Below, piece after piece: positions 1 through 64,000 of a DNA stretch of 64,000 bases. The stretch is from contig JACRJX010000008.1 in assembly GCA_016235595.1 (NCBI GenBank), positions 105,092 to 169,091 on the forward strand, in the 5' to 3' direction. Made by a program: the position numbers and the translations under genes. The notes beneath the pieces were generated by a model. The model had not been told where the DNA came from and ran no database searches. It worked only from the letters and a program-made list of their open reading frames with translations. The DNA comes from Verrucomicrobiota bacterium. Its GTDB lineage: Bacteria > Verrucomicrobiota > Verrucomicrobiia > CAIQCK01. How positions within the stretch are numbered: the first letter of the stretch is position 1; every line of letters begins with the position of its first letter.

Positions 1-7
1 TCTTTTT

Positions 8-115
8 GCGTTGGGGAGCCGGAGGCCAGTCGCAACGGCCAGGCTGAGAGGCCCGAAAATGTTCGGGCGACCCACTGAACCTGATCCGGGTAATGCCGGC
101 GAAGGGAACTGCGAT
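8..115 (+). promoter_or_regulatory. TPP (THI-box) riboswitch aptamer in the thiC leader
   Basis: Conserved THI-element cores are visible: 'ggctgagag' and 'acctgatccgggtaatgccggcgaagggaa'. It lies directly upstream of thiC. Confidence 0.85.
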
Positions 116-127
116 GACATTTTGAGA

Positions 128-159
128 AGCCATCCCGGTTCGCCGGGATGGCTTTTTTT
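128..159 (+). terminator. Intrinsic terminator (riboswitch expression platform)
   Basis: Hairpin 'agccatcccgg-ttcg-ccgggatggct' followed by a run of 7 T. Confidence 0.7.
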
Positions 160-162
160 GTA

Positions 163-2074
<1,912 letters not shown>

Positions 2075-2161
2075 CGTCTCCGCCTCCGGAAGCATTGGAG
2101 TATTGCCGTGGCCGCGCAGTTTGTGTAACCCCGCGCCGCCGCAGCGGTATCAGTTTGAACA

Positions 2162-3097
2162 ATGCTCACAAGAAACATGCCACGAATCCTTCGACCCGTT
2201 CTCGTTTTGCTGGGCCTCGGTCTTGCCTTGGGGCTGATCGCCAGATTTGGTGGCCAAGCGCCCGATCCCAGGCTGCTCGAACGGGTCGAGTTTGTTCACG
2301 ACGTCGAGATCGGCAAGGGAGGCGGCCGGACGCTGCACGTTGATATTGCCCGTCCGAAGCATCCGCCGTCGGCGCTGATGCCAGCGGTCATTTTCATCCA
2401 CGGCGGCGGCTGGCAGGAAGGCACGCACAGGCAAAATGGCGCGGCCATGCTCCCGCTCTTCGGCTATTTCACTGCCAGCGTCGAGTATCGGCTCAGCGGC
2501 GAGGCGAAATGGCCCGCGCAGATCGAGGACTGCAAGCTCGCCGTGCGCTGGCTGCGCGCCAACGCCGCGAAATACAACGTCAACCCCGACCGCATCGGCG
2601 TCTGGGGCATGAGCGCGGGTGCGCATCTCGCCGCCTGCCTCAGCACGATGGGCGATGCGAAGGAACTGGAGGGCAGCGGCGGTTGGGAGAACGTCAGCAG
2701 CCGTGTCCAGGCTGTGGCGAGTTACTGTGGAGCGTTCAATCTCACCGGGGACTGGCCAGGCAACGACTTGATATGCCATCTCGGCACGAAACTCTGTGGC
2801 GGTCCGCCTGCGGACAAGGCCGCCGTGTGGCGCCAGGCCAGCCCGATTCTGCACATCACGCCCCAATGCCCGCCGTTCCTCCTCGTGCATGGCGACAAAG
2901 ACGACACGGTCCCGTTCGTCCAGTCGGAGCGGATGGAGGCCGCCCTGCGCAAGGCGGGCGTGCCCGTCGAGTTCATCCGCGTCAAGGGCGGCAACCACGG
3001 CATGGCCGCGCCATTCGGTCATCCGGCCCCCGAGCCGGACGTGCAGACCCTCTACAAGCGCGTCGTGGCGTACTTCGACAAACACCTCAAGAAGTGA
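2162..3097 (+). CDS. Secreted alpha/beta hydrolase (esterase/lipase-type)
   Basis: N-terminal hydrophobic signal, oxyanion 'HGGGW', nucleophile elbow 'GMSAGAH', and C-terminal 'HGDKDDTVP' and 'GGNHG' motifs. Confidence 0.8.
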   Translation: MLTRNMPRILRPVLVLLGLGLALGLIARFGGQAPDPRLLERVEFVHDVEIGKGGGRTLHVDIARPKHPPSALMPAVIFIHGGGWQEGTHRQNGAAMLPLFGYFTASVEYRLSGEAKWPAQIEDCKLAVRWLRANAAKYNVNPDRIGVWGMSAGAHLAACLSTMGDAKELEGSGGWENVSSRVQAVASYCGAFNLTGDWPGNDLICHLGTKLCGGPPADKAAVWRQASPILHITPQCPPFLLVHGDKDDTVPFVQSERMEAALRKAGVPVEFIRVKGGNHGMAAPFGHPAPEPDVQTLYKRVVAYFDKHLKK

Positions 3098-3169
3098 ACC
3101 GCGCCGCAGAAAGGTGTCGGTGAGCAGGACACGTTGTCCGCCTACGGATTCCGGGTTCTGATCCCTTGC

Positions 3170-3883
3170 TCAGTTCTTGCGGTAGATCTTCACGTCGTCC
3201 ACCACGGCGTTGCGCGGGATGGAGAGGCGCAGCATGCGCTTGGTCGGGTGCGCGATCCCCGGCGAACGGAAGCTCCCCACGACCTTGCCGTCCACCGCCA
3301 CGCTCATTTCGTCGCCCTCCATCTTCACCTGCAAATCATGCCATTTGCCGATCTCGGTGGTGTGCGGGACGCTCTTGCTCTTCCCGGCAATCGCCTTCTT
3401 CTGCTCATCGGTCAGCGGCTTTTTTCCCTTCCGGGCCTCGTGGATGTCGTTGCGCATGCCGCCGGTCTTGTGATCTATCATCACCACCTGCTTGGCATCC
3501 ACCTTCGCGACGCAGAGGTGACCGGCGTGGACTTCCTTGCATTGCTGGTCGGCAAAATCGAGGCCGAGGCTGTCCTTCGCATCCTCGAGCATAAAGCGCA
3601 GCGTCACCGCGCCGTCCTTGAACTCCGCCGCGTGCGTCACGGACACCGCATGGTCCGCGCGGGGACTGATGTGGATGCGCATCGCGCCGTCCTTGAGATC
3701 CACCTGTTTGTCGCCCTGGGCGCGGGACTTGCTGTTGGTGCCCCAGCCGTTGCCGGGTTCATCGACAGCGGTCTGCGTTTCCTTCCGGTTGAAGTCATCC
3801 TCGAAGATGAGCTTCCCGAGATCGGCAGCGAAGACGGACGTGGAGAGGACGGCAACGGACACAAGCAAGGAAAGAGATTTCAT
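3170..3883 (-). CDS. Secreted concanavalin-A/LamG-like (DUF1080-like) domain protein, paralog 1
   Basis: Signal peptide MKSLSLLVSVAVLSTSVFA. Shares 'FEDDF', 'GHLC.A.V', 'KW..L.V...GDEM.V..DGK' and 'DD.K.' blocks with 4024-4782 and 5985-6596. Confidence 0.6.
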   Translation of the reverse strand: MKSLSLLVSVAVLSTSVFAADLGKLIFEDDFNRKETQTAVDEPGNGWGTNSKSRAQGDKQVDLKDGAMRIHISPRADHAVSVTHAAEFKDGAVTLRFMLEDAKDSLGLDFADQQCKEVHAGHLCVAKVDAKQVVMIDHKTGGMRNDIHEARKGKKPLTDEQKKAIAGKSKSVPHTTEIGKWHDLQVKMEGDEMSVAVDGKVVGSFRSPGIAHPTKRMLRLSIPRNAVVDDVKIYRKN

Positions 3884-4023
3884 GGCCGGAATGTATCACG
3901 CATCCGAAACCGAGAGGAAGCTGCAAACTGCGGCGATTCTCGCGCCCGGTATCGCGCCTTCTTCCGCAACCACCATTCCACGTCCCGCTTGTGCTCGGCG
4001 ACGTGAGGCGGTATACGTCAGCC

Positions 4024-4782
4024 ATGAACATGCGCCTTATCCTCGCCCCTCTCTGCCTCATCACCACTGTCGCCCTTGCCGCCAGCGCGCCGAAGCTGCC
4101 TGACGTCCCGGCAAAATCAATCGCCGTGAAGAAGGAACTCCTCTTCTCCGACGACTTCCAGGGCGCCACGCCGGCCAAGGTCTGGCACAAGGTCGTCGCG
4201 ACCTTCACCGTCGAAAACGGCGCGCTCAAGGGCACCCAGACCCGCGACAAGACCATCCCCGCCGCCAACGGCAAACCCGAGATCAAGGCCCACGCCGCCG
4301 TGCACGGCCTGCAAATCCCCACCAAGGACAGCGTCGTCGAGTGCAGGATCAAGTTCGAGGGCGCCACGATGATTGACGTCGAGTTCGACGACCGCGAATT
4401 CAAAGGCTCCCACTACGGTCACCTCTGCCGCGCCCAAGTCCGCCTCAACGGCGTCACCATTATTGACGAGCGCGACGGCGGCATGAAGAACGAGATCCGC
4501 GAGATGCGCAATGACCCGTCCAAGAAGGCCGAACTCGCCAAGCTCCTCAAGGGCCGCAGCGTCACCTATCCCGCCAAGCTCGAAGCCGGCAAGTGGTATA
4601 CGCTCGTTGTCGAGACCGTCGGCGATGAGATGCGCGTCACCCTCGACGGCAAACCCGCCGCCTTCCTCAAGTCCTCCGGCATTGCCCACGCCACCAAGAG
4701 CAAGATCGAGTTGGGCGTCGCCGGTAAAGACGGCTTCTTCGACGACATCAAGGTCTGGAACGCCGAGCCGGTGAAGAGGTGA
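4024..4782 (+). CDS. Secreted concanavalin-A/LamG-like (DUF1080-like) domain protein, paralog 2
   Basis: Start chosen at MNMRLIL (signal peptide) inside ORF 3991-4782. Clear similarity to paralog 1 (HLCRAQV..., KWYTLVVETVGDEMRVTLDGK, FFDDIKVWN). Confidence 0.6.
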   Translation: MNMRLILAPLCLITTVALAASAPKLPDVPAKSIAVKKELLFSDDFQGATPAKVWHKVVATFTVENGALKGTQTRDKTIPAANGKPEIKAHAAVHGLQIPTKDSVVECRIKFEGATMIDVEFDDREFKGSHYGHLCRAQVRLNGVTIIDERDGGMKNEIREMRNDPSKKAELAKLLKGRSVTYPAKLEAGKWYTLVVETVGDEMRVTLDGKPAAFLKSSGIAHATKSKIELGVAGKDGFFDDIKVWNAEPVKR

Positions 4783-4855
4783 GCGTTCACACACAAATCC
4801 GCGGAAGTTTGCGCGAAGGCGTGAGCGACGCCGTGTCTTGGCGGTCGGCTAAATA

Positions 4856-5875
4856 ATGAATGTCGCCAATGAGAACCAGCATTGGATTTCCCAGCATCTG
4901 CTGAAGCGATTCAAGACCGAGGGTGCTCCATTCCAGTGTTACCAAGTGGAAACTGGTGAATGGGTGCCGAGAAGTCTCGATCACGCATGCGCAGCGCCAG
5001 GCTACAACCAACTTTTGGTTTCTGGAGAAGCGGACAACACTCTTGAGGCGGCATTTTCCAAAGTCGAATCTGGTTTACGGAATACGCTCAGAGCGCTTGA
5101 GGATGCCGTAAAGAAGCCGCTGACCGAGTTACCTCAAGCTGTGTATGAGAACATGTGTTGGTATTGTTCTTTTTTGAAAGGCATCGCTCCATACTCCAAA
5201 CCCGGTGCCGTGGTCAGTTTCATCATCCAAGTGAACACGGAACTGGAAAGTGGCAGCAATTCATTGCTTCGAGACCTGAACGTTCCTGAAGAGACGATTC
5301 GCGAACTGCGACGGCAATGTGCAATGGGACGCAAGGTAATCATCGAATCCGAGAACCTCCTCCAGTTGCTTTATCGGTTTCAGTTCCGACGCAATTACCG
5401 ATGCGACTACAGCCAGTTTCTTAGCACGAAATGGGCGGTTTCCAGTTCACCCATCGAGATTGCAATGTCAGACGTTGGATTGGTGCCGACGTTTCAGAAA
5501 GATTACAAAGCAAACCATTACCTATTGCCAATCGGTCCGAACCTTTTGCTCGAAGGTATTTTCTTCCACGACCTGAGCAAGAATTCATCGCGGCCTGTTG
5601 TAAGGGGAATGAATCTAACCGATGACGAAGCCGAGTATCGCTTTGAATGTATTTGCGCCTCAGCCATAACAGAGATCATCTGTGCTCGGAAGCTCTCAAA
5701 CATTCCTGAGGCTCGCAGGCGAGCGAATGCGAACGGGATCAGGTTCTGTAAGATCCCCAATCCTAAGAGCATCACTTCGTCGGGCCTCGTGGACGTGGGT
5801 GAGGGTGATTTTCGCTTTCGAATCGTTTCAGTCGAAGAATACGTCAAAGTAGTCCATGCGCACGTGCAGCCTTGA
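4856..5875 (+). CDS. DUF4238-like protein (low-GC insertion)
   Basis: 339-aa ORF. N-terminal 'NQHWISQHLLKRF' resembles the DUF4238 signature (H-Y-V-P-Q-F-Y-L-k-x-F). A hand count of one 60-nt line (5161-5220) gives about 47% GC, against about 60% or more in the flanks. Confidence 0.55.
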   Translation: MNVANENQHWISQHLLKRFKTEGAPFQCYQVETGEWVPRSLDHACAAPGYNQLLVSGEADNTLEAAFSKVESGLRNTLRALEDAVKKPLTELPQAVYENMCWYCSFLKGIAPYSKPGAVVSFIIQVNTELESGSNSLLRDLNVPEETIRELRRQCAMGRKVIIESENLLQLLYRFQFRRNYRCDYSQFLSTKWAVSSSPIEIAMSDVGLVPTFQKDYKANHYLLPIGPNLLLEGIFFHDLSKNSSRPVVRGMNLTDDEAEYRFECICASAITEIICARKLSNIPEARRRANANGIRFCKIPNPKSITSSGLVDVGEGDFRFRIVSVEEYVKVVHAHVQP

Positions 5876-5984
5876 AACAAACCACCCTAGGTCATCCGCC
5901 AAAACAGTCCTCAATCCCTTCGGGATTGAGCTGCAGTCGCTCCTCGATTGAACTTCTCCCGCTTTTGTGTTCGACTTCCATTCC

Positions 5985-6596
5985 ATGAAAACACTTTCTT
6001 TTCTCCTCGCCATGGTCCTAGCCCAAACGACGGCGTTTGCCGATGACGCCAAACCTCTTCTCGTCCAGCCGGGAAAGGTTGTGGCCCAGCCGGACCTCAA
6101 GCAACCGCTCGGCGCTGAGTGGAAGGCGGTGAAGGGAACGTGGGAGCCGAAAGACGGGGAGCTGGTGTGCGCGGAGGTGCCGGCGGACAAACATTCCGCG
6201 GTGCTGTGGCATCTGGTGGGATTGCAAAGCGCGGTGATCGAATGCGAGTTCCAGTTCGATGGCGGCAGGGTGTTCATCATCGGCTGCGATTCGGCCAAGG
6301 GACACGTCGGGCGGGTGACCATCACGCCGAAGCTGGCGCGGATCACGGAAGACGCCTCGGCGGTGAAAGGCAAGACTCCCCCAAAGACCCTCGCCGAGGC
6401 CGCGCTCGACCTGAAACCGGGCCAATGGTATCCGGCGCGGTTGGAGTGGACGGGCGACAAGATGGCGGCGCGTGTGGCTGGCAAGGAAATCCGCGGCGAG
6501 AATGAGAAACTCTCCGTGCCAAAGACTCGCTGGTGGTTTGCTGTCGGCGGCGCGAAGGTCCGCGTGAAGAACATCAAGGCGTGCGAGGGGAAGTAG
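5985..6596 (+). CDS. Secreted concanavalin-A/LamG-like domain protein, paralog 3
   Basis: Start at MKTLSFLLAMVLAQTTAFA (signal peptide) within ORF 5967-6596. Architecture matches paralogs 1 and 2 ('W.AVKG.W', 'GHVGRVTI', 'QWYPARLEWTGDKMAARVAGK'). Confidence 0.55.
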   Translation: MKTLSFLLAMVLAQTTAFADDAKPLLVQPGKVVAQPDLKQPLGAEWKAVKGTWEPKDGELVCAEVPADKHSAVLWHLVGLQSAVIECEFQFDGGRVFIIGCDSAKGHVGRVTITPKLARITEDASAVKGKTPPKTLAEAALDLKPGQWYPARLEWTGDKMAARVAGKEIRGENEKLSVPKTRWWFAVGGAKVRVKNIKACEGK

Positions 6597-6606
6597 GGGG
6601 CGGAGA

Positions 6607-6641
6607 GATCAGAGATCAGAAGTCAGAGGTCAGTGGTCAGA
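6607..6641. repeat. Solo array of five degenerate heptamers (gatcaga gatcaga agtcaga ggtcagt ggtcaga)
   Basis: 7-nt periodicity read directly, starting just after the stop codon at 6596. Confidence 0.8.
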
Positions 6642-6828
6642 GTTGGGGAAGGCTTTGGAAAAACAGGCCGGAATCCTCCGGCAGCGCGAGTCCGTGCGAC
6701 GGGGTAGGGCGAGCCGTCCCTGGCGAGCCGTTTTGCTTCTGAAATGCGTGGGCTGCGGCTCAGCGGGACGCTTCGCCCTGCCATCCTGACCGCCCTCAAA
6801 CCCCGCCTCGGCGGCGCTGATTTTTGTT

Positions 6829-6856
6829 TAAAGTGCCCGCATCCGTTTGCCGATGC
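6829..6856 (+). promoter_or_regulatory. Putative sigma-28 (FliA) promoter for flagellin
   Basis: 'TAAAGTGC' - 12 nt - 'GCCGATGC' compared with the consensus TAAAGTTT-N11-GCCGATAA. About 95 nt upstream of the flagellin ATG. Confidence 0.5.
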
Positions 6857-6950
6857 TCTTGTCGCGGCAAGCCTGTACGGAGGCCGAGTACCAGCAGCAT
6901 GGACGCTGCCGGTTGAAGAAACCATAAACGACGTTAAAGGATGAACGCCC

Positions 6951-8102
6951 ATGGTCATCAACACAAACATACAGGCGCAAACAGGCGCGCGGCTGCTGGG
7001 AGAATCCTCCAGCCGACTCTCACAATCCCTGGCCCGGCTCTCTTCCGGCTCCAAGATCGTTTCGCCGGCCGACGATGCCGCCGGTCTGGCCGTTTCGACA
7101 CGGTTCGACGCCGAGATCAGCCGCACCGGGGCCGCCATCAACAACCTCGGCAACACCCTCTCGTTCTGTCAAACCCAGGATGGATACCTGGGCAAGATCG
7201 GCAAGGCGCTCGACCGCATGAGCGAGCTGGCCATGCTGGCGCAGGATATCACCAAGACCGACTCCGACCGGAGCCTTTACAACCAGGAGTTCCAGACGCT
7301 CAAAAGCTACGTCAACAGCGTCACGACCAAGGATTTCAACGGCGTGTCCCTGTTTGGAGGCGGCGCGCTGAACGTAACCATCGATTCCGACGGCGCCACG
7401 CTCCAGATGGATGGCATCAACGGTGACTATGTGCCAACCGGCCCATATGCGACTTTGTCCACCCTCTTCAGCGCGATCGCTCCCGAAATGACCGGTACAG
7501 TGTGTATCATGCAGGATTTGGGGGGAGGCTCGGCAATGGGCATAGGCGTTGAATCCACGTATGATCTGAACTCGGTTATGGAGAACTTTAATGATCAGTT
7601 CAGCAGCGCAGCATCTATCTCCTATAATTCCAGCACAGGCGAGTTGTCCTTGACGATCCAAGCAGGGAAGAAATTCTATTTTGAAGATCAGGATCTCAAT
7701 CTCCTTTCCTCGTTCATCGGAATCAACGCGTCGGATCTCGACAACTCGGGTGGCAGCACCGACAAAGTCTTGACCACCACACTGACGGTCAGCGGCGGCT
7801 CGATGGACATCAGCACCGCCAGCGGCGCGGTGTCGGCGCTGACCACGGTCAAGTCGGCGATCAGCCAGGTCGCCGCGGATCGTGCGTCGGTCGGCGCGAC
7901 CATCGCGCGTTTGAACTCGACCAGCGAAAGCCTGGGCACCCTCAAGGAGAATCTGGCCGCCGCCAACAGCCGCATCAAGGATGTGGACGTGGCGGAGGAA
8001 AGCACGGCGTTTGCCCGTTACAACATCCTGGTGCAATCCGGCACCGCGATGCTCGCCCAAGCCAACTCGACGCCGAACAGCGTCTTGAAACTGTTGAGTT
8101 AA
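6951..8102 (+). CDS. fliC: Flagellin
   Basis: Conserved N-terminus 'MVINTNIQAQ...LSSGSKIVSPADDAAGLAVS' and C-terminus '...AQANSTPNSVLKLLS', with a variable central region. Confidence 0.95.
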   Translation: MVINTNIQAQTGARLLGESSSRLSQSLARLSSGSKIVSPADDAAGLAVSTRFDAEISRTGAAINNLGNTLSFCQTQDGYLGKIGKALDRMSELAMLAQDITKTDSDRSLYNQEFQTLKSYVNSVTTKDFNGVSLFGGGALNVTIDSDGATLQMDGINGDYVPTGPYATLSTLFSAIAPEMTGTVCIMQDLGGGSAMGIGVESTYDLNSVMENFNDQFSSAASISYNSSTGELSLTIQAGKKFYFEDQDLNLLSSFIGINASDLDNSGGSTDKVLTTTLTVSGGSMDISTASGAVSALTTVKSAISQVAADRASVGATIARLNSTSESLGTLKENLAAANSRIKDVDVAEESTAFARYNILVQSGTAMLAQANSTPNSVLKLLS

Positions 8103-8159
8103 AGCCTTCCGGGAGCGACGCGATGAGAGGCTTTTGCCTCACGCGATGACAACCGCAAA

Positions 8160-8489
8160 GGGCGTGTTGCCCAAATCATGATGGTGTCATGGATGTTCTG
8201 TCGTCCCTACGGGACTCACCGATCTCGAGATCACGGTTCCCGCCAGTACCCGCCAGTAAACTGGCGGGCTATTTTCGAGTGTCCCTACGGGACAACCGTT
8301 GGACCTGGCAACGTCCCGTCTCGGCGGAAATGTTGACGACGCCTTCGGCAACCTCCGCGACAAGCGTCTGCTCCGGCAACGTCCCGTTAGGGACGGTGCG
8401 ACAATAGCCCGGCGTTTCAACGCCGGGAACGCGATGGAAACATGGCAGAGTCCCGTCAGGGACGATTGAATGATTTGGGCAACACGCCC
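8160..8489. mobile_element. MITE-like non-coding element with perfect 20-bp terminal inverted repeats
   Basis: 'gggcgtgttgcccaaatcat' (8160-8179) is the exact reverse complement of 'atgatttgggcaacacgccc' (8470-8489). The interior is packed with short hairpins (gtccctacgggac x2, gtcccgttagggac, gtcccgtcagggac, cccgccagtaaactggcggg, cccggcgtttcaacgccggg). Confidence 0.55.
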
Positions 8490-8731
8490 CAAAGACGCAA
8501 CCCTCTCGCTTGCTGCTGGCAAATGCGGCGGATTCGGCGCATGTTGGTCGCATGGCAAAGAAAGGAAAGAAAACGCTGTTCCATCGTCACGTCTCGGTGT
8601 TTCAACGGGAGGCCGCCTGCCAGACCAATCCGCTGAAAGGTGTGAGCCGCAAGACCGCCCCGACAAAGCCGCCGAAAATCGGTTGATCGGTGCGCCGCCC
8701 GAACATCGCCCGGAGCTGACACGTCCCATTC

Positions 8732-10633
8732 ATGAGTTCTCCCACTCCCGCTTTGCTTTCCGCCAATGAACTGGCGCTGACCTTTGGCATTCAGCAGGTG
8801 CTCAGTGGCGCGACGCTGGCGGTGGCGCCGGGTGAAAAGGTGGGATTGGTCGGGCGCAACGGCTGCGGCAAGACGTGTCTCTTGAAAATCCTCGCCGGCA
8901 CGGGCCACGCCGAGGCGGGTGAAATCTCGCGGCGTCGCGGCCTGCGCGTCGGCTATCTGCCGCAGGAGTTCGAGCTGGATGGCACGAAGACCGTGCGCGA
9001 GAACATCGAGGCTGGCGCGGCGGACTTGATGGACTGGCTGAGCCGCTACGAGGCCGGCCACCGCAGCGACGCGGAAATGGCGGAGTTGCTGCACGCCATC
9101 GAGGTCGCCGACGGATGGAACCTGCAGGCGCGGATCAAGGCGAGCGCCTCCGCGTTGTTCGCCCCTCCGCTGGATGCGTTGGTGGGGCCGCTGTCGGGCG
9201 GCGAGAAGCGGCGCGTGGCCCTCTGCCGCGCGCTGGCGCCGCAGCCGGACCTGCTGCTGCTCGACGAGCCGACGAACCATCTCGACGCGGAATCCATCCG
9301 CTGGCTGGAGGAGTTCCTCCAGAAATTCCCGGGCGCGGTGATCTTCGTCACACACGACCGCTATTTCCTCGATGTCATCGCCACGCGGATCGTCGAACTG
9401 GCCGACGGCCGGTGCTTCTCGCATCCGGGCAACTACACGGCCTATCTGGAATCGAAAGCCATCCGCCAGCAGGTCGCCGAGCAGGCCGAGCGTCGGCGGC
9501 AGCGGTTTCTGCGCGTGGAACTCGAGTGGGTGCGCGCCGGCGTGCGGGCGCAACGGTCGAAAGCGCGCCACCGTCTGGACACGTTCTACCAGACCGCCGG
9601 ACTCGAAGCGCCGCCCGAGGAACAGGAAATGGACCTCTTGATTCCGCCCGCGCCGGAGCTGGGCAACATCGCCGTGAACCTCACCGACGCCAGCGCCAAA
9701 GTCGGCGAGGGCGGCGCGGAACGCTGGCTCTTTCGCGGCCTGAACTTTTCCCTGAAGCCGGGCGAGTGCACCGGCGTGGTGGGCCGCAACGGCGCGGGCA
9801 AGACCACGCTCCTGCGCCTCTGCATGGGTGAACGCCCGCCCGACGAGGGCGTCGTGACCATCGGGAAAAAGGTGACGTTCAACTACATTGACCAGGCGCG
9901 CATGCAGCTCAACAGCGCCAACACCGTGCTGGACGAAATCGCAGGCGGTTGCGAGCGGATCGCCTTCGGCGAGGAGAGCTTGAGCGCGCGCTCCTACCTG
10001 CGGCGGTTCCTGTTCAGCGACGAGCGCGTCAACGAACCGGTCTCCAACCTTTCCGGCGGCGAGCGGGCGCGGCTGATGCTGGCGAAGGTGTTGCGGCGCG
10101 GCGGCAACGTGCTGGTGCTGGACGAGCCGACCAACGACCTCGACCTGCCCAGCCTGCGGATGCTGGAGGAATCGCTGGCGGATTTTGACGGCAGCGTGCT
10201 GGTGGTCAGCCACGACCGTTATTTCCTGGACCGTATCTGCGACCAGATCGTGGCCTTCGAGGACGCCGGGGTTGTCGTGCAGCCGGGCAACTACTCGTAT
10301 TACCTTGAGAAGCGAAAGGAACGCGAGCAGCGCGAGAAACCGGCGTCCGGACCCGCCGCCAACTCCTTGCCGCTTGAGCCGGAGCTTTCGGCCAAGTCCA
10401 GCCGCTCGCGCAAGCTGAGTTTCAAGGAGCAACGCGAGTTTGCCGGCATGGAGGCTGCGATCCAGACGGCGGAAGCGCGCGCAGCGGAACTCGAAGCGGC
10501 GTTGAACGACCCCAATTTCTACACCACGCGCGCGAAGGAAGCGCCGGGACTCATCGCTGAACTGGAAGCAACCAAGGCCGAAGTGGCCCGCCTCTACGCC
10601 CGGTGGGAGGAACTGGACCGAATCGGCCGGTAG
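8732..10633 (+). CDS. ABC-F family ATPase (Uup/EttA-like, two ABC domains, no transmembrane domain)
   Basis: Two Walker A motifs (GRNGCGKT, GRNGAGKT), two LSGGE signatures, an inter-domain linker and a C-terminal coiled-coil tail. Confidence 0.9.
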   Translation: MSSPTPALLSANELALTFGIQQVLSGATLAVAPGEKVGLVGRNGCGKTCLLKILAGTGHAEAGEISRRRGLRVGYLPQEFELDGTKTVRENIEAGAADLMDWLSRYEAGHRSDAEMAELLHAIEVADGWNLQARIKASASALFAPPLDALVGPLSGGEKRRVALCRALAPQPDLLLLDEPTNHLDAESIRWLEEFLQKFPGAVIFVTHDRYFLDVIATRIVELADGRCFSHPGNYTAYLESKAIRQQVAEQAERRRQRFLRVELEWVRAGVRAQRSKARHRLDTFYQTAGLEAPPEEQEMDLLIPPAPELGNIAVNLTDASAKVGEGGAERWLFRGLNFSLKPGECTGVVGRNGAGKTTLLRLCMGERPPDEGVVTIGKKVTFNYIDQARMQLNSANTVLDEIAGGCERIAFGEESLSARSYLRRFLFSDERVNEPVSNLSGGERARLMLAKVLRRGGNVLVLDEPTNDLDLPSLRMLEESLADFDGSVLVVSHDRYFLDRICDQIVAFEDAGVVVQPGNYSYYLEKRKEREQREKPASGPAANSLPLEPELSAKSSRSRKLSFKEQREFAGMEAAIQTAEARAAELEAALNDPNFYTTRAKEAPGLIAELEATKAEVARLYARWEELDRIGR

Positions 10634-10674
10634 AAGACGCCCGCACGGGAACTGGAAACTTGTTTCCGAGGCAG

Positions 10675-11532
10675 GTGTTTAACCGCCTCGTGAACACCAG
10701 GAAATATTTCAGTCACCGCGTTATTCTGACTCTGTGCGCCGGCTTTCTCGCGCTGTCGTTTGGCACAGGGGCGCGAGCCGCCGTTGATGCCGGCGAACCC
10801 GCCTTGCAGCGCTTGGAGTTCAAGGTGGATGGCGTCGCGCGGGAAGCGCTGGTCTACGCGCCAGCGGCAGCGAAGACAACGAACACGCCGCTGGTATTTG
10901 TGTTTCACGGCCACGGCGGCAACTCACGCCAAGCATCTCGTTCGTTTGGCATGCACCGTCAGTGGCCCGAAGCCCTCACCATTTACCCGCAGGGACTGAA
11001 GACGCCCGGTCGGCTGACAGATCCGGAAGGCAAGCAGCCCGGTTGGCAGCCTCGCATCGGCGACCAGGAGGATCGCGACCTGAAGTTCTTCGACGCGATG
11101 CTGGCGCGGCTCAAGCAGGACTACAAGGTGGATGAGAAACGCATCTACTGCACAGGCCACTCGAACGGCGGCGCGTTCACCTACCTGCTGTGGGCCGCTC
11201 GTGGCGACGTGTTTGCCGCCGTCGCGCCCTCGGCGGCGGTAGCGGTGCCACAACTTCAGATCCGGTTGAAACCGAAGCCTGCCTTCCACCTCGCCGGCGA
11301 GAAAGACCCGCTCGTGAAGTTCGAGTGGCAGAAGCTGACGATGAGCGCGGTGCGCAAACTCAACCGCTGCGAGGCGGAAGGAAAGCAGTGGGCAGCCAAC
11401 TGTACGCTTTATCCATCCAAGACCGGCACACCGTTTGTTACGTTCATTCATCCCGGCGGCCACGGTTTCCCGGCCGAAGCGCCAGCGCTGATGGTCAGGT
11501 TCTTCAAGGAACATCCCGCGGCAGCGAAGTAG
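10675..11532 (+). CDS. Secreted esterase, PHB-depolymerase/LpqC-like alpha/beta hydrolase
   Basis: 'VFVFHGHGGN' and 'GHSNGG' motifs plus a signal peptide. Start assigned to the in-frame GTG at 10675 (gaggca upstream); start is uncertain (ORF opens at 10603, overlapping the previous gene). Confidence 0.65.
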   Translation: MFNRLVNTRKYFSHRVILTLCAGFLALSFGTGARAAVDAGEPALQRLEFKVDGVAREALVYAPAAAKTTNTPLVFVFHGHGGNSRQASRSFGMHRQWPEALTIYPQGLKTPGRLTDPEGKQPGWQPRIGDQEDRDLKFFDAMLARLKQDYKVDEKRIYCTGHSNGGAFTYLLWAARGDVFAAVAPSAAVAVPQLQIRLKPKPAFHLAGEKDPLVKFEWQKLTMSAVRKLNRCEAEGKQWAANCTLYPSKTGTPFVTFIHPGGHGFPAEAPALMVRFFKEHPAAAK

Positions 11533-11544
11533 CGCGGAGAGATG

Positions 11545-12891
11545 CTAGTCGTCTTCGACTGCGACCGGTTTTTCGACCGGGGGCGGCGGGGCTTTTGCGA
11601 TGGCCGATGGATGGCCGAGATTGGCGCGGAGGGTTTCCGTGGTGACTTCCTTCTCCCACCGGCTGATGACGACGGTGGCGACGCCGTTGCCGATGAGGTT
11701 GGTGACGGCGCGGCACTCGCTCATGAAACGGTCAATGCCCACCAGCAATGCCAGCGACTCGATCGGCACGCTGGGCACCACCGCCAGCGTCGCCGCGAGC
11801 GTGACGAACCCCGCGCCGGTGACGCCGCTGGCGCCCTTGGAGGAAATCATCGCCACCAGCAGCAACGTGATCTGATGGTTGAGGTCGAGGGGCGTGTTGG
11901 TCGCTTGCGCGAGAAAGACGGCCGCCATCGTCATGTAGATGTTGGTGCCGTCGAGGTTGAAACTGTAGCCGGTCGGGATCACGAGGCCGACGGTGGCGTC
12001 GGCGCAACCGAGCCGGCGCATCTTCTCGATCATGCCGGGCAAAGCCGTCTCGGAGGAACTGGTGCCGATAGTCAGCATCAACTCTTCCTTGATGTAGCCG
12101 AGATAGCGGATGATGGAAAAACCGTTATACCAGGCGATCAGGCCCAGCACGATGAGGACGAACAGGCCCGCCGTCACGTAGAAGCTCACCATCAGGGCGA
12201 GGAGCTTGTTGAGCGCACCGAGGCCGTAGCTGCCGACGGTGAACGCCATGGCTCCGAGCGCGCCGATCGGCGCAGCCTTGACGATGATGTGCATGATGCC
12301 GAAGAAAACCTTGGTGACGTATTCGATCCCGCGCAACAACGGCGGGCCATAGGGTCCCATGAAGGCGATGGCGGCGGCGGTCAGCGCCGCCACGAAAAGC
12401 ACCTGCAGCAGGTCGCCCGTCGCGAACGCGCCAAAGAATGTGCTCGGGATGATGTTGAGAAGGAACTCGACGGTGTTCAGCCCGTGCGCGTTGTTCACGT
12501 AGGCCTGGCCGATGCTGGGATCGAGCGTCTTGGGATCAATGTTGAAGCCAACGCCGGGCTTGAGGAAGTTCACCACGACCAGGCCGATGACGAGGGCGAT
12601 GGTGGAGACGACCTCAAAATAGACGACGGTCTTGACGCCGATGCGGCCCAGCTTCTTCAAGTCGCGCATCGAAGCGATGCCGTGGACGACGGTGCAGAAG
12701 ATGATCGGCGCAATGATCATCTTGATGAGCTTGATGAACCCGTCACCGAGGGGCTTGAGGGATTTGCCGAAGTCCGGAAACAGATAGCCGATGACGATGC
12801 CCAGCGCGACGGCGATCAAGACCTGGACGTAGAGGACTCGATACCAAGCCTTCCGCGGCGTCAAACCTTGCTTCTGGACGGTGTGACTCAC
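11545..12891 (-). CDS. dctA: C4-dicarboxylate/cation symporter DctA (DAACS family)
   Basis: 448-aa polytopic protein with typical DctA N-terminus ([19 protein letters not shown]...[21 protein letters not shown]). Confidence 0.9.
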
Positions 12892-13468
12892 GTTGTTAAC
12901 GCCAGTGAAACCAAGCTGGCAGATTGAAGAGACAGTCTCAGATAGTGGCTGCGGAAGTCAACGGGTATCCCTGTTCCATTGGTCAGACCGCGGTATTTCC
13001 ACGTCATTCTCTCACCGTAAGTGCGCGAGAATCTGCCTCGTGATTTTTCTGAAAAAAAGTGCTTGCGCAAATTCACATCCTGACTATCATGACTAACAAA
13101 CATAAGATAGTCATGAATATACATGCTTTATACGTTTTGAGTGAAAACAGCCAGGAACTCGCTGGATTCAGCCGGGTTCATGAGCAGGAGCCGCAATCCC
13201 GTCATGGAGTTCACCATAGACATAAGGATGCCTTTGCCCGTGACAGGAGGACGCTCCAGCTCGCACGCCAGGAGAGGATCCAGTTCAAGGCGAAGCTGCG
13301 AAGCGAACCCTTCGATGCCCAGCCAGAGGAATTCCGCAACCTGTCACCGGTGTGACAGGTGCTGCCAACCAGACAGCCGGAGGCGGAGCAAGCAAACCAA
13401 GTCAACAAGCCGAGGGTTAACCGGACAACCGAAGATTCCTCGAAAAAGAAAGACACCAGAAAGGAACA

Positions 13469-14476
13469 GTGGAGTTTGTCATGAGGAATGGAAAGTTGTT
13501 CGTCAAAGGAAGCGTAGCGGCGTTGTTGTTATGGGGGACTGTGGCGGCTTGGGCAGCCGAGGCCGCGCAGTCCACCAACGCGCCGCCTGCGATTGTAGCC
13601 GAGAAGAAGGAGCAGGCGCCGGAGGCGGCAGCCAAGAGCGGCCCGCCGTTGCCAGTTCATACCACGGAAGGTTACGGCGGCGGCGCCATCACCCCGACCG
13701 CGTATCTGGTCAACCCGGGGCCGAAAGGCCAGGTTTTCGGCCTGCCTAGCATCTCCGGCACCTACGTGAACATCGGTCAGGGCAAGAACGTCGAGACCTT
13801 CGCGATCACCGAGACGCTGTTCGGCCGCGTGGAACTGGGCTACGGAGCCAGCCGATTCGGCATCGGCGACGTGAAGGATGACATCAAGAGGGTCACCGGC
13901 GTGTCTGTGCGGGACGATGTATGGCTGCACAACTTCAACCTGCGCGGCTTGATCGTTGAAGAGAACAGCGCCAATCAACCGTGGGTGCCAGCCATTACCG
14001 CTGGACTGCACTACAAGATCAACAGTGGCATTGATGAAATCGACAAGGACCTGGGCGGCGCATTCAGAGGGATCGGCCTGGATCGCACCGACGGATACGA
14101 CTTCACCCTGACGGCCAGCAAGACTTTCCCGAAAGTCTTCGGCCGGCCGCTGATCGTTTCCGCCGGCGGGCGCAACAGTTCCGCGGCATGGACGGGTTAC
14201 CTGGGGTTCGGCGACAAGCGCAGCTTTACGTTTGAAGGCAACGTGATCTATGTCCCCCTCGATTGGCTTGCATTCGGCTACGAGTATCGCGGCAAGACCG
14301 ATCCCTACTCACAGATCGGCGGTCTGGTTGAAGGCGAGGATGATCTGCACGCGTTTGACGTGATTTTCATGCCCAACAGCCGGTTGAGCATTGCGCTGGT
14401 TTATGGCGCGTTCGGCAAGGTCTTGAACGCCACCGACAACAAAGTGGGAGCTGTGCAAGTGAAATGGCTGTTCTGA
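13469..14476 (+). CDS. Putative outer-membrane beta-barrel protein (unknown family)
   Basis: Signal peptide (AALLLWGTVAAWAAEA), alternating amphipathic strands, and a C-terminal aromatic residue (…VKWLF). Confidence 0.5.
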   Translation: MEFVMRNGKLFVKGSVAALLLWGTVAAWAAEAAQSTNAPPAIVAEKKEQAPEAAAKSGPPLPVHTTEGYGGGAITPTAYLVNPGPKGQVFGLPSISGTYVNIGQGKNVETFAITETLFGRVELGYGASRFGIGDVKDDIKRVTGVSVRDDVWLHNFNLRGLIVEENSANQPWVPAITAGLHYKINSGIDEIDKDLGGAFRGIGLDRTDGYDFTLTASKTFPKVFGRPLIVSAGGRNSSAAWTGYLGFGDKRSFTFEGNVIYVPLDWLAFGYEYRGKTDPYSQIGGLVEGEDDLHAFDVIFMPNSRLSIALVYGAFGKVLNATDNKVGAVQVKWLF

Positions 14477-14489
14477 GCGAATGAAATCG

Positions 14490-14522
14490 CCGCCGGTGGA
14501 CTCCGGGGGGAACCACCGGCGG
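14490..14522 (+). terminator. Stem-loop after the OMP gene (possible terminator, no U-tract)
   Basis: 'ccgccggtgg' (14490-14499) pairs with 'ccaccggcgg' (14513-14522). Confidence 0.35.
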
Positions 14523-14525
14523 TGA

Positions 14526-15977
<1,452 letters not shown>

Positions 15978-15984
15978 AAGAACC

Positions 15985-16176
15985 ATGAACAAGCACAGTA
16001 AAACCTCCTCTGAACCCCAGCGCATTGACGAGGATCGCTGGCTGGAGGTCGTCCGCCAGCACGTCGATTCGCTGCGGTTCGGCGTCGTGCAAATCGTCGT
16101 GCATGACTCACGGGTCACGCAAATCGAACGAACAGAGCGGGTGCGGTTCGATAAGCACCCGCTGGAGAAACTCTAA
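15985..16176 (+). CDS. YezD/DUF2292-family small protein
   Basis: 63 aa. 'FGVVQIVVHDSRVTQIERTERVRF' matches the DUF2292 core. This family is typically found next to sulfur-assimilation genes. Confidence 0.65.
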   Translation: MNKHSKTSSEPQRIDEDRWLEVVRQHVDSLRFGVVQIVVHDSRVTQIERTERVRFDKHPLEKL

Positions 16177-16182
16177 CCGGCC

Positions 16183-17010
16183 ATGCAAACCATCATGACA
16201 ACTCTGGAAACCAACAATCCACCGGACGTCTCAGTTCGACCCACGGTGGCCGAATTGTTGGCGCCGCTGAATGAGATTGCGTCGAGGTCGCACAGTTTGA
16301 TCGTCAATCACGGCGCGCGATTCGAAGTCAACGGCCAGCCGCACGAATTGCCGCGATATCTCTTCATCGGCCCGAAAGCCGTCGAGGACCCGATCCGCAT
16401 TGGCATCTTTGCCGGCATTCATGGAGACGAGGCGGAAGGCGTGCGCGCGGTGGTCCAGTTCCTTCAGAATATCAACGCGAAACCGGAACTCACTGAGGGC
16501 TATTGCCTGTTCGTTTACCCGGTCTGCAATCCGACCGGTTTCGAGAACGGGACGCGTCATTCCTACAGTGGCAAGGACTTGAACCGCGAGTTCTGGAAAA
16601 ATTCCACGGAACCTGAAGTGAAGCTCCTCGAGTCCGAGCTGACCTCGCACATGTTTCACGGGATCATCTCGTTGCACACCGACGACACCAGCCACGGTTT
16701 CTACGGGTTTGTGAACGGCTCCACGTTGACGGAGCATCTGATCAAACCGGCGCTGCAGGCCGTCGAGCAGTTCCTTCCGCGCAATGCGAGCGCTGTCATA
16801 GACGGTTTCCCCGCGCACAACGGCATCATCGGCGAGGGCTACGACGGCGTGCTCAGCGCGCCGCCGGGAATTCACCCCCGCCCGTTCGATATCATCCTCG
16901 AAGCGCCCAAGGACGCCGCGGAGCAGAAGAAAGAGGCGGCCTTCATGCAGGCGCTGCAGACAATTCTCAACGCGTATCGTCCGTTCATCGCTTACGCGTC
17001 GAACCTGTAA
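16183..17010 (+). CDS. M14-like zinc carboxypeptidase / AstE-AspA superfamily protein
   Basis: 'GIHGDEAEG' (HxxE zinc ligands), 'VYPVCNPTGFENGTR' and 'SLHTD'. Confidence 0.6.
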   Translation: MQTIMTTLETNNPPDVSVRPTVAELLAPLNEIASRSHSLIVNHGARFEVNGQPHELPRYLFIGPKAVEDPIRIGIFAGIHGDEAEGVRAVVQFLQNINAKPELTEGYCLFVYPVCNPTGFENGTRHSYSGKDLNREFWKNSTEPEVKLLESELTSHMFHGIISLHTDDTSHGFYGFVNGSTLTEHLIKPALQAVEQFLPRNASAVIDGFPAHNGIIGEGYDGVLSAPPGIHPRPFDIILEAPKDAAEQKKEAAFMQALQTILNAYRPFIAYASNL

Positions 17011-17205
17011 ACTCCCATGACCCGGTTTCAACAACTCAGAACAGCACATGACTGAGAAACACTGTCATCGGTTTCATTGAACTATTCATCAAAATCTGCC
17101 TTGATTACCTGCATGAGCGCATTAGGGAAAGGATCCCGTTCGGCAGGATGAAATCGGAAGAGTATTTTGTATAACGATTAACCAAGCCAAAGAAAGGACA
17201 GGACC

Positions 17206-18168
17206 ATGTCAGTATATCCCAACATCATCAGCACCGTGGGCCGAACCCCGCTGATCAAACTCAACCGCATCGCTGCCGACGTGCCGGCGACCATCGCGCT
17301 CAAGGGCGAGTTCTTCAACCCGCTCGGCAGCATCAAGGATCGCATCGGCTTCGCCATGATTGACGCCGCCGAACGAGACGGCATCCTCACGCCGAAGACA
17401 ACGATCATCGAGCCGACCTCCGGCAACACGGGGATTGCGCTCGCATTCGTCGCCGCTGCGCGCGGTTACAAGCTCATCCTCACCATGCCCGAGAGCATGA
17501 GCGTGGAGCGCCGCACGCTGCTGGCGTTGCTCGGCGCGAAACTCGTGCTGACGCCCGCCGCCGAGGGCATGAAAGGCGCCATCAATAAAGCCGTGGACCT
17601 GAACAAGGAAACTGCCGACTCGTGGATCCCGCAGCAGTTCGACAACCCGGCCAATCCCGAAATCCACCGCAAAACCACCGCCGAGGAAATCTGGAAAGAC
17701 ACGGACGGCAAGGTGGACATCCTTGTGGCCGCCGTCGGCACCGGCGGCACGATCACCGGCATCAGCGAGGTGATCAAGTCGCGCAAGAAGAGCTTCCTCT
17801 CCATCGCCGTCGAGCCGAAGGATTCGCCGGTCATCACGCAGACTCGCAGCGGCCAGCCGCTCAAGCCCGGCCCACACAAGATTCAGGGCGCTGGCGCCGG
17901 CTTCATCCCGAAGAACCTGAACCTGCAAATCCTCGACGACGTCATCACCGTGAGCAACGACGACGCTATTGTCACCGCCCGGCGGCTGGCGCTCGAGGAA
18001 GGCATCCTCGCTGGCATTTCCACCGGCGCGAACGTCTGGGCCGCGATCCAGGCGGCCAAGCGTCCGGAGAACAAAGGCAAGCTCATCGTCACCATCGGTT
18101 GCAGCACCGGCGAGCGCTACCTCAGCACCCCGCTCGCCGACGAGGCCCGCAAGCAAGTCCAGACGTGA
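17206..18168 (+). CDS. cysK: Cysteine synthase A (O-acetylserine sulfhydrylase)
   Basis: '[10 protein letters not shown]', '[11 protein letters not shown]' (PLP lysine), '[12 protein letters not shown]' and 'GTGGTITG'. Confidence 0.95.
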
Positions 18169-18590
18169 TGGCGACCCGCCGCTTGCCCAACCGCCGGCTC
18201 GGTGCCATGATTTCCGCCATGTCATCGATCGTTATTCCGGCCGTGGCGGGCGTGCTCGCCGTCTTCGCGTTCCTCAATCAACTCAACTCGATCACCGTGG
18301 AAGCGGCGCACGAATATCTACAGAAAGGCGCCAGGGTGATTGACGTGCGCACCGCGGAGGAATACAGCGAGCGGCATTTGCCGATGGCCGTCAACATTCC
18401 GCTCGACGACTTGAGAGAGCGTATCGGCAAGATGGCACCCAACAAGGAAACCGTGTTGCTGCTGCACTGCCAGGGCGGCGGCCGGAGCGGCTCCGGCACA
18501 CGGGTATTGAAGGACATGGGTTACAAGAGCGTCTTCAACCTCGGCTCATTCGAGCAAGCGGAGAAGGCGCTCGCCGGAAGCGGGAAGTAG
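18168..18590 (+). CDS. Rhodanese-domain sulfurtransferase with N-terminal membrane anchor
   Basis: ATG overlaps the cysK TGA (tgATG). Rhodanese core 'VIDVRTAEEY...HLPMAVNIP' and active-site loop 'HCQGGGRS'. An alternative start is at 18207. Confidence 0.8.
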   Translation: MATRRLPNRRLGAMISAMSSIVIPAVAGVLAVFAFLNQLNSITVEAAHEYLQKGARVIDVRTAEEYSERHLPMAVNIPLDDLRERIGKMAPNKETVLLLHCQGGGRSGSGTRVLKDMGYKSVFNLGSFEQAEKALAGSGK

Positions 18591-18636
18591 AATGTTCCGT
18601 TGAAACATTCGGCATTTGTGCGAAGAACTTTTTGCC

Positions 18637-18708
18637 CGTAACGCGGACACTCCTGTCCGCGGTGTTCTGTTGCCACCCCACGGCGCGGACAGGAGTGTCC
18701 GCGTTACG
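18637..18708. repeat. REP-like inverted hairpin pair (second copy)
   Basis: 'cgtaacgcggacactcctgtccgc' ... 'gcggacaggagtgtccgcgttacg'. The arms are exact reverse complements. It lies between convergent genes. Confidence 0.75.
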
Positions 18709-18770
18709 GTTCGGTTGCGGCTGCGCCGCCTTGGTCCGCAAGCCACCCGTTCGCCTTCCATGAACGGCTG

Positions 18771-19037
18771 TCACTCCAGATAGCCGTGCTTTTTCAGGAA
18801 TGTTTCGAGCTGGCCAGTGTCGAAGTCGCCCAGCACAAGCCCGTCCACTTCGATCACGGGCACCAGTGTCTGCCCGCTGAGGTCAACCGCCTTTTGCCGG
18901 GCAGCGAGATCCTCGCCGACATTGCAGACGGTGTATTTCCAACCACGTTCGTCGAGCCAAGCCTTGGCCTCCTGGCACCAACCGCATATCGGCCGCGTGT
19001 AGAGAATGATTTGCTGCGGCTGTTTGAGAATCTTCAT
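18771..19037 (-). CDS. Glutaredoxin-family protein
   Basis: 88 aa with active site 'CGWC' and a thioredoxin-fold pattern (TLVPVIEVDG). Confidence 0.85.
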   Translation of the reverse strand: MKILKQPQQIILYTRPICGWCQEAKAWLDERGWKYTVCNVGEDLAARQKAVDLSGQTLVPVIEVDGLVLGDFDTGQLETFLKKHGYLE

Positions 19038-19249
19038 GGTGTAACACTCTAATCACACCTTGCCATCGCGCAAGGCTCGGAGACCACATTGCGCCACGTG
19101 TCGGCCCTGACGTATTCGACCCAACTGCTGCATTTGCTGCCACCACCTCATTTGACTGACGTTCATCTGTTCTAGCCGTCGAGTGAACCATGGTTATTTC
19201 CCCATGGTAACAAGTGTTTCTGTTTTTCTTGGCCTCAACTATCTAAGAA

Positions 19250-20218
19250 CTAAACAAGTTTTTGATGAGTCCGAGCGTGTGTGTGTCTTGTAACTAGGAT
19301 GCTAAGCAAAACGGAAAGGGGACTGCTGCGCCTCCGCAGGAATCTGATTTCGCAAGTTATTGCGGTATCTTTACCGAACGGCACCTCGCGTTCCCACTTT
19401 CCTTTTTCGTCTCTGCGCAATTTTGACTCGAGTTCGTCATCTATTCCTAGTTTTGCGACAGGCAAGCCTTCGATAGCCCATGCAAGTTGTCTAAAGTGCT
19501 TTGATAAACTGCTGTGGTCCTTCGGCTTTTTTACTCTCACCTTCTCGTATGGCGTGTCGAAGCGCCCTTTCGAATCTCCCCCCATTATGTGGCAAGTTTT
19601 GATAATCAAAATGCCCTCATTATCTTGAACCAATGCAACGACGCAGTCGAGTCCAGCGAAAGCGCCTGTCATATCCGACAGATGAAGACGGCGAATGAAA
19701 ACCTCTGGGGATACACGGAACCGGCTGCAAATCTCATTCAGCAGGTTGACGTCAAAAAGCTGCTCGTCAACCGCTTTCAAGAGCATTTGTTTAGGAAGAA
19801 GGAGGATTCTTGCAAGGCTGCTACATCCGCCTTCAATAGATTTAAGGTTTGTGTCAAAAACACCCTCTCGCCAGTCACCGTCAGCCGCCTCCAGAAAAAT
19901 GAGGTGAGCCAACTCGTGCGCAACGCTAAACCGCATTCTGTTAGTCAGAGTGAACCACTTTTCACTCCCAGGCTCAAAGTTTGAGCTAGCCTCTGAAGTT
20001 CCCCGGACACCATCGAGGTTTAAGACCACTTCGAACCCGGATCCTGTCTTGGCTAAACCAGCGCTACAGAAAAGCGGCACGAACCTTATGCCCGTTATGT
20101 TGAGCTTTTTCGCGGCCTCACGAAGCGGATCCTCAGGAGATGTCTTGGCAATCGCGGCTGTTAGTTGCTCAGTTTTTTGCCAAGCCGTCGCGCTAATTTT
20201 TTCAATATCATTTTCCAT
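19250..20218 (-). CDS. ImmA/IrrE-family (M78, DUF955) zinc metalloprotease with about 130-aa unknown C-terminal domain
   Basis: HExxH 'HELAH' encoded at 19904-19918. 'RFSVAHELAHLIF', 'ARILLLPKQML' and 'RFRVSPEVFIRRL' match ImmA/IrrE conserved blocks. Low GC. Confidence 0.75.
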   Translation of the reverse strand: MENDIEKISATAWQKTEQLTAAIAKTSPEDPLREAAKKLNITGIRFVPLFCSAGLAKTGSGFEVVLNLDGVRGTSEASSNFEPGSEKWFTLTNRMRFSVAHELAHLIFLEAADGDWREGVFDTNLKSIEGGCSSLARILLLPKQMLLKAVDEQLFDVNLLNEICSRFRVSPEVFIRRLHLSDMTGAFAGLDCVVALVQDNEGILIIKTCHIMGGDSKGRFDTPYEKVRVKKPKDHSSLSKHFRQLAWAIEGLPVAKLGIDDELESKLRRDEKGKWEREVPFGKDTAITCEIRFLRRRSSPLSVLLSILVTRHTHARTHQKLV

Positions 20219-20276
20219 GGATTTATCAGAATCGTTTTTTACTCATACTCGATGCATGTTCCGTAATTCGAAACGA

Positions 20277-23234
20277 TCACGACTGTTCTTCTCCGGGGTC
20301 GCCGTCATCATCCGGCGGCGGTGGTGGATTGCCGCCAACGCTGCATTTCTCGCTCACAACACTTAAAACCTCTTTCCGTCTAACATTGTTCCAAATAAAA
20401 GTCCGATGTTGCTGAAACCGATTATGAAAATCCTGGAAGATTGAACTCCAGCGTTCTCTTGGGACAGGAGAAATCTGATCAGTAATCTCATTTGCACTTT
20501 GCCGGATCTCACGAGTAAAATGCAGTGGTAGCCCGTCCATTTCCTTTTCGAACCAAGGCATTATCTGCTCGCGTGACTCTGGTATCGTAATAACAGCTTG
20601 CGGGCGTGTGGGAGTTTGCTCTTCGGATGGCCACGGAAAACCCGCCCGCCACAACAACTTGAGATCTGCCACTTCCATTCGGTGACCCAAAACTTCTTGG
20701 CTGAGTGCATCTTCTACTCCCTTTTCCTTATTCGCGCTGTCGTAAAGACTAACAAGATCAGCAAACTCACGATCTGACAAATCCGAACCGCTAATGTTCC
20801 CGATAGAGTTTAGGTGCTCGATCAGCTTGTAACCAATTGATCTCGAGTCCTTCAGAGCAAGCGTCCACGCGCTCGATGCGTCTCTGTCAAACTTGTAGCG
20901 CGTATCCCGACAGTTCCTACCATCAGGGTGGTGGACAACGTGTTTAAGCGGACCCTCATGGCTGTAATGGGCAGTGTCTACAGTCGAAAACTCGTGAGGC
21001 CCTGTCGGATCGCTTGGTCTTTGGTGGCGATATATACTTATCCAAAGCGGCAAAAGCGTTTTGAAAAGGTTTTCATCCATTGGAACTCCCAGTTTCTTGC
21101 CTTCCTCCACAGGACCCATACCCTCATGCTCCATTTGCTTTGAAGTAGCTGCCCAATCAATCATCATCACCTTGAACGCATACTTAATTAACTCTTCAGC
21201 ATATCTGAGGCGAATTTGGTGATGCTGACGACTAGTGTTGTGTTTTGAGAAATGCTGTTTCAGCTTTTGCAGAAGGCCCGTATAAAACAGACCATCGCTG
21301 ATGAACACGTATAGCTGCCATAAGCCTTGGTATTTGCTATCCGCATCTTTTATTGAGCTCTCAATTCGAGTTAGAGCTGCCTTCTGCTTATGCATTCCCG
21401 GAGTGTCTACACCCACTTCATCAATGCGGCCTGTATGTTCGTGCATTGCAACGACAAGTGCAGGATCCTTATAGAGTTGCTTGTAGGGTGTCGTCCAAAT
21501 GATCACACGGCTCGGAACAATCTTCATTGCCTCTGCAATAAGAATTGATCCCTCGCCATGTCTTAGAATTTGGTCGACATGATTACATACAGCCAGATCG
21601 TCATCGAACACTCCATCGAGGTATTTCTCGACGCAAGCAGATACGAAGAGAAGAAAAGGACTGTAATAAGTGGAATCCACTAACGCCCCCAATATTCGCA
21701 ACAAGAATTCTGAATCTTCTTTATTTGTTTGTTGTGGTGATACCGTCCGGCCTTGGAACTCAAGCACTTCGCCGGCCCGCTCGTTAGAGACGATCATTAG
21801 AGGGCGAAACACTCTCCGTTCGGAAAGTTTGAGTACAAGTCGCCTTGCTTCACCTAGCTGCATCTTCTTTGCTGCGTCTTCTTCTTGCGTGGAAGCTCGC
21901 TCCACCAAGATGCGGAAAAACCTGTCGTCACCCTGTAAGGCGTGAGTTTCGCTACCGATGCCAACAATATCTTTCAATCCGGGCTTCAGGCCACATCGTT
22001 CAAGCAAAAGCAGTGCCCTCGCTAGCATCGCAACTGCCGATTGGACTACCCGGTGCATCACAGCCTTTTCATGAATCTCTTGGCGTAAATCCAACAGGCG
22101 AAAAATATCATTGATCAGGAAAATTCTTGTAGTCCCACGCTTGGAGTCTCGAAGGTCAATTGCGCATCGGTGGTGGGAAGGTCTGCGTAATACTTCGCCG
22201 TCGGGGGTTTTTAGTGGCTTTGTCGAAGGTCCTTCGGATGGGGGGACCAATACGTAATAGTTCAGCAGGTGCAAGTCTATACGGCGACGCGTTCCCATCC
22301 TGTGAGGATCTCGCTTCAGGTAGTCTAGAAGGTCTGCACTCAGTGTATTCCCAATGATATCGTGCCGGAAAGGTTGGTACCACAGATGGTGAAGAACATG
22401 CCCCCATTCACCAGACACTAGAGACCATTTCTCCAACTTTGGGTTTCCAGCGGAATCAAAGCCTGTGGCAATATTTCGTTCGTGCTCTTTCCCCTCTTCC
22501 TTTGTTTCGTAGAACAATAAATGAAATAGCAAACGTGGTAATAGTTCCCTCACCATCCGTTTTCGTTCATTTGTTTCTAGGCTCCTCAAGAACTTCTTCA
22601 TCTCAATCGTGAAATCCTTGATATGGCTGTACTCAGGTTTTGCACCATCCGCTTTCAGGCGGTTCCAAAACACAACTGAGTATCGAATGAGAACCTGTGC
22701 TAAAACGGAGACGTCGCCATTACAGGTAAGCATATAGAGCAACGGGTGCCTTTCGTAATCATCGTGCTTGTAATACTGCCCGTAGTATGACTGGACCTTG
22801 AACCCCCTGTCCTTCAGATCAACTCCGGGAATGTCGTAGATAACTTTGTGTGTCTTTTTCTCGATATCGTGAGATAGTGGGCCATGCGAAATGTCATGTA
22901 AAAGCGCCCCTAATCTGATCAATATCTTCTCACTTGGTGATATGCCAAAGGTCGCATAGTTCTCGTCCTTTTCACCGGCCCGGAGACGAGCGGTGTTATT
23001 GTAAAGGTTCTCAATGAGTCTGTTAGCATTGTAGCAGGCCCCTATACTGTGAGTGCCTCGAGTATGATTCGCTGTAGAATAAACGAGATGAACAAATCCG
23101 AGTTGCGAAGTGCGAAATAGTCTCTGGAATTCCGGCGTATCAATGACGTCTCGTTCAAGATCGTTCAGATGGATTTGGCCCCACACATCGTCTTGGAACT
23201 TGTGCCTATCGATGAATGGATCGTAGTCACTCAT
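20277..23234 (-). CDS. SAMHD1/EF1143-type HD-domain dNTP triphosphohydrolase-like protein with about 550-aa uncharacterised C-terminal extension
   Basis: 985 aa. 'IDTPEFQRL...QLG', 'HTRGTHSIG', 'LGALLHDISHGPLSHDIE' (HD encoded at 22893-22898) and 'SADLLDYLKRDPHRMG' parallel SAMHD1/COG1078 catalytic blocks. Hand counts of two 60-nt lines give 43-45% GC. Confidence 0.85.
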   Translation of the reverse strand: MSDYDPFIDRHKFQDDVWGQIHLNDLERDVIDTPEFQRLFRTSQLGFVHLVYSTANHTRGTHSIGACYNANRLIENLYNNTARLRAGEKDENYATFGISPSEKILIRLGALLHDISHGPLSHDIEKKTHKVIYDIPGVDLKDRGFKVQSYYGQYYKHDDYERHPLLYMLTCNGDVSVLAQVLIRYSVVFWNRLKADGAKPEYSHIKDFTIEMKKFLRSLETNERKRMVRELLPRLLFHLLFYETKEEGKEHERNIATGFDSAGNPKLEKWSLVSGEWGHVLHHLWYQPFRHDIIGNTLSADLLDYLKRDPHRMGTRRRIDLHLLNYYVLVPPSEGPSTKPLKTPDGEVLRRPSHHRCAIDLRDSKRGTTRIFLINDIFRLLDLRQEIHEKAVMHRVVQSAVAMLARALLLLERCGLKPGLKDIVGIGSETHALQGDDRFFRILVERASTQEEDAAKKMQLGEARRLVLKLSERRVFRPLMIVSNERAGEVLEFQGRTVSPQQTNKEDSEFLLRILGALVDSTYYSPFLLFVSACVEKYLDGVFDDDLAVCNHVDQILRHGEGSILIAEAMKIVPSRVIIWTTPYKQLYKDPALVVAMHEHTGRIDEVGVDTPGMHKQKAALTRIESSIKDADSKYQGLWQLYVFISDGLFYTGLLQKLKQHFSKHNTSRQHHQIRLRYAEELIKYAFKVMMIDWAATSKQMEHEGMGPVEEGKKLGVPMDENLFKTLLPLWISIYRHQRPSDPTGPHEFSTVDTAHYSHEGPLKHVVHHPDGRNCRDTRYKFDRDASSAWTLALKDSRSIGYKLIEHLNSIGNISGSDLSDREFADLVSLYDSANKEKGVEDALSQEVLGHRMEVADLKLLWRAGFPWPSEEQTPTRPQAVITIPESREQIMPWFEKEMDGLPLHFTREIRQSANEITDQISPVPRERWSSIFQDFHNRFQQHRTFIWNNVRRKEVLSVVSEKCSVGGNPPPPPDDDGDPGEEQS

Positions 23235-23365
23235 AAGGATTCCCTTTTAGCCTGCCTGCTGATGGCTCTGTGTGTTTGCACTCCGCAGTGCGGTCATCAT
23301 CCTTTCCAAATCTGACGCTTAGCGTTGTGACAAATGCGGTCTCATGGAGAAAACCAGGAAACATC

Positions 23366-23623
23366 TCATCTCCTCTGGGCCTGAATCATTTCATTCAGTA
23401 TCGCGATTATTGCTGGCAAATCTGCGTTGATATCGAGCAATTGGATGGTACTGGTGCCGGCGATGACATCGCTGAGCTTTTGGCTGGAGACTTCTCCAGG
23501 CGAACCTTGGAGCGGTACGGAGATGCCGTCTATGCGTTTGTTGAGCGCGTTGAAGTTTCTGCGGAGCAGATCGGCTTCAATGTCATCGCCGATCTGGTGA
23601 TGGCTGAGATCGAAGGCAAACAT
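23366..23623 (-). CDS. Hypothetical small acidic protein (85 aa), possibly first gene of the island operon
   Basis: ATG with 'gaaagg' about 10 nt upstream, on the same strand as the HD gene. No recognisable family. A competing ORF lies on the opposite strand. Confidence 0.3.
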   Translation of the reverse strand: MFAFDLSHHQIGDDIEADLLRRNFNALNKRIDGISVPLQGSPGEVSSQKLSDVIAGTSTIQLLDINADLPAIIAILNEMIQAQRR

Positions 23624-23780
23624 AGCTCGGGCCTTTCGTCATGGCCGCTTTCTAGCGCAACGGGCTGGAAAAGCAAGGGAAAAATGGGCAAATTCGTTGC
23701 GCGACGCGTCAGTCCCCGACTATGGAAAAAGAGGGAGGACTTGACCGTAGGACGAGCGGTGGTTTCCGCGAAGCCTCGAA

Positions 23781-24776
23781 TCATTTCGCGGCGGCGTCAC
23801 CGCGGATAAAATCCACCTTGGCGGACAGCTCCGGTGTCATGAAGGTGTCGGGCTTCTCGACCTGGACTTTGATCTGGAGCGTGCCTTTCTGGCGGTTGGC
23901 TTCGGGCGCGATCTCGGCGACGTAGCCGCCATAGCGCTTGTCAGGGTAGGCCTCCGGGCTGATGCGGCAGCGTTGCTTGAGATGGATCTTCGCCAGATCC
24001 GCCTCGTTGAGGTCAATTTCCACCTGCAGGTCGGTGAGGTCGGCCATCGAAACCAGCGCGGTGCTCGGGCCGCGCGTGCCCCCGAAGGTCATCGGCGTAA
24101 CCAGTTCGTCCGCTTCCACCAGCTTCTCCAGAATCGTGCCGTTGATGGGCGCGCGGATGACGCACCACTCCACGTAGTTCTGCGCATAGGCGAGCTGGCC
24201 TTTGGCAACGGTGATCTGCGCGAGAGCCATGTCGCGGGCGCGGCGGGCGTCGTCGAGGGAGCGCTCGCTCTCGATGTTTTTGCTGGAGAGCGCCTGCTGG
24301 CGTTTGAGGTTGGCCTCGGCGTTGGCGAGGTCGGCCTGGGCGCGGGCGAGATTGCCCTCGGCTTCGAGGACCTTGGCGCGATATTCGGCGTCATCGAGCC
24401 GAACCATCACCTCGTCCTTCTTGACGTGGTCGCCCTTGCGGACACCGATCCATTTCACCATTGCCTGAAACCGCGGGCTAAGCTCGATACGCTCGCGCGG
24501 GATGACGTAGCCGCTGACGGTGAGCACGACGTCGCCCGGCTTCACCGGAGCGGGCGGTTGCGCCACCGCTTGGCCGGGCTTTGGCTCCGGCTTCTTGATG
24601 ATGAAAAGGCTGCCCTGGTCGTTCGTCGTGAACACATACACACCACCAGCGATCGCGACGGTCAGCAGGACCAGCAGCAACAATACCAGCGGTCCGATCT
24701 TGCGCCGCGACTTTTTCTCCGGGGCAATCGGCAGCTTGCTCAGCGCCGGCGGTCCTTGTTGTGACGGTGTACTCAT
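23781..24776 (-). CDS. HlyD/MacA-family periplasmic adaptor (membrane fusion protein)
   Basis: Start placed at MSTPSQQ (ATG 24776), after the stop of the upstream permease. TM anchor, coiled-coil hairpin (AEGNLARAQADLANAEANLKRQQ) and barrel domains. Confidence 0.85.
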   Translation of the reverse strand: MSTPSQQGPPALSKLPIAPEKKSRRKIGPLVLLLLVLLTVAIAGGVYVFTTNDQGSLFIIKKPEPKPGQAVAQPPAPVKPGDVVLTVSGYVIPRERIELSPRFQAMVKWIGVRKGDHVKKDEVMVRLDDAEYRAKVLEAEGNLARAQADLANAEANLKRQQALSSKNIESERSLDDARRARDMALAQITVAKGQLAYAQNYVEWCVIRAPINGTILEKLVEADELVTPMTFGGTRGPSTALVSMADLTDLQVEIDLNEADLAKIHLKQRCRISPEAYPDKRYGGYVAEIAPEANRQKGTLQIKVQVEKPDTFMTPELSAKVDFIRGDAAAK

Positions 24777-24807
24777 GATTCGATGTCGGGTTGATTGTGA
24801 ACCATTT

Positions 24808-25968
24808 TCAGGCCGAGCGCAATGCATCGAGCACGGGCTTGCGCGCGGCGACGCGGGCGGGCAGCAGCCCGCCGAGCACGCCCATGACCACCGCAAACGC
24901 CAGTCCTTTGGCCAGCAGTTCACCGGTGATGCGAAACTCAAACGCGACCTCCGAAAACGTTGTCCAGCTCATCGTGCCGGTGGCCAGGCCGTTGATCGGC
25001 AGCGACGCGATGCAACCGAGCGCGCCGCCCACCAGCGCCAGCAGCACCGATTCGAGCAGGAACGACAGGTAGATGTCCCGCCGCCGGAAGCCGAGCACGC
25101 GCAACGTGCCGATCTCGCGCGTGCGCGAGCCGACCGACGCATACATGGTGTTCATGGCCGCAAACGCCGCGCCAATGCTCATGATGATCGCCAGGAATCC
25201 GCCCATGAACTGGATCGGCCCGGCGTTTTTCGTCTGCTCCTGGTAATAGTCCGCCTCCGGCAGCACGCGCACAAAGAGATCCTTGTCGGCTTCGAGCCGC
25301 TTGATGAGCACGGCGCCGGCCGCCGCATCCTTCGGCCGCAGCAACACCGAGCCGTAGAAGGAACGGCTGAAGGCCTCGCGCACCTCGTCGGCGTCCGTCC
25401 AGATTTCCGATTCGTAGGTCGTCTTGGCCGCGTCGAAGACGCCCGTCACGCGCCACGTCCGCTTGCCGGCGCGGAACGTTTCCCCGACGTGGCAGTGGGC
25501 GAACCGCTCGGCGATCTTGCGGCTGACAATGCACTCGGCCAGGCCCGGCTGGAACAAGCGGCCCTCCACCAGCTTCACGTTGGGCCGCAGTTCGGCGCCG
25601 ATGGGACTGATGCCGCGCACGAGGACGTTGGCGTTGCCGCCATCGATGCGGTCGAGCTGGATGAGGACGATGATCTCCGGCGATGCCACGGGATCGCCGC
25701 GCTCGTTGCGGGCGATCTCGTCGTGATACTTGAACCGGAGCACCTTGCTGCGTTCGATCTGGCTGGAAGATTCGGCGGTAGAGCCTTTTCGCATCACCAG
25801 CAGGTTGCGCGCGTCGCCGGTGTTGACGTAGGTGGCCTTGAGGCCGCGGGCGAGCGCCATGACCATCACAAACACCGCCACGGTCAGCGCAATGCCGAGC
25901 GCGGTGGCGATCGTCGAGCGCCAGCGCACGCGCAGGTTGCGGAGGTTGTATTTGATCGGGATGGCCAT
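24808..25968 (-). CDS. ABC transporter permease, FtsX/MacB-type
   Basis: N-terminal TM, large periplasmic domain, C-terminal FtsX 3-TM bundle with 'REIGTLRVLGF'. Confidence 0.85.
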   Translation of the reverse strand: MAIPIKYNLRNLRVRWRSTIATALGIALTVAVFVMVMALARGLKATYVNTGDARNLLVMRKGSTAESSSQIERSKVLRFKYHDEIARNERGDPVASPEIIVLIQLDRIDGGNANVLVRGISPIGAELRPNVKLVEGRLFQPGLAECIVSRKIAERFAHCHVGETFRAGKRTWRVTGVFDAAKTTYESEIWTDADEVREAFSRSFYGSVLLRPKDAAAGAVLIKRLEADKDLFVRVLPEADYYQEQTKNAGPIQFMGGFLAIIMSIGAAFAAMNTMYASVGSRTREIGTLRVLGFRRRDIYLSFLLESVLLALVGGALGCIASLPINGLATGTMSWTTFSEVAFEFRITGELLAKGLAFAVVMGVLGGLLPARVAARKPVLDALRSA

Positions 25969-25971
25969 GAC

Positions 25972-27111
25972 TCAGTCCAGTTCCCGCAGCCCTTCCAGCA
26001 CGCTGGCCCGGACGCTTGCGATGGCGGGCGCCATGCAACTGACCACGCCCATCGCGGCGGCGATCAACAACCCTGCCGAGACGATGTGCGGCGTGACCTC
26101 GAATTTGACGAAGAAGCCGTGCGACAGCACGTACATGTCCACGTTCTGCGCCAAGAACCATGTGCCGACGCAACCGATCAACCCGCCGACCAGCGCCAAC
26201 CCAAACGACTCGGCCAGGACAAGGCCAAAGATCTGGCCGCCGTTGTAGCCCAGCGCTTTCAACACGGCGATCTCACGCGTCCGTTCGCGGATGGCCATGC
26301 TCATCGTGCTCGCCGTTACCAACATCATCGTAAAAACAATCACGGTGCAGATGGAGCCGATGAGGAGCTTGACGTTGCCGAACCACGACAGGAACGTGAG
26401 CTGGAATGCGCGTTCGGTTTCGGTCTTCGTCTCAGCAGCGCTGCTGCTGAACATCGCGTCCACCCGCTGGATCACGTCCGGGAGCGCGTCGGCGTTGGTC
26501 GTTTGAATCCAGTAGCAGCCGACCACGTGCCAGCCGGTCGCCTCATCCAGGTATTCGTGGTGGAAGAACAGGTTGGTTTCGTCAATCCCGCCATGGTAAA
26601 CGCCCCGGATCGTCAGCTCCAGGTTGCACGGGTAGATCGTGCCGCGCAGCGTGATCTTCTGGCCAACTTTCCAACCGAAACGGTTCATGGTCTTGATGCC
26701 GACCATGCAGGCGGTTTTCTCCTTCTTGAACGCCGCCACCTGCTCCGGGTTCGTCGTCACCTCGGTCAGGATGTCGAACAACGCGTTGGCGTCGCACCCG
26801 AATTGGGCGAAGAAGTTGCTCTCGTCAATGTAGATGCCGCCGAACCATGTCAGCCTCGAGACGCGCTTGACGCCCGGCACGCGCGCGATGCGGGACTGGT
26901 ATTTCGAGGGCAGGACGTTTGCGAGCGAGACCTTGTGCCGCACGATGAGCCGCAGCGCTGACTGCTCGGTCAACTGCGGCTGCGACAGCTCCCGCAGCGC
27001 CGTCTGAAGCACGGTGAACAGGAAAAGGCTCAGCGCCACGCTGAGTACCGTGAGTGTGAGCCGCCGCTTGTTGCGGAGCGCGTTGCGCAGGATGAAGCCG
27101 GGGATGGTCAT
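25972..27111 (-). CDS. ABC transporter permease, FtsX/MacB-type (second copy)
   Basis: Start at MTIPGFILRNALRNKRR (ATG 27111); the ORF extension upstream is heptamer-repeat read-through. 'REIAVLKALGY' FtsX motif. Confidence 0.85.
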   Translation of the reverse strand: MTIPGFILRNALRNKRRLTLTVLSVALSLFLFTVLQTALRELSQPQLTEQSALRLIVRHKVSLANVLPSKYQSRIARVPGVKRVSRLTWFGGIYIDESNFFAQFGCDANALFDILTEVTTNPEQVAAFKKEKTACMVGIKTMNRFGWKVGQKITLRGTIYPCNLELTIRGVYHGGIDETNLFFHHEYLDEATGWHVVGCYWIQTTNADALPDVIQRVDAMFSSSAAETKTETERAFQLTFLSWFGNVKLLIGSICTVIVFTMMLVTASTMSMAIRERTREIAVLKALGYNGGQIFGLVLAESFGLALVGGLIGCVGTWFLAQNVDMYVLSHGFFVKFEVTPHIVSAGLLIAAAMGVVSCMAPAIASVRASVLEGLRELD

Positions 27112-27117
27112 GGGTGC

Positions 27118-27208
27118 GTGATGGGTGATTGGTAATTCGTAATTCGTCATCGTCGCAAGCGGACACCAGATCACGAACCACGAACCACGAGTTACGAATT
27201 ACGGATCA
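27118..27208. repeat. Inverted arrays of degenerate heptamers filling the ATPase-permease spacer
   Basis: Arm 1: gtgatgg gtgattg gtaattc gtaattc gtcatcg. Arm 2: cgaacca cgaacca cgagtta cgaatta cggatca. 'gtaattcgtaattcgt' matches the reverse complement of arm 2 'gtaattcgtaactcgt' at 15 of 16 positions. Confidence 0.85.
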
Positions 27209-27889
27209 CCCTCCACTCAACAACTCTCCCTTCTCCAAATGCACCATCCGTTTCGCGTGCGCCGCCGCTTTCGGATCGTGCGTCACCATGATGACCGTTT
27301 TGCCGGCGGCGCTGTTGAGCGTTTGCAGCAGCCCCAGCACCTCGGCGGCCGAATGCGCGTCGAGATTGCCTGTCGGCTCGTCGGCCACCAGCAGTGTCGG
27401 ATCAGTCACCAGCGCCCGCGCGATAGCCACGCGCTGCTCCTGGCCGCCGGAAAGCTGCCGCGGCAGGTGCTCCATCCGGTCCGCCAGACCGACCAGTTCC
27501 AACGCCGCTTCCACATGCTCGCGCCGCTCGCGTCCTGTCAGTCCCGTCAGCAACAGCGGCAGTTCCACGTTCTCATAGGCCGTCAGCACGGGAATCAGGT
27601 TGAACGTCTGGAAAACGAAGCCGACGTGCTGCTTGCGCCATGCCGCCAGTTCCGTCTCGCTCAGATCGGCGACATCGGTGCCTTGGACAACGCACCGACC
27701 ACTGGTAGGCCGGTCAATCCCGCCGATGATATGCAACAACGTGCTCTTGCCCGAACCGCTTGGCCCCATCAACGCAACGAACTCCCCTCCGCCAATATCG
27801 AGCGAGATGCTGTTCAGCGCCACCACCTCGATATCGCCGTGCCGGTAAACCTTCGACAACTCCCGAATTTGAACAATCGGCTGATCCAT
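27206..27889 (-). CDS. ABC transporter ATP-binding protein (MacB/LolD-type)
   Basis: Walker A 'GPSGSGKST', signature '[15 protein letters not shown]', Walker B '[12 protein letters not shown]'. Confidence 0.93.
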
Positions 27890-28172
27890 GCCACCCCAAG
27901 CCTAGCAGGCCGCTGAAGAAGTCCAAAGCACGGATTTTTCGGGCGATGTCCGGCGTCGCAGCCTCCCAGCCATTCCCCCCGGATCATCCCTTGTGCATCA
28001 AGGCTTTAGCGTTGACGCAGGAGGGGGGCATCCATAATATCCCGCGTTCCAATTCCGGAGAAGCCCGGGCACGTGGATGTGCCCCTATTGAGCCGTTGGG
28101 CTGACGGAAACGTAACTAAACAGCAGGCGGAGGTGCTTTGGAGCGGCATCAGCCGACTGCGGCCAGGAAATT

Positions 28173-29405
28173 ATGAACAAACTTTCGATTGCTGACCTGA
28201 AAGATTTGCGCGGCAAGCGCGTCTTGGTGCGCGCGGACTACAACGTCCCTCTCGACGAGAAGAGCGCGATCACCGATGAGACACGCATCAAGGAAACGCT
28301 GCCGACCATCAATTTCCTGACCCAGCGCGGCGCCATCGTCATCCTTTGCAGCCACTTGGGCCGGCCCGACGGCAAGCGCGTCGAGAGTATGAGCCTGAAA
28401 CCGGTCGCCGTGCGGCTGGCGGAACTGCTCAAGCAGCCGGTGGCGTTTGCCAACGAATGCGTTGGCGAGGAAGTGCGCAAGAAGGTCGCCTCCATGAAGG
28501 CCGGCGAGATCCTGCTGCTGGAAAACACCCGTTTCCACGCCGAGGAGGAGGACAACGACCCGAAGTTTGCCGAGCAGATGGCGAGCATCGCCGATGTCTT
28601 CGTCAACGACGCGTTCGGCACGGCGCATCGCGCGCACGCCTCCACCGCGGGCGTCTGCAAGTTCATCAAGACCAGTGCGGCGGGTTTCCTGCTGCAAAAA
28701 GAGCTGAAGTATCTCGGTGAGGAGCTGGCCAGCCCGGACCGGCCGTGCCTCGTCATCCTCGGCGGCGCGAAGGTCAGCGACAAGATTGGCGTCATCACCA
28801 ACCTGATGGGCAAGACCGACGCATTCATCATCGGCGGCGCGATGGCCTACACGTTCCTGAAGGCCCAGGGCGTGGCGGTCGGCAGCTCGCTCGTGGAGGA
28901 AGACAAGCTCGGCATCGCCAAGGAGACGCTCGCCAAGGTACAGGCCACCGGCGTGAAGTTCCTGCTGCCGACGGATCACGTCATCGCCCAGAAGGTCGAG
29001 ACACCGATTCCGGGCCAAAAGAAGCCGAAGATTGAGTTCAAGAACCCGCAGCAGAGCACGGACGCGACGATCGAGATCGGTTACTGCGGCGTGGACATCG
29101 GTCCGAAGACCATCGAGCGTTACTGCGCCGAAATCGCGCGGGCCAAGACCATCGTCTGGAACGGCCCGATGGGCATCTTTGAGACACCGGAGTATGCAAC
29201 CGGCACGTTTGAAGTCGCCCGAGCCGTCGCGACGGCGACGCAGGCCGGCGCCAAGAGCATTATCGGCGGCGGTGACAGCGTCAAAGCCGTCAAGAAAGCC
29301 AAAGTCGGCGACAAGGTCACGTTCATCAGCACCGGTGGCGGCGCGAGCCTGGAGTTCCTCGAAGGCCGTGAGCTGCCCGGCGTCGCCGCATTGACAGACA
29401 AGTAA
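28173..29405 (+). CDS. pgk: Phosphoglycerate kinase
   Basis: 'RVLVRADYNVPL', 'SHLGRP' and 'STGGGASLEFLEG'. Confidence 0.97.
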   Translation: MNKLSIADLKDLRGKRVLVRADYNVPLDEKSAITDETRIKETLPTINFLTQRGAIVILCSHLGRPDGKRVESMSLKPVAVRLAELLKQPVAFANECVGEEVRKKVASMKAGEILLLENTRFHAEEEDNDPKFAEQMASIADVFVNDAFGTAHRAHASTAGVCKFIKTSAAGFLLQKELKYLGEELASPDRPCLVILGGAKVSDKIGVITNLMGKTDAFIIGGAMAYTFLKAQGVAVGSSLVEEDKLGIAKETLAKVQATGVKFLLPTDHVIAQKVETPIPGQKKPKIEFKNPQQSTDATIEIGYCGVDIGPKTIERYCAEIARAKTIVWNGPMGIFETPEYATGTFEVARAVATATQAGAKSIIGGGDSVKAVKKAKVGDKVTFISTGGGASLEFLEGRELPGVAALTDK

Positions 29406-29434
29406 AAACAATCTACCCCTTATTATTTACGACC

Positions 29435-30202
29435 ATGGACAAAGCACGCAAACTCTTCATCGCTGGCAACTGGAAAATGAACAAGACCGTCGCCGAGGCG
29501 CTCGATCTTGTGAAGGCGCTCAAGCGCGACCTCGCCGATGTGCTCGACGTGGACATCGCCGTCTGTCCGCCGTTCACGGCGCTGCACCCCGTGGGCCAGT
29601 TGCTCGACGGCTCCGTCGTCAAAGTCGGCGGCCAAGACATGTATTGGGATAAATTCGGCGCGTTCACCGGCGAGGTGAATGCCGCGATGCTCAAGGACGT
29701 GCTCTGCACCTACGTCATCATCGGCCATAGCGAGCGCCGTCAGTTCTTCGGTGAGACCAACGAGACGGTGAACAAGAAGACCAAGGCCGCGCTCGCCGCG
29801 CGCCTGAAGCCGATCGTCTGCGTCGGCGAACTGCTCGCCGAGCGCGAGTCCAACCGCACCGAAGCCGTCGTGACCGACCAGGTGCTCAAGGGCCTCGCCG
29901 GCCTGAAGCCGGAAGAGTTGCTGGAAGTCACGGTGGCCTATGAGCCCGTCTGGGCCATCGGCACCGGCAAGACCGCCACCGCGCAGCAGGCGCAGGAAGT
30001 CCACGCGCTGATCCGCAGGCTGTTGGCGCAGCTTAGCGATGCCAAGACCGCCGCGCGCATCCGCATCCAATACGGCGGCAGCGTGAAGCCATCGAACGCG
30101 CGTGAGTTGATGGGCCAGCCCGACGTGGACGGCGCGCTGGTGGGCGGCGCGAGCCTCCAGGCACGCGACTTCGTTGAGATGATCCGGAACGTGAGGAATT
30201 GA
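29435..30202 (+). CDS. tpiA: Triosephosphate isomerase
   Basis: 'AGNWKMN', 'IIGHSERR', 'AYEPVWAIGTG' and 'YGGSV'. Confidence 0.97.
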   Translation: MDKARKLFIAGNWKMNKTVAEALDLVKALKRDLADVLDVDIAVCPPFTALHPVGQLLDGSVVKVGGQDMYWDKFGAFTGEVNAAMLKDVLCTYVIIGHSERRQFFGETNETVNKKTKAALAARLKPIVCVGELLAERESNRTEAVVTDQVLKGLAGLKPEELLEVTVAYEPVWAIGTGKTATAQQAQEVHALIRRLLAQLSDAKTAARIRIQYGGSVKPSNARELMGQPDVDGALVGGASLQARDFVEMIRNVRN

Positions 30203-30203
30203 T

Positions 30204-30611
30204 ATGTCATTTTTCATCGGTTTGCTGTTAACGATTCAGGCGCTGACCTGCCTGTTTCTGATCCTGATCATCCTGATGCAACCGTCGAAAGCCGACGGCG
30301 GCCTTGGCGCGGCGTTTGGCTCCGGCGCCACGGACACGCTCTTCGGCGCACGCACAGGCAATGTGCTCACCAAGGGCACGATCTGGGGTGCCACGATCTT
30401 GTTTGTCACCTCGTTGTTGCTGGCCATTCTGATTGCGCATCAGAAGCCAACCTCTCTCGTGCTGGACACGGCCGTTGCCACACCGAAAGCTGCCGAGAAG
30501 GCCGCCGCGACGCCTGCGTCGCAGAAGACAGCCACTCCAGCCAAGAGCGCCGCTCCGGCCGAGAAGGCCGCCGAGAAACCTGCCACCACTCCCGTGCCGG
30601 TGAAGAAATAG
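30204..30611 (+). CDS. secG: Preprotein translocase subunit SecG (with Ala/Pro/Lys-rich tail)
   Basis: 'LFLILIILMQPSKADGGLGAAFGSG' SecG signature and the conserved pgk-tpiA-secG arrangement. Confidence 0.85.
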   Translation: MSFFIGLLLTIQALTCLFLILIILMQPSKADGGLGAAFGSGATDTLFGARTGNVLTKGTIWGATILFVTSLLLAILIAHQKPTSLVLDTAVATPKAAEKAAATPASQKTATPAKSAAPAEKAAEKPATTPVPVKK

Positions 30612-30633
30612 TGCGGCGCGAACAGGTCTCCCG

Positions 30634-32442
30634 TTGAAAACGGCTATCTCAATCCAATGCGGATTGGGACTGCTGCTCAGCGCGCTGCCATTCTACGCAA
30701 CCGGCTGCGGTTCCTCCGTTGCGTCCGGCGGTAAGCCCGGTGAAATGGTCTATTACACCGAAGGCGGCGACATCAAGGGCTTCGATCCCGTCCGTGCCAG
30801 CGACGTAGACACCGCATTGGCGGTTTGCAAGATCTACGAGGGCCTCGTCGAATACGATTACCTCTACCGGCCCTACCGGGTCGTGCCGGTGCTCGCCGAG
30901 TCGCTGCCGGAAGTTTCCCCCGACGGCCTGACCTATACGTTCCGCATCAAGAAGGGCGTCCGCTTCCAGGACGACCCTTGCTTCCCCGGCGGCAAAGGCC
31001 GCGAAGTCACTGCGGAGGATTTCATCTACAACTTCAAGCGGCTGATGGACGCGAAGAACCTCGCCACCGGTTCATGGGTTTTCGCCGGCCGCGTCGTCGG
31101 CGCGGACGCATGGACCAAGGCCAGCGAGGATCGCAGCAAGCCGACCGATTACTCGCGGCCCATCCCCGGTTTTGAGGCGCCCGACCGCTATACGTTGCGC
31201 ATCCGGCTGCTGGAGCCGTATCCGCAACTGCTCTGGGTCCTGACGATGCAATATACCTTCGTCATGCCACGCGAGGCCGTCGAGTTCTACAAGGACGACC
31301 TTCTCAACCATCCCGTCGGCACCGGCCCGTACCGGCTCAAGCGCTGGCAGCGCAACTATCGCATGGAGTTCGAGCGCAACCCGACCTTTCACGGCCAGCT
31401 CTATCCGAGCGAAGGCGCGCCGGGTGATCGCGAGAAGGGCCTGCTCGCCGACGCCGGCAAGCCGCTGCCGTTCATTGACCGCGTCATTTTCTACAACGTT
31501 CGCGAGTATTACACATGGTGGCAGATGTTCCTGCGTGGCCAGATTTTCACCGTCGGCATCAGCAAGGACTACTTCAACAAAGTCGTCAACACCGACCTCG
31601 ATCTGACGCCTGACATGGTCAAGCGCGGCATCCTGCTCCGCAAGGAGCCGCAGATGGATGTCTATTACCTCGGCTTCAACTGGGAGGACCCCGTCGTTGG
31701 CGGCGGCAAGACACCGGAGGAGGCTGTGCGTCATCGGAAGCTGCGCCAGGCCATTACCTGCTCGTTCAACCAGGAGCAGATCAAAGAAACCTACGCCGGC
31801 CGCATGATTCCATCCTGCGGTCCCATCACGCCCGGCACGACCGGCTACGACCCGAAGAAGACCTACCCGTGGCGATTCAATCTCGACCTCGCGCGCAAGC
31901 TGCTCGCCGAGGCAGGCTATCCCGACGGCAAGGACGCCCGCACGGGCAAGCGGCTGCACCTCTCGCTCGACATGGGCGGCGCGGGTGATGCCGAGGCGCG
32001 CCAGTTGGGTGAGATGTATGTCAACTTCGCGCGCCAGATCGGCGTCGAGATGACCATCAACTTCTCGCTTCAGCCCGAGCACTGGCGCAAGCTCGAGCGC
32101 AAGGAAACGCAGATGTTCAGCGCCGGTTGGGTGATGGATTACCCCGACGCGCAGAACGTTCTGCAACTCTGGTATGGCCCGAACGAGTCGCCCGGCGTCA
32201 ACCACTGCAACTACAAGAACCCGGAGTTCGACAAACTGTACCGGAGCATCCTGACGATGCAGGACTCGCCTGAACGGACGGCAATCTACCAGAAGATGGC
32301 GGACATGGTCGTGGAGGACTGCCCCAGCGCCTTCATGTTCCACCGCCTCATCTACGCGCTATTGCGCGACTACGTGGAGAATTTTAAGCCGCACGATTTC
32401 CCGTATCCGAACGTGAAATTTTACAGGGTTCGTCCGCACTGA
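30634..32442 (+). CDS. ABC transporter substrate-binding protein, family 5 (peptide/nickel, OppA/DppA-like)
   Basis: 602 aa with lipoprotein-like N-terminus (…YATGCGS). Typical SBP_bac_5 length, followed by the permease and ATPase genes. TTG start. Confidence 0.88.
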   Translation: MKTAISIQCGLGLLLSALPFYATGCGSSVASGGKPGEMVYYTEGGDIKGFDPVRASDVDTALAVCKIYEGLVEYDYLYRPYRVVPVLAESLPEVSPDGLTYTFRIKKGVRFQDDPCFPGGKGREVTAEDFIYNFKRLMDAKNLATGSWVFAGRVVGADAWTKASEDRSKPTDYSRPIPGFEAPDRYTLRIRLLEPYPQLLWVLTMQYTFVMPREAVEFYKDDLLNHPVGTGPYRLKRWQRNYRMEFERNPTFHGQLYPSEGAPGDREKGLLADAGKPLPFIDRVIFYNVREYYTWWQMFLRGQIFTVGISKDYFNKVVNTDLDLTPDMVKRGILLRKEPQMDVYYLGFNWEDPVVGGGKTPEEAVRHRKLRQAITCSFNQEQIKETYAGRMIPSCGPITPGTTGYDPKKTYPWRFNLDLARKLLAEAGYPDGKDARTGKRLHLSLDMGGAGDAEARQLGEMYVNFARQIGVEMTINFSLQPEHWRKLERKETQMFSAGWVMDYPDAQNVLQLWYGPNESPGVNHCNYKNPEFDKLYRSILTMQDSPERTAIYQKMADMVVEDCPSAFMFHRLIYALLRDYVENFKPHDFPYPNVKFYRVRPH

Positions 32443-32445
32443 GGT

Positions 32446-32515
32446 GTGAATCGTGAATCGAGACTCGTGAATCGTGAATCGTAATTAGTAACTCGTAATT
32501 CGTAACTTGTGATTC
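32446..32515. repeat. Array of 10 degenerate heptamers (gtgaatc / gtaattc / gtaactc type), left arm
   Basis: Read directly. It starts 4 nt after the SBP stop codon and ends just before the four-helix-bundle ATG. Confidence 0.9.
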
Positions 32516-32517
32516 GC

Positions 32518-32967
32518 ATGGAAACGGCAGCGAAAAAATACCGAGGCTTTGAAGAGCTTGATGTGTATCAAGCGGCACGAGAGTTTCGGAAGAAAATGTA
32601 TGATGTGACCAGGCACCTGCCAGACACGGAGAAGTATGGACTTGCCGGCCAGATTCGCCGGGCGGCGGTTTCGCTCACGAACAATATCGCCGAAGGTCAT
32701 GGACGCTTTCATTACCTCGACAACATCAAGTTCGTGCTCGTTTCTCGCGGTTCTCTATGTGAACTGGTAGACGACTTGAACACGTGCGAGGATGAACGTT
32801 ATCTATCGCAGGACGAAGTCGCCGCCTTTAAACATGAAGCGGAGCGTTTGATGCAATTGATGAATGGTTACATCCGATATTTGCGCGACCAAAAGGCCGG
32901 CGCAGCACTTCAGATTCACGAAGACGCCGCGCCCTACGGCTCCGAATGTGCGGAGTTGCCTGAATAA
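32518..32967 (+). CDS. Four-helix-bundle protein (23S rRNA intervening-sequence protein family, TIGR02436-like)
   Basis: 'FEELDVYQAAREF...', 'GLAGQIRRAAVSLTNNIAEGHGR' and 'RGSLCELVDDL' are the family hallmark blocks. Confidence 0.85.
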   Translation: METAAKKYRGFEELDVYQAAREFRKKMYDVTRHLPDTEKYGLAGQIRRAAVSLTNNIAEGHGRFHYLDNIKFVLVSRGSLCELVDDLNTCEDERYLSQDEVAAFKHEAERLMQLMNGYIRYLRDQKAGAALQIHEDAAPYGSECAELPE

Positions 32968-32981
32968 GCAGAACGGCATCA

Positions 32982-33037
32982 CGAGTCACGGATTACAAAT
33001 TACGAATTACGAACCACGAGTTACGATTCACGAATCC
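32982..33037. repeat. Array of 8 degenerate heptamers in inverse orientation (cgagtca cggatta caaatta cgaatta cgaacca cgagtta cgattca cgaatcc), right arm
   Basis: Reverse complement of the left-arm repeat type. It ends 9 nt before the permease ATG. Confidence 0.9.
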
Positions 33038-33045
33038 CCCCACCC

Positions 33046-34017
33046 ATGGCTGCCTACATCATACGCCGATTGTTCTCCGTGATTCCGATCACACTCGGCG
33101 TGCTGTTGTTGGTGTTCCTGATTTATCGCGTCATCGGCGGCGATCCGGCGGTGCGGCTTGCGGGCAAGAACGCGACACCGCAAAAAATTGAACAGATCCG
33201 AAAACAGTTCGGCTACGACAAACCGAAGTTCTTCAACTGGCAGGAAGCGGCGAAAACAGGCCGGCCGACGGCGGTGTTTGATGCGCAATTCTGGCAGATT
33301 GTCCGGCAGTTCGCGCAGCTCGACTTCGGCAGGTCGCTCCAGAGCAACCAGCGCATCTCGCGTATGATAGCCGACGGCGTTGTGCCATCGCTCTGCATCA
33401 CCACGCCCATTTTTGTCATCGAACTCTTCGTCGCCGTCGCGCTGGCGCTGCTATGTGCGTTCTACCGGAACTCATGGATTGACCGGACGTTCGTTGTCAT
33501 CTCCATCATCGGCATGAGCATCAGTTCGCTCGTTTACATCATGCTCGGACAATACTTTTTTGCCTTCGAGCTCGGCTGGTTCCCGGTGTGGGGATTCGAG
33601 AGTGTCCACTACGTGCTGTTGCCGGTGGCCATCGGCATCGTTTACAGCCTTGGCGGCAGCCTGCGGTTCTACCGCACCATCATGCTCGACGAGATGTATC
33701 AGGACTACGTCCGCACCGCGTTCGCCAAGGGTGCCTCGCAGCGGCAGGTGCTCTTCAAGCACGTCCTGAAGAACGCAGCCATCCCGATCCTGACCAACGT
33801 CGTCGTCGCCATCCCGTTCCTCTACACCGGCTCGTTGATGCTGGAGAGTTTCTTCGGCATCCCTGGTCTCGGGCGCATGACCGTGGACGCCATCTATACC
33901 GGCGACGAACCGGTCTTGTTTGCCATGGTGTTCATCGGCTCGGTCATCTTTGTCATCGCGAACCTGATCACCGACCTTTGCTACACCTGGGCCGATCCGC
34001 GCATCCGACTGCAATGA
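33046..34017 (+). CDS. Peptide ABC transporter permease (OppB/DppB-like)
   Basis: 'MAAYIIRRL...IPITLGV' N-terminus and a BPD_transp_1 EAA-like loop (YVRTAFAKGASQRQVLFKHVLKNA). Confidence 0.92.
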   Translation: MAAYIIRRLFSVIPITLGVLLLVFLIYRVIGGDPAVRLAGKNATPQKIEQIRKQFGYDKPKFFNWQEAAKTGRPTAVFDAQFWQIVRQFAQLDFGRSLQSNQRISRMIADGVVPSLCITTPIFVIELFVAVALALLCAFYRNSWIDRTFVVISIIGMSISSLVYIMLGQYFFAFELGWFPVWGFESVHYVLLPVAIGIVYSLGGSLRFYRTIMLDEMYQDYVRTAFAKGASQRQVLFKHVLKNAAIPILTNVVVAIPFLYTGSLMLESFFGIPGLGRMTVDAIYTGDEPVLFAMVFIGSVIFVIANLITDLCYTWADPRIRLQ

Positions 34018-34940
34018 CCGACACCACCGCCAACTCAGCCGCGCTCGCCGCGAAGCCCCAGACGCTCTGGAGCACCGCGTGGCGGCAGTTCTGCCGCAAC
34101 CGGCTGGCGGTCATCTGCCTCGGCATCGTGGCGGTGTATCTTGGCATCTTCCTTTACGCCGAATCGGTCTATTGGATCGCCAAGGCTCGCGACGTCGTCC
34201 CGGCATACAAGGTCACCGACTTCGCCGCCCGCAACGCACCCCCGTCCGCCGCCCATTGGGTCGGCACCGACTTCGCCGGACGCGACAATCTCGCGCAGCT
34301 CATCCAGGGCGTCCGCATTGCGTTCGAGATCTCCCTGCTCACCAGCGCCATCCTGATCCCTCTCGGCTTCCTGCTCGGCGCGCTCGCCGGTTACTTCGGC
34401 CGGTGGGTGGACACCTTCATCATCTGGTTCTACTCGGTGGTGGACTCGGTCCCCAGCATCCTCTCACTCATCTCCATCAGCTACGTCGTGGGCCGCGGCA
34501 TGAAAGGCATTGTCTTCGGCATGGGCCTTGTCGCATGGGTCGGCCTCTGCCGTCTCATTCGCGGCGAATACCTCAAGCACAAGCAGCGCGCCTACGTCGC
34601 CGCCGCACGCGCGCTCGGCGCGAGCCACTTCACCGTGATGTTCCGCCACATCGCGCCCAACGTGCTGCACATCATCATCATCGTGTTCACACTTGCCTTC
34701 CCGCGGTTCATTCTCACCGAAGTCATCCTGAGCTACCTTGGGGTCGGCATCGTTGGCGAGCCGAGCTGGGGCGTGATGATCAACGACGCCAAACAGCGCC
34801 TCTGGCTGGGCGTCTGGTGGGAACTCGGCGGCGCCACTGCCGCGATGTTCTTCCTCGTGCTCGCCCTCAATATCGTCGGCGACGCCCTGCGTGACGCGCT
34901 CGACCCGAAACTCAAGACGGCAGGGGGACCAAGGGCATGA
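34014..34940 (+). CDS. Peptide ABC transporter permease (OppC/DppC-like)
   Basis: ATG overlaps the previous stop (ATGA). 'WVGTDFAGRDNL' and 'YVAAARALGASHFTVMFRHIAPN'. Confidence 0.9.
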   Translation: MTDTTANSAALAAKPQTLWSTAWRQFCRNRLAVICLGIVAVYLGIFLYAESVYWIAKARDVVPAYKVTDFAARNAPPSAAHWVGTDFAGRDNLAQLIQGVRIAFEISLLTSAILIPLGFLLGALAGYFGRWVDTFIIWFYSVVDSVPSILSLISISYVVGRGMKGIVFGMGLVAWVGLCRLIRGEYLKHKQRAYVAAARALGASHFTVMFRHIAPNVLHIIIIVFTLAFPRFILTEVILSYLGVGIVGEPSWGVMINDAKQRLWLGVWWELGGATAAMFFLVLALNIVGDALRDALDPKLKTAGGPRA

Positions 34941-35800
34941 GCCAGCCATCGAACCAACATCTGCTCGACGTCCGCAATCTCCGCATCAGCTTCTTCACCG
35001 ACGAAGGTGAAGTGCGCGCGGTGGACAACATCAGCTTTACGATGAAAGCCGGCGAAACGCTGGCGGTCGTGGGCGAGAGTGGCAGCGGCAAGAGCGTGAC
35101 GGCAATGGCGTTGACGCGGCTCGTGCCGTCGCCGCCGGCGCGCTACGTGGGCGGCGAGATCATTTTCAAGGGCCATGACACGCTGAAGCTGTCGTCCGAG
35201 GAACTGCGCCGGGTCCGCGGCGCGCAGATCAGCTACATCTTCCAGGAGCCGAGCACGTCGCTGAATCCTGTCTTCACGATCCGCTCACAAGTCGCCGAGG
35301 CCCTCGAACTGCATCGGCGCGATGTGCACGACGTGGACGCTGAAGTGGAGCGGTTGCTTTCGCTGGTGGGCATCCGCGACGCGCGGCTGCGGATGAGCGA
35401 TTACCCCCACCAACTCAGCGGCGGCATGCAGCAGCGCGTGATGATCGCGATGGCGCTGGCGTGCAACCCGTCATTGCTGGTGGCCGACGAGCCCACCACG
35501 GCGCTGGACGTGACCATCCAAGCGCAGATCATGGCGTTGCTGAAGGAGCTGAAGCAGAAGCTCGGCATGGCGATCATGCTCATCACGCACAATTTCAGTA
35601 TTGTATCCGACATTGCTGACAACATCGCCGTGATGTTCCGCGGCAAGATCGTGGAGTATGGGCCAACGCAGCGTGTGCTGCGTGAGCCGCAGCATCCTTA
35701 TACAAAGGCACTGCTGGAATGCATCCCGCGCCTCGGCGCGCACAAGCACCGGCTGAAGACCATCGACCACGCCGAGATTGAAGCCGCTTTGAAACGTTAA
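34937..35800 (+). CDS. Peptide ABC transporter ATP-binding protein (OppD/DppD-like)
   Basis: Walker A 'GESGSGKS', '[15 protein letters not shown]' and '[12 protein letters not shown]'. 4-nt overlap with the upstream gene. Confidence 0.93.
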
Positions 35801-35804
35801 CGTC

Positions 35805-36593
35805 ATGGCCTTGCTCCAAGTCAACAACCTCAAGGTCTACTTCCCGATCATGGGTGGCGTCATCCGCCACAAGATCGGCGAGGTGAAAGCCGTGGACGAC
35901 GTGAGTTTCACCATCGAGGCTGGTGAGACGATCGGTCTCGTCGGTGAGAGCGGCAGCGGCAAGACCACTGTGGGCCGTGCCATCCTGCGCCTGTTGGAAC
36001 CGACAGCCGGCGAAGTCATCTTTGACGGCCACGACATCACGCACGCCTCGGACCGTGAACTGCGGCCGCTGCGCAAGCAGATGCAGATGGTGTTCCAGGA
36101 CCCGTTCGGCTCGCTCAACCCCCGCATGACGATTGCCTCCATTGTCGGCGAGGCGCTGACGATCCATTTCCCGGAAATGAAGCGGCTGGCCCGCCGCGAC
36201 CGCATCGCCGAGTTGCTGCGCCGCGTGGGCCTCAAGCCCGAACACATGAATCGTTACCCGCACGAGTTCAGCGGCGGCCAGCGGCAGCGCATCGGCATCG
36301 CCCGCGCGCTGGCGGTGGAGCCGAAGTTCATCGTCTGCGACGAGCCGGTGAGCGCGCTGGACGTGTCAGTGCAGGCGGCGATCATCAACCTGCTGCAAGA
36401 CCTTCAAGAACAATACAAGTTGACCTACCTCTTCATCGCGCACGATCTGGCGGTGGTGGAGCACATCAGCGACCGCGTGCTGGTGATGACGCAAAGCAAG
36501 ATTGTCGAGGCGGCGAGCGCGGATGAGATTTACCAGCGACCGCAACACGCTTATACGCAGAAGCTTATCGCGGCGGTACCCAAGATGTTCTGA
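35805..36593 (+). CDS. Peptide ABC transporter ATP-binding protein (OppF/DppF-like)
   Basis: 'GESGSGKTT', '[15 protein letters not shown]' and '[12 protein letters not shown]'. Confidence 0.93.
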
Positions 36594-36657
36594 GCGTAAT
36601 CGGGGTTGAATATCCCCATGCTCGCGCCGTCAAAAAAGGTGAATTTACAAGGCTAAG

Positions 36658-37197
36658 TTGACCATCTGGACGAACAATCGAGGATTGTGTGCGCCCACCG
36701 CGGCGGCGGTCGGCGCGGTGTTTTTTCTCTGCGCCATCATGGCGACAGCGGCCGACGCGCCTCCGTACGCATTTCAGCCCAACACGCCGGCGCCGGGCAG
36801 TGGAGTGGTCTGCGTCACGGGTGTTGGATTGCCGCCGCGCACCGACGCGTCGCGCGGGCACCTGCGTCTGATGGCCGAGCGCGCCGCCATCGTTTCGGCC
36901 TACCGCAACTTGGCGCTCGCACTGGGCCAAGGTTCGCAGATCGGCGCCGACAGCGCGCGCTACCTGACGGTGTCCGGTTATGTTCAAGGTGCGCAAATCA
37001 CCCAGACGCGCTATTATCCGGACGGACGAGTCGAGGTGGACATGACGCTGGCGGTGCAACATCCTCCGTCGGCGCCGGCCATCGAGCCGCCACCGCTGCC
37101 TCGCCCGCCACCCCAAAGGGTGGAGACGCAGAGACGACAGATTTCAGAAAAGGAATGGCTGGAACTTTACAGGCAGCCGAAGGAGAATAGGCCGTAA
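36658..37197 (+). CDS. Secreted protein with one LPP20-like module
   Basis: Signal-like N-terminus. The module 'LRLMAERAAIVSAYRNLALAL...VSGYVQGAQI...DGRVEVDMTL' resembles the repeats of the next gene. Pro-rich tail. TTG start, uncertain. Confidence 0.45.
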   Translation: MTIWTNNRGLCAPTAAAVGAVFFLCAIMATAADAPPYAFQPNTPAPGSGVVCVTGVGLPPRTDASRGHLRLMAERAAIVSAYRNLALALGQGSQIGADSARYLTVSGYVQGAQITQTRYYPDGRVEVDMTLAVQHPPSAPAIEPPPLPRPPPQRVETQRRQISEKEWLELYRQPKENRP

Positions 37198-37214
37198 GTC
37201 GAAAAGGAAAAACT

Positions 37215-38591
37215 ATGAAACCAAATCATCGTTGGATTACGTGGTCGGTGGTGGCGTTGCTGTGCGCGGCAATTTCGCCGGTTTGGTCGCAACAATTCCA
37301 TCCCGGCCAGGAAAAACTTCTGGCCAAGAACGCGGCGCTCCGCGACGGGCAGCGCAATCTCCTGGAGCAGATCAAGGGGCTTCGGATTGATGGCAGCAGC
37401 ACCGTGCGCGATTTCGTCACCCAAAGTGACCAGATCAACACGGCGATGATGCACGAGCTGCGCGGCGCGACCATCGTGCCCGGCTCCGAGACGTGGGACG
37501 GCGAACTCTACCGGCTGGAGGTTCAGGTCACGATCCAGCAGGTCCGCGCCGCCATCGAGCAGATCCAACGGACTTATCCCAGCGGCCGCACCTATGTCAC
37601 CGAGAACATGATCACGATGAACCGTGAGGTCCTCATCAAGGCGCAAGGCCAGGGTTCCACGCGCGCCGCGGCAGTGGGAGCGCCACTTGGAGCCGTACCC
37701 GGAGCCGCATCCGCTCCGGCCCCCTACATGGGCACGGCGGCCATCGTGCCAAGGCAGGTGCCGCCGGGATGGGAAAATGTGACGGTGCAAGGCCGGCTGC
37801 TCGCCGAGCGCGCGGCTCGGGCCGATGCCATGCGCAAGCTCGCCGAGCGAATTCGCGGCGTGCACATTACCGCCACCACCACCGTTCGTGATTTCGTCAC
37901 ACAGTCGGATGCCATTGACGCCCAGTTCCGGGCGCGGTTGGTCGGCGCACGCCAGGTCGGCCCGACGCGTTTCCTGCCGGACCAGACTTGCGAGATGGAC
38001 CTCGAGGTGAGCATCCAGGATGTCACCAAGTGGCTCACGGAAGTGCAGGACTGGGCCGTGCATCCCGGCGCACCTCACCTCGATCACCCGATTCGCACGT
38101 ACCAATTCGAGCGGATCATGGACTTCAGCCCGGAGCGCGTGCTGCGCGAAACCGGCGCGGGCGTTCCACGCGGTGACACGATTCGCGGCGCAGCTCCCGC
38201 GAGCAGTTCGTTTGCGCCTCCTCCGCCGGCGGCCGCGCCGGTCGAGGTGGTTTCTGCCAAGGGCAGCGGCGTTCCCAGGGATGGAGAAGCGGGTGCGGCC
38301 GCGCGGCTCAGCGCCGAGCGCGCCGCCGAGGTGGATGCGCGCCGCAACCTGCTGGAAAAGGTCCAGGGCGTGCTGATCGAAGGGCAGACGACGGTGAAGG
38401 ATTTCATGGTGCAGAGTGATCAGGTTCGCGCGAGCGTCCAGAGTATGCTGCAAGGCTCGGACCTCAGCGAGCCGAAGTATATGAGCGACGGCAGCGTCGA
38501 GGTCATCGCCTCGGTGCCGTTGGACAAGATCTTTGGCATCGTCCGTCCAGGTGGACCGCCGCCAGTCGTCCGTGCACAGCCGGCGCAGTAA
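37215..38591 (+). CDS. Secreted protein with three LPP20-like repeat modules
   Basis: Signal peptide. Three modules of about 80 aa: 'AERAA..DA.R.L.E.I.G..I...TTV.DF..QSD.I......L.G'. Confidence 0.5.
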   Translation: MKPNHRWITWSVVALLCAAISPVWSQQFHPGQEKLLAKNAALRDGQRNLLEQIKGLRIDGSSTVRDFVTQSDQINTAMMHELRGATIVPGSETWDGELYRLEVQVTIQQVRAAIEQIQRTYPSGRTYVTENMITMNREVLIKAQGQGSTRAAAVGAPLGAVPGAASAPAPYMGTAAIVPRQVPPGWENVTVQGRLLAERAARADAMRKLAERIRGVHITATTTVRDFVTQSDAIDAQFRARLVGARQVGPTRFLPDQTCEMDLEVSIQDVTKWLTEVQDWAVHPGAPHLDHPIRTYQFERIMDFSPERVLRETGAGVPRGDTIRGAAPASSSFAPPPPAAAPVEVVSAKGSGVPRDGEAGAAARLSAERAAEVDARRNLLEKVQGVLIEGQTTVKDFMVQSDQVRASVQSMLQGSDLSEPKYMSDGSVEVIASVPLDKIFGIVRPGGPPPVVRAQPAQ

Positions 38592-38638
38592 GAAGAGCAG
38601 GGGGATTCGCGGTTCTTTTGTCAGCCACCCGTCGCAGA

Positions 38639-39550
38639 TCAAGTCACCACGACGCGCAGCGCGCCCGGTTCCACGGAAAACTCAGCCGGGCAGTCCTTCC
38701 ATAACTCGCCGTCGAGTTCCGTCGCCGCCGGCTGCGGCGACTCCACGCGCACCTGTCTGGCCCTGAAGTAATGAACGTCCGCCAGCTTCGGATGAGATGC
38801 GGTCAGCACGCGCGGGATGTAGCGCAGCACATCGAGCACGCGTCCGCCCTCGAAGACGCACACCTCCAACATCCCGTCGTCCAGCCGCGCCTCCGGGAAC
38901 ATGCGGTATGACCCACCGTAAAACCGGCCGTTCCCGACGAACACGAAGCATCCCTCGCAGCGCCGGTCGCCAGCCGTGATCGTCAGCCGAGGCAAACCGC
39001 GGGCCACGGTGCGGAATCCATTGATGACGTAGGAGAGCCAGTTGATTTGCTTCTTCAACTTCAAGTCGAGCGTCGCAATCGCCATCGCGTCGAAACCCGC
39101 GCCAGCCAGTTGCGCAAAGTATCGGCGCTCCCCGCCGCCCGCGCGCTCCCCGCCGCCCGCGCGCGCCACGCCCACGTCCACGCGCCGTTCGTGGCCCGCC
39201 GCGATCACGCGCCACGCCGCGTCCACAAAGAGCGGCAGTCCCAGTTCCCTCGCATAGACGTTCGCCGTGCCCACCGGCACCACGCCGAGCCGGGGCCGCG
39301 CATCCGATGGCACGCGCATCAGCCCGTTGACCACTTCATTGATCGTTCCATCGCCACCGGCGGCCACCACGGTGCCGCAACCATCGCGCGCTGCTTGCTC
39401 CGCCAACGCGGCCGCGTGACCGGCCTCCTTCGTTGGCAGGAACGTTGCGCCGCCTGCCAGCTCGCGCAATTGGCGCAGCCGCGCCTGCGCGCGATCGCCG
39501 CGAGCCGTGGGATTGAAGATGATGCAGGTGTCAGCCACAGTTTGAGGCAT
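38639..39550 (-). CDS. Diacylglycerol/lipid kinase family protein (YegS/BmrU-like)
   Basis: 'IIFNPTARGDRA' and 'AAGGDGTINEVVNGL' DAGK catalytic-domain motifs. Confidence 0.85.
   Translation of the reverse strand: MPQTVADTCIIFNPTARGDRAQARLRQLRELAGGATFLPTKEAGHAAALAEQAARDGCGTVVAAGGDGTINEVVNGLMRVPSDARPRLGVVPVGTANVYARELGLPLFVDAAWRVIAAGHERRVDVGVARAGGGERAGGGERRYFAQLAGAGFDAMAIATLDLKLKKQINWLSYVINGFRTVARGLPRLTITAGDRRCEGCFVFVGNGRFYGGSYRMFPEARLDDGMLEVCVFEGGRVLDVLRYIPRVLTASHPKLADVHYFRARQVRVESPQPAATELDGELWKDCPAEFSVEPGALRVVVT
39127..39162. repeat. Perfect 18-bp tandem duplication inside the lipid-kinase gene
   Basis: 'gctccccgccgcccgcgc' x2. It encodes an in-frame duplicated hexapeptide (…GGGERAGGGER…). 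Confidence 0.9.
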
Positions 39551-39583
39551 TGTATCGGCGCGCGATGCGATTACAATGGTCTC

Positions 39584-40153
39584 ATGCGAATCATTGCCGG
39601 TCTTGCAGGAGGTATCCCGCTCGCCATGCCGCGCGGCGCGGGTGACGTGCGTCCCACGCCGGACAAAGTGAAAGGCGCGGTCTTCTCCAGTCTTGGTGAA
39701 CTGGTCGTCGGCGCGCGCGTGCTGGACCTCTACGCCGGCAGCGGCGCGCTCGGCATCGAGGCACTCAGCCGCGGCGCGGCCACCGCGACGTTTGTGGACC
39801 AGTCGCGCTCTTGCATTGCTGCCATCGAAAAAAACCTGGCGTCAGCGCGATTGGAAACAGCCGCCACGGTTCTGCAATGCGATATCCACCGTGCACTGCG
39901 CCGGTTGGGCGGGGAATCGCGCTTCACGCTCGTTCTTGCCGACCCACCTTATGCGAAAATGCCCGGCCGGTCATCGTTGGCACAGGAGCTTCTCGACAAC
40001 GCCGACCTGACCGCCGTGATGGAGCCAGACGGCTGGTTGATTTTGGAGCATTACAAGAACGACGCGTTGAAACCGCCTCCGGCGTGGCGATTCAGCCGCC
40101 AGCAACGGCACGGGGATACGCTGGTGAGTTTCTTCGCGCGGGCGGAGGGTTGA
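39584..40153 (+). CDS. rsmD: 16S rRNA (guanine966-N2)-methyltransferase
   Basis: 'MRIIAG...RPTPDKVKGAVFS', 'VLDLYAGSGALGIEALSRGA' and 'LADPPY'. Confidence 0.88.
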   Translation: MRIIAGLAGGIPLAMPRGAGDVRPTPDKVKGAVFSSLGELVVGARVLDLYAGSGALGIEALSRGAATATFVDQSRSCIAAIEKNLASARLETAATVLQCDIHRALRRLGGESRFTLVLADPPYAKMPGRSSLAQELLDNADLTAVMEPDGWLILEHYKNDALKPPPAWRFSRQQRHGDTLVSFFARAEG

Positions 40154-40163
40154 TGACTCGCGG

Positions 40164-41765
40164 TCAGCGCGCCGCACCGGTGCGCCACCAACCGTGGACA
40201 CGCGGCGAAATCTCTTTCTTCGCTGCGATGAAATCCATCACCGCCTGCCGCACCGGGTAATCCATCTCCACCAGCTTCGCCTGCGGCGCATCGGCGATGG
40301 CGCGGAGCCGTGCCTTGCGCGTGCCGGCGCCGGCAAGGTCGAAGCTGTTCACCGCCACGCGCAGCCGCCGGCCGGGTGCAAACGGTTCGCCAGCCTCGTC
40401 GGCCATGGAAACAACCCGCTGGCCACGCGGCGCGGTGACCCGCAGCGCGAGCTTCATGCCATAGACGCCGGTGAAATGATAACGCGAGTAATTCGCGGCG
40501 TTCTCTTCCAGAATCTCCCGAAGTTCCGCCGGTGTGACCTCGAACACACCGATGAAATTCTCGAACGGCACCATCGACCAGCAGTCCGAGACCTTGATGG
40601 GGCCTTTCTTCAAACCGGCCAATTCGTTCAGGACGCCGTGGATCACGATGTCCGCCGGATGGCCCGCACGCTGGCAGCGGTCGAGGATCGCCTCGCAAAG
40701 CAGGTTGTGCACCGGCGTCTCGCGGGCCGGCGCGCCCGTGATGGAAAACTCCTCCGTGGCCGTGCCGATGACTCGCGCCAGTTCACGATCGCTGGCGTCG
40801 AGGTCCGGCTGGACGAGCGCGAGGAGTTCGGAATCCTGCGGCACGCTGGCGTCCATCCTGATGAGGCGCGATTTGCGGCTGGTGAGCCTGCGTTGGGTGG
40901 TGTCGTAGACCAGGTCCAGCCGGCCGAGGCTGTGGCCCCAGTGGCCTGATTGACTGTAGAGGATGCCGCGCACCATCTCGTCCGGCACCGCGCGATGAGT
41001 GTGGCCGCCGATGATGGCGGAGAGTTCCGGAATCCAGGATGCGATTGAGAAGATTTCGTTGGCGCCATCGTCCGTCGTGTTCCGGAGACCTTGATGCGCC
41101 GCCAGCACAATGATGTCGGGTTTCTGGTGTTTCAGTTCCGGCAGCACACGTTGCAGCGTTTCCACCGATGGAGCGAACGTCATGCCGCCAATCAACCGCG
41201 GCCGGCTCCAGGTTGGAATTCCCGGCGTGGTCAATCCGACGACCGCCACGCGCACGCCGTCCATTTCCTTGATGATGAACGGCCGCACTTTGCCGGCGAC
41301 GGCTTTCGGCGCCGTGGCGTCACAGCGGAGGTTGGCTGCGAGAACGGGCGCTTGCGACGCCTCGACGCACTGCGCGAGCTTCTCCCGGCCCCAGTCGAAT
41401 TCGTGGTTTCCCAATACCCACGCGTCGTAGCGGAGATGATTCAGCGCGCGGATCATCATCAAGCCGCCACTCATGAAACTGGCCGGCGTGCCCTGCATCG
41501 TGTCGCCGGCGTCCACCAGCAGGCAGTTCGGCGTCCCGGCGCGGATTCGCTTGATGGCCGTCGCGCAACGCGCCAAACCGCCGAGATCGTTGCCAGCGTC
41601 CTCCTTCGGATAAAGGACGTCAACGGGTTGGATGTGGCCGTGCAGATCGGTCGTGTGGAGGATCGTGATGGAAACCTCGCGCGCCGCGAGACCCGTCAGC
41701 CCGCCCGGCAGCAGGAGCAGGCCGAGCACGCAGCGCAGAAAGAAGGATTCCCGTTTGTGTTTCAC
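40164..41765 (-). CDS. Bifunctional metallophosphatase / 5'-nucleotidase
   Basis: GTG start overlapping the ppx stop (GTGA). 'ILHTTDLHGH', 'DAGDTMQG', 'GNHEFD' and a C-terminal 5'-nucleotidase domain. Confidence 0.85.
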   Translation of the reverse strand: MKHKRESFFLRCVLGLLLLPGGLTGLAAREVSITILHTTDLHGHIQPVDVLYPKEDAGNDLGGLARCATAIKRIRAGTPNCLLVDAGDTMQGTPASFMSGGLMMIRALNHLRYDAWVLGNHEFDWGREKLAQCVEASQAPVLAANLRCDATAPKAVAGKVRPFIIKEMDGVRVAVVGLTTPGIPTWSRPRLIGGMTFAPSVETLQRVLPELKHQKPDIIVLAAHQGLRNTTDDGANEIFSIASWIPELSAIIGGHTHRAVPDEMVRGILYSQSGHWGHSLGRLDLVYDTTQRRLTSRKSRLIRMDASVPQDSELLALVQPDLDASDRELARVIGTATEEFSITGAPARETPVHNLLCEAILDRCQRAGHPADIVIHGVLNELAGLKKGPIKVSDCWSMVPFENFIGVFEVTPAELREILEENAANYSRYHFTGVYGMKLALRVTAPRGQRVVSMADEAGEPFAPGRRLRVAVNSFDLAGAGTRKARLRAIADAPQAKLVEMDYPVRQAVMDFIAAKKEISPRVHGWWRTGAAR

Positions 41766-42691
41766 GGGAGCAATCCGCACTTCTCCGCCAAAAGTCCAAA
41801 CCGCAGTCCGCGCGTGCTGACGGTGAGCCGCTCGATGCCGGCCATCTCCATCGCCACCACATACACCACCAACCCGGCGACGATGATATCGGCACGCTTC
41901 GGCGGCAAACCCGGCACGTTGCGCCGCTCGGCCAGCGGCAGGCGCCGCAGCCGTTCCAGCATCCCGGCCAGGCGCTGCCGCGTCAGTGAGTAGCGGTTGA
42001 TTTTCTCGACGGAGAACCGCGCGAGCGATTGGTCTATCGCCGCCGCTGTCGTCACCGTGCCGCCCGTGCCGATCATGATGCGGCCGTCGAGTGGAAACCG
42101 GGCCAGCGCCGGCTGGAGGCATTCCCGCGCGTGCGCCCGCAGCGATTCCAGTTCATCGTCCGGGATCGGGTCGCCTCGCACAAACCGCTCTGTCAGCCGC
42201 ACCGCGCCAACCGGGAGGCAGACACGATCTTCGGCCCGTCCGTTCTGGCCGACGATGAGTTCCCCGCTGCCACCGCCGACATCCATCACAAGCAACCGCT
42301 GGCCACGGATGCTGGCGTCGGTGCTGACGCCGGCAAAGATCAGTTCCGCTTCGCGCTCGCCGCTGATGATCTCGACTTCGAGGCCGGCCACTTCCCGCAC
42401 GCGCGCAAGAAATTGCCCGGTGTTTCCAGCTTCGCGCGCGCCACTGGTCGAGACGGCGAATATCGCCGTCGCTCCCATCTCGCGCGCCCTGGCGGCAAAC
42501 GCCGCGATGCCAGCCGCCGTGCGTTCGATGGCTTCCGGCGCGAGACGTTTCGTTGCCGAGACGTTTTCGCCCAACCGCGTCGTCTGGCTGTCCTCATGGA
42601 GCGCGGCAAGCGCGCCGTCTTCAGTCGCAGCCACGAGTAGTTTGATCGTATTGGTGCCGATGTCTATCGCGGCAAGACGGTTGGTGGTCAT
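41762..42691 (-). CDS. Ppx/GppA-family exopolyphosphatase
   Basis: 'LAAIDIGTNTIKLLV', 'MDVGGGSGE' and an actin-like ATPase fold pattern. Confidence 0.88.
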   Translation of the reverse strand: MTTNRLAAIDIGTNTIKLLVAATEDGALAALHEDSQTTRLGENVSATKRLAPEAIERTAAGIAAFAARAREMGATAIFAVSTSGAREAGNTGQFLARVREVAGLEVEIISGEREAELIFAGVSTDASIRGQRLLVMDVGGGSGELIVGQNGRAEDRVCLPVGAVRLTERFVRGDPIPDDELESLRAHARECLQPALARFPLDGRIMIGTGGTVTTAAAIDQSLARFSVEKINRYSLTRQRLAGMLERLRRLPLAERRNVPGLPPKRADIIVAGLVVYVVAMEMAGIERLTVSTRGLRFGLLAEKCGLLP

Positions 42692-42887
42692 GGTGGCTGA
42701 GTTGATCGGGCGGCGATGATAGCCCCGCGCCGCCGCCGGTCAACCGCGGAATGGACAGCTCTTGAAAAGCCAACTCCAAGCACCAGACAATCACCCCTGC
42801 GCTACGCTGCGCGTCCTGAAGCTTGGTGTTTGGCTTTTTTTGGAGTTTGAGATTTGGAACCTGGAATTCTCCAGTCGCCTTGCCTGC

Positions 42888-43655
42888 TCACCATTCCATC
42901 AACTCTGTCTTGCCCGTGAGTTGGTCAAACCGGCGCTGGATCATTTCGTCGCGCTTGGCCTTGCGCTTCTCCAGCGCCTCGCGCACTTCCTTCACCTCGC
43001 GTTCAAGTTGTTGCAGGTTTCGTTCGCGCTCCTGCTGGCGCAGGTCGAAGAGTTTGGTCAGAACTTCCTTCAACTCCGTGGCCGCCGCCTTCTTGATGTC
43101 TTCATCCGTCGCGCGGCGGATCTTCTGGCCCAATTCCACCGTTTGCCGTTCCATCTCGGCCATTTGCTGTTGCTGCCGGAACCGCTCCGGATCGCGGCGC
43201 TTTAACTCGTTCATCTCACGCGCCTGCATGGCAATACCGCGCAGCATGTCGCGCCCTTCTTCGAACCGCTTCTCTTGATACAGTTTTCGCGCCAGCTCGA
43301 TCCGGTCTTTCAGCGGCTCGGCAAATTCCTTGAACGCCTCCGCGTGATGCCCCATCTCGCGACGGAGCGCCACCTCGAAATCCATTGGTGCAGCGCCGCG
43401 CATCGGCATGCGCCGATCCAGACCGCGACCGTCCGGCCCTCCTGGCTCGCCATCGCGGAGCGGTGGCGGCGGTGGGCGCATGTCGCCGCGATCACCAGCG
43501 GGGGGCGGCAACGGCGGGCGCATCTCTCCCCGTGCGCCATCAGGAGGCGGTTCGGGGCGCGCTTCGTCCTTTGGCTGCGGAGGTGGGGCGGGCGGCTCTT
43601 GAGCCACAGCCAGGCCCGCGCTCATCAGTGCAATCAAAATCCATTGTAACTTCAT
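42888..43655 (-). CDS. Periplasmic proline-rich / coiled-coil protein (last gene of the ECF sigma operon)
   Basis: Signal peptide, internal repeat 'GEMRPPLPPP / GDMRPPPPP', then a long charged helical region. Confidence 0.5.
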   Translation of the reverse strand: MKLQWILIALMSAGLAVAQEPPAPPPQPKDEARPEPPPDGARGEMRPPLPPPAGDRGDMRPPPPPLRDGEPGGPDGRGLDRRMPMRGAAPMDFEVALRREMGHHAEAFKEFAEPLKDRIELARKLYQEKRFEEGRDMLRGIAMQAREMNELKRRDPERFRQQQQMAEMERQTVELGQKIRRATDEDIKKAAATELKEVLTKLFDLRQQERERNLQQLEREVKEVREALEKRKAKRDEMIQRRFDQLTGKTELMEW

Positions 43656-43667
43656 ATTTCTTGCCTC

Positions 43668-44201
43668 CTAAAAACCGGTTGATCCATCGCGCAGATCGTT
43701 CAGCGCGACACGCAGACCGGAAATGCGATTGTCCAACGACGAACTGATGGTTGCATCCGCCTGCGCCAGTTGGATGTGTTCCGACAACGCCGCGCTGTCG
43801 GCATCCCAGGACGTTTCGGTCGCGGCGGTTTGAGTGGCTGTGTGAACACCCTGAGCCGCCAGTTGGACAGGCGGCTGCGGCCAGAACTTGATGGCGACGG
43901 ATACGGCCAGCGCGACGGCTGTCACCGCGACCGCCTGCCACAACGCCGGGCGCAACTGCGCAAAGAAGCCCATGAGGCGCGACCGGGGTTGCGCGACCGC
44001 GAGCACAGCTTCAACCGTATCCCGCGACGGCCGCGGCGTCGGCTCACGGCGAAACTCCGTCAGCGCCGCACGCGATGCTTCAGCCGCCTGGCGGCACAAG
44101 GCGCAACCGGCCAGATGCGACTTCAGTTCAGCCGCATCGGCCTCGGAAGCCTCTCCGTAGAGGTCCAGCATCAACACTTCGTTGGCTTGTTTGCAGTTCA
44201 C
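43668..44201 (-). CDS. Putative zf-HC2 anti-sigma factor
   Basis: 'HLAGCALCRQ' zinc-finger motif near the N-terminus, one TM segment, located immediately downstream of the ECF sigma gene. Confidence 0.6.
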   Translation of the reverse strand: MNCKQANEVLMLDLYGEASEADAAELKSHLAGCALCRQAAEASRAALTEFRREPTPRPSRDTVEAVLAVAQPRSRLMGFFAQLRPALWQAVAVTAVALAVSVAIKFWPQPPVQLAAQGVHTATQTAATETSWDADSAALSEHIQLAQADATISSSLDNRISGLRVALNDLRDGSTGF

Positions 44202-44208
44202 TTCAACG

Positions 44209-44802
44209 TCACTCCGTTATGCCGTCCGCTTCCAGTTCCTTCCGCAGGTGTTTCAGCGCCGCCGACATCCGCCAGAGCACCGTGCCGAGCGGCGCGTCGG
44301 TCATCGCGGCGATTTCCTTGAAACTCACGCCGCTGTGCTCGCGCAGCAGGAACACCTGCCGCAGCGACGGCTGCATCGTCGCCAGCGCCGCCTCAATCCG
44401 GCTCAGCGTCTGGCGCCGCTCCGTCTCGACCGACGCGCTCGGCCCGTTCGCGGACAGTTCCACGGTCGTCTCCTCGTCATCCACCGACACTGTTTTCCAG
44501 CGTTTGCGCCGGCGCATCTCGTCAATGGCCAGCCGGTTCGCGATGGTAAAGAGCCATCGGCTGAACTTCTGTTCGGCCCGGTAGCGGCCTGCTTCCCGCA
44601 CGACCCGCACCCAGGTTTCCTGGAAGAGGTCTTCCGCCAGCGCGCGGTCACCAGCCATGCGGATCAAGAACCCAAATAGCGCCGACTGGTGCCGCGCCAG
44701 CAACGTCTCGAACGCCGCCGCGTCACCATTACGATACTGTTCAAAGAGCGAGTCATCGGATGGCTCCACGTTGTTCACCTGTAATAACGGTTGGTCGGGC
44801 AT
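44209..44802 (-). CDS. ECF-type RNA polymerase sigma-70 factor
   Basis: Region 2 'LFGFLIRMAGDRALAEDLFQETWVRV' and region 4 'FKEIAAMTDAPLGTVLWRM'. Start uncertain (ATGs at 44802, 44817, 44820 and 44862). Confidence 0.85.
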   Translation of the reverse strand: MPDQPLLQVNNVEPSDDSLFEQYRNGDAAAFETLLARHQSALFGFLIRMAGDRALAEDLFQETWVRVVREAGRYRAEQKFSRWLFTIANRLAIDEMRRRKRWKTVSVDDEETTVELSANGPSASVETERRQTLSRIEAALATMQPSLRQVFLLREHSGVSFKEIAAMTDAPLGTVLWRMSAALKHLRKELEADGITE

Positions 44803-44927
44803 TTTATTGGCGGCCATCATTATAGCGGATTGGCCGGGAAAACCGAGCAGGATTCCCGCCACTGGCGCGCCCGCCTTCGCGGCGAGAATCGTTGCGGTTG
44901 GGGCCGGCCCATGCTAATCATCCCATC

Positions 44928-45632
44928 ATGTCCACCGCGACCGCCAGTGACGCCAGCGGACTCCAGGCGCGCGAGCTCACGCGCGATTACCCGACGCGCG
45001 CCGAGCCGTTGCGCATTCTGCGCGGCGTCAACCTCTCTCTCGCCCGCGGCAACGCGCTCGCCGTCACCGGACCTTCCGGTTCCGGCAAGAGCACGCTGCT
45101 GCACGTCTTCGGCGCGCTCGACCGGCCGACCGCCGGTGAGGTGCTCATCAACGGCCGCAATCCGTTTGCGCTGCCGGAGCCGGAGTTGGCCGCGTTTCGC
45201 AACCGCGAGATCGGCTTCGTTTTTCAAGAGCACTACCTGTTGCCGCAATGCTCCGTTTTGGAGAACGTCCTTGTGCCAACCCTCGTCGCGCCCGACGCCG
45301 ACGCCGGCGTCGCGGAGCGCGCGCGAATGCTGCTCGATCGCGTCGGCCTTGCCCGCCGGCTTGATCATCGCCCGGCGGAACTCTCCGGCGGCGAGCGACA
45401 GCGCGTCGCCATCGCCCGCGCGCTCATCAACCGGCCCACGTTGCTGCTCTGCGACGAACCAACCGGCAACCTCGACCGTGTCACCGCCCGTGCGGTGGCC
45501 GACGTGATTCTCGAAATGGCGCGCGCCGAAAACGCCACGCTGATCGTAGTGACGCACAGCGCCGAGCTGGCCGCGCGCCTGCCAAAGAGGATGGAACTCG
45601 TGGAAGGAAAGCTGGAGGAAGGAAATGGGTGA
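44928..45632 (+). CDS. ABC transporter ATP-binding protein (LolD/MacB-type)
   Basis: '[11 protein letters not shown]', '[15 protein letters not shown]' and '[12 protein letters not shown]'. Confidence 0.92.
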   Translation: MSTATASDASGLQARELTRDYPTRAEPLRILRGVNLSLARGNALAVTGPSGSGKSTLLHVFGALDRPTAGEVLINGRNPFALPEPELAAFRNREIGFVFQEHYLLPQCSVLENVLVPTLVAPDADAGVAERARMLLDRVGLARRLDHRPAELSGGERQRVAIARALINRPTLLLCDEPTGNLDRVTARAVADVILEMARAENATLIVVTHSAELAARLPKRMELVEGKLEEGNG

Positions 45633-45756
45633 ATCGGGATTAGTAACTCGTAATCCGTAATTCGTGATTCGTTAGTCGTTGGTCATGCGAGTGAGCGTTC
45701 CGAACCCCGAATCACGAGTCACGAGTCTCGAATCACAAATCCCGAGCCCCGAATCC
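45629..45756. repeat. Inverted arrays of degenerate heptamers filling the ATPase-permease spacer
   Basis: Arm 1: gtaactc gtaatcc gtaattc gtgattc gttagtc gttggtc. Arm 2: cgaatca cgagtca cgagtct cgaatca caaatcc cgagccc cgaatcc. Central loop of about 16 nt between the arms. Confidence 0.85.
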
Positions 45757-45774
45757 CAAACGCCCCCTACCGCC

Positions 45775-48700
45775 ATGAACCTCCGCACGCTTTTCCTCCG
45801 CAGCCTCCGCCACCACTGGCGCAGTCTGCTTGCCGTCAGCCTCGGCGCGGCTGTCGGCACCGCCGTGCTCACCGGCTCGCTCATCGTCGGCGACTCCATG
45901 CGCGCCAGCCTGCGCGATTTGACGCTGGAGCGGCTCGGCCGCGTGGATTGCGCATTGGTCGCCGCGCGGCTCTTTCGGGAACAACTCGCTGCCGACCTCA
46001 ACGCCGCGCCCGCCATCATGCTCCGCGGCAGCGCGATGACCGATAACGCCCGCGCCGGACAAGTCAGCGTGCTCGGCGTGGACGACCGCTTCTGGAAGCT
46101 CGCCGATCATCCGCCCGCGACGCTGCCGCGCGATGGCGAGGTGCTGCTGAACGATACGCTCGCACATGAGCTGAACGCCAAGACTGGCGACCGAGTGTTG
46201 CTGCGGTTTGAGAAACCGTCCGCGGTGCCGCGCGATTCCATGATGGGCCGGCGCAGCGAAGTGGTAGCCACGGTGCCGCTGAACGTCGCCGCCATCATTC
46301 CATCGAGTGGCGTCGGCCGATTCGGTTTGCAGGCCAACCAGCAACTCCCGCGCAACGCCTTCGTGCCGTTGGCCACGCTCCAACGCACTCTCAAACTCGC
46401 CGGCCGCGCCAACGCGCTTTTCGTCACGGGCCCATCCGAACCCGCGGCGCTCCAGACGCGACTACATCAGTCATTGACGCTCGCTGACCTCGACCTGCAG
46501 TTGCGCGTCCAGCCGGCGCACGGTTGTGTGTCGCTCGAAAGCAGCCGGATGATTCTGGAGCCGGCCATCGCCAGCACCGCGTTCGCCGCCGCCGCCAAAC
46601 TCCACGCGCCCGCCGTGCCGACGCTGACGTATCTGGCGAACACCATCGCCGTCGGCCCGCGCGAGATTCCCTATTCGACCGTCACCGCGTTCGATCCGAA
46701 GACTCAGAATTCATCCGTTCTCTTGCGTCTCACGAGCGGCGAGCCCGCGCCCGCGCCCGGTGACGATGAGATTCTCCTGAACGAATGGGCGGCAACGGAT
46801 CTCGCGGCCAAACCCGGCGACACGGTGCGGCTCGCCTATTATGTGGTGGACGCGCAAAGCCAACTGCACACGGCGGAGCATGCGTTCAAGCTCGCCGGCG
46901 TGGTCTCGCTGGCCGGCGCCGCGACCGACCCGACGCTCACTCCGGACTATCCGGGCATCTCCGACGCGCAGACGATGGCGGACTGGGATCCGCCGTTTCC
47001 CGTGGACCTCAAGCGCGTGCGGCCGAAAGACGAGGATTATTGGGAAGAGCGTCGCGCGACGCCGAAAGCGTTCGTGTCGCTGGCCACCGGCCAGCGGTTG
47101 TGGTCGAGCCGGTTTGGCAACCTCACCGCCATTCGCCTTGCGCCGGCCGGGAGCGCGGGCGTTCAGCCCACCGAAGCGGACCTGCGAAAGATAGCGACGC
47201 TCTTTGAGAAAGAGCTTCTTGCCCGGCTCTCGCCCGATCAACTCGGCCTGGTCTTCCAGCCCGTGAAAGAACAAGGCTTGCGCGCGTCCGGTGGCGCAAC
47301 CGACTTCGGCCAGTTGTTCTTTGGCTTCAGCTTCTTCCTGATCATCTCGGCGGCGATGCTCGTGGCGCTGCTGTTCCGGCTCAGCGTGGAGCGGCGCGCG
47401 AAGGAAATCGGCATTCTGCTGGCGACGGGTTTTCCCGTGCGCGTCGTACGGCGGCTGTTGTTGCTGGAAGGTGGCGCCATCGCTGTCGCGGGCGGCGTGT
47501 TGGGGCTGTTCGGCGCCGTGGTTTACGGCTGGTTGATGATCGCCGGACTGCGCACGTGGTGGCTGCCGGCGGTCGGCACACCGTTCTTGAAACTGGCGTT
47601 GACCAGCGGTTCGCTCGCAGCCGGTTTCGCAGGCGGCGTGGCCGTGGCGCTGGCGTCCGTCTGGCGCACGGCGCGGTCGTTGCGACGACGCGAGCCGGTG
47701 ATGCTGCTCGCGGGCAGGTTCGCCGGTGAGGAAACGCCTGCCGCCGGCGCGCGCGCCGTGCGATGGCGCTGGTTCGTGGCGGGCGCGGCGCTGTTGGCAG
47801 CGGTGGCATCGCTCGGCGCATCGGCGTTCGGCGGAACAGAGCAGGCGGCAATGGGATTCTTCGGCGGCGGCGCGGCGCTGTTGGTCGCGGCGCTGGCGTT
47901 CGTGGACGGCTGGTTCCGCCGCGATTTGAGATCGTTCACGTCTGCGGCCGCAGCGCAACCGCCGCGCGCGCGCCGCGTGATGTGGCTCGGCGTCCGCAAC
48001 GGCGCGCGTCATCCGGGCCGCAGCGTGTTGACGGCGGGGCTGGTCGCGTCGGCAACATTTCTCATCATGGCGGTGACGGCATTCCACCAGACGCCGGGCG
48101 GCGGCGAGCCGGAGAAATCTTCCGGCGACGGCGGCTTCCGGTTGGTGGCGGAGTCGGACGTGCCGCTGCATCACGACTTGAACACGCCGAAAGGCCGCGA
48201 GGCGCTCGGCATGTCGTCCGCCGCCGCGACGCTGGCCGGCGTCCGCGTGACGCCGTTCCGGTTGCGGCCGGGCGACGACACGAGTTGCCTGAACCTCTAC
48301 GCGCCAGAACGGCCGCGCATCCTCGGCGTGACGGATGCAATGATCGAACGCGGCGGTTTCCGTTTCGCGGCGACGCTGGCCGGCAGCGCCGACGAGCGCG
48401 CGAACCCGTGGCTGCTGTTGCGGCGTGATTTCGGTCCTGACGTGGTGCCGGTGTTTGGCGACGCCAACACGGTGCAATGGATCCTGCACAGCGGTCTCGG
48501 CCAGGACCTCGTCATCACCGATGAGCACGGCGCGAAGGCGCGGCTGCGATTCGTGGGTCTTCTGGGCGGCAGCATTTTCCAAAGCGAACTGGTGATGGCG
48601 GAGTCGCGTTTCCTGAAACTGTTCCCGAGCCAGAGCGGCTACGGTTTCTTCCTGATCGAAGCGCCGATCGAGCGCGACCGGCAGGTGTCGAAAACGCTGG

Positions 48701-49158
48701 CGGAGTCGCTGAGCGATTACGGCTTCAACGTCATGCCGACGGCGGAACGGCTGGCGTCGTTCGCGGTGGTGGAGAACACCTATTTGGCGACGTTCCAGAT
48801 GCTCGGCGGGCTGGGCCTTGTGCTCGGCACGCTGGGACTGGGGGCCATCCTGCTGCGCAACGTGCTAGAGCGGCGCGGTGAACTGGCGCTGCTGCGCGCG
48901 CTCGGCTTCCCGCAACGGGCGCTGGCGGTGCTCGTGCTGGCGGAAAACGGTTTCCTGCTGCTGACCGGCCTGCTCTGCGGCGTCCTCTGTGCGTTGCTTG
49001 CCGTCGCGCCGCACCTAGCCAGCAGCGCTGGCGGGCTGCCGTGGGGCCAGCTTGTTGTGATGCTGGTGTTGGTCGTGGCGGCGGGGCTTGGATCGAGCGT
49101 TCTGGCCGTCCGCGCGGCGTGGCGCGTGCCGATGCTTGGCGCGCTGCGCGAAGAATGA
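45775..49158 (+). CDS. Large FtsX-family ABC permease with duplicated permease modules
   Basis: Start at MNLRTLFLRSL (ATG 45775); upstream ORF codons are heptamer read-through. Two FtsX blocks ('KEIGILLATGF', 'GELALLRALGF') separated by large extracytoplasmic domains. Confidence 0.85.
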   Translation: MNLRTLFLRSLRHHWRSLLAVSLGAAVGTAVLTGSLIVGDSMRASLRDLTLERLGRVDCALVAARLFREQLAADLNAAPAIMLRGSAMTDNARAGQVSVLGVDDRFWKLADHPPATLPRDGEVLLNDTLAHELNAKTGDRVLLRFEKPSAVPRDSMMGRRSEVVATVPLNVAAIIPSSGVGRFGLQANQQLPRNAFVPLATLQRTLKLAGRANALFVTGPSEPAALQTRLHQSLTLADLDLQLRVQPAHGCVSLESSRMILEPAIASTAFAAAAKLHAPAVPTLTYLANTIAVGPREIPYSTVTAFDPKTQNSSVLLRLTSGEPAPAPGDDEILLNEWAATDLAAKPGDTVRLAYYVVDAQSQLHTAEHAFKLAGVVSLAGAATDPTLTPDYPGISDAQTMADWDPPFPVDLKRVRPKDEDYWEERRATPKAFVSLATGQRLWSSRFGNLTAIRLAPAGSAGVQPTEADLRKIATLFEKELLARLSPDQLGLVFQPVKEQGLRASGGATDFGQLFFGFSFFLIISAAMLVALLFRLSVERRAKEIGILLATGFPVRVVRRLLLLEGGAIAVAGGVLGLFGAVVYGWLMIAGLRTWWLPAVGTPFLKLALTSGSLAAGFAGGVAVALASVWRTARSLRRREPVMLLAGRFAGEETPAAGARAVRWRWFVAGAALLAAVASLGASAFGGTEQAAMGFFGGGAALLVAALAFVDGWFRRDLRSFTSAAAAQPPRARRVMWLGVRNGARHPGRSVLTAGLVASATFLIMAVTAFHQTPGGGEPEKSSGDGGFRLVAESDVPLHHDLNTPKGREALGMSSAAATLAGVRVTPFRLRPGDDTSCLNLYAPERPRILGVTDAMIERGGFRFAATLAGSADERANPWLLLRRDFGPDVVPVFGDANTVQWILHSGLGQDLVITDEHGAKARLRFVGLLGGSIFQSELVMAESRFLKLFPSQSGYGFFLIEAPIERDRQVSKTLAESLSDYGFNVMPTAERLASFAVVENTYLATFQMLGGLGLVLGTLGLGAILLRNVLERRGELALLRALGFPQRALAVLVLAENGFLLLTGLLCGVLCALLAVAPHLASSAGGLPWGQLVVMLVLVVAAGLGSSVLAVRAAWRVPMLGALREE

Positions 49159-49266
49159 AATGCGGCTGAAAACCACGCCGAGGTGAACTCTCACTCCTGT
49201 TGACCTGCATCAATCCGCGCCCTGACGGTTCATGCGATGGTTCTCTCGTAATGGAGAAACAAGAAC

Positions 49267-49872
49267 ATGAAACCGACAGAAGTATTGAGCAATGAACATC
49301 GGGTGATCGAACAGGTGTTGGACTGCCTGGAGCGAATCATCGCAGAGGCCAGGACCAACGGCAGGCTGGATGCGTTGTCAGCCAGGGACGCCATCAGCTT
49401 TTTCCGCATTTTCGCCGACCGGTGCCATCACGGGAAGGAAGAGGTTCATCTGTTCCCGGCGTTGGAGGCGAAGGGTTTTTCGCGCGCCGGCGGGCCGACG
49501 GGCGTGATGTTCGCCGAGCACGAAGCGGGACGCGCGTGCGTCCGCGCCATGAGCGAGGCGATGGACGCGGCGGCGCAAGGCGACCCCGCGGCGCTAGTGC
49601 GGTTTGCGGAGGCGGGCGGGGAATACATCGCCCTGCTCCGGCAGCACATCGAAAAGGAAGACCACTGCCTGTTCTCAATGGCCAACCAGGCCCTCACCGA
49701 CGAGGACCAGGCGGAATTGATGGTGAAATTCGAGAACGTTGAGACTGAAAAGATGGGCCGCGGCACGCACGGGAAGTTCCTGGTCATCGCCAGGACGCTC
49801 GCGGAGAAATATGGAGTGAAGCCAAAGGTTGTGGCTGGTGGCGGACACGGCGTGGCTTGCTGCCATCACTGA
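49267..49872 (+). CDS. Hemerythrin-domain protein
   Basis: 'EHRVIEQ', 'CHHGKEEVHLFP' and 'HIEKEDHCLF' metal-binding His/Glu pattern. Confidence 0.8.
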   Translation: MKPTEVLSNEHRVIEQVLDCLERIIAEARTNGRLDALSARDAISFFRIFADRCHHGKEEVHLFPALEAKGFSRAGGPTGVMFAEHEAGRACVRAMSEAMDAAAQGDPAALVRFAEAGGEYIALLRQHIEKEDHCLFSMANQALTDEDQAELMVKFENVETEKMGRGTHGKFLVIARTLAEKYGVKPKVVAGGGHGVACCHH

Positions 49873-50029
49873 GCAGAATGCGCCCCGCTGGCAACGGCGC
49901 TTGAGAAGAGAGGGAGGGTGCTGCGTTCCCTCCGCGTTCTCTGCGGCTTCGCGTTTTCCTTTGCCGTCGCCTGTCTTGTTGCCCTGCGGCGGGGTTTCGT
50001 GCAATGATGCGCGCCAGTCGGCAAACGTC

Positions 50030-51256
50030 ATGCGCGCTTCTTTTTCAATCGCACTACCGGCGCTCGCGGCGGTTCTCATCGCTGCGCCCGGCTTCGCTGC
50101 GGAAAAGATCGCACCGAAGACCTTGGAATTTCTCCAAGACACGACGATCAGCGGACATCTTCAATCTTCCTACCAACACACCTTTGAGGCACACGACTCG
50201 CCGGGGCAGGCCGGCGCGCGGCAGCTCAACAACACCGGTGACGGTTTCTCCCTCAACCAAGCCAAGATCAGGCTTGAGCATCCCCTCAATGACAATGAGT
50301 TTGCAGCGGGGTATCGCGTGGATTTCCTTGCCGGCCAGGACGCGGAGCGGATTCATTCCTACGGGCTGTTCTCATCGAACGCAAACGAACTGTCACGGCG
50401 GCAGGGCACCGGCTCCAATGGGGCGATAGACCTGGAGCAGGCCTACGTCACGTTCCGGCTGCCGGTGGGCGCGGGCCTGGATGTGAAGTTCGGCAAGTTC
50501 GTCTCGCTCGCCGGCGCGGAGACGTTGGATGCGCCGGGCAACTGGTTTTTCAGTCGCAGCTACATCTTCGGCTTCGGCGAGCCGTTCACGCTTACCGGCG
50601 CGTTATTGAGCTATCAGTGGAACGACGTGCTCGACACCCAGTTTGGGGTCGTCAACGGCTGGGATGCGGTGCAGGACAACAACAGCAGCAAGACGGTGGT
50701 CGGCCGCGCCAATGTGACGTTGTTCGAGGGCAAGCTGAAGAACGCGGTGACGGTGATCGGCGGGCCGGAGCAGACGGGCAACAATGTGAACTACCGTTGG
50801 ATCGTGGACGACGTGTTGACGTGGCAGCCGCCGATGGAAAACCTGCTGCTGACATTGAACGGCCTCTACGGCAGCGAAGACGGCATGGTGGACAGTACCG
50901 GCGTTTATCACACTGGCAACGTCGCGTGGTGGGGAGCCTTGGCGTCGGCACGTTATCAATGGACGCCGTTCGTGACGATGGCTCTGCGTTACGAATACTT
51001 TAGCGATCCCGACAACGCGCGGACGGACGGCGCAGGCGGCATCGGGCCGGTGCCGCTGAGTCCGATGGTGCAGGGGGTGAATTACCAAGCGGTGACCTGG
51101 TCGGTGTGGCTGGAGCGGTTGATGCCGAACCTGACGCCGCGCGTGGAGGTGCGCTGGGACCGGGCCAACAACCCAGTGTTCCAAGCGCAGCCCAGCGGCA
51201 GCGATGGCACGCGCTCACAAGTGAGCGTATCGTTCGACATGGTGTACGTCTTCTGA
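50030..51256 (+). CDS. Putative outer-membrane beta-barrel porin (OmpL/BBP2-like), paralog A
   Basis: Signal peptide ALPALAAVLIAAPGFAAE, beta-strand periodicity, C-terminal 'MVYVF'. Strong similarity to 51429-52649. Confidence 0.6.
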   Translation: MRASFSIALPALAAVLIAAPGFAAEKIAPKTLEFLQDTTISGHLQSSYQHTFEAHDSPGQAGARQLNNTGDGFSLNQAKIRLEHPLNDNEFAAGYRVDFLAGQDAERIHSYGLFSSNANELSRRQGTGSNGAIDLEQAYVTFRLPVGAGLDVKFGKFVSLAGAETLDAPGNWFFSRSYIFGFGEPFTLTGALLSYQWNDVLDTQFGVVNGWDAVQDNNSSKTVVGRANVTLFEGKLKNAVTVIGGPEQTGNNVNYRWIVDDVLTWQPPMENLLLTLNGLYGSEDGMVDSTGVYHTGNVAWWGALASARYQWTPFVTMALRYEYFSDPDNARTDGAGGIGPVPLSPMVQGVNYQAVTWSVWLERLMPNLTPRVEVRWDRANNPVFQAQPSGSDGTRSQVSVSFDMVYVF

Positions 51257-51391
51257 AACGGACCGGAGCGGAAAACGGCGCACAAAACCCGGCTAGACGA
51301 TCTTTGCCCGTGTTGCTCAAAAGAAAACAGTGGCATGGTTAGTTTGCCGCGTTTTCACGTCAAAAAAGGGGTCATGGACGTGTTTTCGTCG

Positions 51392-51407
51392 TGGCACATG
51401 CGTTGCT
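51392..51407 (+). promoter_or_regulatory. Sigma-54 (-24/-12) promoter
   Basis: 'TGGCAC-atgcg-TTGCt' matches TGGCAC-N5-TTGCW exactly. The conserved TTGC element ends about 22 nt upstream of the ATG at 51429. Confidence 0.6.
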
Positions 51408-51428
51408 TTTACCCATTGCAAGGTGAGT

Positions 51429-52649
51429 ATGGAGACAACTCTGACTATGACAAAAACTTGCGCGGTGACCGGGCTGATCGGCTCGTATCTGTTGGGCGGC
51501 GCTCTGGCGGCGACGGCCGCAGAGAAGATCGCTCCGAAAACCCTTCAATTCCTGGAGGCGGTAGAGCTCAGCGGTTACGTGCAGTCGTCTTATCAGAAGT
51601 CTTGGGGTGCCAACGGCACAGCCGGAGATCCCGGCACAACGCCGGCCCGCCTTTTCAACAACAACCGGAATGGGTTCGATATAGACCAAGCGAAGCTGAC
51701 GCTTGAGAAACCGCTCGGTGACGGCGAGGCTGGAGCAGGCTATCGCGTGGACTTGCTCTATGGCAGGGATGCATCGAGAATCTCCGGCAATAACAACAGC
51801 TTCTTACTGGAGCAAGCCTATGTGCAGTTCCGGCTCCCGGTGGGCACCGGCGTGGATGTGAAGATGGGCCGGTTCGTGACACTGCTCGGCAATGAGGTGA
51901 TTGACGCGCCGGCCAACTGGAACTACAGCCGCAGCTACATCTTCAGCAGCGAACCGTTTACGCATACAGGAGCGCTGTTGAGCTACAAGTGGAACGACGT
52001 CGTGGACACGCAATTCGGCGTGGTCAACGGCTACTCGGACACAGCCGGCGCGAACGGCGCGGCTGACAACAACTCGGGCAAGTCGGTCACCGGCCGCGTA
52101 GGGCTGACGTTGCTCGGCGGGCAACTGGTGGCGTCCACCATCGGCATCGCTGGCGCGGAGCACACCGGCAACAACAACGGCACACGCTGGGTTGTCAATG
52201 AGGTCATCACCTACAACCCAAAGTGGAACGAAAAATGGAAGTTCGCCCTGGAAGGCATCTATGGCCGCGACACCCGGATGGATATGGCCACCGGTGTCGC
52301 AGGGACCCCCGAAGCCATGTGGTGGGGAGTGGCAGGCTACACGAAGTATCAATGGATGCCTCACCTCTCGACGGCACTGCGCGCCGAGAGTCTCAGTTAC
52401 AACGGCAGCGCGCTGAGCATCTTCGGATGGGGCGGCACGGCTCCTCTCGTCACTGCCGCCGATTACAGCGGCAAGGGCCACGTGGAGGACATCACGCTGA
52501 GTTGTTCCTTTGACAATATCTGGAAGAACCTGACGCCGCGATTGGAAGTGCGTTACGACCGGGTCAATCCGTCCATCTTTGGCAACGGGGCGGATGGCTA
52601 TCAAAACGGCATCTTCACGGCATCCCTGGACATCATCTACGCATTCTAA
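51429..52649 (+). CDS. Putative outer-membrane beta-barrel porin (OmpL/BBP2-like), paralog B
   Basis: Shares 'AAEKIAPKTL.FL', 'SGY/H.QSSYQ', 'LEQAYV.FRLPVG.G.DVK.G.FV.L.G.E..DAP.NW..SRSYIF' and 'VVNG' with paralog A. C-terminal 'IIYAF'. Confidence 0.6.
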   Translation: METTLTMTKTCAVTGLIGSYLLGGALAATAAEKIAPKTLQFLEAVELSGYVQSSYQKSWGANGTAGDPGTTPARLFNNNRNGFDIDQAKLTLEKPLGDGEAGAGYRVDLLYGRDASRISGNNNSFLLEQAYVQFRLPVGTGVDVKMGRFVTLLGNEVIDAPANWNYSRSYIFSSEPFTHTGALLSYKWNDVVDTQFGVVNGYSDTAGANGAADNNSGKSVTGRVGLTLLGGQLVASTIGIAGAEHTGNNNGTRWVVNEVITYNPKWNEKWKFALEGIYGRDTRMDMATGVAGTPEAMWWGVAGYTKYQWMPHLSTALRAESLSYNGSALSIFGWGGTAPLVTAADYSGKGHVEDITLSCSFDNIWKNLTPRLEVRYDRVNPSIFGNGADGYQNGIFTASLDIIYAF

Positions 52650-52718
52650 GCCGGTGACGGAACGAACAGAGAAAGCAATGATTTAAGACGATGTAGACGG
52701 AACGAACAAACAAGCTGC

Positions 52719-52753
52719 CGGCTTGGACGTGGTCCGATCCCACGTCCAAGCCG
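52719..52753 (+). terminator. Strong 14-bp stem-loop after porin B (possible terminator, no U-tract)
   Basis: 'cggcttggacgtgg' - 7 nt - 'ccacgtccaagccg'. Confidence 0.4.
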
Positions 52754-52855
52754 AATGCGCTTGTCAAGAGAATCGAAAGCCGGGCAATGTTTGCGCGGCT
52801 AATGCGAGACAGAAGGAAACGAAAGCAGCAACGCAGTAGCGAAGAAAGGTAACGA

Positions 52856-54268
52856 ATGACACCCAAAGACGTATTCGATTTGATCAAGAAAAAGGACGTG
52901 AAGATCGTGGACTTCAAGTTCAGCGATCTGCACGGCGCATGGCAGCATTTCTCCATGCCCATCAGCGAGTTCAGCGAGGAGATGTTCGACGAGGAGTGGC
53001 CGGGTTTTGACGGCAGCTCGATCCGCGGGTGGAAAGGCATTGAGTCGAGCGACATGTTGCTCAAGCCTGAGCCGAACAGCGCGATGATTGACCCGTTCTG
53101 CGCCGTGCCGACGCTGAGCCTGCTCTGCACCGCCCACGACACCACGACGAAGGAAGTCTACAGCCGCGACCCGCGCGGCGTCGCCGAAAAGGCCGAGGCT
53201 TATCTAAAGAGCACCGGCATCGCCGACCAGGCGTTCTTCGGCCCCGAGGCGGAGTTCTTCATCTTCGACGACGTTCGCTACGACTCGAAGAGCAACGGCA
53301 CGTTCTACTCGGTGGACTCCATCGAAGGCATCTGGAACAGCGGCCGCGAGGAAATGCCCAACACCGGCTACAAGATTCGCTCCAAGGAAGGCTATTTCCC
53401 GGTCTCGCCCTCCGACACCCAGCAAGACATCCGCACAGAGATGATCATGCTGATGGAGCAGATGGGCGTGCGCATCGAGCGTCAGCACCACGAAGTCGCC
53501 ACCGCGGGCCAGGCGGAGATAGACATTCGCTTCGACACGCTGGTCAACACCGGCGACAAGATGCAGATCTACAAATACGTGGTGAAGAACGTCGCCCACA
53601 GGCACGGCAAGACCGCCACGTTCATGCCCAAGCCGCTCTTCGGTGACAACGGCAGCGGCATGCACGTCCACCAATCGTTGTGGAAGAAGGGAAAGCCCAT
53701 GTTCCCCGGCAAAGGTTATGCCGGCCTCAGCGACATGGCCCTCTACTACATCGGCGGTCTCCTGAAGCACGCCAAGGCCCTCTGCGCCATCCTCAGCCCG
53801 ACCACCAACAGCTACAAGCGGCTGGTGCCCGGCTACGAGGCGCCGGTGAACCTGGCGTACAGCGCCCGCAACCGCTCCGCGGCCATTCGTATTCCGACCT
53901 ACTCGGAAAACCCGAAGGCCAAGCGGTTGGAGTATCGTCCGCCCGATCCTGCGGCGAACATCTATCTGGCCTGCGCCGCGATGCTCATGGCAGGCCTTGA
54001 CGGCATCCAGAACCGCATCGACCCCGGCGAACCGCTCGACAAGAACATTTACGAGCTGCCGCCGGAGGAACTGGCGAAAGTCCCGACCGTGCCCGACAAC
54101 CTGCTCGGCGCGTTGCGCGCGCTGGAGGCCGATCACGAGTTCCTGCTCAAGGGCGATGTATTCACCAAGGATCTCATCGAGGCCTACATCGAGTTGAAGC
54201 GCAAGGAATACGACGCGGTCCGGTTGCGCCCGCATCCGTATGAGTTCCACCTCTATTACGACGTATAA
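52856..54268 (+). CDS. glnA: Glutamine synthetase, type I
   Basis: 470 aa with 'FKFSDLHG', '[11 protein letters not shown]' and '[13 protein letters not shown]'. Confidence 0.97.
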
Positions 54269-54288
54269 AGCAATCGCTCCCTGAACGA

Positions 54289-54328
54289 GAGGCCGGCCCG
54301 GTTCGTCCGTGGCCGGCCTCTTTGTTTT
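54289..54328 (+). terminator. Rho-independent terminator of glnA
   Basis: 'gaggccggcc' - 12 nt - 'ggccggcctc' followed by 'tttgtttt'. Confidence 0.75.
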
Positions 54329-54488
54329 CCACGCTTGCAATGTGGCGCGTGTCTTGGGATGTTCGCGCCGTGAACTGCGAAGAAGGAGGACTGCGAAAAA
54401 AATCGTCCGTCTTTTTCCTTGCGCTGTTCGTCCGACAAGATTACGCTCCGCGCTCGTTCGCGGCGAATCGAACGGGTGAAGCGAGCGT

Positions 54489-54762
54489 TGTGAATAAGCT
54501 GTGAATAACTTGTTCAGTTTGTGTTCGGGAGCTCGCCGGCGAATCGGGATGTTTTTTGTGACTGAGTGGTCTGGCATCGTTGATGAGGCCGTATCAGTCG
54601 TTGGAAGCGGCCAAGGAGACGAAAAACAGGCTTTTTTGTTGAATTTAGGAGATTTTAGTTCCGGTCGTATCGAATGGGCCCGCTGTGGCGGTGTGGCCCA
54701 ATAGGCTGTGAATAACTTTTTGTTTTTTAAACCTTTAGCTTGGTTTTACCGAGGGTTTTTCG
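54489..54762. other. Candidate oriC segment / dnaA control region: DnaA-box cluster plus AT-rich stretch
   Basis: 'TGTGAATAA' (one mismatch from TGTGGATAA) at 54489-54497, 54500-54508 and 54707-54715. The last two sit in a 14-nt identical context 'gctgtgaataactt'. AT-rich stretch at 54711-54750 abuts dnaA. Confidence 0.5.
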
Positions 54763-56115
54763 ATGAACATTGATGCAGTGCCGCTGTGGCAGCGCGCTAC
54801 GGATTTGTTGCGATCTCGCGTCAGCCCGCCTTTATTTGATCTTTGGTTTGCTCCGCTCAAGGCGCACTCATTGTCGGCAGACGCGTTGACGCTGAATACG
54901 CCGAACGATTTCTACGTGGAGTGGCTGCAGGAGAACTACGCGCCGTTGCTCCGCGATGTGCTCGCAGCCGTCACCGGTCAGACGTTGGCGGTCAAGTTCA
55001 TGCCGCTGCCTGCCGATGCGGCTGTGCCTGCGCAATCCACGCAGCCGCCGGCGCCGGTGCCAGCGCCTGTTCCGGCGCGTGGCGCTTCCGCGCCGACATT
55101 CAACCGCCGCTACACCTTCGACACCTTCGTGGTCGGCCCCAACAACGAAATGGCGCACGCCGCCGCGAAATCGGTGGCGGAATCGCCGGGTCGCGCCTAC
55201 AACCCGTTATTCATTTACGGTGCGACCGGCCTCGGCAAAACACATCTGTTGCAGGCGATCGGTCACTACGTCCTGAGCCATCGCAATCGGATGCGTGTCG
55301 TCTACGTCACCTGCGAGTATTTCCTGAATCATTTCATCGAAGCACTCGGCTCAAAGCAGATGCACAACTTCCGCAAGCATTACCGCAATGCGGACATCCT
55401 GCTGATTGACGACATTCACTCGCTGGCGGGCAAGCAAGGCACGCAGGAGGAGTTCTTCCACACGTTCAACTCTCTCTTCGACGCGCACAAGCAGATCGTG
55501 CTTTCCTGCGACCGGCCTGCGACGGAAATCGCCGGCCTGGAAGAGCGGCTTATCTCCCGCTTCGAGTGGGGCCAGACCGTGGACCTGCAGCCGCCCGACC
55601 TCGAAACGCGCATCGCCATTCTTCGCAAGAAGCAACATCTGCTGGGTTTCCATCTGCCCGACGAGGTGTTGTCATTCCTGGCTGAGAAAATCCGCACTAA
55701 CATCCGCCGGCTCGAAGGCGCGTTGATCCGCGTCGCTTCCTACGGTTCGCTGCCCGGCCGCGAGCTGGACATCCCGGCAGTGGAGAAACTTCTCAATGAT
55801 GTGCTCACAGAAGAAGCGCGGCACGCCCTGACCATCGAGGGCATCCAGAAGTGCGTCGCGACTCATTTCGACATCCGGCTTGCAGACATGACCAGCAAAC
55901 GACGGCCGACCTCCATCGCCTTCCCGCGCATGGTGGCGATGTATCTGTCACGACAACTGACCAACCATTCGCTGGCGCGGATTGGCGAAGCGTTTGGCGG
56001 ACGCGATCACGGCACGGTCATCAACGCGTGCAAGCAGATTACCAAGGCGGTGCAGTCCGATGCCGCCTTGCGCCAAACCGTCGGTTTCCTTCAGCAACAG
56101 TTGAAACGTGAATAA
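54763..56115 (+). CDS. dnaA: Chromosomal replication initiator protein DnaA
   Basis: 'YTFDTFVVGPNN', Walker A 'GATGLGKTHLL', 'IDDIHSLAGK', and domain IV 'RMVAMYLSRQLT..SL..IGEAFGGRDHGTVINA'. Confidence 0.97.
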   Translation: MNIDAVPLWQRATDLLRSRVSPPLFDLWFAPLKAHSLSADALTLNTPNDFYVEWLQENYAPLLRDVLAAVTGQTLAVKFMPLPADAAVPAQSTQPPAPVPAPVPARGASAPTFNRRYTFDTFVVGPNNEMAHAAAKSVAESPGRAYNPLFIYGATGLGKTHLLQAIGHYVLSHRNRMRVVYVTCEYFLNHFIEALGSKQMHNFRKHYRNADILLIDDIHSLAGKQGTQEEFFHTFNSLFDAHKQIVLSCDRPATEIAGLEERLISRFEWGQTVDLQPPDLETRIAILRKKQHLLGFHLPDEVLSFLAEKIRTNIRRLEGALIRVASYGSLPGRELDIPAVEKLLNDVLTEEARHALTIEGIQKCVATHFDIRLADMTSKRRPTSIAFPRMVAMYLSRQLTNHSLARIGEAFGGRDHGTVINACKQITKAVQSDAALRQTVGFLQQQLKRE

Positions 56116-56291
56116 CCCTGCCAATAATCTGTGCCGAGTCTGCCAACAGATGGTTAAGAACTTTGTACCGGACCTAAAAAGTGAACAACCACCAAGTTCC
56201 TACCATGACTCGCTCGGTTTATTCACTGCCGCGCGCCGACGTAACTATCGCTAGCTGACCTTGACAGCGCATTTTGTTTCCAGTATTCACA
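56107..56291. other. Additional DnaA-box-like sites in the dnaA-dnaN spacer
   Basis: 'cGTGAATAA' 56107-56115 (overlaps the dnaA stop), 'TTATTCACt' 56219-56227 and 'gTATTCACA' 56283-56291. Confidence 0.4.
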
Positions 56292-56326
56292 CCCTCTACT
56301 ACGACGACTCTTCTTAAGGTTTATAT

Positions 56327-57493
56327 ATGAAAATAACAGTCAGCAAAGACCAGATGCTAGAGGCGCTTCAACAAGTGCAAACAGTCGTCAGCACTCGCAC
56401 CACACTTCCCATCCTTTCCAATGTCCTGCTCCGCGCCACAGGCGACACATTGGAACTGACCACCACCGATCTGGATGTCGGAATCCAACGCAAGATCAGT
56501 GCCGATGTTGCAAAGCCGGGAGCCACCAGTCTGCCAGCGCGCCGATTGTTTGGAATTTTCAGGGAATTGCCTGCAGGAGAAGCCGAAATCGAGGTCGATG
56601 AAAAGAACATCGCATCCATACGTTGCGGGTCGTCGTTCTTCAAGATCATGGGATTGCCAGCAGAGGAGTTCCCCCCATTGCCGAAGTTCGATGGAGGCAA
56701 ACATTTCAAGATTGCACAAACAAACCTGCGCGACATGTTCCGCAAAACCTCGTACGCGATCTCCAATGATGAGACGCGCTATGTGTTAAACGGCGCATTC
56801 TTGCAGTTTAAGGCCGATAAACTGACGATGGTGGCCACAGATGGTCGTCGGTTGGCATTAGCGGAACAAGACTTGGAGTTTCCAAAAGCCAACGAGGTTG
56901 AGGGCATTCTGCCAACAAAGGCCGTCAATGAGCTGATGCATCTTTTGGGCGACAAGGGCGAAGTTCAGGCGATCGTGACGGAAAACCAGATGGCGTTTGA
57001 GATGCAGGTTTCAGCAGCACCAGTGACCGGGGCACAACCAGAAAAGGGGAAGGAAGAAAAGGCGAAGAGTGACAGCCCGAACCTGATGATCGTGTCGAAA
57101 TTGATCGAGGGGAATTATCCGAATTATCGCCAGGTGATTCCCAGTGAGTGCAAAGAACGTGTCACGCTCGAACGCGAGAGCTTGCTGACAGCGCTTCGTC
57201 GGGCCTCTCTGCTCTGCACAGAGAAGTCCAACTCGGTCAAACTCCAGTTCTCCAAGAATAACCTCGCAGTCATAGCGAAGAGTCCTGATGTGGGCGAGGC
57301 ACGCGAATCCGTGACGATCAACTACAAGGGCAAGGAAATCGCGGTCGCGTTCAACCCCGAATACATGATGGATCCTCTGCGCAACCTCGACAGCGATGAG
57401 GTCCACTTGGAGTTGATCGACGAGCTGTCACCCGGGGTCATCAAGGTGAACGCCCCGTTCCTCTACGTCCTGATGCCGATGCGGATGAGTTGA
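56327..57493 (+). CDS. dnaN: DNA polymerase III beta subunit (sliding clamp)
   Basis: 388 aa, N-terminal 'MKITVSKDQMLEAL..VQ.VV..RTTLPILSNVLL'. Position directly after dnaA. Confidence 0.95.
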   Translation: MKITVSKDQMLEALQQVQTVVSTRTTLPILSNVLLRATGDTLELTTTDLDVGIQRKISADVAKPGATSLPARRLFGIFRELPAGEAEIEVDEKNIASIRCGSSFFKIMGLPAEEFPPLPKFDGGKHFKIAQTNLRDMFRKTSYAISNDETRYVLNGAFLQFKADKLTMVATDGRRLALAEQDLEFPKANEVEGILPTKAVNELMHLLGDKGEVQAIVTENQMAFEMQVSAAPVTGAQPEKGKEEKAKSDSPNLMIVSKLIEGNYPNYRQVIPSECKERVTLERESLLTALRRASLLCTEKSNSVKLQFSKNNLAVIAKSPDVGEARESVTINYKGKEIAVAFNPEYMMDPLRNLDSDEVHLELIDELSPGVIKVNAPFLYVLMPMRMS

Positions 57494-57509
57494 GAGCCGG
57501 TCGGGCAGC

Positions 57510-58247
57510 TCAAACTGGCGTGAGTTCGTGGCGAATGATGCTCAGTGCATAGAGCGCCGCGGTTTCCGCACGTAATACAAGGGATCCCAGAGACAACGGT
57601 GCGCAACCGGCCGACTTGGCCAGGTTGATTTCCGCAGGCGTAAAATCACCTTCCGGCCCGATCAGAATCAGCACAGACATGGGCGCGGAAATTCGCGGTG
57701 AATCTGCAAGAATCTTCTTCAAAGGGCGCGAATCCGGCTGGAGAGAGGCGATAAGTTTCAAGTCGAAGCTCTTCTTTTGTTCTGCCAGATCCGCGAGGAA
57801 ATCACGCGCTTTCAGCGGTGTCTGCAATTCCGGAAGCCAGTTGTTGCCGCTTTGCTTGCAGGCTTCGAGGCAGATGGCCCTCCAACGTTCGAGCTTTTTC
57901 GTGTCTTGCTCGTCGAGCTGAACGATCGTGCGCTCGGAGATGAGAGGCAGGATGGAAAAAACCCCCAGTTCGGTGGCTTTCTGAAGGATCAGATCCATGT
58001 TTTTCTTCGGCACCGCTTGCGCCAGCGTGATGCGGCATGGCAGCGGGAATGTGTTGCCTTTCACGAGCAATTTGAGATGGATGGAGTCGGCGCTGATTTC
58101 GCGGACGGCGCATTGCGCCTCATGACCGCGACCGTCGAAAACGTTGACCGAGTCACCCTCTTTGAGTCGCAGAACGTGAGTGGCGTGGTGAGCTTCGCCT
58201 CCGGAGAGGACGAGATGCTCCAAGTCTGGCAGATAAAATCTGTGCAT
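57510..58247 (-). CDS. rsmE: 16S rRNA (uracil1498-N3)-methyltransferase
   Basis: 'MHRFYLP', 'HHATHVLRLKEGD' and 'LIGPEGDFTPAEI'. Start at ATG 58247 within ORF 57510-58265. Confidence 0.85.
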   Translation of the reverse strand: MHRFYLPDLEHLVLSGGEAHHATHVLRLKEGDSVNVFDGRGHEAQCAVREISADSIHLKLLVKGNTFPLPCRITLAQAVPKKNMDLILQKATELGVFSILPLISERTIVQLDEQDTKKLERWRAICLEACKQSGNNWLPELQTPLKARDFLADLAEQKKSFDLKLIASLQPDSRPLKKILADSPRISAPMSVLILIGPEGDFTPAEINLAKSAGCAPLSLGSLVLRAETAALYALSIIRHELTPV

Positions 58248-58381
58248 GGGCCGATTGTGAGGCAATGGCTGCGGCGATTCCAGCCGGGAGTTTGAACTGC
58301 GGTTTGGAAAACGTAGCGCTCTTGGTCCACTGGAACATGCTGGACGGCGGATGACGCATGTCGCAGGATGCCGAAAACGCC

Positions 58382-60241
58382 ATGAACACCCGCCTGATTC
58401 TTCTCCCTTTCATGACCGGCGCGCTGCTGATCGGCGCATTCACGACATCCATCGCAGCCGAGACCGACACGTTGAAGACATTGCGGCGCGAACATCCGCG
58501 GTTGCTGGTGCTCGATGCGGACCTGGCGCGCGTCCGCGAAGCCGTCAAGAACGAGGGAGTCGCGCGCCAATGGCACGAACGGCTTCTGGGCGACGCGGAG
58601 AAAATGCTGAAGGAACAACCGATCGAACGCAAATTGATCGGTCCCCGGCTGCTCGACAAGAGCCGCACTGCATTGCGCCGAGTCAGCACGCTCGCGGGCC
58701 TCTATCGGCTCGGCGGCGATAAACGCTTCGCTGAGCGCGCTCGCAAGGAAATGCTCACCGCCGCCGCGTTTCAGGATTGGAATCCGAGACATTTCCTCGA
58801 CGTGGCCGAGATGACCTGCGCGCTGGCCATCGGCTACGACTGGCTCTTTGACGTCCTGTCGACAGAGGATCGCGCCACGATCCGCACAGCTATCATCGAG
58901 AAAGGTCTGAAACAGTCGCTGGCAACCTATGGCAAACAACACTGGTGGGCGAAATGCGAACACAACTGGAACCAGGTGTGCAACGGCGGCATGACCGTCG
59001 GCGCGCTTGCCATCGCCGATGAGGAGCCGGCGTTGGCCGGGCAGATCATCGCCAATGGTCGCGCCTCCATCGTTCTGGCCATGAAGACGTTCGCGCCCGA
59101 CGGCGGCTGGCCGGAAGGGCCCGGCTATTGGAGCTACGCCACCAGCTACAACGTTTTCTATCTCGCCGCGCTGGAAACCGCGCTTGGCACCGATTTCGGT
59201 TTCAAGAAGATGGTGGGCTTTGCCGAGACAGGTTCCTTCCGGATTCAATTCACCAGCCCGATCGGCTCGACGTTCAATTACGCCGATGCCGGCGAGAAGA
59301 CGGGCACCGCGCCACAGATGCTCTGGATGGCACGGGCGATGAATCAGCCGATCTACGCCGGCCATGAACGGGCGATGGCTGATAAACATCCTAACATATT
59401 CCATCTGTTATGGTTAGACAACCGTGGACGCGCGCCACAGGATGATGACTTGCCGCGTGCCACTGTCTATCGTGGGGTGGATGTTGCTTTCCTCCGGAGC
59501 GCGTGGGGCGACCCGAATGCCATCTTCGTCGGCTTCAAAGGCGGCGACAACAAGGCCAACCACAGCCATCTTGATCTAGGTTCATTCGTGCTCGACGCGC
59601 TCGGCGTGCGCTGGGCGCTCGACCTCGGCAGCGACGACTACAATCTTCCCGGTTACTTCGGGAAGAAACGCTGGAGCTACTACCGCCTTCGCACGGAGAG
59701 CCACAACACGCTCACGCTTGATGGCGAGAACCAGGATCCGCACAGTGCCGCGCCGATTGTCGCGTTCGTATCGACGCCGCAGCGATCATTCGCTGTCGCC
59801 GACATGACTGCCGCCTACAAACCGAGAACCACTCGCGCCTACCGCGGTATCGCGTTGCTGGATCGCAAGCGGGTGCTGGTTCAGGACGAACTCGAAACGT
59901 CGCAGCCAGTCGAGGTCGTTTGGAATTTTCTTACCAAGGCGAAGATCGAAGCCGACGCCGACCGCGCCACGCTCACGCAGGGCCGTGCGAAACTCGAAGT
60001 GCGTATTCTTTCGCCGGCGGGAGCGAGGTTTGAAGTCATTTCCGCCAACCCACCGGCACCGCAACACCAACAACCCCACGTTCACAACCTCACCGTCCGT
60101 CTGCCAGCGAAGACAACACAGACCCGCATTGCTGTGTTGCTCTCACCCGGTGGCGGCACCGAGGTAGCGCCGAAGCTGGAATCGCTTCAAACTTGGATCG
60201 CCGCCGGCAAGCTTCCGCCGAGCGGGGTAAACAAGGAATGA
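58382..60241 (+). CDS. Heparinase II/III-family polysaccharide lyase-like protein
   Basis: Signal peptide, N-terminal alpha/alpha toroid region, and C-terminal 'GGDNKANHSHLDLGSFVLDALGVRWALDLG' typical of the heparinase II/III domain. Confidence 0.7.
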   Translation: MNTRLILLPFMTGALLIGAFTTSIAAETDTLKTLRREHPRLLVLDADLARVREAVKNEGVARQWHERLLGDAEKMLKEQPIERKLIGPRLLDKSRTALRRVSTLAGLYRLGGDKRFAERARKEMLTAAAFQDWNPRHFLDVAEMTCALAIGYDWLFDVLSTEDRATIRTAIIEKGLKQSLATYGKQHWWAKCEHNWNQVCNGGMTVGALAIADEEPALAGQIIANGRASIVLAMKTFAPDGGWPEGPGYWSYATSYNVFYLAALETALGTDFGFKKMVGFAETGSFRIQFTSPIGSTFNYADAGEKTGTAPQMLWMARAMNQPIYAGHERAMADKHPNIFHLLWLDNRGRAPQDDDLPRATVYRGVDVAFLRSAWGDPNAIFVGFKGGDNKANHSHLDLGSFVLDALGVRWALDLGSDDYNLPGYFGKKRWSYYRLRTESHNTLTLDGENQDPHSAAPIVAFVSTPQRSFAVADMTAAYKPRTTRAYRGIALLDRKRVLVQDELETSQPVEVVWNFLTKAKIEADADRATLTQGRAKLEVRILSPAGARFEVISANPPAPQHQQPHVHNLTVRLPAKTTQTRIAVLLSPGGGTEVAPKLESLQTWIAAGKLPPSGVNKE

Positions 60242-60260
60242 AGTCGTTGGCGAAACGTCC

Positions 60261-61025
60261 TTAGTGCCGTTGGTGCAACAAGAACCACTCGTAGAGTTTG
60301 GGATTGTTGTAGGTCTCCGTCCACGCGTCGTGGTTCGCTTCGGGGTAGATCGTGAGTTCCACTTCGCGACAGCCAGCCTTCTTCAGCATCTCCACCATCC
60401 GTTCTGACTCCGAAAGCTTGACCACTGAGTCTTTGCGGCCGTGAAACGCCCACACACCCAGCGTGGCAAGTGCTGAGGCCTTATTCGAATCCGTCAGTCG
60501 CGTTGGAATCCAGTCGCCACCGCCGCAGATTGGCGCTATTGCTGCAAACCTTTCCGGATACGCAACACCCAAACGCCACGTGCCGAAACCGCCCATGCTC
60601 AGGCCGGTGAGATAGACTCGGCTCTTGTCCACGCGGTATTTCAGCATCACTTCATCGAGCAACGCCATGAGAGCATCGTTATCCCAGCGTTGCCCAGTGG
60701 GACACTGCGGCGAGAGTACGATGAACGGGAAGTCAGTCTTCTCGCGCACGATCTTTGGCGGCCCTTGGACGGCGACTTTCCAGACGTTGGTGCCGCGAGA
60801 GCCTGCGCCGTGCAGGAAGAGAATCAGCGGATACTTTTTCTTCGTGCTGGCCCGCTCGCTATAGTCCTTCGGCAGAAACAACAGGTAGTCGAGCTTGACG
60901 GTGCGCGTGATCTGCTTTCTGAACGACTTGGCACTTTGCACCGAGTCAGGTCCAGGCTCGGGAGTGGCACCGTAGGCACTGGTAAAAGCGAACAACAATG
61001 CAAACAGGAGGATGTTCTTGTTCAT
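60261..61025 (-). CDS. Secreted alpha/beta hydrolase (carboxylesterase / dienelactone-hydrolase-like)
   Basis: Start at MNKNILLFALLFAF (ATG 61025). 'LFLHGAGSRG', 'GLSMGGFG' and 'FHGRKDSVV'. Confidence 0.75.
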   Translation of the reverse strand: MNKNILLFALLFAFTSAYGATPEPGPDSVQSAKSFRKQITRTVKLDYLLFLPKDYSERASTKKKYPLILFLHGAGSRGTNVWKVAVQGPPKIVREKTDFPFIVLSPQCPTGQRWDNDALMALLDEVMLKYRVDKSRVYLTGLSMGGFGTWRLGVAYPERFAAIAPICGGGDWIPTRLTDSNKASALATLGVWAFHGRKDSVVKLSESERMVEMLKKAGCREVELTIYPEANHDAWTETYNNPKLYEWFLLHQRH

Positions 61026-61476
61026 AGGAATGTGGAATATGTTCAGCGCCAGAATTATACAGATGTGACACATAGCGGCAAGATGTTTGCGCGTCATATT
61101 GTTGAATGGTCTGCTATCACGCCAACGGGTTGAGTCAGAAATCGAGCAACGGCAGACAAGTGGCGGAGTACCAAGCGATCCATCGTAGACGGAGGGCAGG
61201 ACACTCGTTCGCGCCGCCGCAGAATCTGGATCGCGTCGTCGCTCGTGACTGTACGAACATGGAGACTCACGGCCCAAACCAACGACCATAACAAACAATA
61301 ATGTAACCTGCTACAATTGGATGTCATACTGCACTGGTAAGTTGATAATTACAGTATTATGACCCAATGGAGGCGTTGTTGAGGCAGAATCAGAATACGC
61401 CAAGTCGGAGATCATTGGTTCACATCTGCGAATGAACCGAAAGGCAAGTTGCGCGCCTCATACGGCCCATCCATGA

Positions 61477-61498
61477 CATGCGTTCCACGTGGAACATT
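61477..61498. repeat. Palindromic site copy 1 (catgcGTTCCACGTGGAACatt)
   Basis: 14-bp perfect palindrome GTTCCACGTGGAAC. 22-nt repeat with 2 mismatches compared with copy 2. Confidence 0.85.
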
Positions 61499-61681
61499 CG
61501 GTTGAGTGGTCTGCACAACTCTGGAAGTTGGTTTGGCGAGAGTGCTGCTTGGCTAGAGCTACTGTTTCATATCCACGGTCGGACCATGTAGCGACTGGCG
61601 GACATATCAGAGAACAGCACAGGTCGGATTGGTTGGGCGGTGCCATAACCTCAATGCGGAGTTCCAGTGACACGCCAACGA

Positions 61682-61703
61682 CATGTGTTCCACGTGGAAC
61701 ATG
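61682..61703. repeat. Palindromic site copy 2 (catgTGTTCCACGTGGAACAtg)
   Basis: 16-bp perfect palindrome TGTTCCACGTGGAACA, 205 bp from copy 1. Confidence 0.85.
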
Positions 61704-62006
61704 TGGCAGTGGTTTCCTCAGTTGATACGGGCGAGCTTCTTCCAGAATGTTGTCCAAAGAAAGACAGGTTCACTGGCCAGTCGTCATATCAATCGGGAGA
61801 TATCAGTGTCGGCTGTGGTATCCACAGACGAACAATCAACAGGGCAGGACAACTCAGTCTGCAATGTTCTCCAACTATATATGTTGCGTAAGTATTTCTA
61901 CTGTAAATAGATACGTTGTTATAACTGTAACATACAACCGCCCGAGTTCAAGCTGCTGTTCACCCCAAACATGACACGGCACCGGAGTCTACGGATCCCA
62001 TCAGAA

Positions 62007-62900
62007 CTAGCCGTCCAGAATCACCCTCCGTGGCGAGCGTCCGTGCCATGCCTTGAACGCGCGCGAGAAATGCGCTGGCGATTTGTAGCCGAGTTCGGCG
62101 GCCACCCGCTTGACCTGCGTGCCGGGCTGCCGCAATCGCAAGACCGCTTGAGAAAGCTTCAGCCGTTGGAGACACGCCAGCGGCGTTTCCTTGTCGAAGC
62201 GTTTGAACAATCGCGTCATGTAAGCGGCGCTGACGCCACAGTGTTTCGCGACGGCCGCGGCGGAAACCAGCAGCGGGTAGTTGCGCAGGAGATGGCCGCG
62301 GCAGCGCAGGTAGGTGGCGCGGGCGGGATTGAGTTGCGCGCTCGGATGCCGCAGGCTTTCGGCGCACAACGCTAGCGCGTGTTCGAGCGCGGCGGCGGCC
62401 GCCTGCAGACTTGTCGGCCCGCCTCCCAATGCATGGTCGATGACTTCTTCGAGCAGTTCCGTCATGCGCCGCGCATCCGCCACGCGAACCACGGTGCCGG
62501 AGACGAGACCCGCGGCCGCAACCAGCTTCCGTCCGCGGGCGCCTGTGAAGTTGAAGAAATATTTCACCATCGGGTCCGCGGGATCGGAGCGGATGACATG
62601 AGGCGTATGCGGGTCAAAGAAAAACGCATGGCCGCTGTTGAGGTCGTAGTGCTTGCCTGCCAGCTCCAGCTTGCCTTGGCCGCGCGAGACAAACTCAAAC
62701 GCCAGAAACGGAAACCGCTGCCGGTCAATCAGGAAGTCCGGCGCACACCACTCACAACCGCCGCCCACCAGGCAAATCCAGGACTGATCCCGGATATGTT
62801 TGCGCCAGTTGGGATCGTAGAAGCGGCGCGTCCGCGCCACCTGTGTGGAAAAATAATAGGCCGTATCGAGAACGCGGTACATGGTTTGAAAATGACGCAT
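62007..62900 (-). CDS. AraC-family transcriptional regulator (cupin sensor + HTH)
   Basis: C-terminal 'VAKHCGVSAAYMTRLFKRF' and 'VAAELGYKSPAHFSRAFKAWHGRSP'. Confidence 0.88.
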   Translation of the reverse strand: MRHFQTMYRVLDTAYYFSTQVARTRRFYDPNWRKHIRDQSWICLVGGGCEWCAPDFLIDRQRFPFLAFEFVSRGQGKLELAGKHYDLNSGHAFFFDPHTPHVIRSDPADPMVKYFFNFTGARGRKLVAAAGLVSGTVVRVADARRMTELLEEVIDHALGGGPTSLQAAAAALEHALALCAESLRHPSAQLNPARATYLRCRGHLLRNYPLLVSAAAVAKHCGVSAAYMTRLFKRFDKETPLACLQRLKLSQAVLRLRQPGTQVKRVAAELGYKSPAHFSRAFKAWHGRSPRRVILDG

Positions 62901-63116
62901 TCACCGGTGCGAGGTCAAGGATTGTCAAGTGCAGGGCAAGAATGTTCATGCGGATTCGTTTGTTATCCGCACCACGGTTTCTATGATATGAACACGGTGA
63001 TCCCATTGGCTCGAAGGAAGCGGAGAAGCATTTCACCGATTGCATTGGACGATGGAGACGGTTCGGAACATAAGATGGGAAGTCAAACATCGGTATTACA
63101 AGGAGACCTGTAGAAA

Positions 63117-64000
63117 ATGAAATCACTCACCTGCCTTTTCACGCTGTCATTGGCGTTCGCTTGGTGCGGCATTCAACGTTGCCCCGCAGCCGACGGGCCG
63201 TTCAACGGGCTCGACGTCAACCTCGGCAACCTCTATCGCACCTCGAAGGCGCAAACGCGTTCCATCAGCCCGGAAAATTTCACCGGCGAAAAAGGCAAGG
63301 CCGGCATGGCCACCGAGGGCACTGGCAAGAATTGCGCCCGCGACCTGGGCGTGGGCTGGAAGGTCTCGCCATCAGTTCGCATCAAGGCTAAGACGACTTT
63401 CACCCTCGGCGAGATCAAGGGTCCCGGCTGCATCCAGCAAATCTGGATGACACCCACCGGCAACTGGCGGCATTCCATCCTCCGGTTCTATTGGGACGGC
63501 GAGACCGAGCCGTCGATCGAATGTCCCGTCGGCGATTTCTTCGCGTGTGGCTGGGGCAAGTATTGCCAGATCAACTCGCTGGCTGTCTGCGTCAACCCCG
63601 GCAGCGCGTTCAACTGCTATTGGCCGATGCCGTTCCGCAAGAAGGCGCGCATCACGATGGAGAACACCGATGCGAAGGACATGACGCTCTACTATCAGAT
63701 CAACTACGCCCTCGCCGAACTGCCGAAAGACGCCGCCTATCTGCACGCGCAATTCCGGCGCGAGTCGCCGTTGAAGACCAAGGGGCTCTACACCATTCTC
63801 GACGGCGTGACCGGGCGCGGCCAATACGTCGGTACCTACCTCGCGTGGGAAGCCCGCAGCAAGGGCTGGTGGGGTGAAGGCGAGATCAAGTTCTTCCTGG
63901 ACGGCGACAAGGAGTTCCCGACGATCTGTGGCACGGGAACGGAGGACTACTTCTGCGGCTCCTACAATTTCGAGAATCGCGAGACGAAGAAATACCAGGT
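63117..64000 (+). CDS. DUF2961 / GH172-family glycoside hydrolase-like protein (3' end beyond the window)
   Basis: Hand-translated open frame from ATG 63117 to the window edge; it is absent from the ORF track because it has no stop. Signal peptide, 'SISPENFTGEKGKGG-like' region, 'GPGCIQQIWMTP', 'LRFYWDGE', 'GEGEIKFFLDGDKEFPTICGTGTEDYF'. Confidence 0.8.
   Translation, partial: MKSLTCLFTLSLAFAWCGIQRCPAADGPFNGLDVNLGNLYRTSKAQTRSISPENFTGEKGKAGMATEGTGKNCARDLGVGWKVSPSVRIKAKTTFTLGEIKGPGCIQQIWMTPTGNWRHSILRFYWDGETEPSIECPVGDFFACGWGKYCQINSLAVCVNPGSAFNCYWPMPFRKKARITMENTDAKDMTLYYQINYALAELPKDAAYLHAQFRRESPLKTKGLYTILDGVTGRGQYVGTYLAWEARSKGWWGEGEIKFFLDGDKEFPTICGTGTEDYFCGSYNFENRETKKYQ

Follow-up and report, generated by a model that had tools for sequence, protein, structure and literature searches.

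The window, the whole 64-kb stretch of DNA that we analysed, carries a cassette of two genes on the minus strand, coding for a 985-aa HD-domain protein and a 322-aa M78 metalloprotease, with the following features:

19250–20218, minus strand: M78 partner gene, 322 aa (ORF; Pfam PF06114, 36.9 bits)
19283–19651, minus strand: C-terminal beta-rich GAF/PAS-like putative sensor domain, ~residues 190–312 (predicted from the model and Foldseek)
19679–19966, minus strand: M78 protease domain, ~residues 85–180, with HELAH at 19904–19918 and a downstream E129/C132 motif
20219–20276, minus strand: 58-nt spacer between the HD and M78 genes (ORF coordinates)
20277–23234, minus strand: gene of the putative HD effector, 985 aa (ORF and translation)
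20280–21284, minus strand: all-helical C-terminal extension, residues 651–985 (secondary structure of the model)
21285–23234, minus strand: SAMHD1-type catalytic core (HD lobe and C-terminal lobe), residues 1 or ~10 to ~650 (Foldseek, HMM)
22893–22898, minus strand: codons of the HD dyad, H113 and D114 (translation; both invariant in the alignment)
23227–23364, minus strand: non-conserved 45-aa ORF in the upstream island DNA, predicted by one pipeline
23235–23780, minus strand: upstream island DNA, non-coding or poorly coding, presumed promoter site
23366–23623, minus strand: non-conserved 85-aa ORF in the upstream island DNA

A preliminary description of this DNA had listed the 985-, 322- and 85-aa ORFs with the 58-nt gap, all of which we confirmed from the ORFs, as well as a low-GC island. 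In 500-nt windows the GC content across ~19000–23500 was 0.45–0.52, compared to 0.60–0.66 on both flanks and a mean of 0.603 (sd 0.051) for the 64-kb window, the block being its longest stretch of 1-kb windows below 0.53. Likewise, GC3 was 0.49 for the HD gene and 0.51 for the M78 gene, against 0.72–0.89 for ten neighbouring genes. The island is therefore real, and by its composition the HD–M78 cassette is foreign and probably horizontally acquired. Searches at the island borders found neither a tRNA nor a flanking direct repeat, in agreement with the preliminary description, and a promoter scan upstream of the HD gene yielded a score no better than that of shuffled sequence. The 85-aa ORF, taken earlier as a possible member of the module, does exist but, like the 45-aa ORF, has no counterpart in 23 related loci, and neither belongs to the conserved unit.

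The 985-aa protein is 100% identical to P0001, named 'MAG: HD domain-containing protein [Verrucomicrobia bacterium]', and its translation contains the motifs IDTPEFQRL, HTRGTHSIG, LLHDISHGPLSH and DLLDYLKRD together with the HD codons, as previously noted. The proposed kinship to SAMHD1 and EF1143 was upheld by Pfam HD (22.3 bits, cutoff 22), by phmmer against the PDB (SAMHD1 and EF1143 at E ~1e-11) and by an HMM search against the PDB (E 2.5e-21). The AlphaFold model (pLDDT 82, pTM 0.79) matched SAMHD1-type cores exclusively among its best 50 PDB matches by Foldseek, 49 of them SAMHD1 entries from human, C. elegans and R. irregularis (E ~4e-10, ~680 aligned columns, TM(target) ~0.5). Across 29 homologues, R59, H62, H113, D114, H117, H122, E125, D301, Y305, D309, R384 and H388 were invariant or nearly so, and the metal ligands and the HxxE dyad, whose catalytic role in dGTPases has been described (PMC13519002), were invariant. 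By sequence and model, the amino-terminal part is thus a complete SAMHD1-type catalytic core, into which the family has placed an insertion of its own, ~170 aa long and lying between H122 and D301. The earlier term 'fusion' is imprecise, the protein consisting of a SAMHD1 core with an insertion and a helical tail. This 335-aa extension has an invariant H759...C775-R-D777-x-R-Y780-K motif, gave no match in Pfam and PDB profile searches, and its last ~110–130 residues are restricted to the long subclass by length. The family comprises 473 representatives at E<=1e-30, with no member from a cultured, tractable organism.

The 322-aa protein is 100% identical to P0121, named 'ImmA/IrrE family metallo-endopeptidase', and contains the HELAH motif; its Peptidase_M78 score (cutoff 22) agrees with the identity first assigned to it. 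H101, E102, E129, C132 and P142 are invariant among the M78 partners and H105 is present in 20/21, one partner having HEIAQ in place of HExxH. By score the partner family is clearly set apart, its members reaching at least 182 bits and generic M78 proteins at most 51 bits. The full-length model, of moderate confidence (pLDDT 71), matched by Foldseek the PprI/IrrE entries 8sln, 8slm, 3dte and 3dti with E 6e-9 to 5e-7, of which 8sln is an ssDNA-bound PprI entry, and also PrpR, an M78-like/GAF-like transcription regulator. Its carboxy-terminal domain, with strands at 192–212 and 272–312 and a disordered stretch at 214–247, matched the IrrE C-terminal domain and PAS/LOV domains. By sequence and model the protein has all the parts of an IrrE/PprI protein, namely the M78 protease with its HExxH...E site and a putative GAF/PAS-like sensor domain. 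An HTH domain was detected in neither the HD nor the M78 protein.

A scan of 185,579 species, each represented by one genome, yielded only 15 loci, scattered over the four phyla Planctomycetota, Acidobacteriota, Gemmatimonadota and Verrucomicrobiota in distantly related soil, sediment and water bacteria. This patchy occurrence differs from that of single-copy housekeeping genes, against which the preliminary description had asked for a check. In each of the 14 genome loci that still bear the genes, and in 11/11 annotated metagenome contexts, the HD gene is followed directly on its own strand by an M78 gene, so that the suspected co-occurrence extends to every intact homologue; the one non-intact locus of the 15 (L015) is a decayed copy with remnants of both genes. 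Measured on the longest ORFs, the spacing in relatives lies between +110 nt and overlaps that reach 145 nt, overlap being frequent. Furthermore, pairwise identities of the HD and M78 proteins correlate (Mantel r = 0.82, reached in 0/5000 permutations), and the length of the HD tail co-varies with the M78 subclass. Both domains are encoded by one 1245-aa ORF in a sister lineage, on a lone metagenome contig where an assembly or frameshift artefact is possible, and the other sister loci comprise three in the order HD then M78 and one in reversed order. Among ~75 loci of generic SAMHD1-like HD proteins, not one had a related M78 gene close by.

The expectation of defence neighbourhoods proved correct for most annotated contexts, as in 10/12 of them genes recognised as belonging to defence systems or mobile elements lay no more than 10 kb away. 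These included gasdermin and CHAT with an HTH–M78 gene; GmrSD, FRG and a methyltransferase; Abi_alpha and ParDE; Bub/E2-CBASS/patatin genes and ArdC; Bub/ubiquitin-like genes; Schlafen-like and Bub genes; a PifA/QatA-like KAP NTPase with NERD and toxin–antitoxin genes; and integrases and a resolvase, with transposases also among the neighbours. The window copy and L020 are surrounded by housekeeping genes, with no further defence gene close by. As the pair is always found together in distant bacteria and often among anti-virus genes, it is probably a hitherto undescribed immune module. PADLOC 2.0.0 gave only weak domain-level matches, consistent with the earlier impression that this is not a named system, and our literature searches turned up no description of the pair. 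None of the computational refuting tests proposed in the preliminary description spoke against its reading, which is supported.

We consider it quite probable that the pair is a conflict or defence module with the HD protein as nucleotide-degrading effector, and the best explanation, which we favour with only slightly less confidence, is a horizontally acquired two-gene anti-phage-type conflict module in which a nucleotide-depletion effector is under post-translational control by a sensor-protease. We infer dNTPase activity, a role in phage defence, the cue, the HD protein as protease substrate and the direction of control as follows. The first gene product would be a SAMHD1-clade HD triphosphohydrolase whose active form hydrolyses (d)NTPs, starving replication, and the second an IrrE/PprI/CapP-like M78 zinc protease with a GAF/PAS-like domain, serving as both sensor and regulator, its translation being coupled to that of the effector so that the ratio of the two stays fixed. 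When this protease senses an infection cue, which after the example of PprI and CapP would be single-stranded DNA, it would switch the enzyme on by cutting the HD protein in its C-terminal helical tail or elsewhere in an exposed segment. M78 proteases activated by ssDNA have been reported (PMC10904395; 10.1101/2022.04.27.489752). No XRE repressor was found linked to the pair, and for this reason the protease is proposed to act on the HD protein itself, a step we put forward tentatively; that cleavage activates rather than restrains the enzyme is more doubtful. To our knowledge, no characterised M78/IrrE-family protease cleaves anything except an XRE repressor, and an HD substrate would be without precedent.

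Stand-alone bacterial anti-phage dGTPases are described (Tal et al. 2022, as cited in PMC12265719; also PMC13519002), and in one case a dNTPase effector has a dedicated regulator: Clover likewise comprises two genes, the SAMHD1-like dNTPase CloA and its partner CloB, which balances toxicity against defence (PMC12265719). CloB, however, is a nucleotidyltransferase making an inhibitory nucleotide, whereas the HD protein is partnered by a zinc protease that carries a GAF/PAS-like domain, and no CloB-like gene is present at the HD–M78 loci.

The same parts could work in the reverse direction. The HD protein would then be a toxin that is constitutively active, held back by the M78 protein as antitoxin, which either binds or continuously cleaves it. 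The toxin would be freed once the M78 protein is depleted or inactivated, whether by infection or because the element is lost. RosmerTA systems combine diverse toxins (RmrT) with an ImmA-type HTH–M78 antitoxin (RmrA), in variable gene order with the toxin first in 58%, and share the association with defence islands (PMC10440598). Translational coupling would suit stoichiometric neutralisation, the CloA dNTPase is kept in check by its partner (PMC12265719), and some of the neighbourhoods are rich in toxin–antitoxin genes. The partner also matches 15 RmrA models of PADLOC over its M78 domain, but only weakly (12–32 bits, limited to profile positions ~190–290), and it lacks the N-terminal HTH typical of RmrA. 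Its sensor domain is instead of the IrrE type, suggesting that a signal activates it, and a natural HD–M78 fusion is awkward for an antitoxin whose loss must release the toxin. A text search of the NetFlax paper and the PADLOC models turned up no HD/SAMHD1-type toxin. Overall, we regard this reversed control as unlikely.

A separate question concerns the substrate. SAMHD1 Tyr374/Gln375, the contacts to the substrate sugar and base, correspond to Val392/Met393 in the HD protein, so that its substrate is not certain and maybe not dNTPs. Scores far below the curated dGTPase cutoffs (TIGR01353 15.8 vs 152, NF003701 13.3 vs 383) and the insertion within the core point the same way. The HD protein may then act on ribonucleotides, alarmones, signalling nucleotides or nucleic acid, and the pair could be a defence module all the same. 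Compared to SAMHD1/EF1143-type dNTPases, which are single genes, the HD protein is moreover about twice the size, has a helical tail of 200–335 aa and is obligatorily paired with a protease. On the other hand, the match spans the whole SAMHD1 catalytic core beyond the HD motif, the phosphate- and metal-binding residues, those of the H...HD...D metal site among them, and the HxxE/D dyad are invariant, and the top structural matches are all dNTPases. A different substrate is accordingly rather improbable, and depletion of nucleotide pools blocking viral replication would be the likely outcome here as for those enzymes.

More remote is a transcriptional switch, in which the M78 protein has as its target an XRE-type repressor encoded elsewhere, or is a regulator in its own right, leaving the HD protein untouched and controlled solely by its expression level, induced after DNA damage or infection, and its own allostery. 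This is the mode of all characterised relatives, IrrE/PprI–DdrO, ImmA–ImmR and CapP–CapH, which have in common with the partner the M78 HExxH...E site, the IrrE fold and the C-terminal GAF-like domain (PMC10904395, PMC12828697, 10.1101/2022.04.27.489752). Its best PADLOC match is capP (38.9 bits), PrpR is among its fold matches, and signal activation is likely here too. Yet an adjoining HTH gene is conserved in none of ~25 loci, and neither protein of the pair has a detectable HTH domain. CapP–CapH lies upstream of the operon it controls (bioRxiv 2026.02.02.703251: regulators upstream of immune operons), whereas here the gene of a large enzyme comes first and the M78 gene, which often overlaps it, forms the distal cistron, and the close co-divergence and the single fusion point to a direct protein–protein relationship.

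Finally, a mobile housekeeping-type regulator for DNA-damage or desiccation stress, with an IrrE-like sensor tuning dNTP pools through a SAMHD1-like enzyme, would fit the role of IrrE/PprI in the radiation and desiccation response, the cell-cycle control by bacterial Dgt enzymes (PMC12186491), the core genes around the window copy and L020 and the soil and sediment hosts, but is highly improbable given the rarity and patchiness of the loci, the foreign codon usage of the window copy, the decayed L015 copy and the defence or mobile-element genes in most contexts.

The gene pair and two small open reading frames (ORFs) upstream of it lie in the window as follows:

19250–20218, minus strand: M78 gene, 322-aa ORF, 58 nt downstream of the HD gene
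20277–23234, minus strand: HD gene, 985-aa ORF
23227–23364: 45-aa ORF, upstream small ORF
23366–23623, minus strand: 85-aa ORF

The three minus-strand ORFs of 985, 322 and 85 aa and the 58-nt gap were present as the preliminary description had placed them, and all the motifs it had quoted were recovered from the translations, including the HD and HELAH codons at their assigned positions. Its low-GC island was likewise borne out by calculation, with 500-nt windows showing a GC content of 0.45–0.52 at ~19000–23500 versus 0.60–0.66 on either side. The third-codon-position GC (GC3) was 0.49 for the HD gene and 0.51 for the M78 gene compared with 0.72–0.89 for ten neighbours, and the block represents the longest low-GC run within the 64-kb window. 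The block, which carries the ~4-kb pair and is flanked by a glutaredoxin gene and an HlyD/MacB-type efflux operon, constitutes a foreign insertion among core genes. Its borders are unmarked, as had been noted: the window flanks contained no tRNA, integrase or meaningful flanking repeat, direct or inverted repeats did not rise above chance-level 12–20-mers, and a promoter and terminator scan of the island yielded counts not above those of shuffled sequence. The 85-aa ORF, previously listed as a possible gene of the block, does exist at its position; nevertheless, neither it nor the 45-aa ORF has a counterpart in 23 related loci, and both were discarded as a third component.

Homologues of the HD protein form a family of full-length proteins of ~820–1000 aa with 37–48% identity to the window copy, comprising 473 representatives at E ≤ 1e-30 among 1.84 billion cluster representatives. 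The species scan, using one genome per species, yielded 15 loci in Planctomycetota, Acidobacteriota, Gemmatimonadota and Verrucomicrobiota as well as one doubtful bin. A HExxH protein of 280–400 aa related to the window M78 protein is encoded directly downstream on the HD strand at all 14 gene-bearing loci, and an M78 gene occupies the same place and strand in 11 of 11 independently annotated metagenome contexts, so that the co-occurrence of homologues of the 985-aa protein with an M78 protease, raised earlier as a possibility, held throughout both sets. The fifteenth locus (L015 9920–10785, Verrucomicrobiota) retains the module in decayed form only: an HD fragment (residues ~167–326) abuts a fragment of the M78 C-terminus. 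The spacing between the two genes ranges across relatives from +110 nt to overlapping, suggesting translational coupling. Pairwise identities of the HD and M78 proteins from 17 loci were strongly correlated (Mantel r = 0.82), with none of 5000 permutations reaching this value. The length of the HD tail also tracks the M78 subclass, a correspondence confounded by the presence of only two clades. The partners themselves are clearly set apart from generic M78 proteins, scoring at least 182 bits versus at most 51 bits. In five loci from metagenome-assembled genomes (L002, L004, L011, L012 and L013) the HD gene is broken into two or three consecutive ORFs, reflecting either long-read frameshift errors or genuine pseudogenisation.

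Recognised defence or mobile-element genes were found within 10 kb of the pair in 10 of 12 annotated neighbourhoods, which bears on the question, posed at the outset, of whether homologues reside in defence islands. These surroundings contained:

one neighbourhood: bacterial gasdermin with CHAT protease, HTH-M78 gene, HATPase_c_3
one neighbourhood: PIN toxin-antitoxin pair
one neighbourhood: GmrSD, FRG, N6/N4 methyltransferase
two neighbourhoods: integrases, resolvase; UvrD/OLD-like pair
one neighbourhood: transposase
one neighbourhood: Abi_alpha, ParDE, Pol-beta NTase
one neighbourhood: Bub-type ubiquitin-like genes, E2-CBASS, patatin, ArdC
one neighbourhood: Schlafen-like ATPase, Bub genes
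one neighbourhood: KAP NTPase matching PifA/QatA, NERD, toxin-antitoxin genes

The window copy and locus L020 are solitary insertions surrounded by housekeeping genes. Searches of PLSDB and INPHARED for the family on plasmids and phages matched the N-terminal HD motif only (12–17% coverage), and IMG/VR gave no match on viral contigs. Taken as a whole, the HD–M78 pair is a well-supported candidate defence module. On two unrelated contigs (L017 6190–9821 and L021 3474–7204) a further gene pair lies directly upstream of HD–M78, in opposite orientations, encoding a 720–810-aa protein without a Pfam hit and a 440–490-aa AAA_22 ATPase. Neither protein was matched in PADLOC, and the pair may be a separate co-travelling system.

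More distant HD proteins of the sister lineage, which share only the first ~475 profile positions with the HD family, are also found beside M78 genes:

L028 4959–8365: sister HD locus, M78 gene just downstream
L029 460–3218: sister HD locus, M78 gene just downstream
L030 120–2371: sister HD locus, M78 gene just downstream
L070 246–2489: sister HD locus, small 171-aa M78 gene just upstream

These adjacencies suggest a wider HD–M78 superfamily. On one further contig (L031, Ga0182027_10007652) positions 4926–8663 form one ORF of 1245 aa that combines an HD core (hhalign probability 99.7%, E 2e-25) with a C-terminal M78 domain (97.5%, E 6e-12). This single metagenome contig looks like a natural HD–M78 fusion within the sister lineage and, if real, would constitute classic evidence of direct functional coupling. 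The 1027-aa relatives (P0156, P0159 and others) were considered as further natural fusions and set aside, as they contain no M78 part. The pattern used to scan metagenomes for the sister family was too general and brought up mainly generic SAMHD1-like proteins, which we reused as a negative control: in the same scan, none of ~75 generic SAMHD1-like loci had a related M78 gene.

The HD domain itself was only borderline in Pfam (22.3 bits). Searching the PDB by sequence retrieved SAMHD1 and EF1143, with E values of ~1e-11 for the single sequence and 2.5e-21 for the family profile, and the alignment consists of three separate blocks, namely the HD region, the DxxDYxxRD block and the RxxxHxKA helix. 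A good AlphaFold model, computed from 29 homologues (pLDDT 82, pTM 0.79), was compared with the PDB using Foldseek, where the best 50 matches were all SAMHD1-type cores and all but one SAMHD1 entries (E ~4e-10; 520–720 aligned columns, ~680 typically; TM(target) 0.41–0.55, ~0.5), the rmsd of ~11 Å to SAMHD1 being due to insertions. The extent of these matches indicates that residues ~10–650 of the model adopt a complete SAMHD1-type core with insertions, comprising an HD lobe and a C-terminal lobe; the largest insertion, of ~170 aa, lies between H122 and D301.

The metal-binding residues H62, H113, D114 and D301 are invariant in the 29 homologues and align with the SAMHD1 motifs HNRFEHSLG, HDLGHGPFSH and DKWDY. 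The catalytic His-x-x-Glu/Asp dyad, described after the HD motif for dGTPases (PMC13519002, PMC12265719), corresponds to H122/E125 (SHDIE) and is likewise invariant in the family alignment, in which R59, H117, Y305, D309, R384 and H388 are invariant or nearly so. With the metal residues, the dyad and the core fold all in place, the catalytic blocks of SAMHD1/EF1143 initially read from the 985-aa sequence could be confirmed. At the positions of SAMHD1 Tyr374/Gln375, which contact the substrate sugar and base, the protein has V392/M393, the family consensus being Val followed by a variable residue. With Val in place of Tyr374, 2'-deoxy specificity may be lost. The assignment as a predicted triphosphohydrolase is thus well supported, whereas dNTP as its substrate is less so. 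Residues 651–985 are all-helical and constitute an extension in which an H...CRDxRYK motif is strikingly invariant; the last 110–130 residues of this extension occur in the 'long' subclass only. A search for an HTH or known domain in this tail, using Pfam on 11 tails and a PDB profile search, returned noise only, the best PDB profile match being La protein (E 0.024).

The 322-aa protein scored 36.9 bits against Peptidase M78 (PF06114; gathering cutoff 22). Its zinc site, HExxH with a downstream Glu, is conserved, H101, E102 and E129 being invariant and H105 present in 20 of 21 partners, in keeping with the ImmA/IrrE signature ascribed to it from the start; C132 and P142 are likewise invariant across the 21 M78 partners. 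Full-length Foldseek matches of the M78 model (pLDDT 71) were Deinococcus IrrE/PprI structures (8sln, 8slm, 3dte and 3dti; E 6e-9 to 5e-7), including an ssDNA-bound PprI, and the C-terminal beta-rich half additionally matched PAS/LOV/GAF-type sensor domains. Given this pLDDT, we assign the partner with moderate confidence a predicted IrrE-type architecture with a putative C-terminal GAF-like sensor domain. No HTH domain was found in either the HD protein or the M78 partner.

Both components are of known types, a putative nucleotide-depleting effector of the SAMHD1/dGTPase type and a protease regulator of the ImmA/IrrE type, and the module belongs to none of four related systems: anti-phage dGTPase, Clover, CapP-CapH/IrrE-DdrO and RosmerTA. 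The HD protein falls far below the curated dGTPase cutoffs (TIGR01353, 15.8 vs 152.35; NF003701, 13.3 vs 383), and the PADLOC dGTPase model reaches 19.9 bits over residues 28–135 only. Unlike in Clover, the CloB nucleotidyltransferase partner is absent and the M78 protease is the only conserved partner. The adjacent cognate XRE/HTH repressor that serves as protease substrate in IrrE-DdrO, ImmA-ImmR and CapP-CapH is missing. In PADLOC the M78 partner matched capP (38.9 bits) and 15 RmrA models (11.6–32.5 bits) through its protease domain only. PADLOC 2.0.0 contains no model for HD–M78, consistent with the initial impression that the pair is not a named defence system, and a full-text literature search found no description of an HD/SAMHD1–M78 pair; as the comparison was made with this PADLOC version, the pair may have been named recently.

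To our knowledge, the characterised relatives of the partner (IrrE/PprI, ImmA and CapP) are all signal-activated proteases that cut an adjacent XRE repressor. No conserved HTH gene was found near the pair in the window or in ~25 related loci, and the HD enzyme is the one conserved candidate for a substrate or partner of the protease; a model of post-translational control is therefore favoured. The M78 protein would sense an infection cue and would then control the SAMHD1-like effector post-translationally, in the simplest form by removing an inhibitory part of the family-specific HD extension. ssDNA activates both PprI and CapP (PMC10904395; 10.1101/2022.04.27.489752). The specific version, in which the M78 protease takes the SAMHD1-like enzyme as its substrate and cleaves off the C-terminal extension on a cue such as ssDNA, is conceivable and on balance doubtful. 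If true, it would make this the first ImmA/IrrE-family protease to activate an immune effector from a zymogen, post-translationally, instead of inactivating a repressor, and would imply a new protease-based licensing of nucleotide depletion across an unnoticed HD–M78 superfamily including fused forms.

A serious rival has the opposite polarity, in that the M78 protein would act as an antitoxin restraining a toxic HD enzyme, by analogy with RosmerTA (PMC10440598). The two-gene architecture of a putative toxin and an M78 protein is seen in the window too, and such restraint would parallel CloA being held back by CloB in Clover (PMC12265719); RmrA, in contrast, consists of an N-terminal HTH followed by M78, while the partner here has no HTH and is covered by the RmrA models only at profile positions ~187–298. 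A purely transcriptional, CapP-like role, suggested by the capP match and at odds with the missing repressor gene, appears less likely, and so does a non-antiviral stress module, set beside the defence genes of the neighbourhoods.

Animals and bacteria alike use SAMHD1-like enzymes against viruses by depleting nucleotides, and the module bears on how enzymes this toxic are held inactive before infection. SAMHD1 and dGTPases are known to be controlled by nucleotide allostery, Clover by a signalling nucleotide that inhibits its dNTPase; an IrrE-type sensor protease that is strictly linked to the effector, co-evolves with it and is occasionally fused to it suggests proteolysis as a third means. 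Proteolytic control of the HD enzyme would widen the substrate range of ImmA/IrrE proteases beyond repressors. The module occurs only in phyla that have received little study (Planctomycetota, Acidobacteriota, Verrucomicrobiota and Gemmatimonadota) and whose defence systems have for the most part yet to be mapped.

Elsewhere in the window, a second gene with low GC3 (0.55; 4856–5875, plus strand) probably likewise entered by horizontal transfer; its product, a 339-aa DUF4238 protein (Pfam 38 bits), has no match in PADLOC. A further low-GC3 gene (0.57; 32509–32967, plus strand), located between core genes, encodes a 152-aa 23S_rRNA_IVP four-helix-bundle protein (102 bits). Between a rhodanese-like ORF and the glutaredoxin gene, positions 18636–18709 form a perfect inverted repeat (26 nt, 22-nt spacer) that may be either a terminator or a repeat element. 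Finally, dnaA and dnaN are present at 54763–57493 (plus strand), ~31 kb from the HD–M78 island, indicating that the window adjoins the chromosomal replication origin.

Follow-up and report, generated by a model that had tools for sequence, protein, structure and literature searches.

We show that, in an opp/dpp operon of a Verrucomicrobiota genome, the junction at which the binding-protein gene meets the permease gene holds a four-helix-bundle gene of the PF05635 family enclosed by inverted arrays of tandem heptamers, and that the same junction is occupied in some relatives and empty in others. The locus is very probably an insertion cassette of about 600 bp, similar to the intervening sequences (IVSs) of rRNA and sited in an mRNA operon. 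The fuller explanation that we favor, in which this insertion cassette is combined with a mechanism acting at the level of the transcript, has in our estimate a probability of about 0.55.

A four-helix-bundle gene between inverted heptamer arrays

The window, that is, the whole 64,000-nt stretch of DNA analysed, corresponds to C38:105092-169091 of a metagenome-assembled genome (G000; 6.65 Mb in 48 contigs, 61% G+C, 5.6% contamination). Here, a family-5 solute-binding gene of the opp/dpp type (SBP_bac_5; 30634-32442, + strand; PF00496, E = 1e-70) ends in a TGA codon at 32440-32442, 3 nt upstream of a 5' arm (32446-32516, + strand) made of ten tandem heptamers of the GTGAATC/GTAATTC/GTAACTC type, with more G than C. 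Its units are, in order, GTGAATC twice, GAGACTC, GTGAATC twice, GTAATTA, GTAACTC, GTAATTC, GTAACTT and GTGATTC. The four-helix-bundle gene P0001 (32518-32967, + strand; PF05635, TIGR02436) follows, its ATG lying 1 nt past the arm and, in all orthologs, 1-2 nt from the arm top. The 3' arm (32978-33036, + strand) consists of eight heptamers of the reverse-complement type (ATCACGA, ATTACGA and the like), and 9 nt beyond it, at 33046, is the ATG of an OppB-type permease gene (33046-34017, + strand; PF00528, PF19300). TRF found a period of 7 in both arrays. Relative to the empty alleles described below, the entire insert spans 32443-33041 (+ strand), as delimited by the fold and by the comparison of filled and empty sites. 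The first-pass annotation of this DNA had seen ten heptamers, a gene and eight reverse-complement heptamers filling the spacer between the two host genes, and the sequence bears this out; only the length it gave for the protein, 150 aa, has to be corrected to 149 aa.

The two arrays had also been thought able to pair as a long imperfect stem around the gene, a proposal that folding supports. The arms, 59-61 nt long and about 78% complementary, form the closing stem in the RNA fold of 32436-33050, at -235.5 kcal/mol against -185.2 +/- 4.4 kcal/mol for dinucleotide shuffles (z = -11.5), and the arm-arm duplex reaches -72.3 kcal/mol against -23.4 +/- 4.7 kcal/mol with shuffled 3' arms, so that pairing lies far above the shuffled controls. 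The predicted stem of ~60 bp closes a loop of ~460 nt with the P0001 gene inside, and its base is flanked by the stop codon of the binding-protein gene and the ATG of the permease gene. An Rfam scan of 32000-33500 returned no rRNA and no other Rfam family; the only match, to a glycine riboswitch, was rejected as a sub-threshold chance hit (17 bits, with the gathering score at 110). The four-helix-bundle gene is the sole ORF of the cassette, and a scan for promoter-like and terminator-like sites found none within it.

The assignment of P0001 to the four-helix-bundle family of the 23S rRNA IVS type, made from the letters alone in the first reading, holds above cut-off with both family models. 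The PF05635 match has E = 1.9e-29 and 102.5 bits (cut-off 33.8) and covers profile positions 1-106 of 106, and TIGR02436 matches with E = 3.3e-27 and 94.9 bits (cut-off 24). At the sequence level, phmmer aligns residues 2-119 with the nearest solved structure, PDB 2GSC (XCC0516, a Xanthomonas four-helix-bundle pentamer; E = 5.3e-15). All three orthologs are 149 aa long and keep an acidic C-terminal tail (QIHED.APYGSEC.ELPE), P0001 itself is acidic (pI 5.4), and dN/dS between P0001 and its orthologs is 0.05-0.10. By these rates, P0001 is maintained by purifying selection as a functional protein. We also considered the accessory protein Avd of diversity-generating retroelements (DGRs), a pentameric protein that has the four-helix-bundle fold and the Pfam superfamily in common with P0001. 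This candidate was rejected: NF033474 gives P0001 16.4 bits (cut-off 80), and transporter genes lie on either side, with neither a reverse transcriptase nor a template/variable repeat next to it. Moreover, Avd is basic and binds nucleic acid, whereas P0001 is acidic.

Arms of this kind accompany the gene family well beyond this operon. All three PF05635 genes of G000 are bracketed by inverted heptamer arrays, each with a different unit: the GTGAATC type at the opp locus on contig C38, AGAGGTC/GACCTCT on C35 and GATTTTG/CAAAATC on C28. Cognate arms form duplexes of -54 to -72 kcal/mol, compared with -9 to -25 kcal/mol for non-cognate combinations of paralog arms. Among scored PF05635 loci of the same class, drawn from 24 relatives, 25 of 30 are armed, as are 10 more distant relatives of P0001, nine of them from other phyla; nearly every lineage among the loci from the 24 relatives has its own repeat unit. 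Relatives of P0001 at ~50% identity in Bacteroidota and Phycisphaerae have arms of 8-9-nt units, and related proteins have related units, GTGAATC/GTAACTC for P0001 and GTGATTG/GTAACTG for a paralog in the relative G002. The census proposed with the first reading, of whether arrays and four-helix-bundle genes co-localise, is thereby answered in the affirmative, and the data support the view that arms are a consistent attribute of the PF05635 gene family. The upstream neighbour is co-directional with the gene in 25 of 28 PF05635 loci.

Filled, empty and gene-less junctions among relatives

Comparison of the orthologous junction between the binding-protein and permease genes in G000 and ten relatives gave four cassettes, six clean spacers and one gene-less hairpin, the presence/absence pattern that the first-pass annotation had suggested looking for. 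An orthologous armed 149-aa gene fills the junction in G000, in G007 (same genus) and in G009 (another genus), and the junction of G003 is filled as well, with the contig ending inside the cassette. Six genomes (G001, G002, G004, G005, G006 and G010), the closest relative of G000 among them, have an empty junction, such as TAGcgcaccATG, in which the stop codon, a repeat-free spacer of 4-6 nt (cgcgcc, cgcacc or gccg) and the ATG follow one another directly; such a junction is presumably translationally coupled. The remaining relative, G008, carries a gene-less hairpin of another unit, four copies of GTAATGC facing four of GCATTAC.

The distribution of these alleles departs from the genealogy of the host gene. 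In the permease tree, the empty G005 is sister to the filled G000, with the filled G007 outside (support 95/91), and monophyly of the filled genomes is rejected. G005 also has a local cluster of private substitutions at ~32415-33270, set against a background that makes it the closest relative of G000. With G005 nested between the filled G000 and G007 and its private substitutions clustered around the junction, its empty state looks less like an excision than like an allelic replacement, in which homologous recombination brought in an empty junction. The history of this junction is a mixture of vertical descent, loss and recombination, and it is from these patterns that we infer the insertion events.

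Occupancy is also reciprocal, with congener cassettes at sites that are empty in G000. The genome of G002, empty at opp, has a P0001-like 150-aa cassette with GTGATTG/GTAACTG arms between two other genes, and the counterpart of this site in G000 (C47:229202-229366) is a plain spacer of 17 nt. Three further cassettes (in G005/G007, G006 and G003) map to repeat-free empty sites in G000, and at one such congener cassette site G000 has an overlapping ATGA stop/start. Presence/absence polymorphism at orthologous sites, together with location at different sites in related genomes, is a property of elements of the IS/MITE type. An element of that type with a transposase and a target-site duplication was rejected, as neither was found: the filled/empty comparisons at five sites gave no target-site duplication, the short spacer being replaced and not split, and the cassette has no transposase, nor was an insertion enzyme found. 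The suggestion that the repeat arms mark a mobile or recombinogenic cassette is strengthened by these comparisons, in which the unit is gained and lost across relatives. Judged by the pattern of occupied and empty sites, the cassette is an insert that comes and goes, not a fixed part of the operon.

Gene-less hairpins belong to the same series. The window contains two of the GTGAATC family, both at cistron junctions of ABC-transporter operons: one at 27118-27208 (- strand), with 5+5 units, between genes for an ABC ATPase and an FtsX-type permease, and one at 45629-45756 (+ strand), between genes for an ABC ATPase and a MacB-type permease, where the ATPase stop codon lies within the first repeat unit. 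At the site orthologous to 27118-27208, the G008 genome carries an entire four-helix-bundle cassette, whose arms have about ten AGCTATC units each, and the hairpin of G006, likewise made of AGCTATC units, lacks the gene but retains in its loop the first 26 nt of the G008-type ORF, the rest of the ORF having been lost between two ACTCAAAG direct repeats. At the same site, G007 shows the hairpin of G000 enlarged to ~20 units per arm, and G002 and G004 have a hairpin of the GTAATGC type. The junction at 45629-45756 holds a hairpin in 8/8 relatives recovered, with three repeat families, including an octamer. Within the GTRAYTC family, too, gene-less hairpins are present or absent among G000, G005 and G007, with clean empty sites at C41:143526 and C46:142587. 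The 26 nt of ORF left in the G006 hairpin show that at least some of the gene-less hairpins are decayed cassettes that arose by internal deletion. The two window hairpins had been cited as empty versions of the opp element. The relation between cargo and no cargo is real, as seen in the G006 deletion derivative of a cassette that is full in G008; the two window hairpins might, but need not, descend from the opp cassette.

A proposed transcript-level mechanism and its alternatives

The architecture of the cassette is that of the ORF-bearing 23S rRNA IVSs known from Leptospira and from Coxiella burnetii (PMC4990558), with a PF05635 gene in the loop, terminal inverted repeats closing a long stem, an element size of about 430-600 nt, and a position within a host RNA, which for the opp cassette is a prediction. 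The Coxiella 23S IVS has an S23p-family (PF05635) gene enclosed by a stem of 28 bp; tandem heptamers immediately precede the start of the ORF, as they do in the opp cassette, and the first of these repeats is where RNase III cleaves (PMC4990558). There are also clear differences. The rRNA IVSs are located in helix 25/45 of 23S rRNA, whereas the opp cassette lies between the SBP_bac_5 and BPD_transp_1 cistrons; the opp arms, of ~60 nt, consist wholly of 8-10 repeat units, in contrast to the 28-bp Coxiella stem; and the Coxiella IVS ORF is decaying, unlike the P0001 ORF with its signature of purifying selection. The idea of an IVS-like insertion in an mRNA, put forward when the locus was first read, therefore agrees with what we find: the architecture is that of an ORF-bearing rRNA IVS, and the site is an mRNA operon.

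Lacking a promoter and a terminator, the cassette would depend on transcription of the host operon. With synthesis of the 3' arm complete, the arms would pair into the imperfect ~60-bp stem with the gene looped out, and closure of the stem would bring the stop codon of the binding-protein gene next to the start codon of the permease gene. The long duplex is a plausible substrate for RNase III, encoded in this genome by rnc at C27:174316-174720, as it is in the ORF-bearing 23S IVSs. Cleavage would separate the messages of the binding protein and the permease and release or silence the passenger mRNA, so that the insert could be tolerated within the operon. Excision by RNase III is a feature of rRNA IVSs and for the opp cassette a proposal by analogy; we hold the view that such processing of the arm stem actually occurs only tentatively, at somewhat less than even odds. 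Alternatively, the stem alone, uncut, might juxtapose the stop and start codons. P0001 may be translated mainly before the stem closes, since its start codon lies directly against the 5' arm.

The properties of the arms themselves speak to whether RNA or DNA is the relevant molecule. G exceeds C in the 5' arm of 26 of 29 cassettes (p = 1.5e-5), and in all nine gene-less hairpins in co-directional contexts the GTRAYTC arm is the leading one when read in the sense of the host genes. This fixed polarity, with the G-rich arm first, indicates a strand-specific constraint. The mismatches of 37 armed stems show no excess of sense-strand G·U (41 G·U, 67 A·C, 70 other), and the arms of orthologous cassettes show no covariation: non-cognate ortholog arms pair as well as or better than cognate ones, and the 5' arm of G007 pairs better with the 3' arm of G000 than with its own. 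The lack of a G·U excess speaks against selection on the RNA helix, and the arms look like decaying inverted copies more than a helix maintained as RNA.

It is possible, then, that the arms act at the level of DNA, as element ends that form hairpins or cruciforms or that allow template switching between quasi-palindromic arms, with an incidental RNA stem and an array length set by replication slippage. The absence of a G·U excess and of covariation agrees with this, and so do the rapid changes in unit number (10/8, 11/8 and 5/4 across the three orthologous cassettes, and 5 units in G000 against ~20 in G007 at one orthologous hairpin), the internal deletion between short direct repeats, and the presence or absence of gene-less hairpins between near-identical genomes. 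A symmetric DNA structure, however, would not need a polarity fixed with respect to transcription; cassettes also lie almost always downstream of a co-directional gene, and no nuclease or recombinase is associated with the element. We consider this explanation, the main rival, unlikely and favor the insertion cassette with a transcript-level mechanism.

Another possibility is that each four-helix-bundle protein binds, spreads or maintains, in trans, the arrays built of its own unit, so that the armed gene is a master copy on which gene-less arrays depend. The REP/REPIN elements with a RAYT gene, reportedly described by Nunvar in 2010 and by Bertels and Rainey in 2011, offer the model, and the resemblance extends to a single-copy gene between inverted short repeats, a repeat family dispersed gene-less in the genome, and one gene per family. 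In G000, we found about 120 clear period-7 arrays, many of which occupy the full intercistronic spacer, a few nucleotides from the stop and start codons. When arrays were assigned to the three arm types (single-linkage clustering of units had chained all of them into one family), these proved to be the three commonest families, with ~34, 21 and 13 arrays, the opp class of 34 being somewhat over-inclusive (~22 of 34 are unambiguous) and any other unit having at most 3. In placing arrays relative to genes, we left out the class of arrays inside ORFs, which is unreliable because crude gene calls over-extend ORFs through arrays. The window itself contains, at 6604-6642 (+ strand; TRF), a solitary AGAGGTC array of the family that arms the four-helix-bundle gene on C35. 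The exact match between the three commonest families and the three arm types has a probability of ~0.03 even with arms drawn in proportion to family abundance, and the related units of P0001 and its G002 paralog point in the same direction.

Several observations weigh against such an action in trans. Given the GTAATGC hairpins of G008, a PF05635 gene armed with that unit was predicted there, and none of the 10 PF05635 genes in this 85% complete genome is so armed. Likewise, hairpins were predicted to decay in G005, which has no P0001 ortholog, but this genome retains GTRAYTC hairpins at most sites and even expands them. The dependence of arrays on the gene is thus not seen in either genome. 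The RAYT protein is an HUH/tyrosine transposase, whereas P0001 is an acidic four-helix bundle without such a motif or any known catalytic motif, only PF05635 being detected, and REPs are palindromes of 20-40 nt, in contrast to the tandem heptamers at opp. Shared descent of gene and arms also accounts for the match between unit and protein without recognition. Overall, we find action in trans distinctly improbable. It is tempting to go further and to suppose that PF05635 genes with inverted short-tandem-repeat arms are the autonomous form of widespread operon-dwelling elements, that repeat hairpins and arrays at junctions, including the heptamer excess, are their decayed or dependent derivatives, that each protein might recognise its own unit as in RAYT/REPIN systems, and that rRNA IVSs could be copies that landed in rRNA. 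This is a speculation that we would not expect to hold as a whole, and the REPIN/RAYT-like reading is the boldest of all, with one suggestive result, the identity of the top three array families with the arm types, and two failed predictions, in G008 and G005.

A third explanation is a host regulatory hairpin that evolved in place and sets the ratio of binding protein to permease, with the gene as a passenger. Newbury's work of 1987 is said to describe such a case, the E. coli malE-malF REP, which shares with the opp locus a stable stem-loop at the very boundary where, in an ABC operon, the binding-protein cistron gives way to that of the permease. The exact boundary, the high stability of the stem and the hairpin kept at the other ABC junction in all eight relatives examined are in keeping with this idea. 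Nevertheless, the opp insert, unlike the malE-malF REP, bears a gene and is absent from close relatives, six of which, including the closest, have a bare 4-6-nt spacer; the same design is also found in operons unrelated to this one and where convergent genes end; and the supposed passenger shows the mark of purifying selection. A regulatory hairpin of the host is therefore very improbable. Chance resemblance or an assembly artefact, to which tandem repeats in metagenome bins are prone and which a 48-contig assembly with 5.6% contamination might invite, was rejected and is practically negligible, given the cassette at the identical junction in independent assemblies from other projects and the strong statistics against shuffled sequences.

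Relation to heptamer arrays and meaning of the cassette

Intergenic heptamer arrays have been described as GGGAATC in Xanthomonas and Nostoc (PMC4692102) and as TAACTGA in Beggiatoaceae (PMC4679880). Together with the cyanobacterial STRR, they resemble the arrays of G000 in their period of 7, their ~4-5 units, their concentration between co-directional genes a few nucleotides from stop and start codons, and an orientation biased with respect to transcription. In contrast to the cassettes described here, the two studies report arrays alone and mention neither a connection with PF05635 genes nor inverted pairs around a gene (PMC4692102, PMC4679880), and PMC4679880 contains none of the terms 'four helix', 'S23' or 'intervening sequence'. 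The literature also reports a PF05635-family gene within cas operons, and in the searchable literature we found no description of an armed PF05635 cassette in mRNA operons. What is new here, then, is that all three PF05635 genes of a genome are armed, each with one of its three commonest heptamers, together with the filled, empty and gene-less states of the opp junction, the purifying selection on the protein, the reciprocal occupancy, the deletion derivative, the polarity rule of the arms and the negative wobble test.

To our knowledge, no function or origin has been established in about 30 years for rRNA IVSs and the S23p/IVP proteins, and we know of no explanation for the excess of heptamer repeats across bacterial genomes. 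The opp locus ties rRNA IVS-type genes to this excess. It also offers a natural series at single junctions, from empty through gene-bearing to deletion derivative and gene-less hairpin, which makes it testable how a 600-bp insert in a coupled operon can be harmless, whether RNase III processes such mRNAs, and what role the four-helix-bundle protein has. For genome annotation, the series implies that many 'intergenic repeats' may be remnants of cassettes.

Repeat units and a probable truncated cassette

In the cassettes, a PF05635 four-helix-bundle gene lies between inverted short-repeat arrays, or arms, whose unit varies in length among the relatives. One such gene in the relative G008 (locus L054, G008:C55:3960-5300) has arms made of a 6-nt unit, CTCTTG / AGAGCA, and the arm units in the Bacteroidota relatives measure 8-9 nt. 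Therefore, a period of 7 is common, not obligatory. The same genome, G008, carries at L058 (G008:C80:6971-7854) a truncated PF05635 match covering profile positions 1-37 only, downstream of which GGTTGAG and CTCAACC arrays cluster in alternation, a pattern that recurs at least three times before the contig ends; this locus resembles a disrupted cassette whose arms have been amplified.

Arrays standing alone in the window's genome

The longest heptamer array of the window's genome lies outside the window, at C39:423475-423617, where about 20 copies of ACGTTTC are flanked by convergent genes and have no inverted partner within 1.5 kb. Within the window, a solitary array of 5.6 copies of AGAGGTC at 6604-6642, with no inverted partner in its vicinity, shares its unit with the arms of the cassette on contig C35. 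Solitary AATCCAA arrays, all in a single orientation, recur along C28:57445-60567, C28:81091-110669 and C6:6764-7493, and an array of this type forms the 3' arm of the C28 cassette, whose four-helix-bundle reading frame appears to run through that arm before its stop.

Orthologous permeases and gene-less hairpins

Orthologs of the OppB-type permease that follows the window cassette (33046-34017) carry in-frame insertions after residue ~72-76, of ~33 aa in G001 (L039) and ~146 aa in G006 (L040), giving open frames of 358 and 471 aa, respectively, versus 323 aa in the window.

The gene-less hairpin at 27118-27208, with 5 units per arm, has expanded at the corresponding site in G007 (L063) to ~20 units per arm, with flanks 95% identical and the loop kept. 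At the junction orthologous to the second gene-less hairpin, 45629-45756, the relatives G001, G004 and G006 (L073-L075) have, in place of the heptamer hairpin, one built from an 8-nt unit, GGAGTGTT / CACTCCA., around a conserved loop, ATGAGATGACACAAATTGCTGCCCAA. Both in the window (45629-45640) and in orthologs from several genomes (L072-L079), the hairpin's first repeat unit contains the ABC ATPase stop codon, as in GGGTGAatc; the repeat therefore provides the terminator codon of its host gene.
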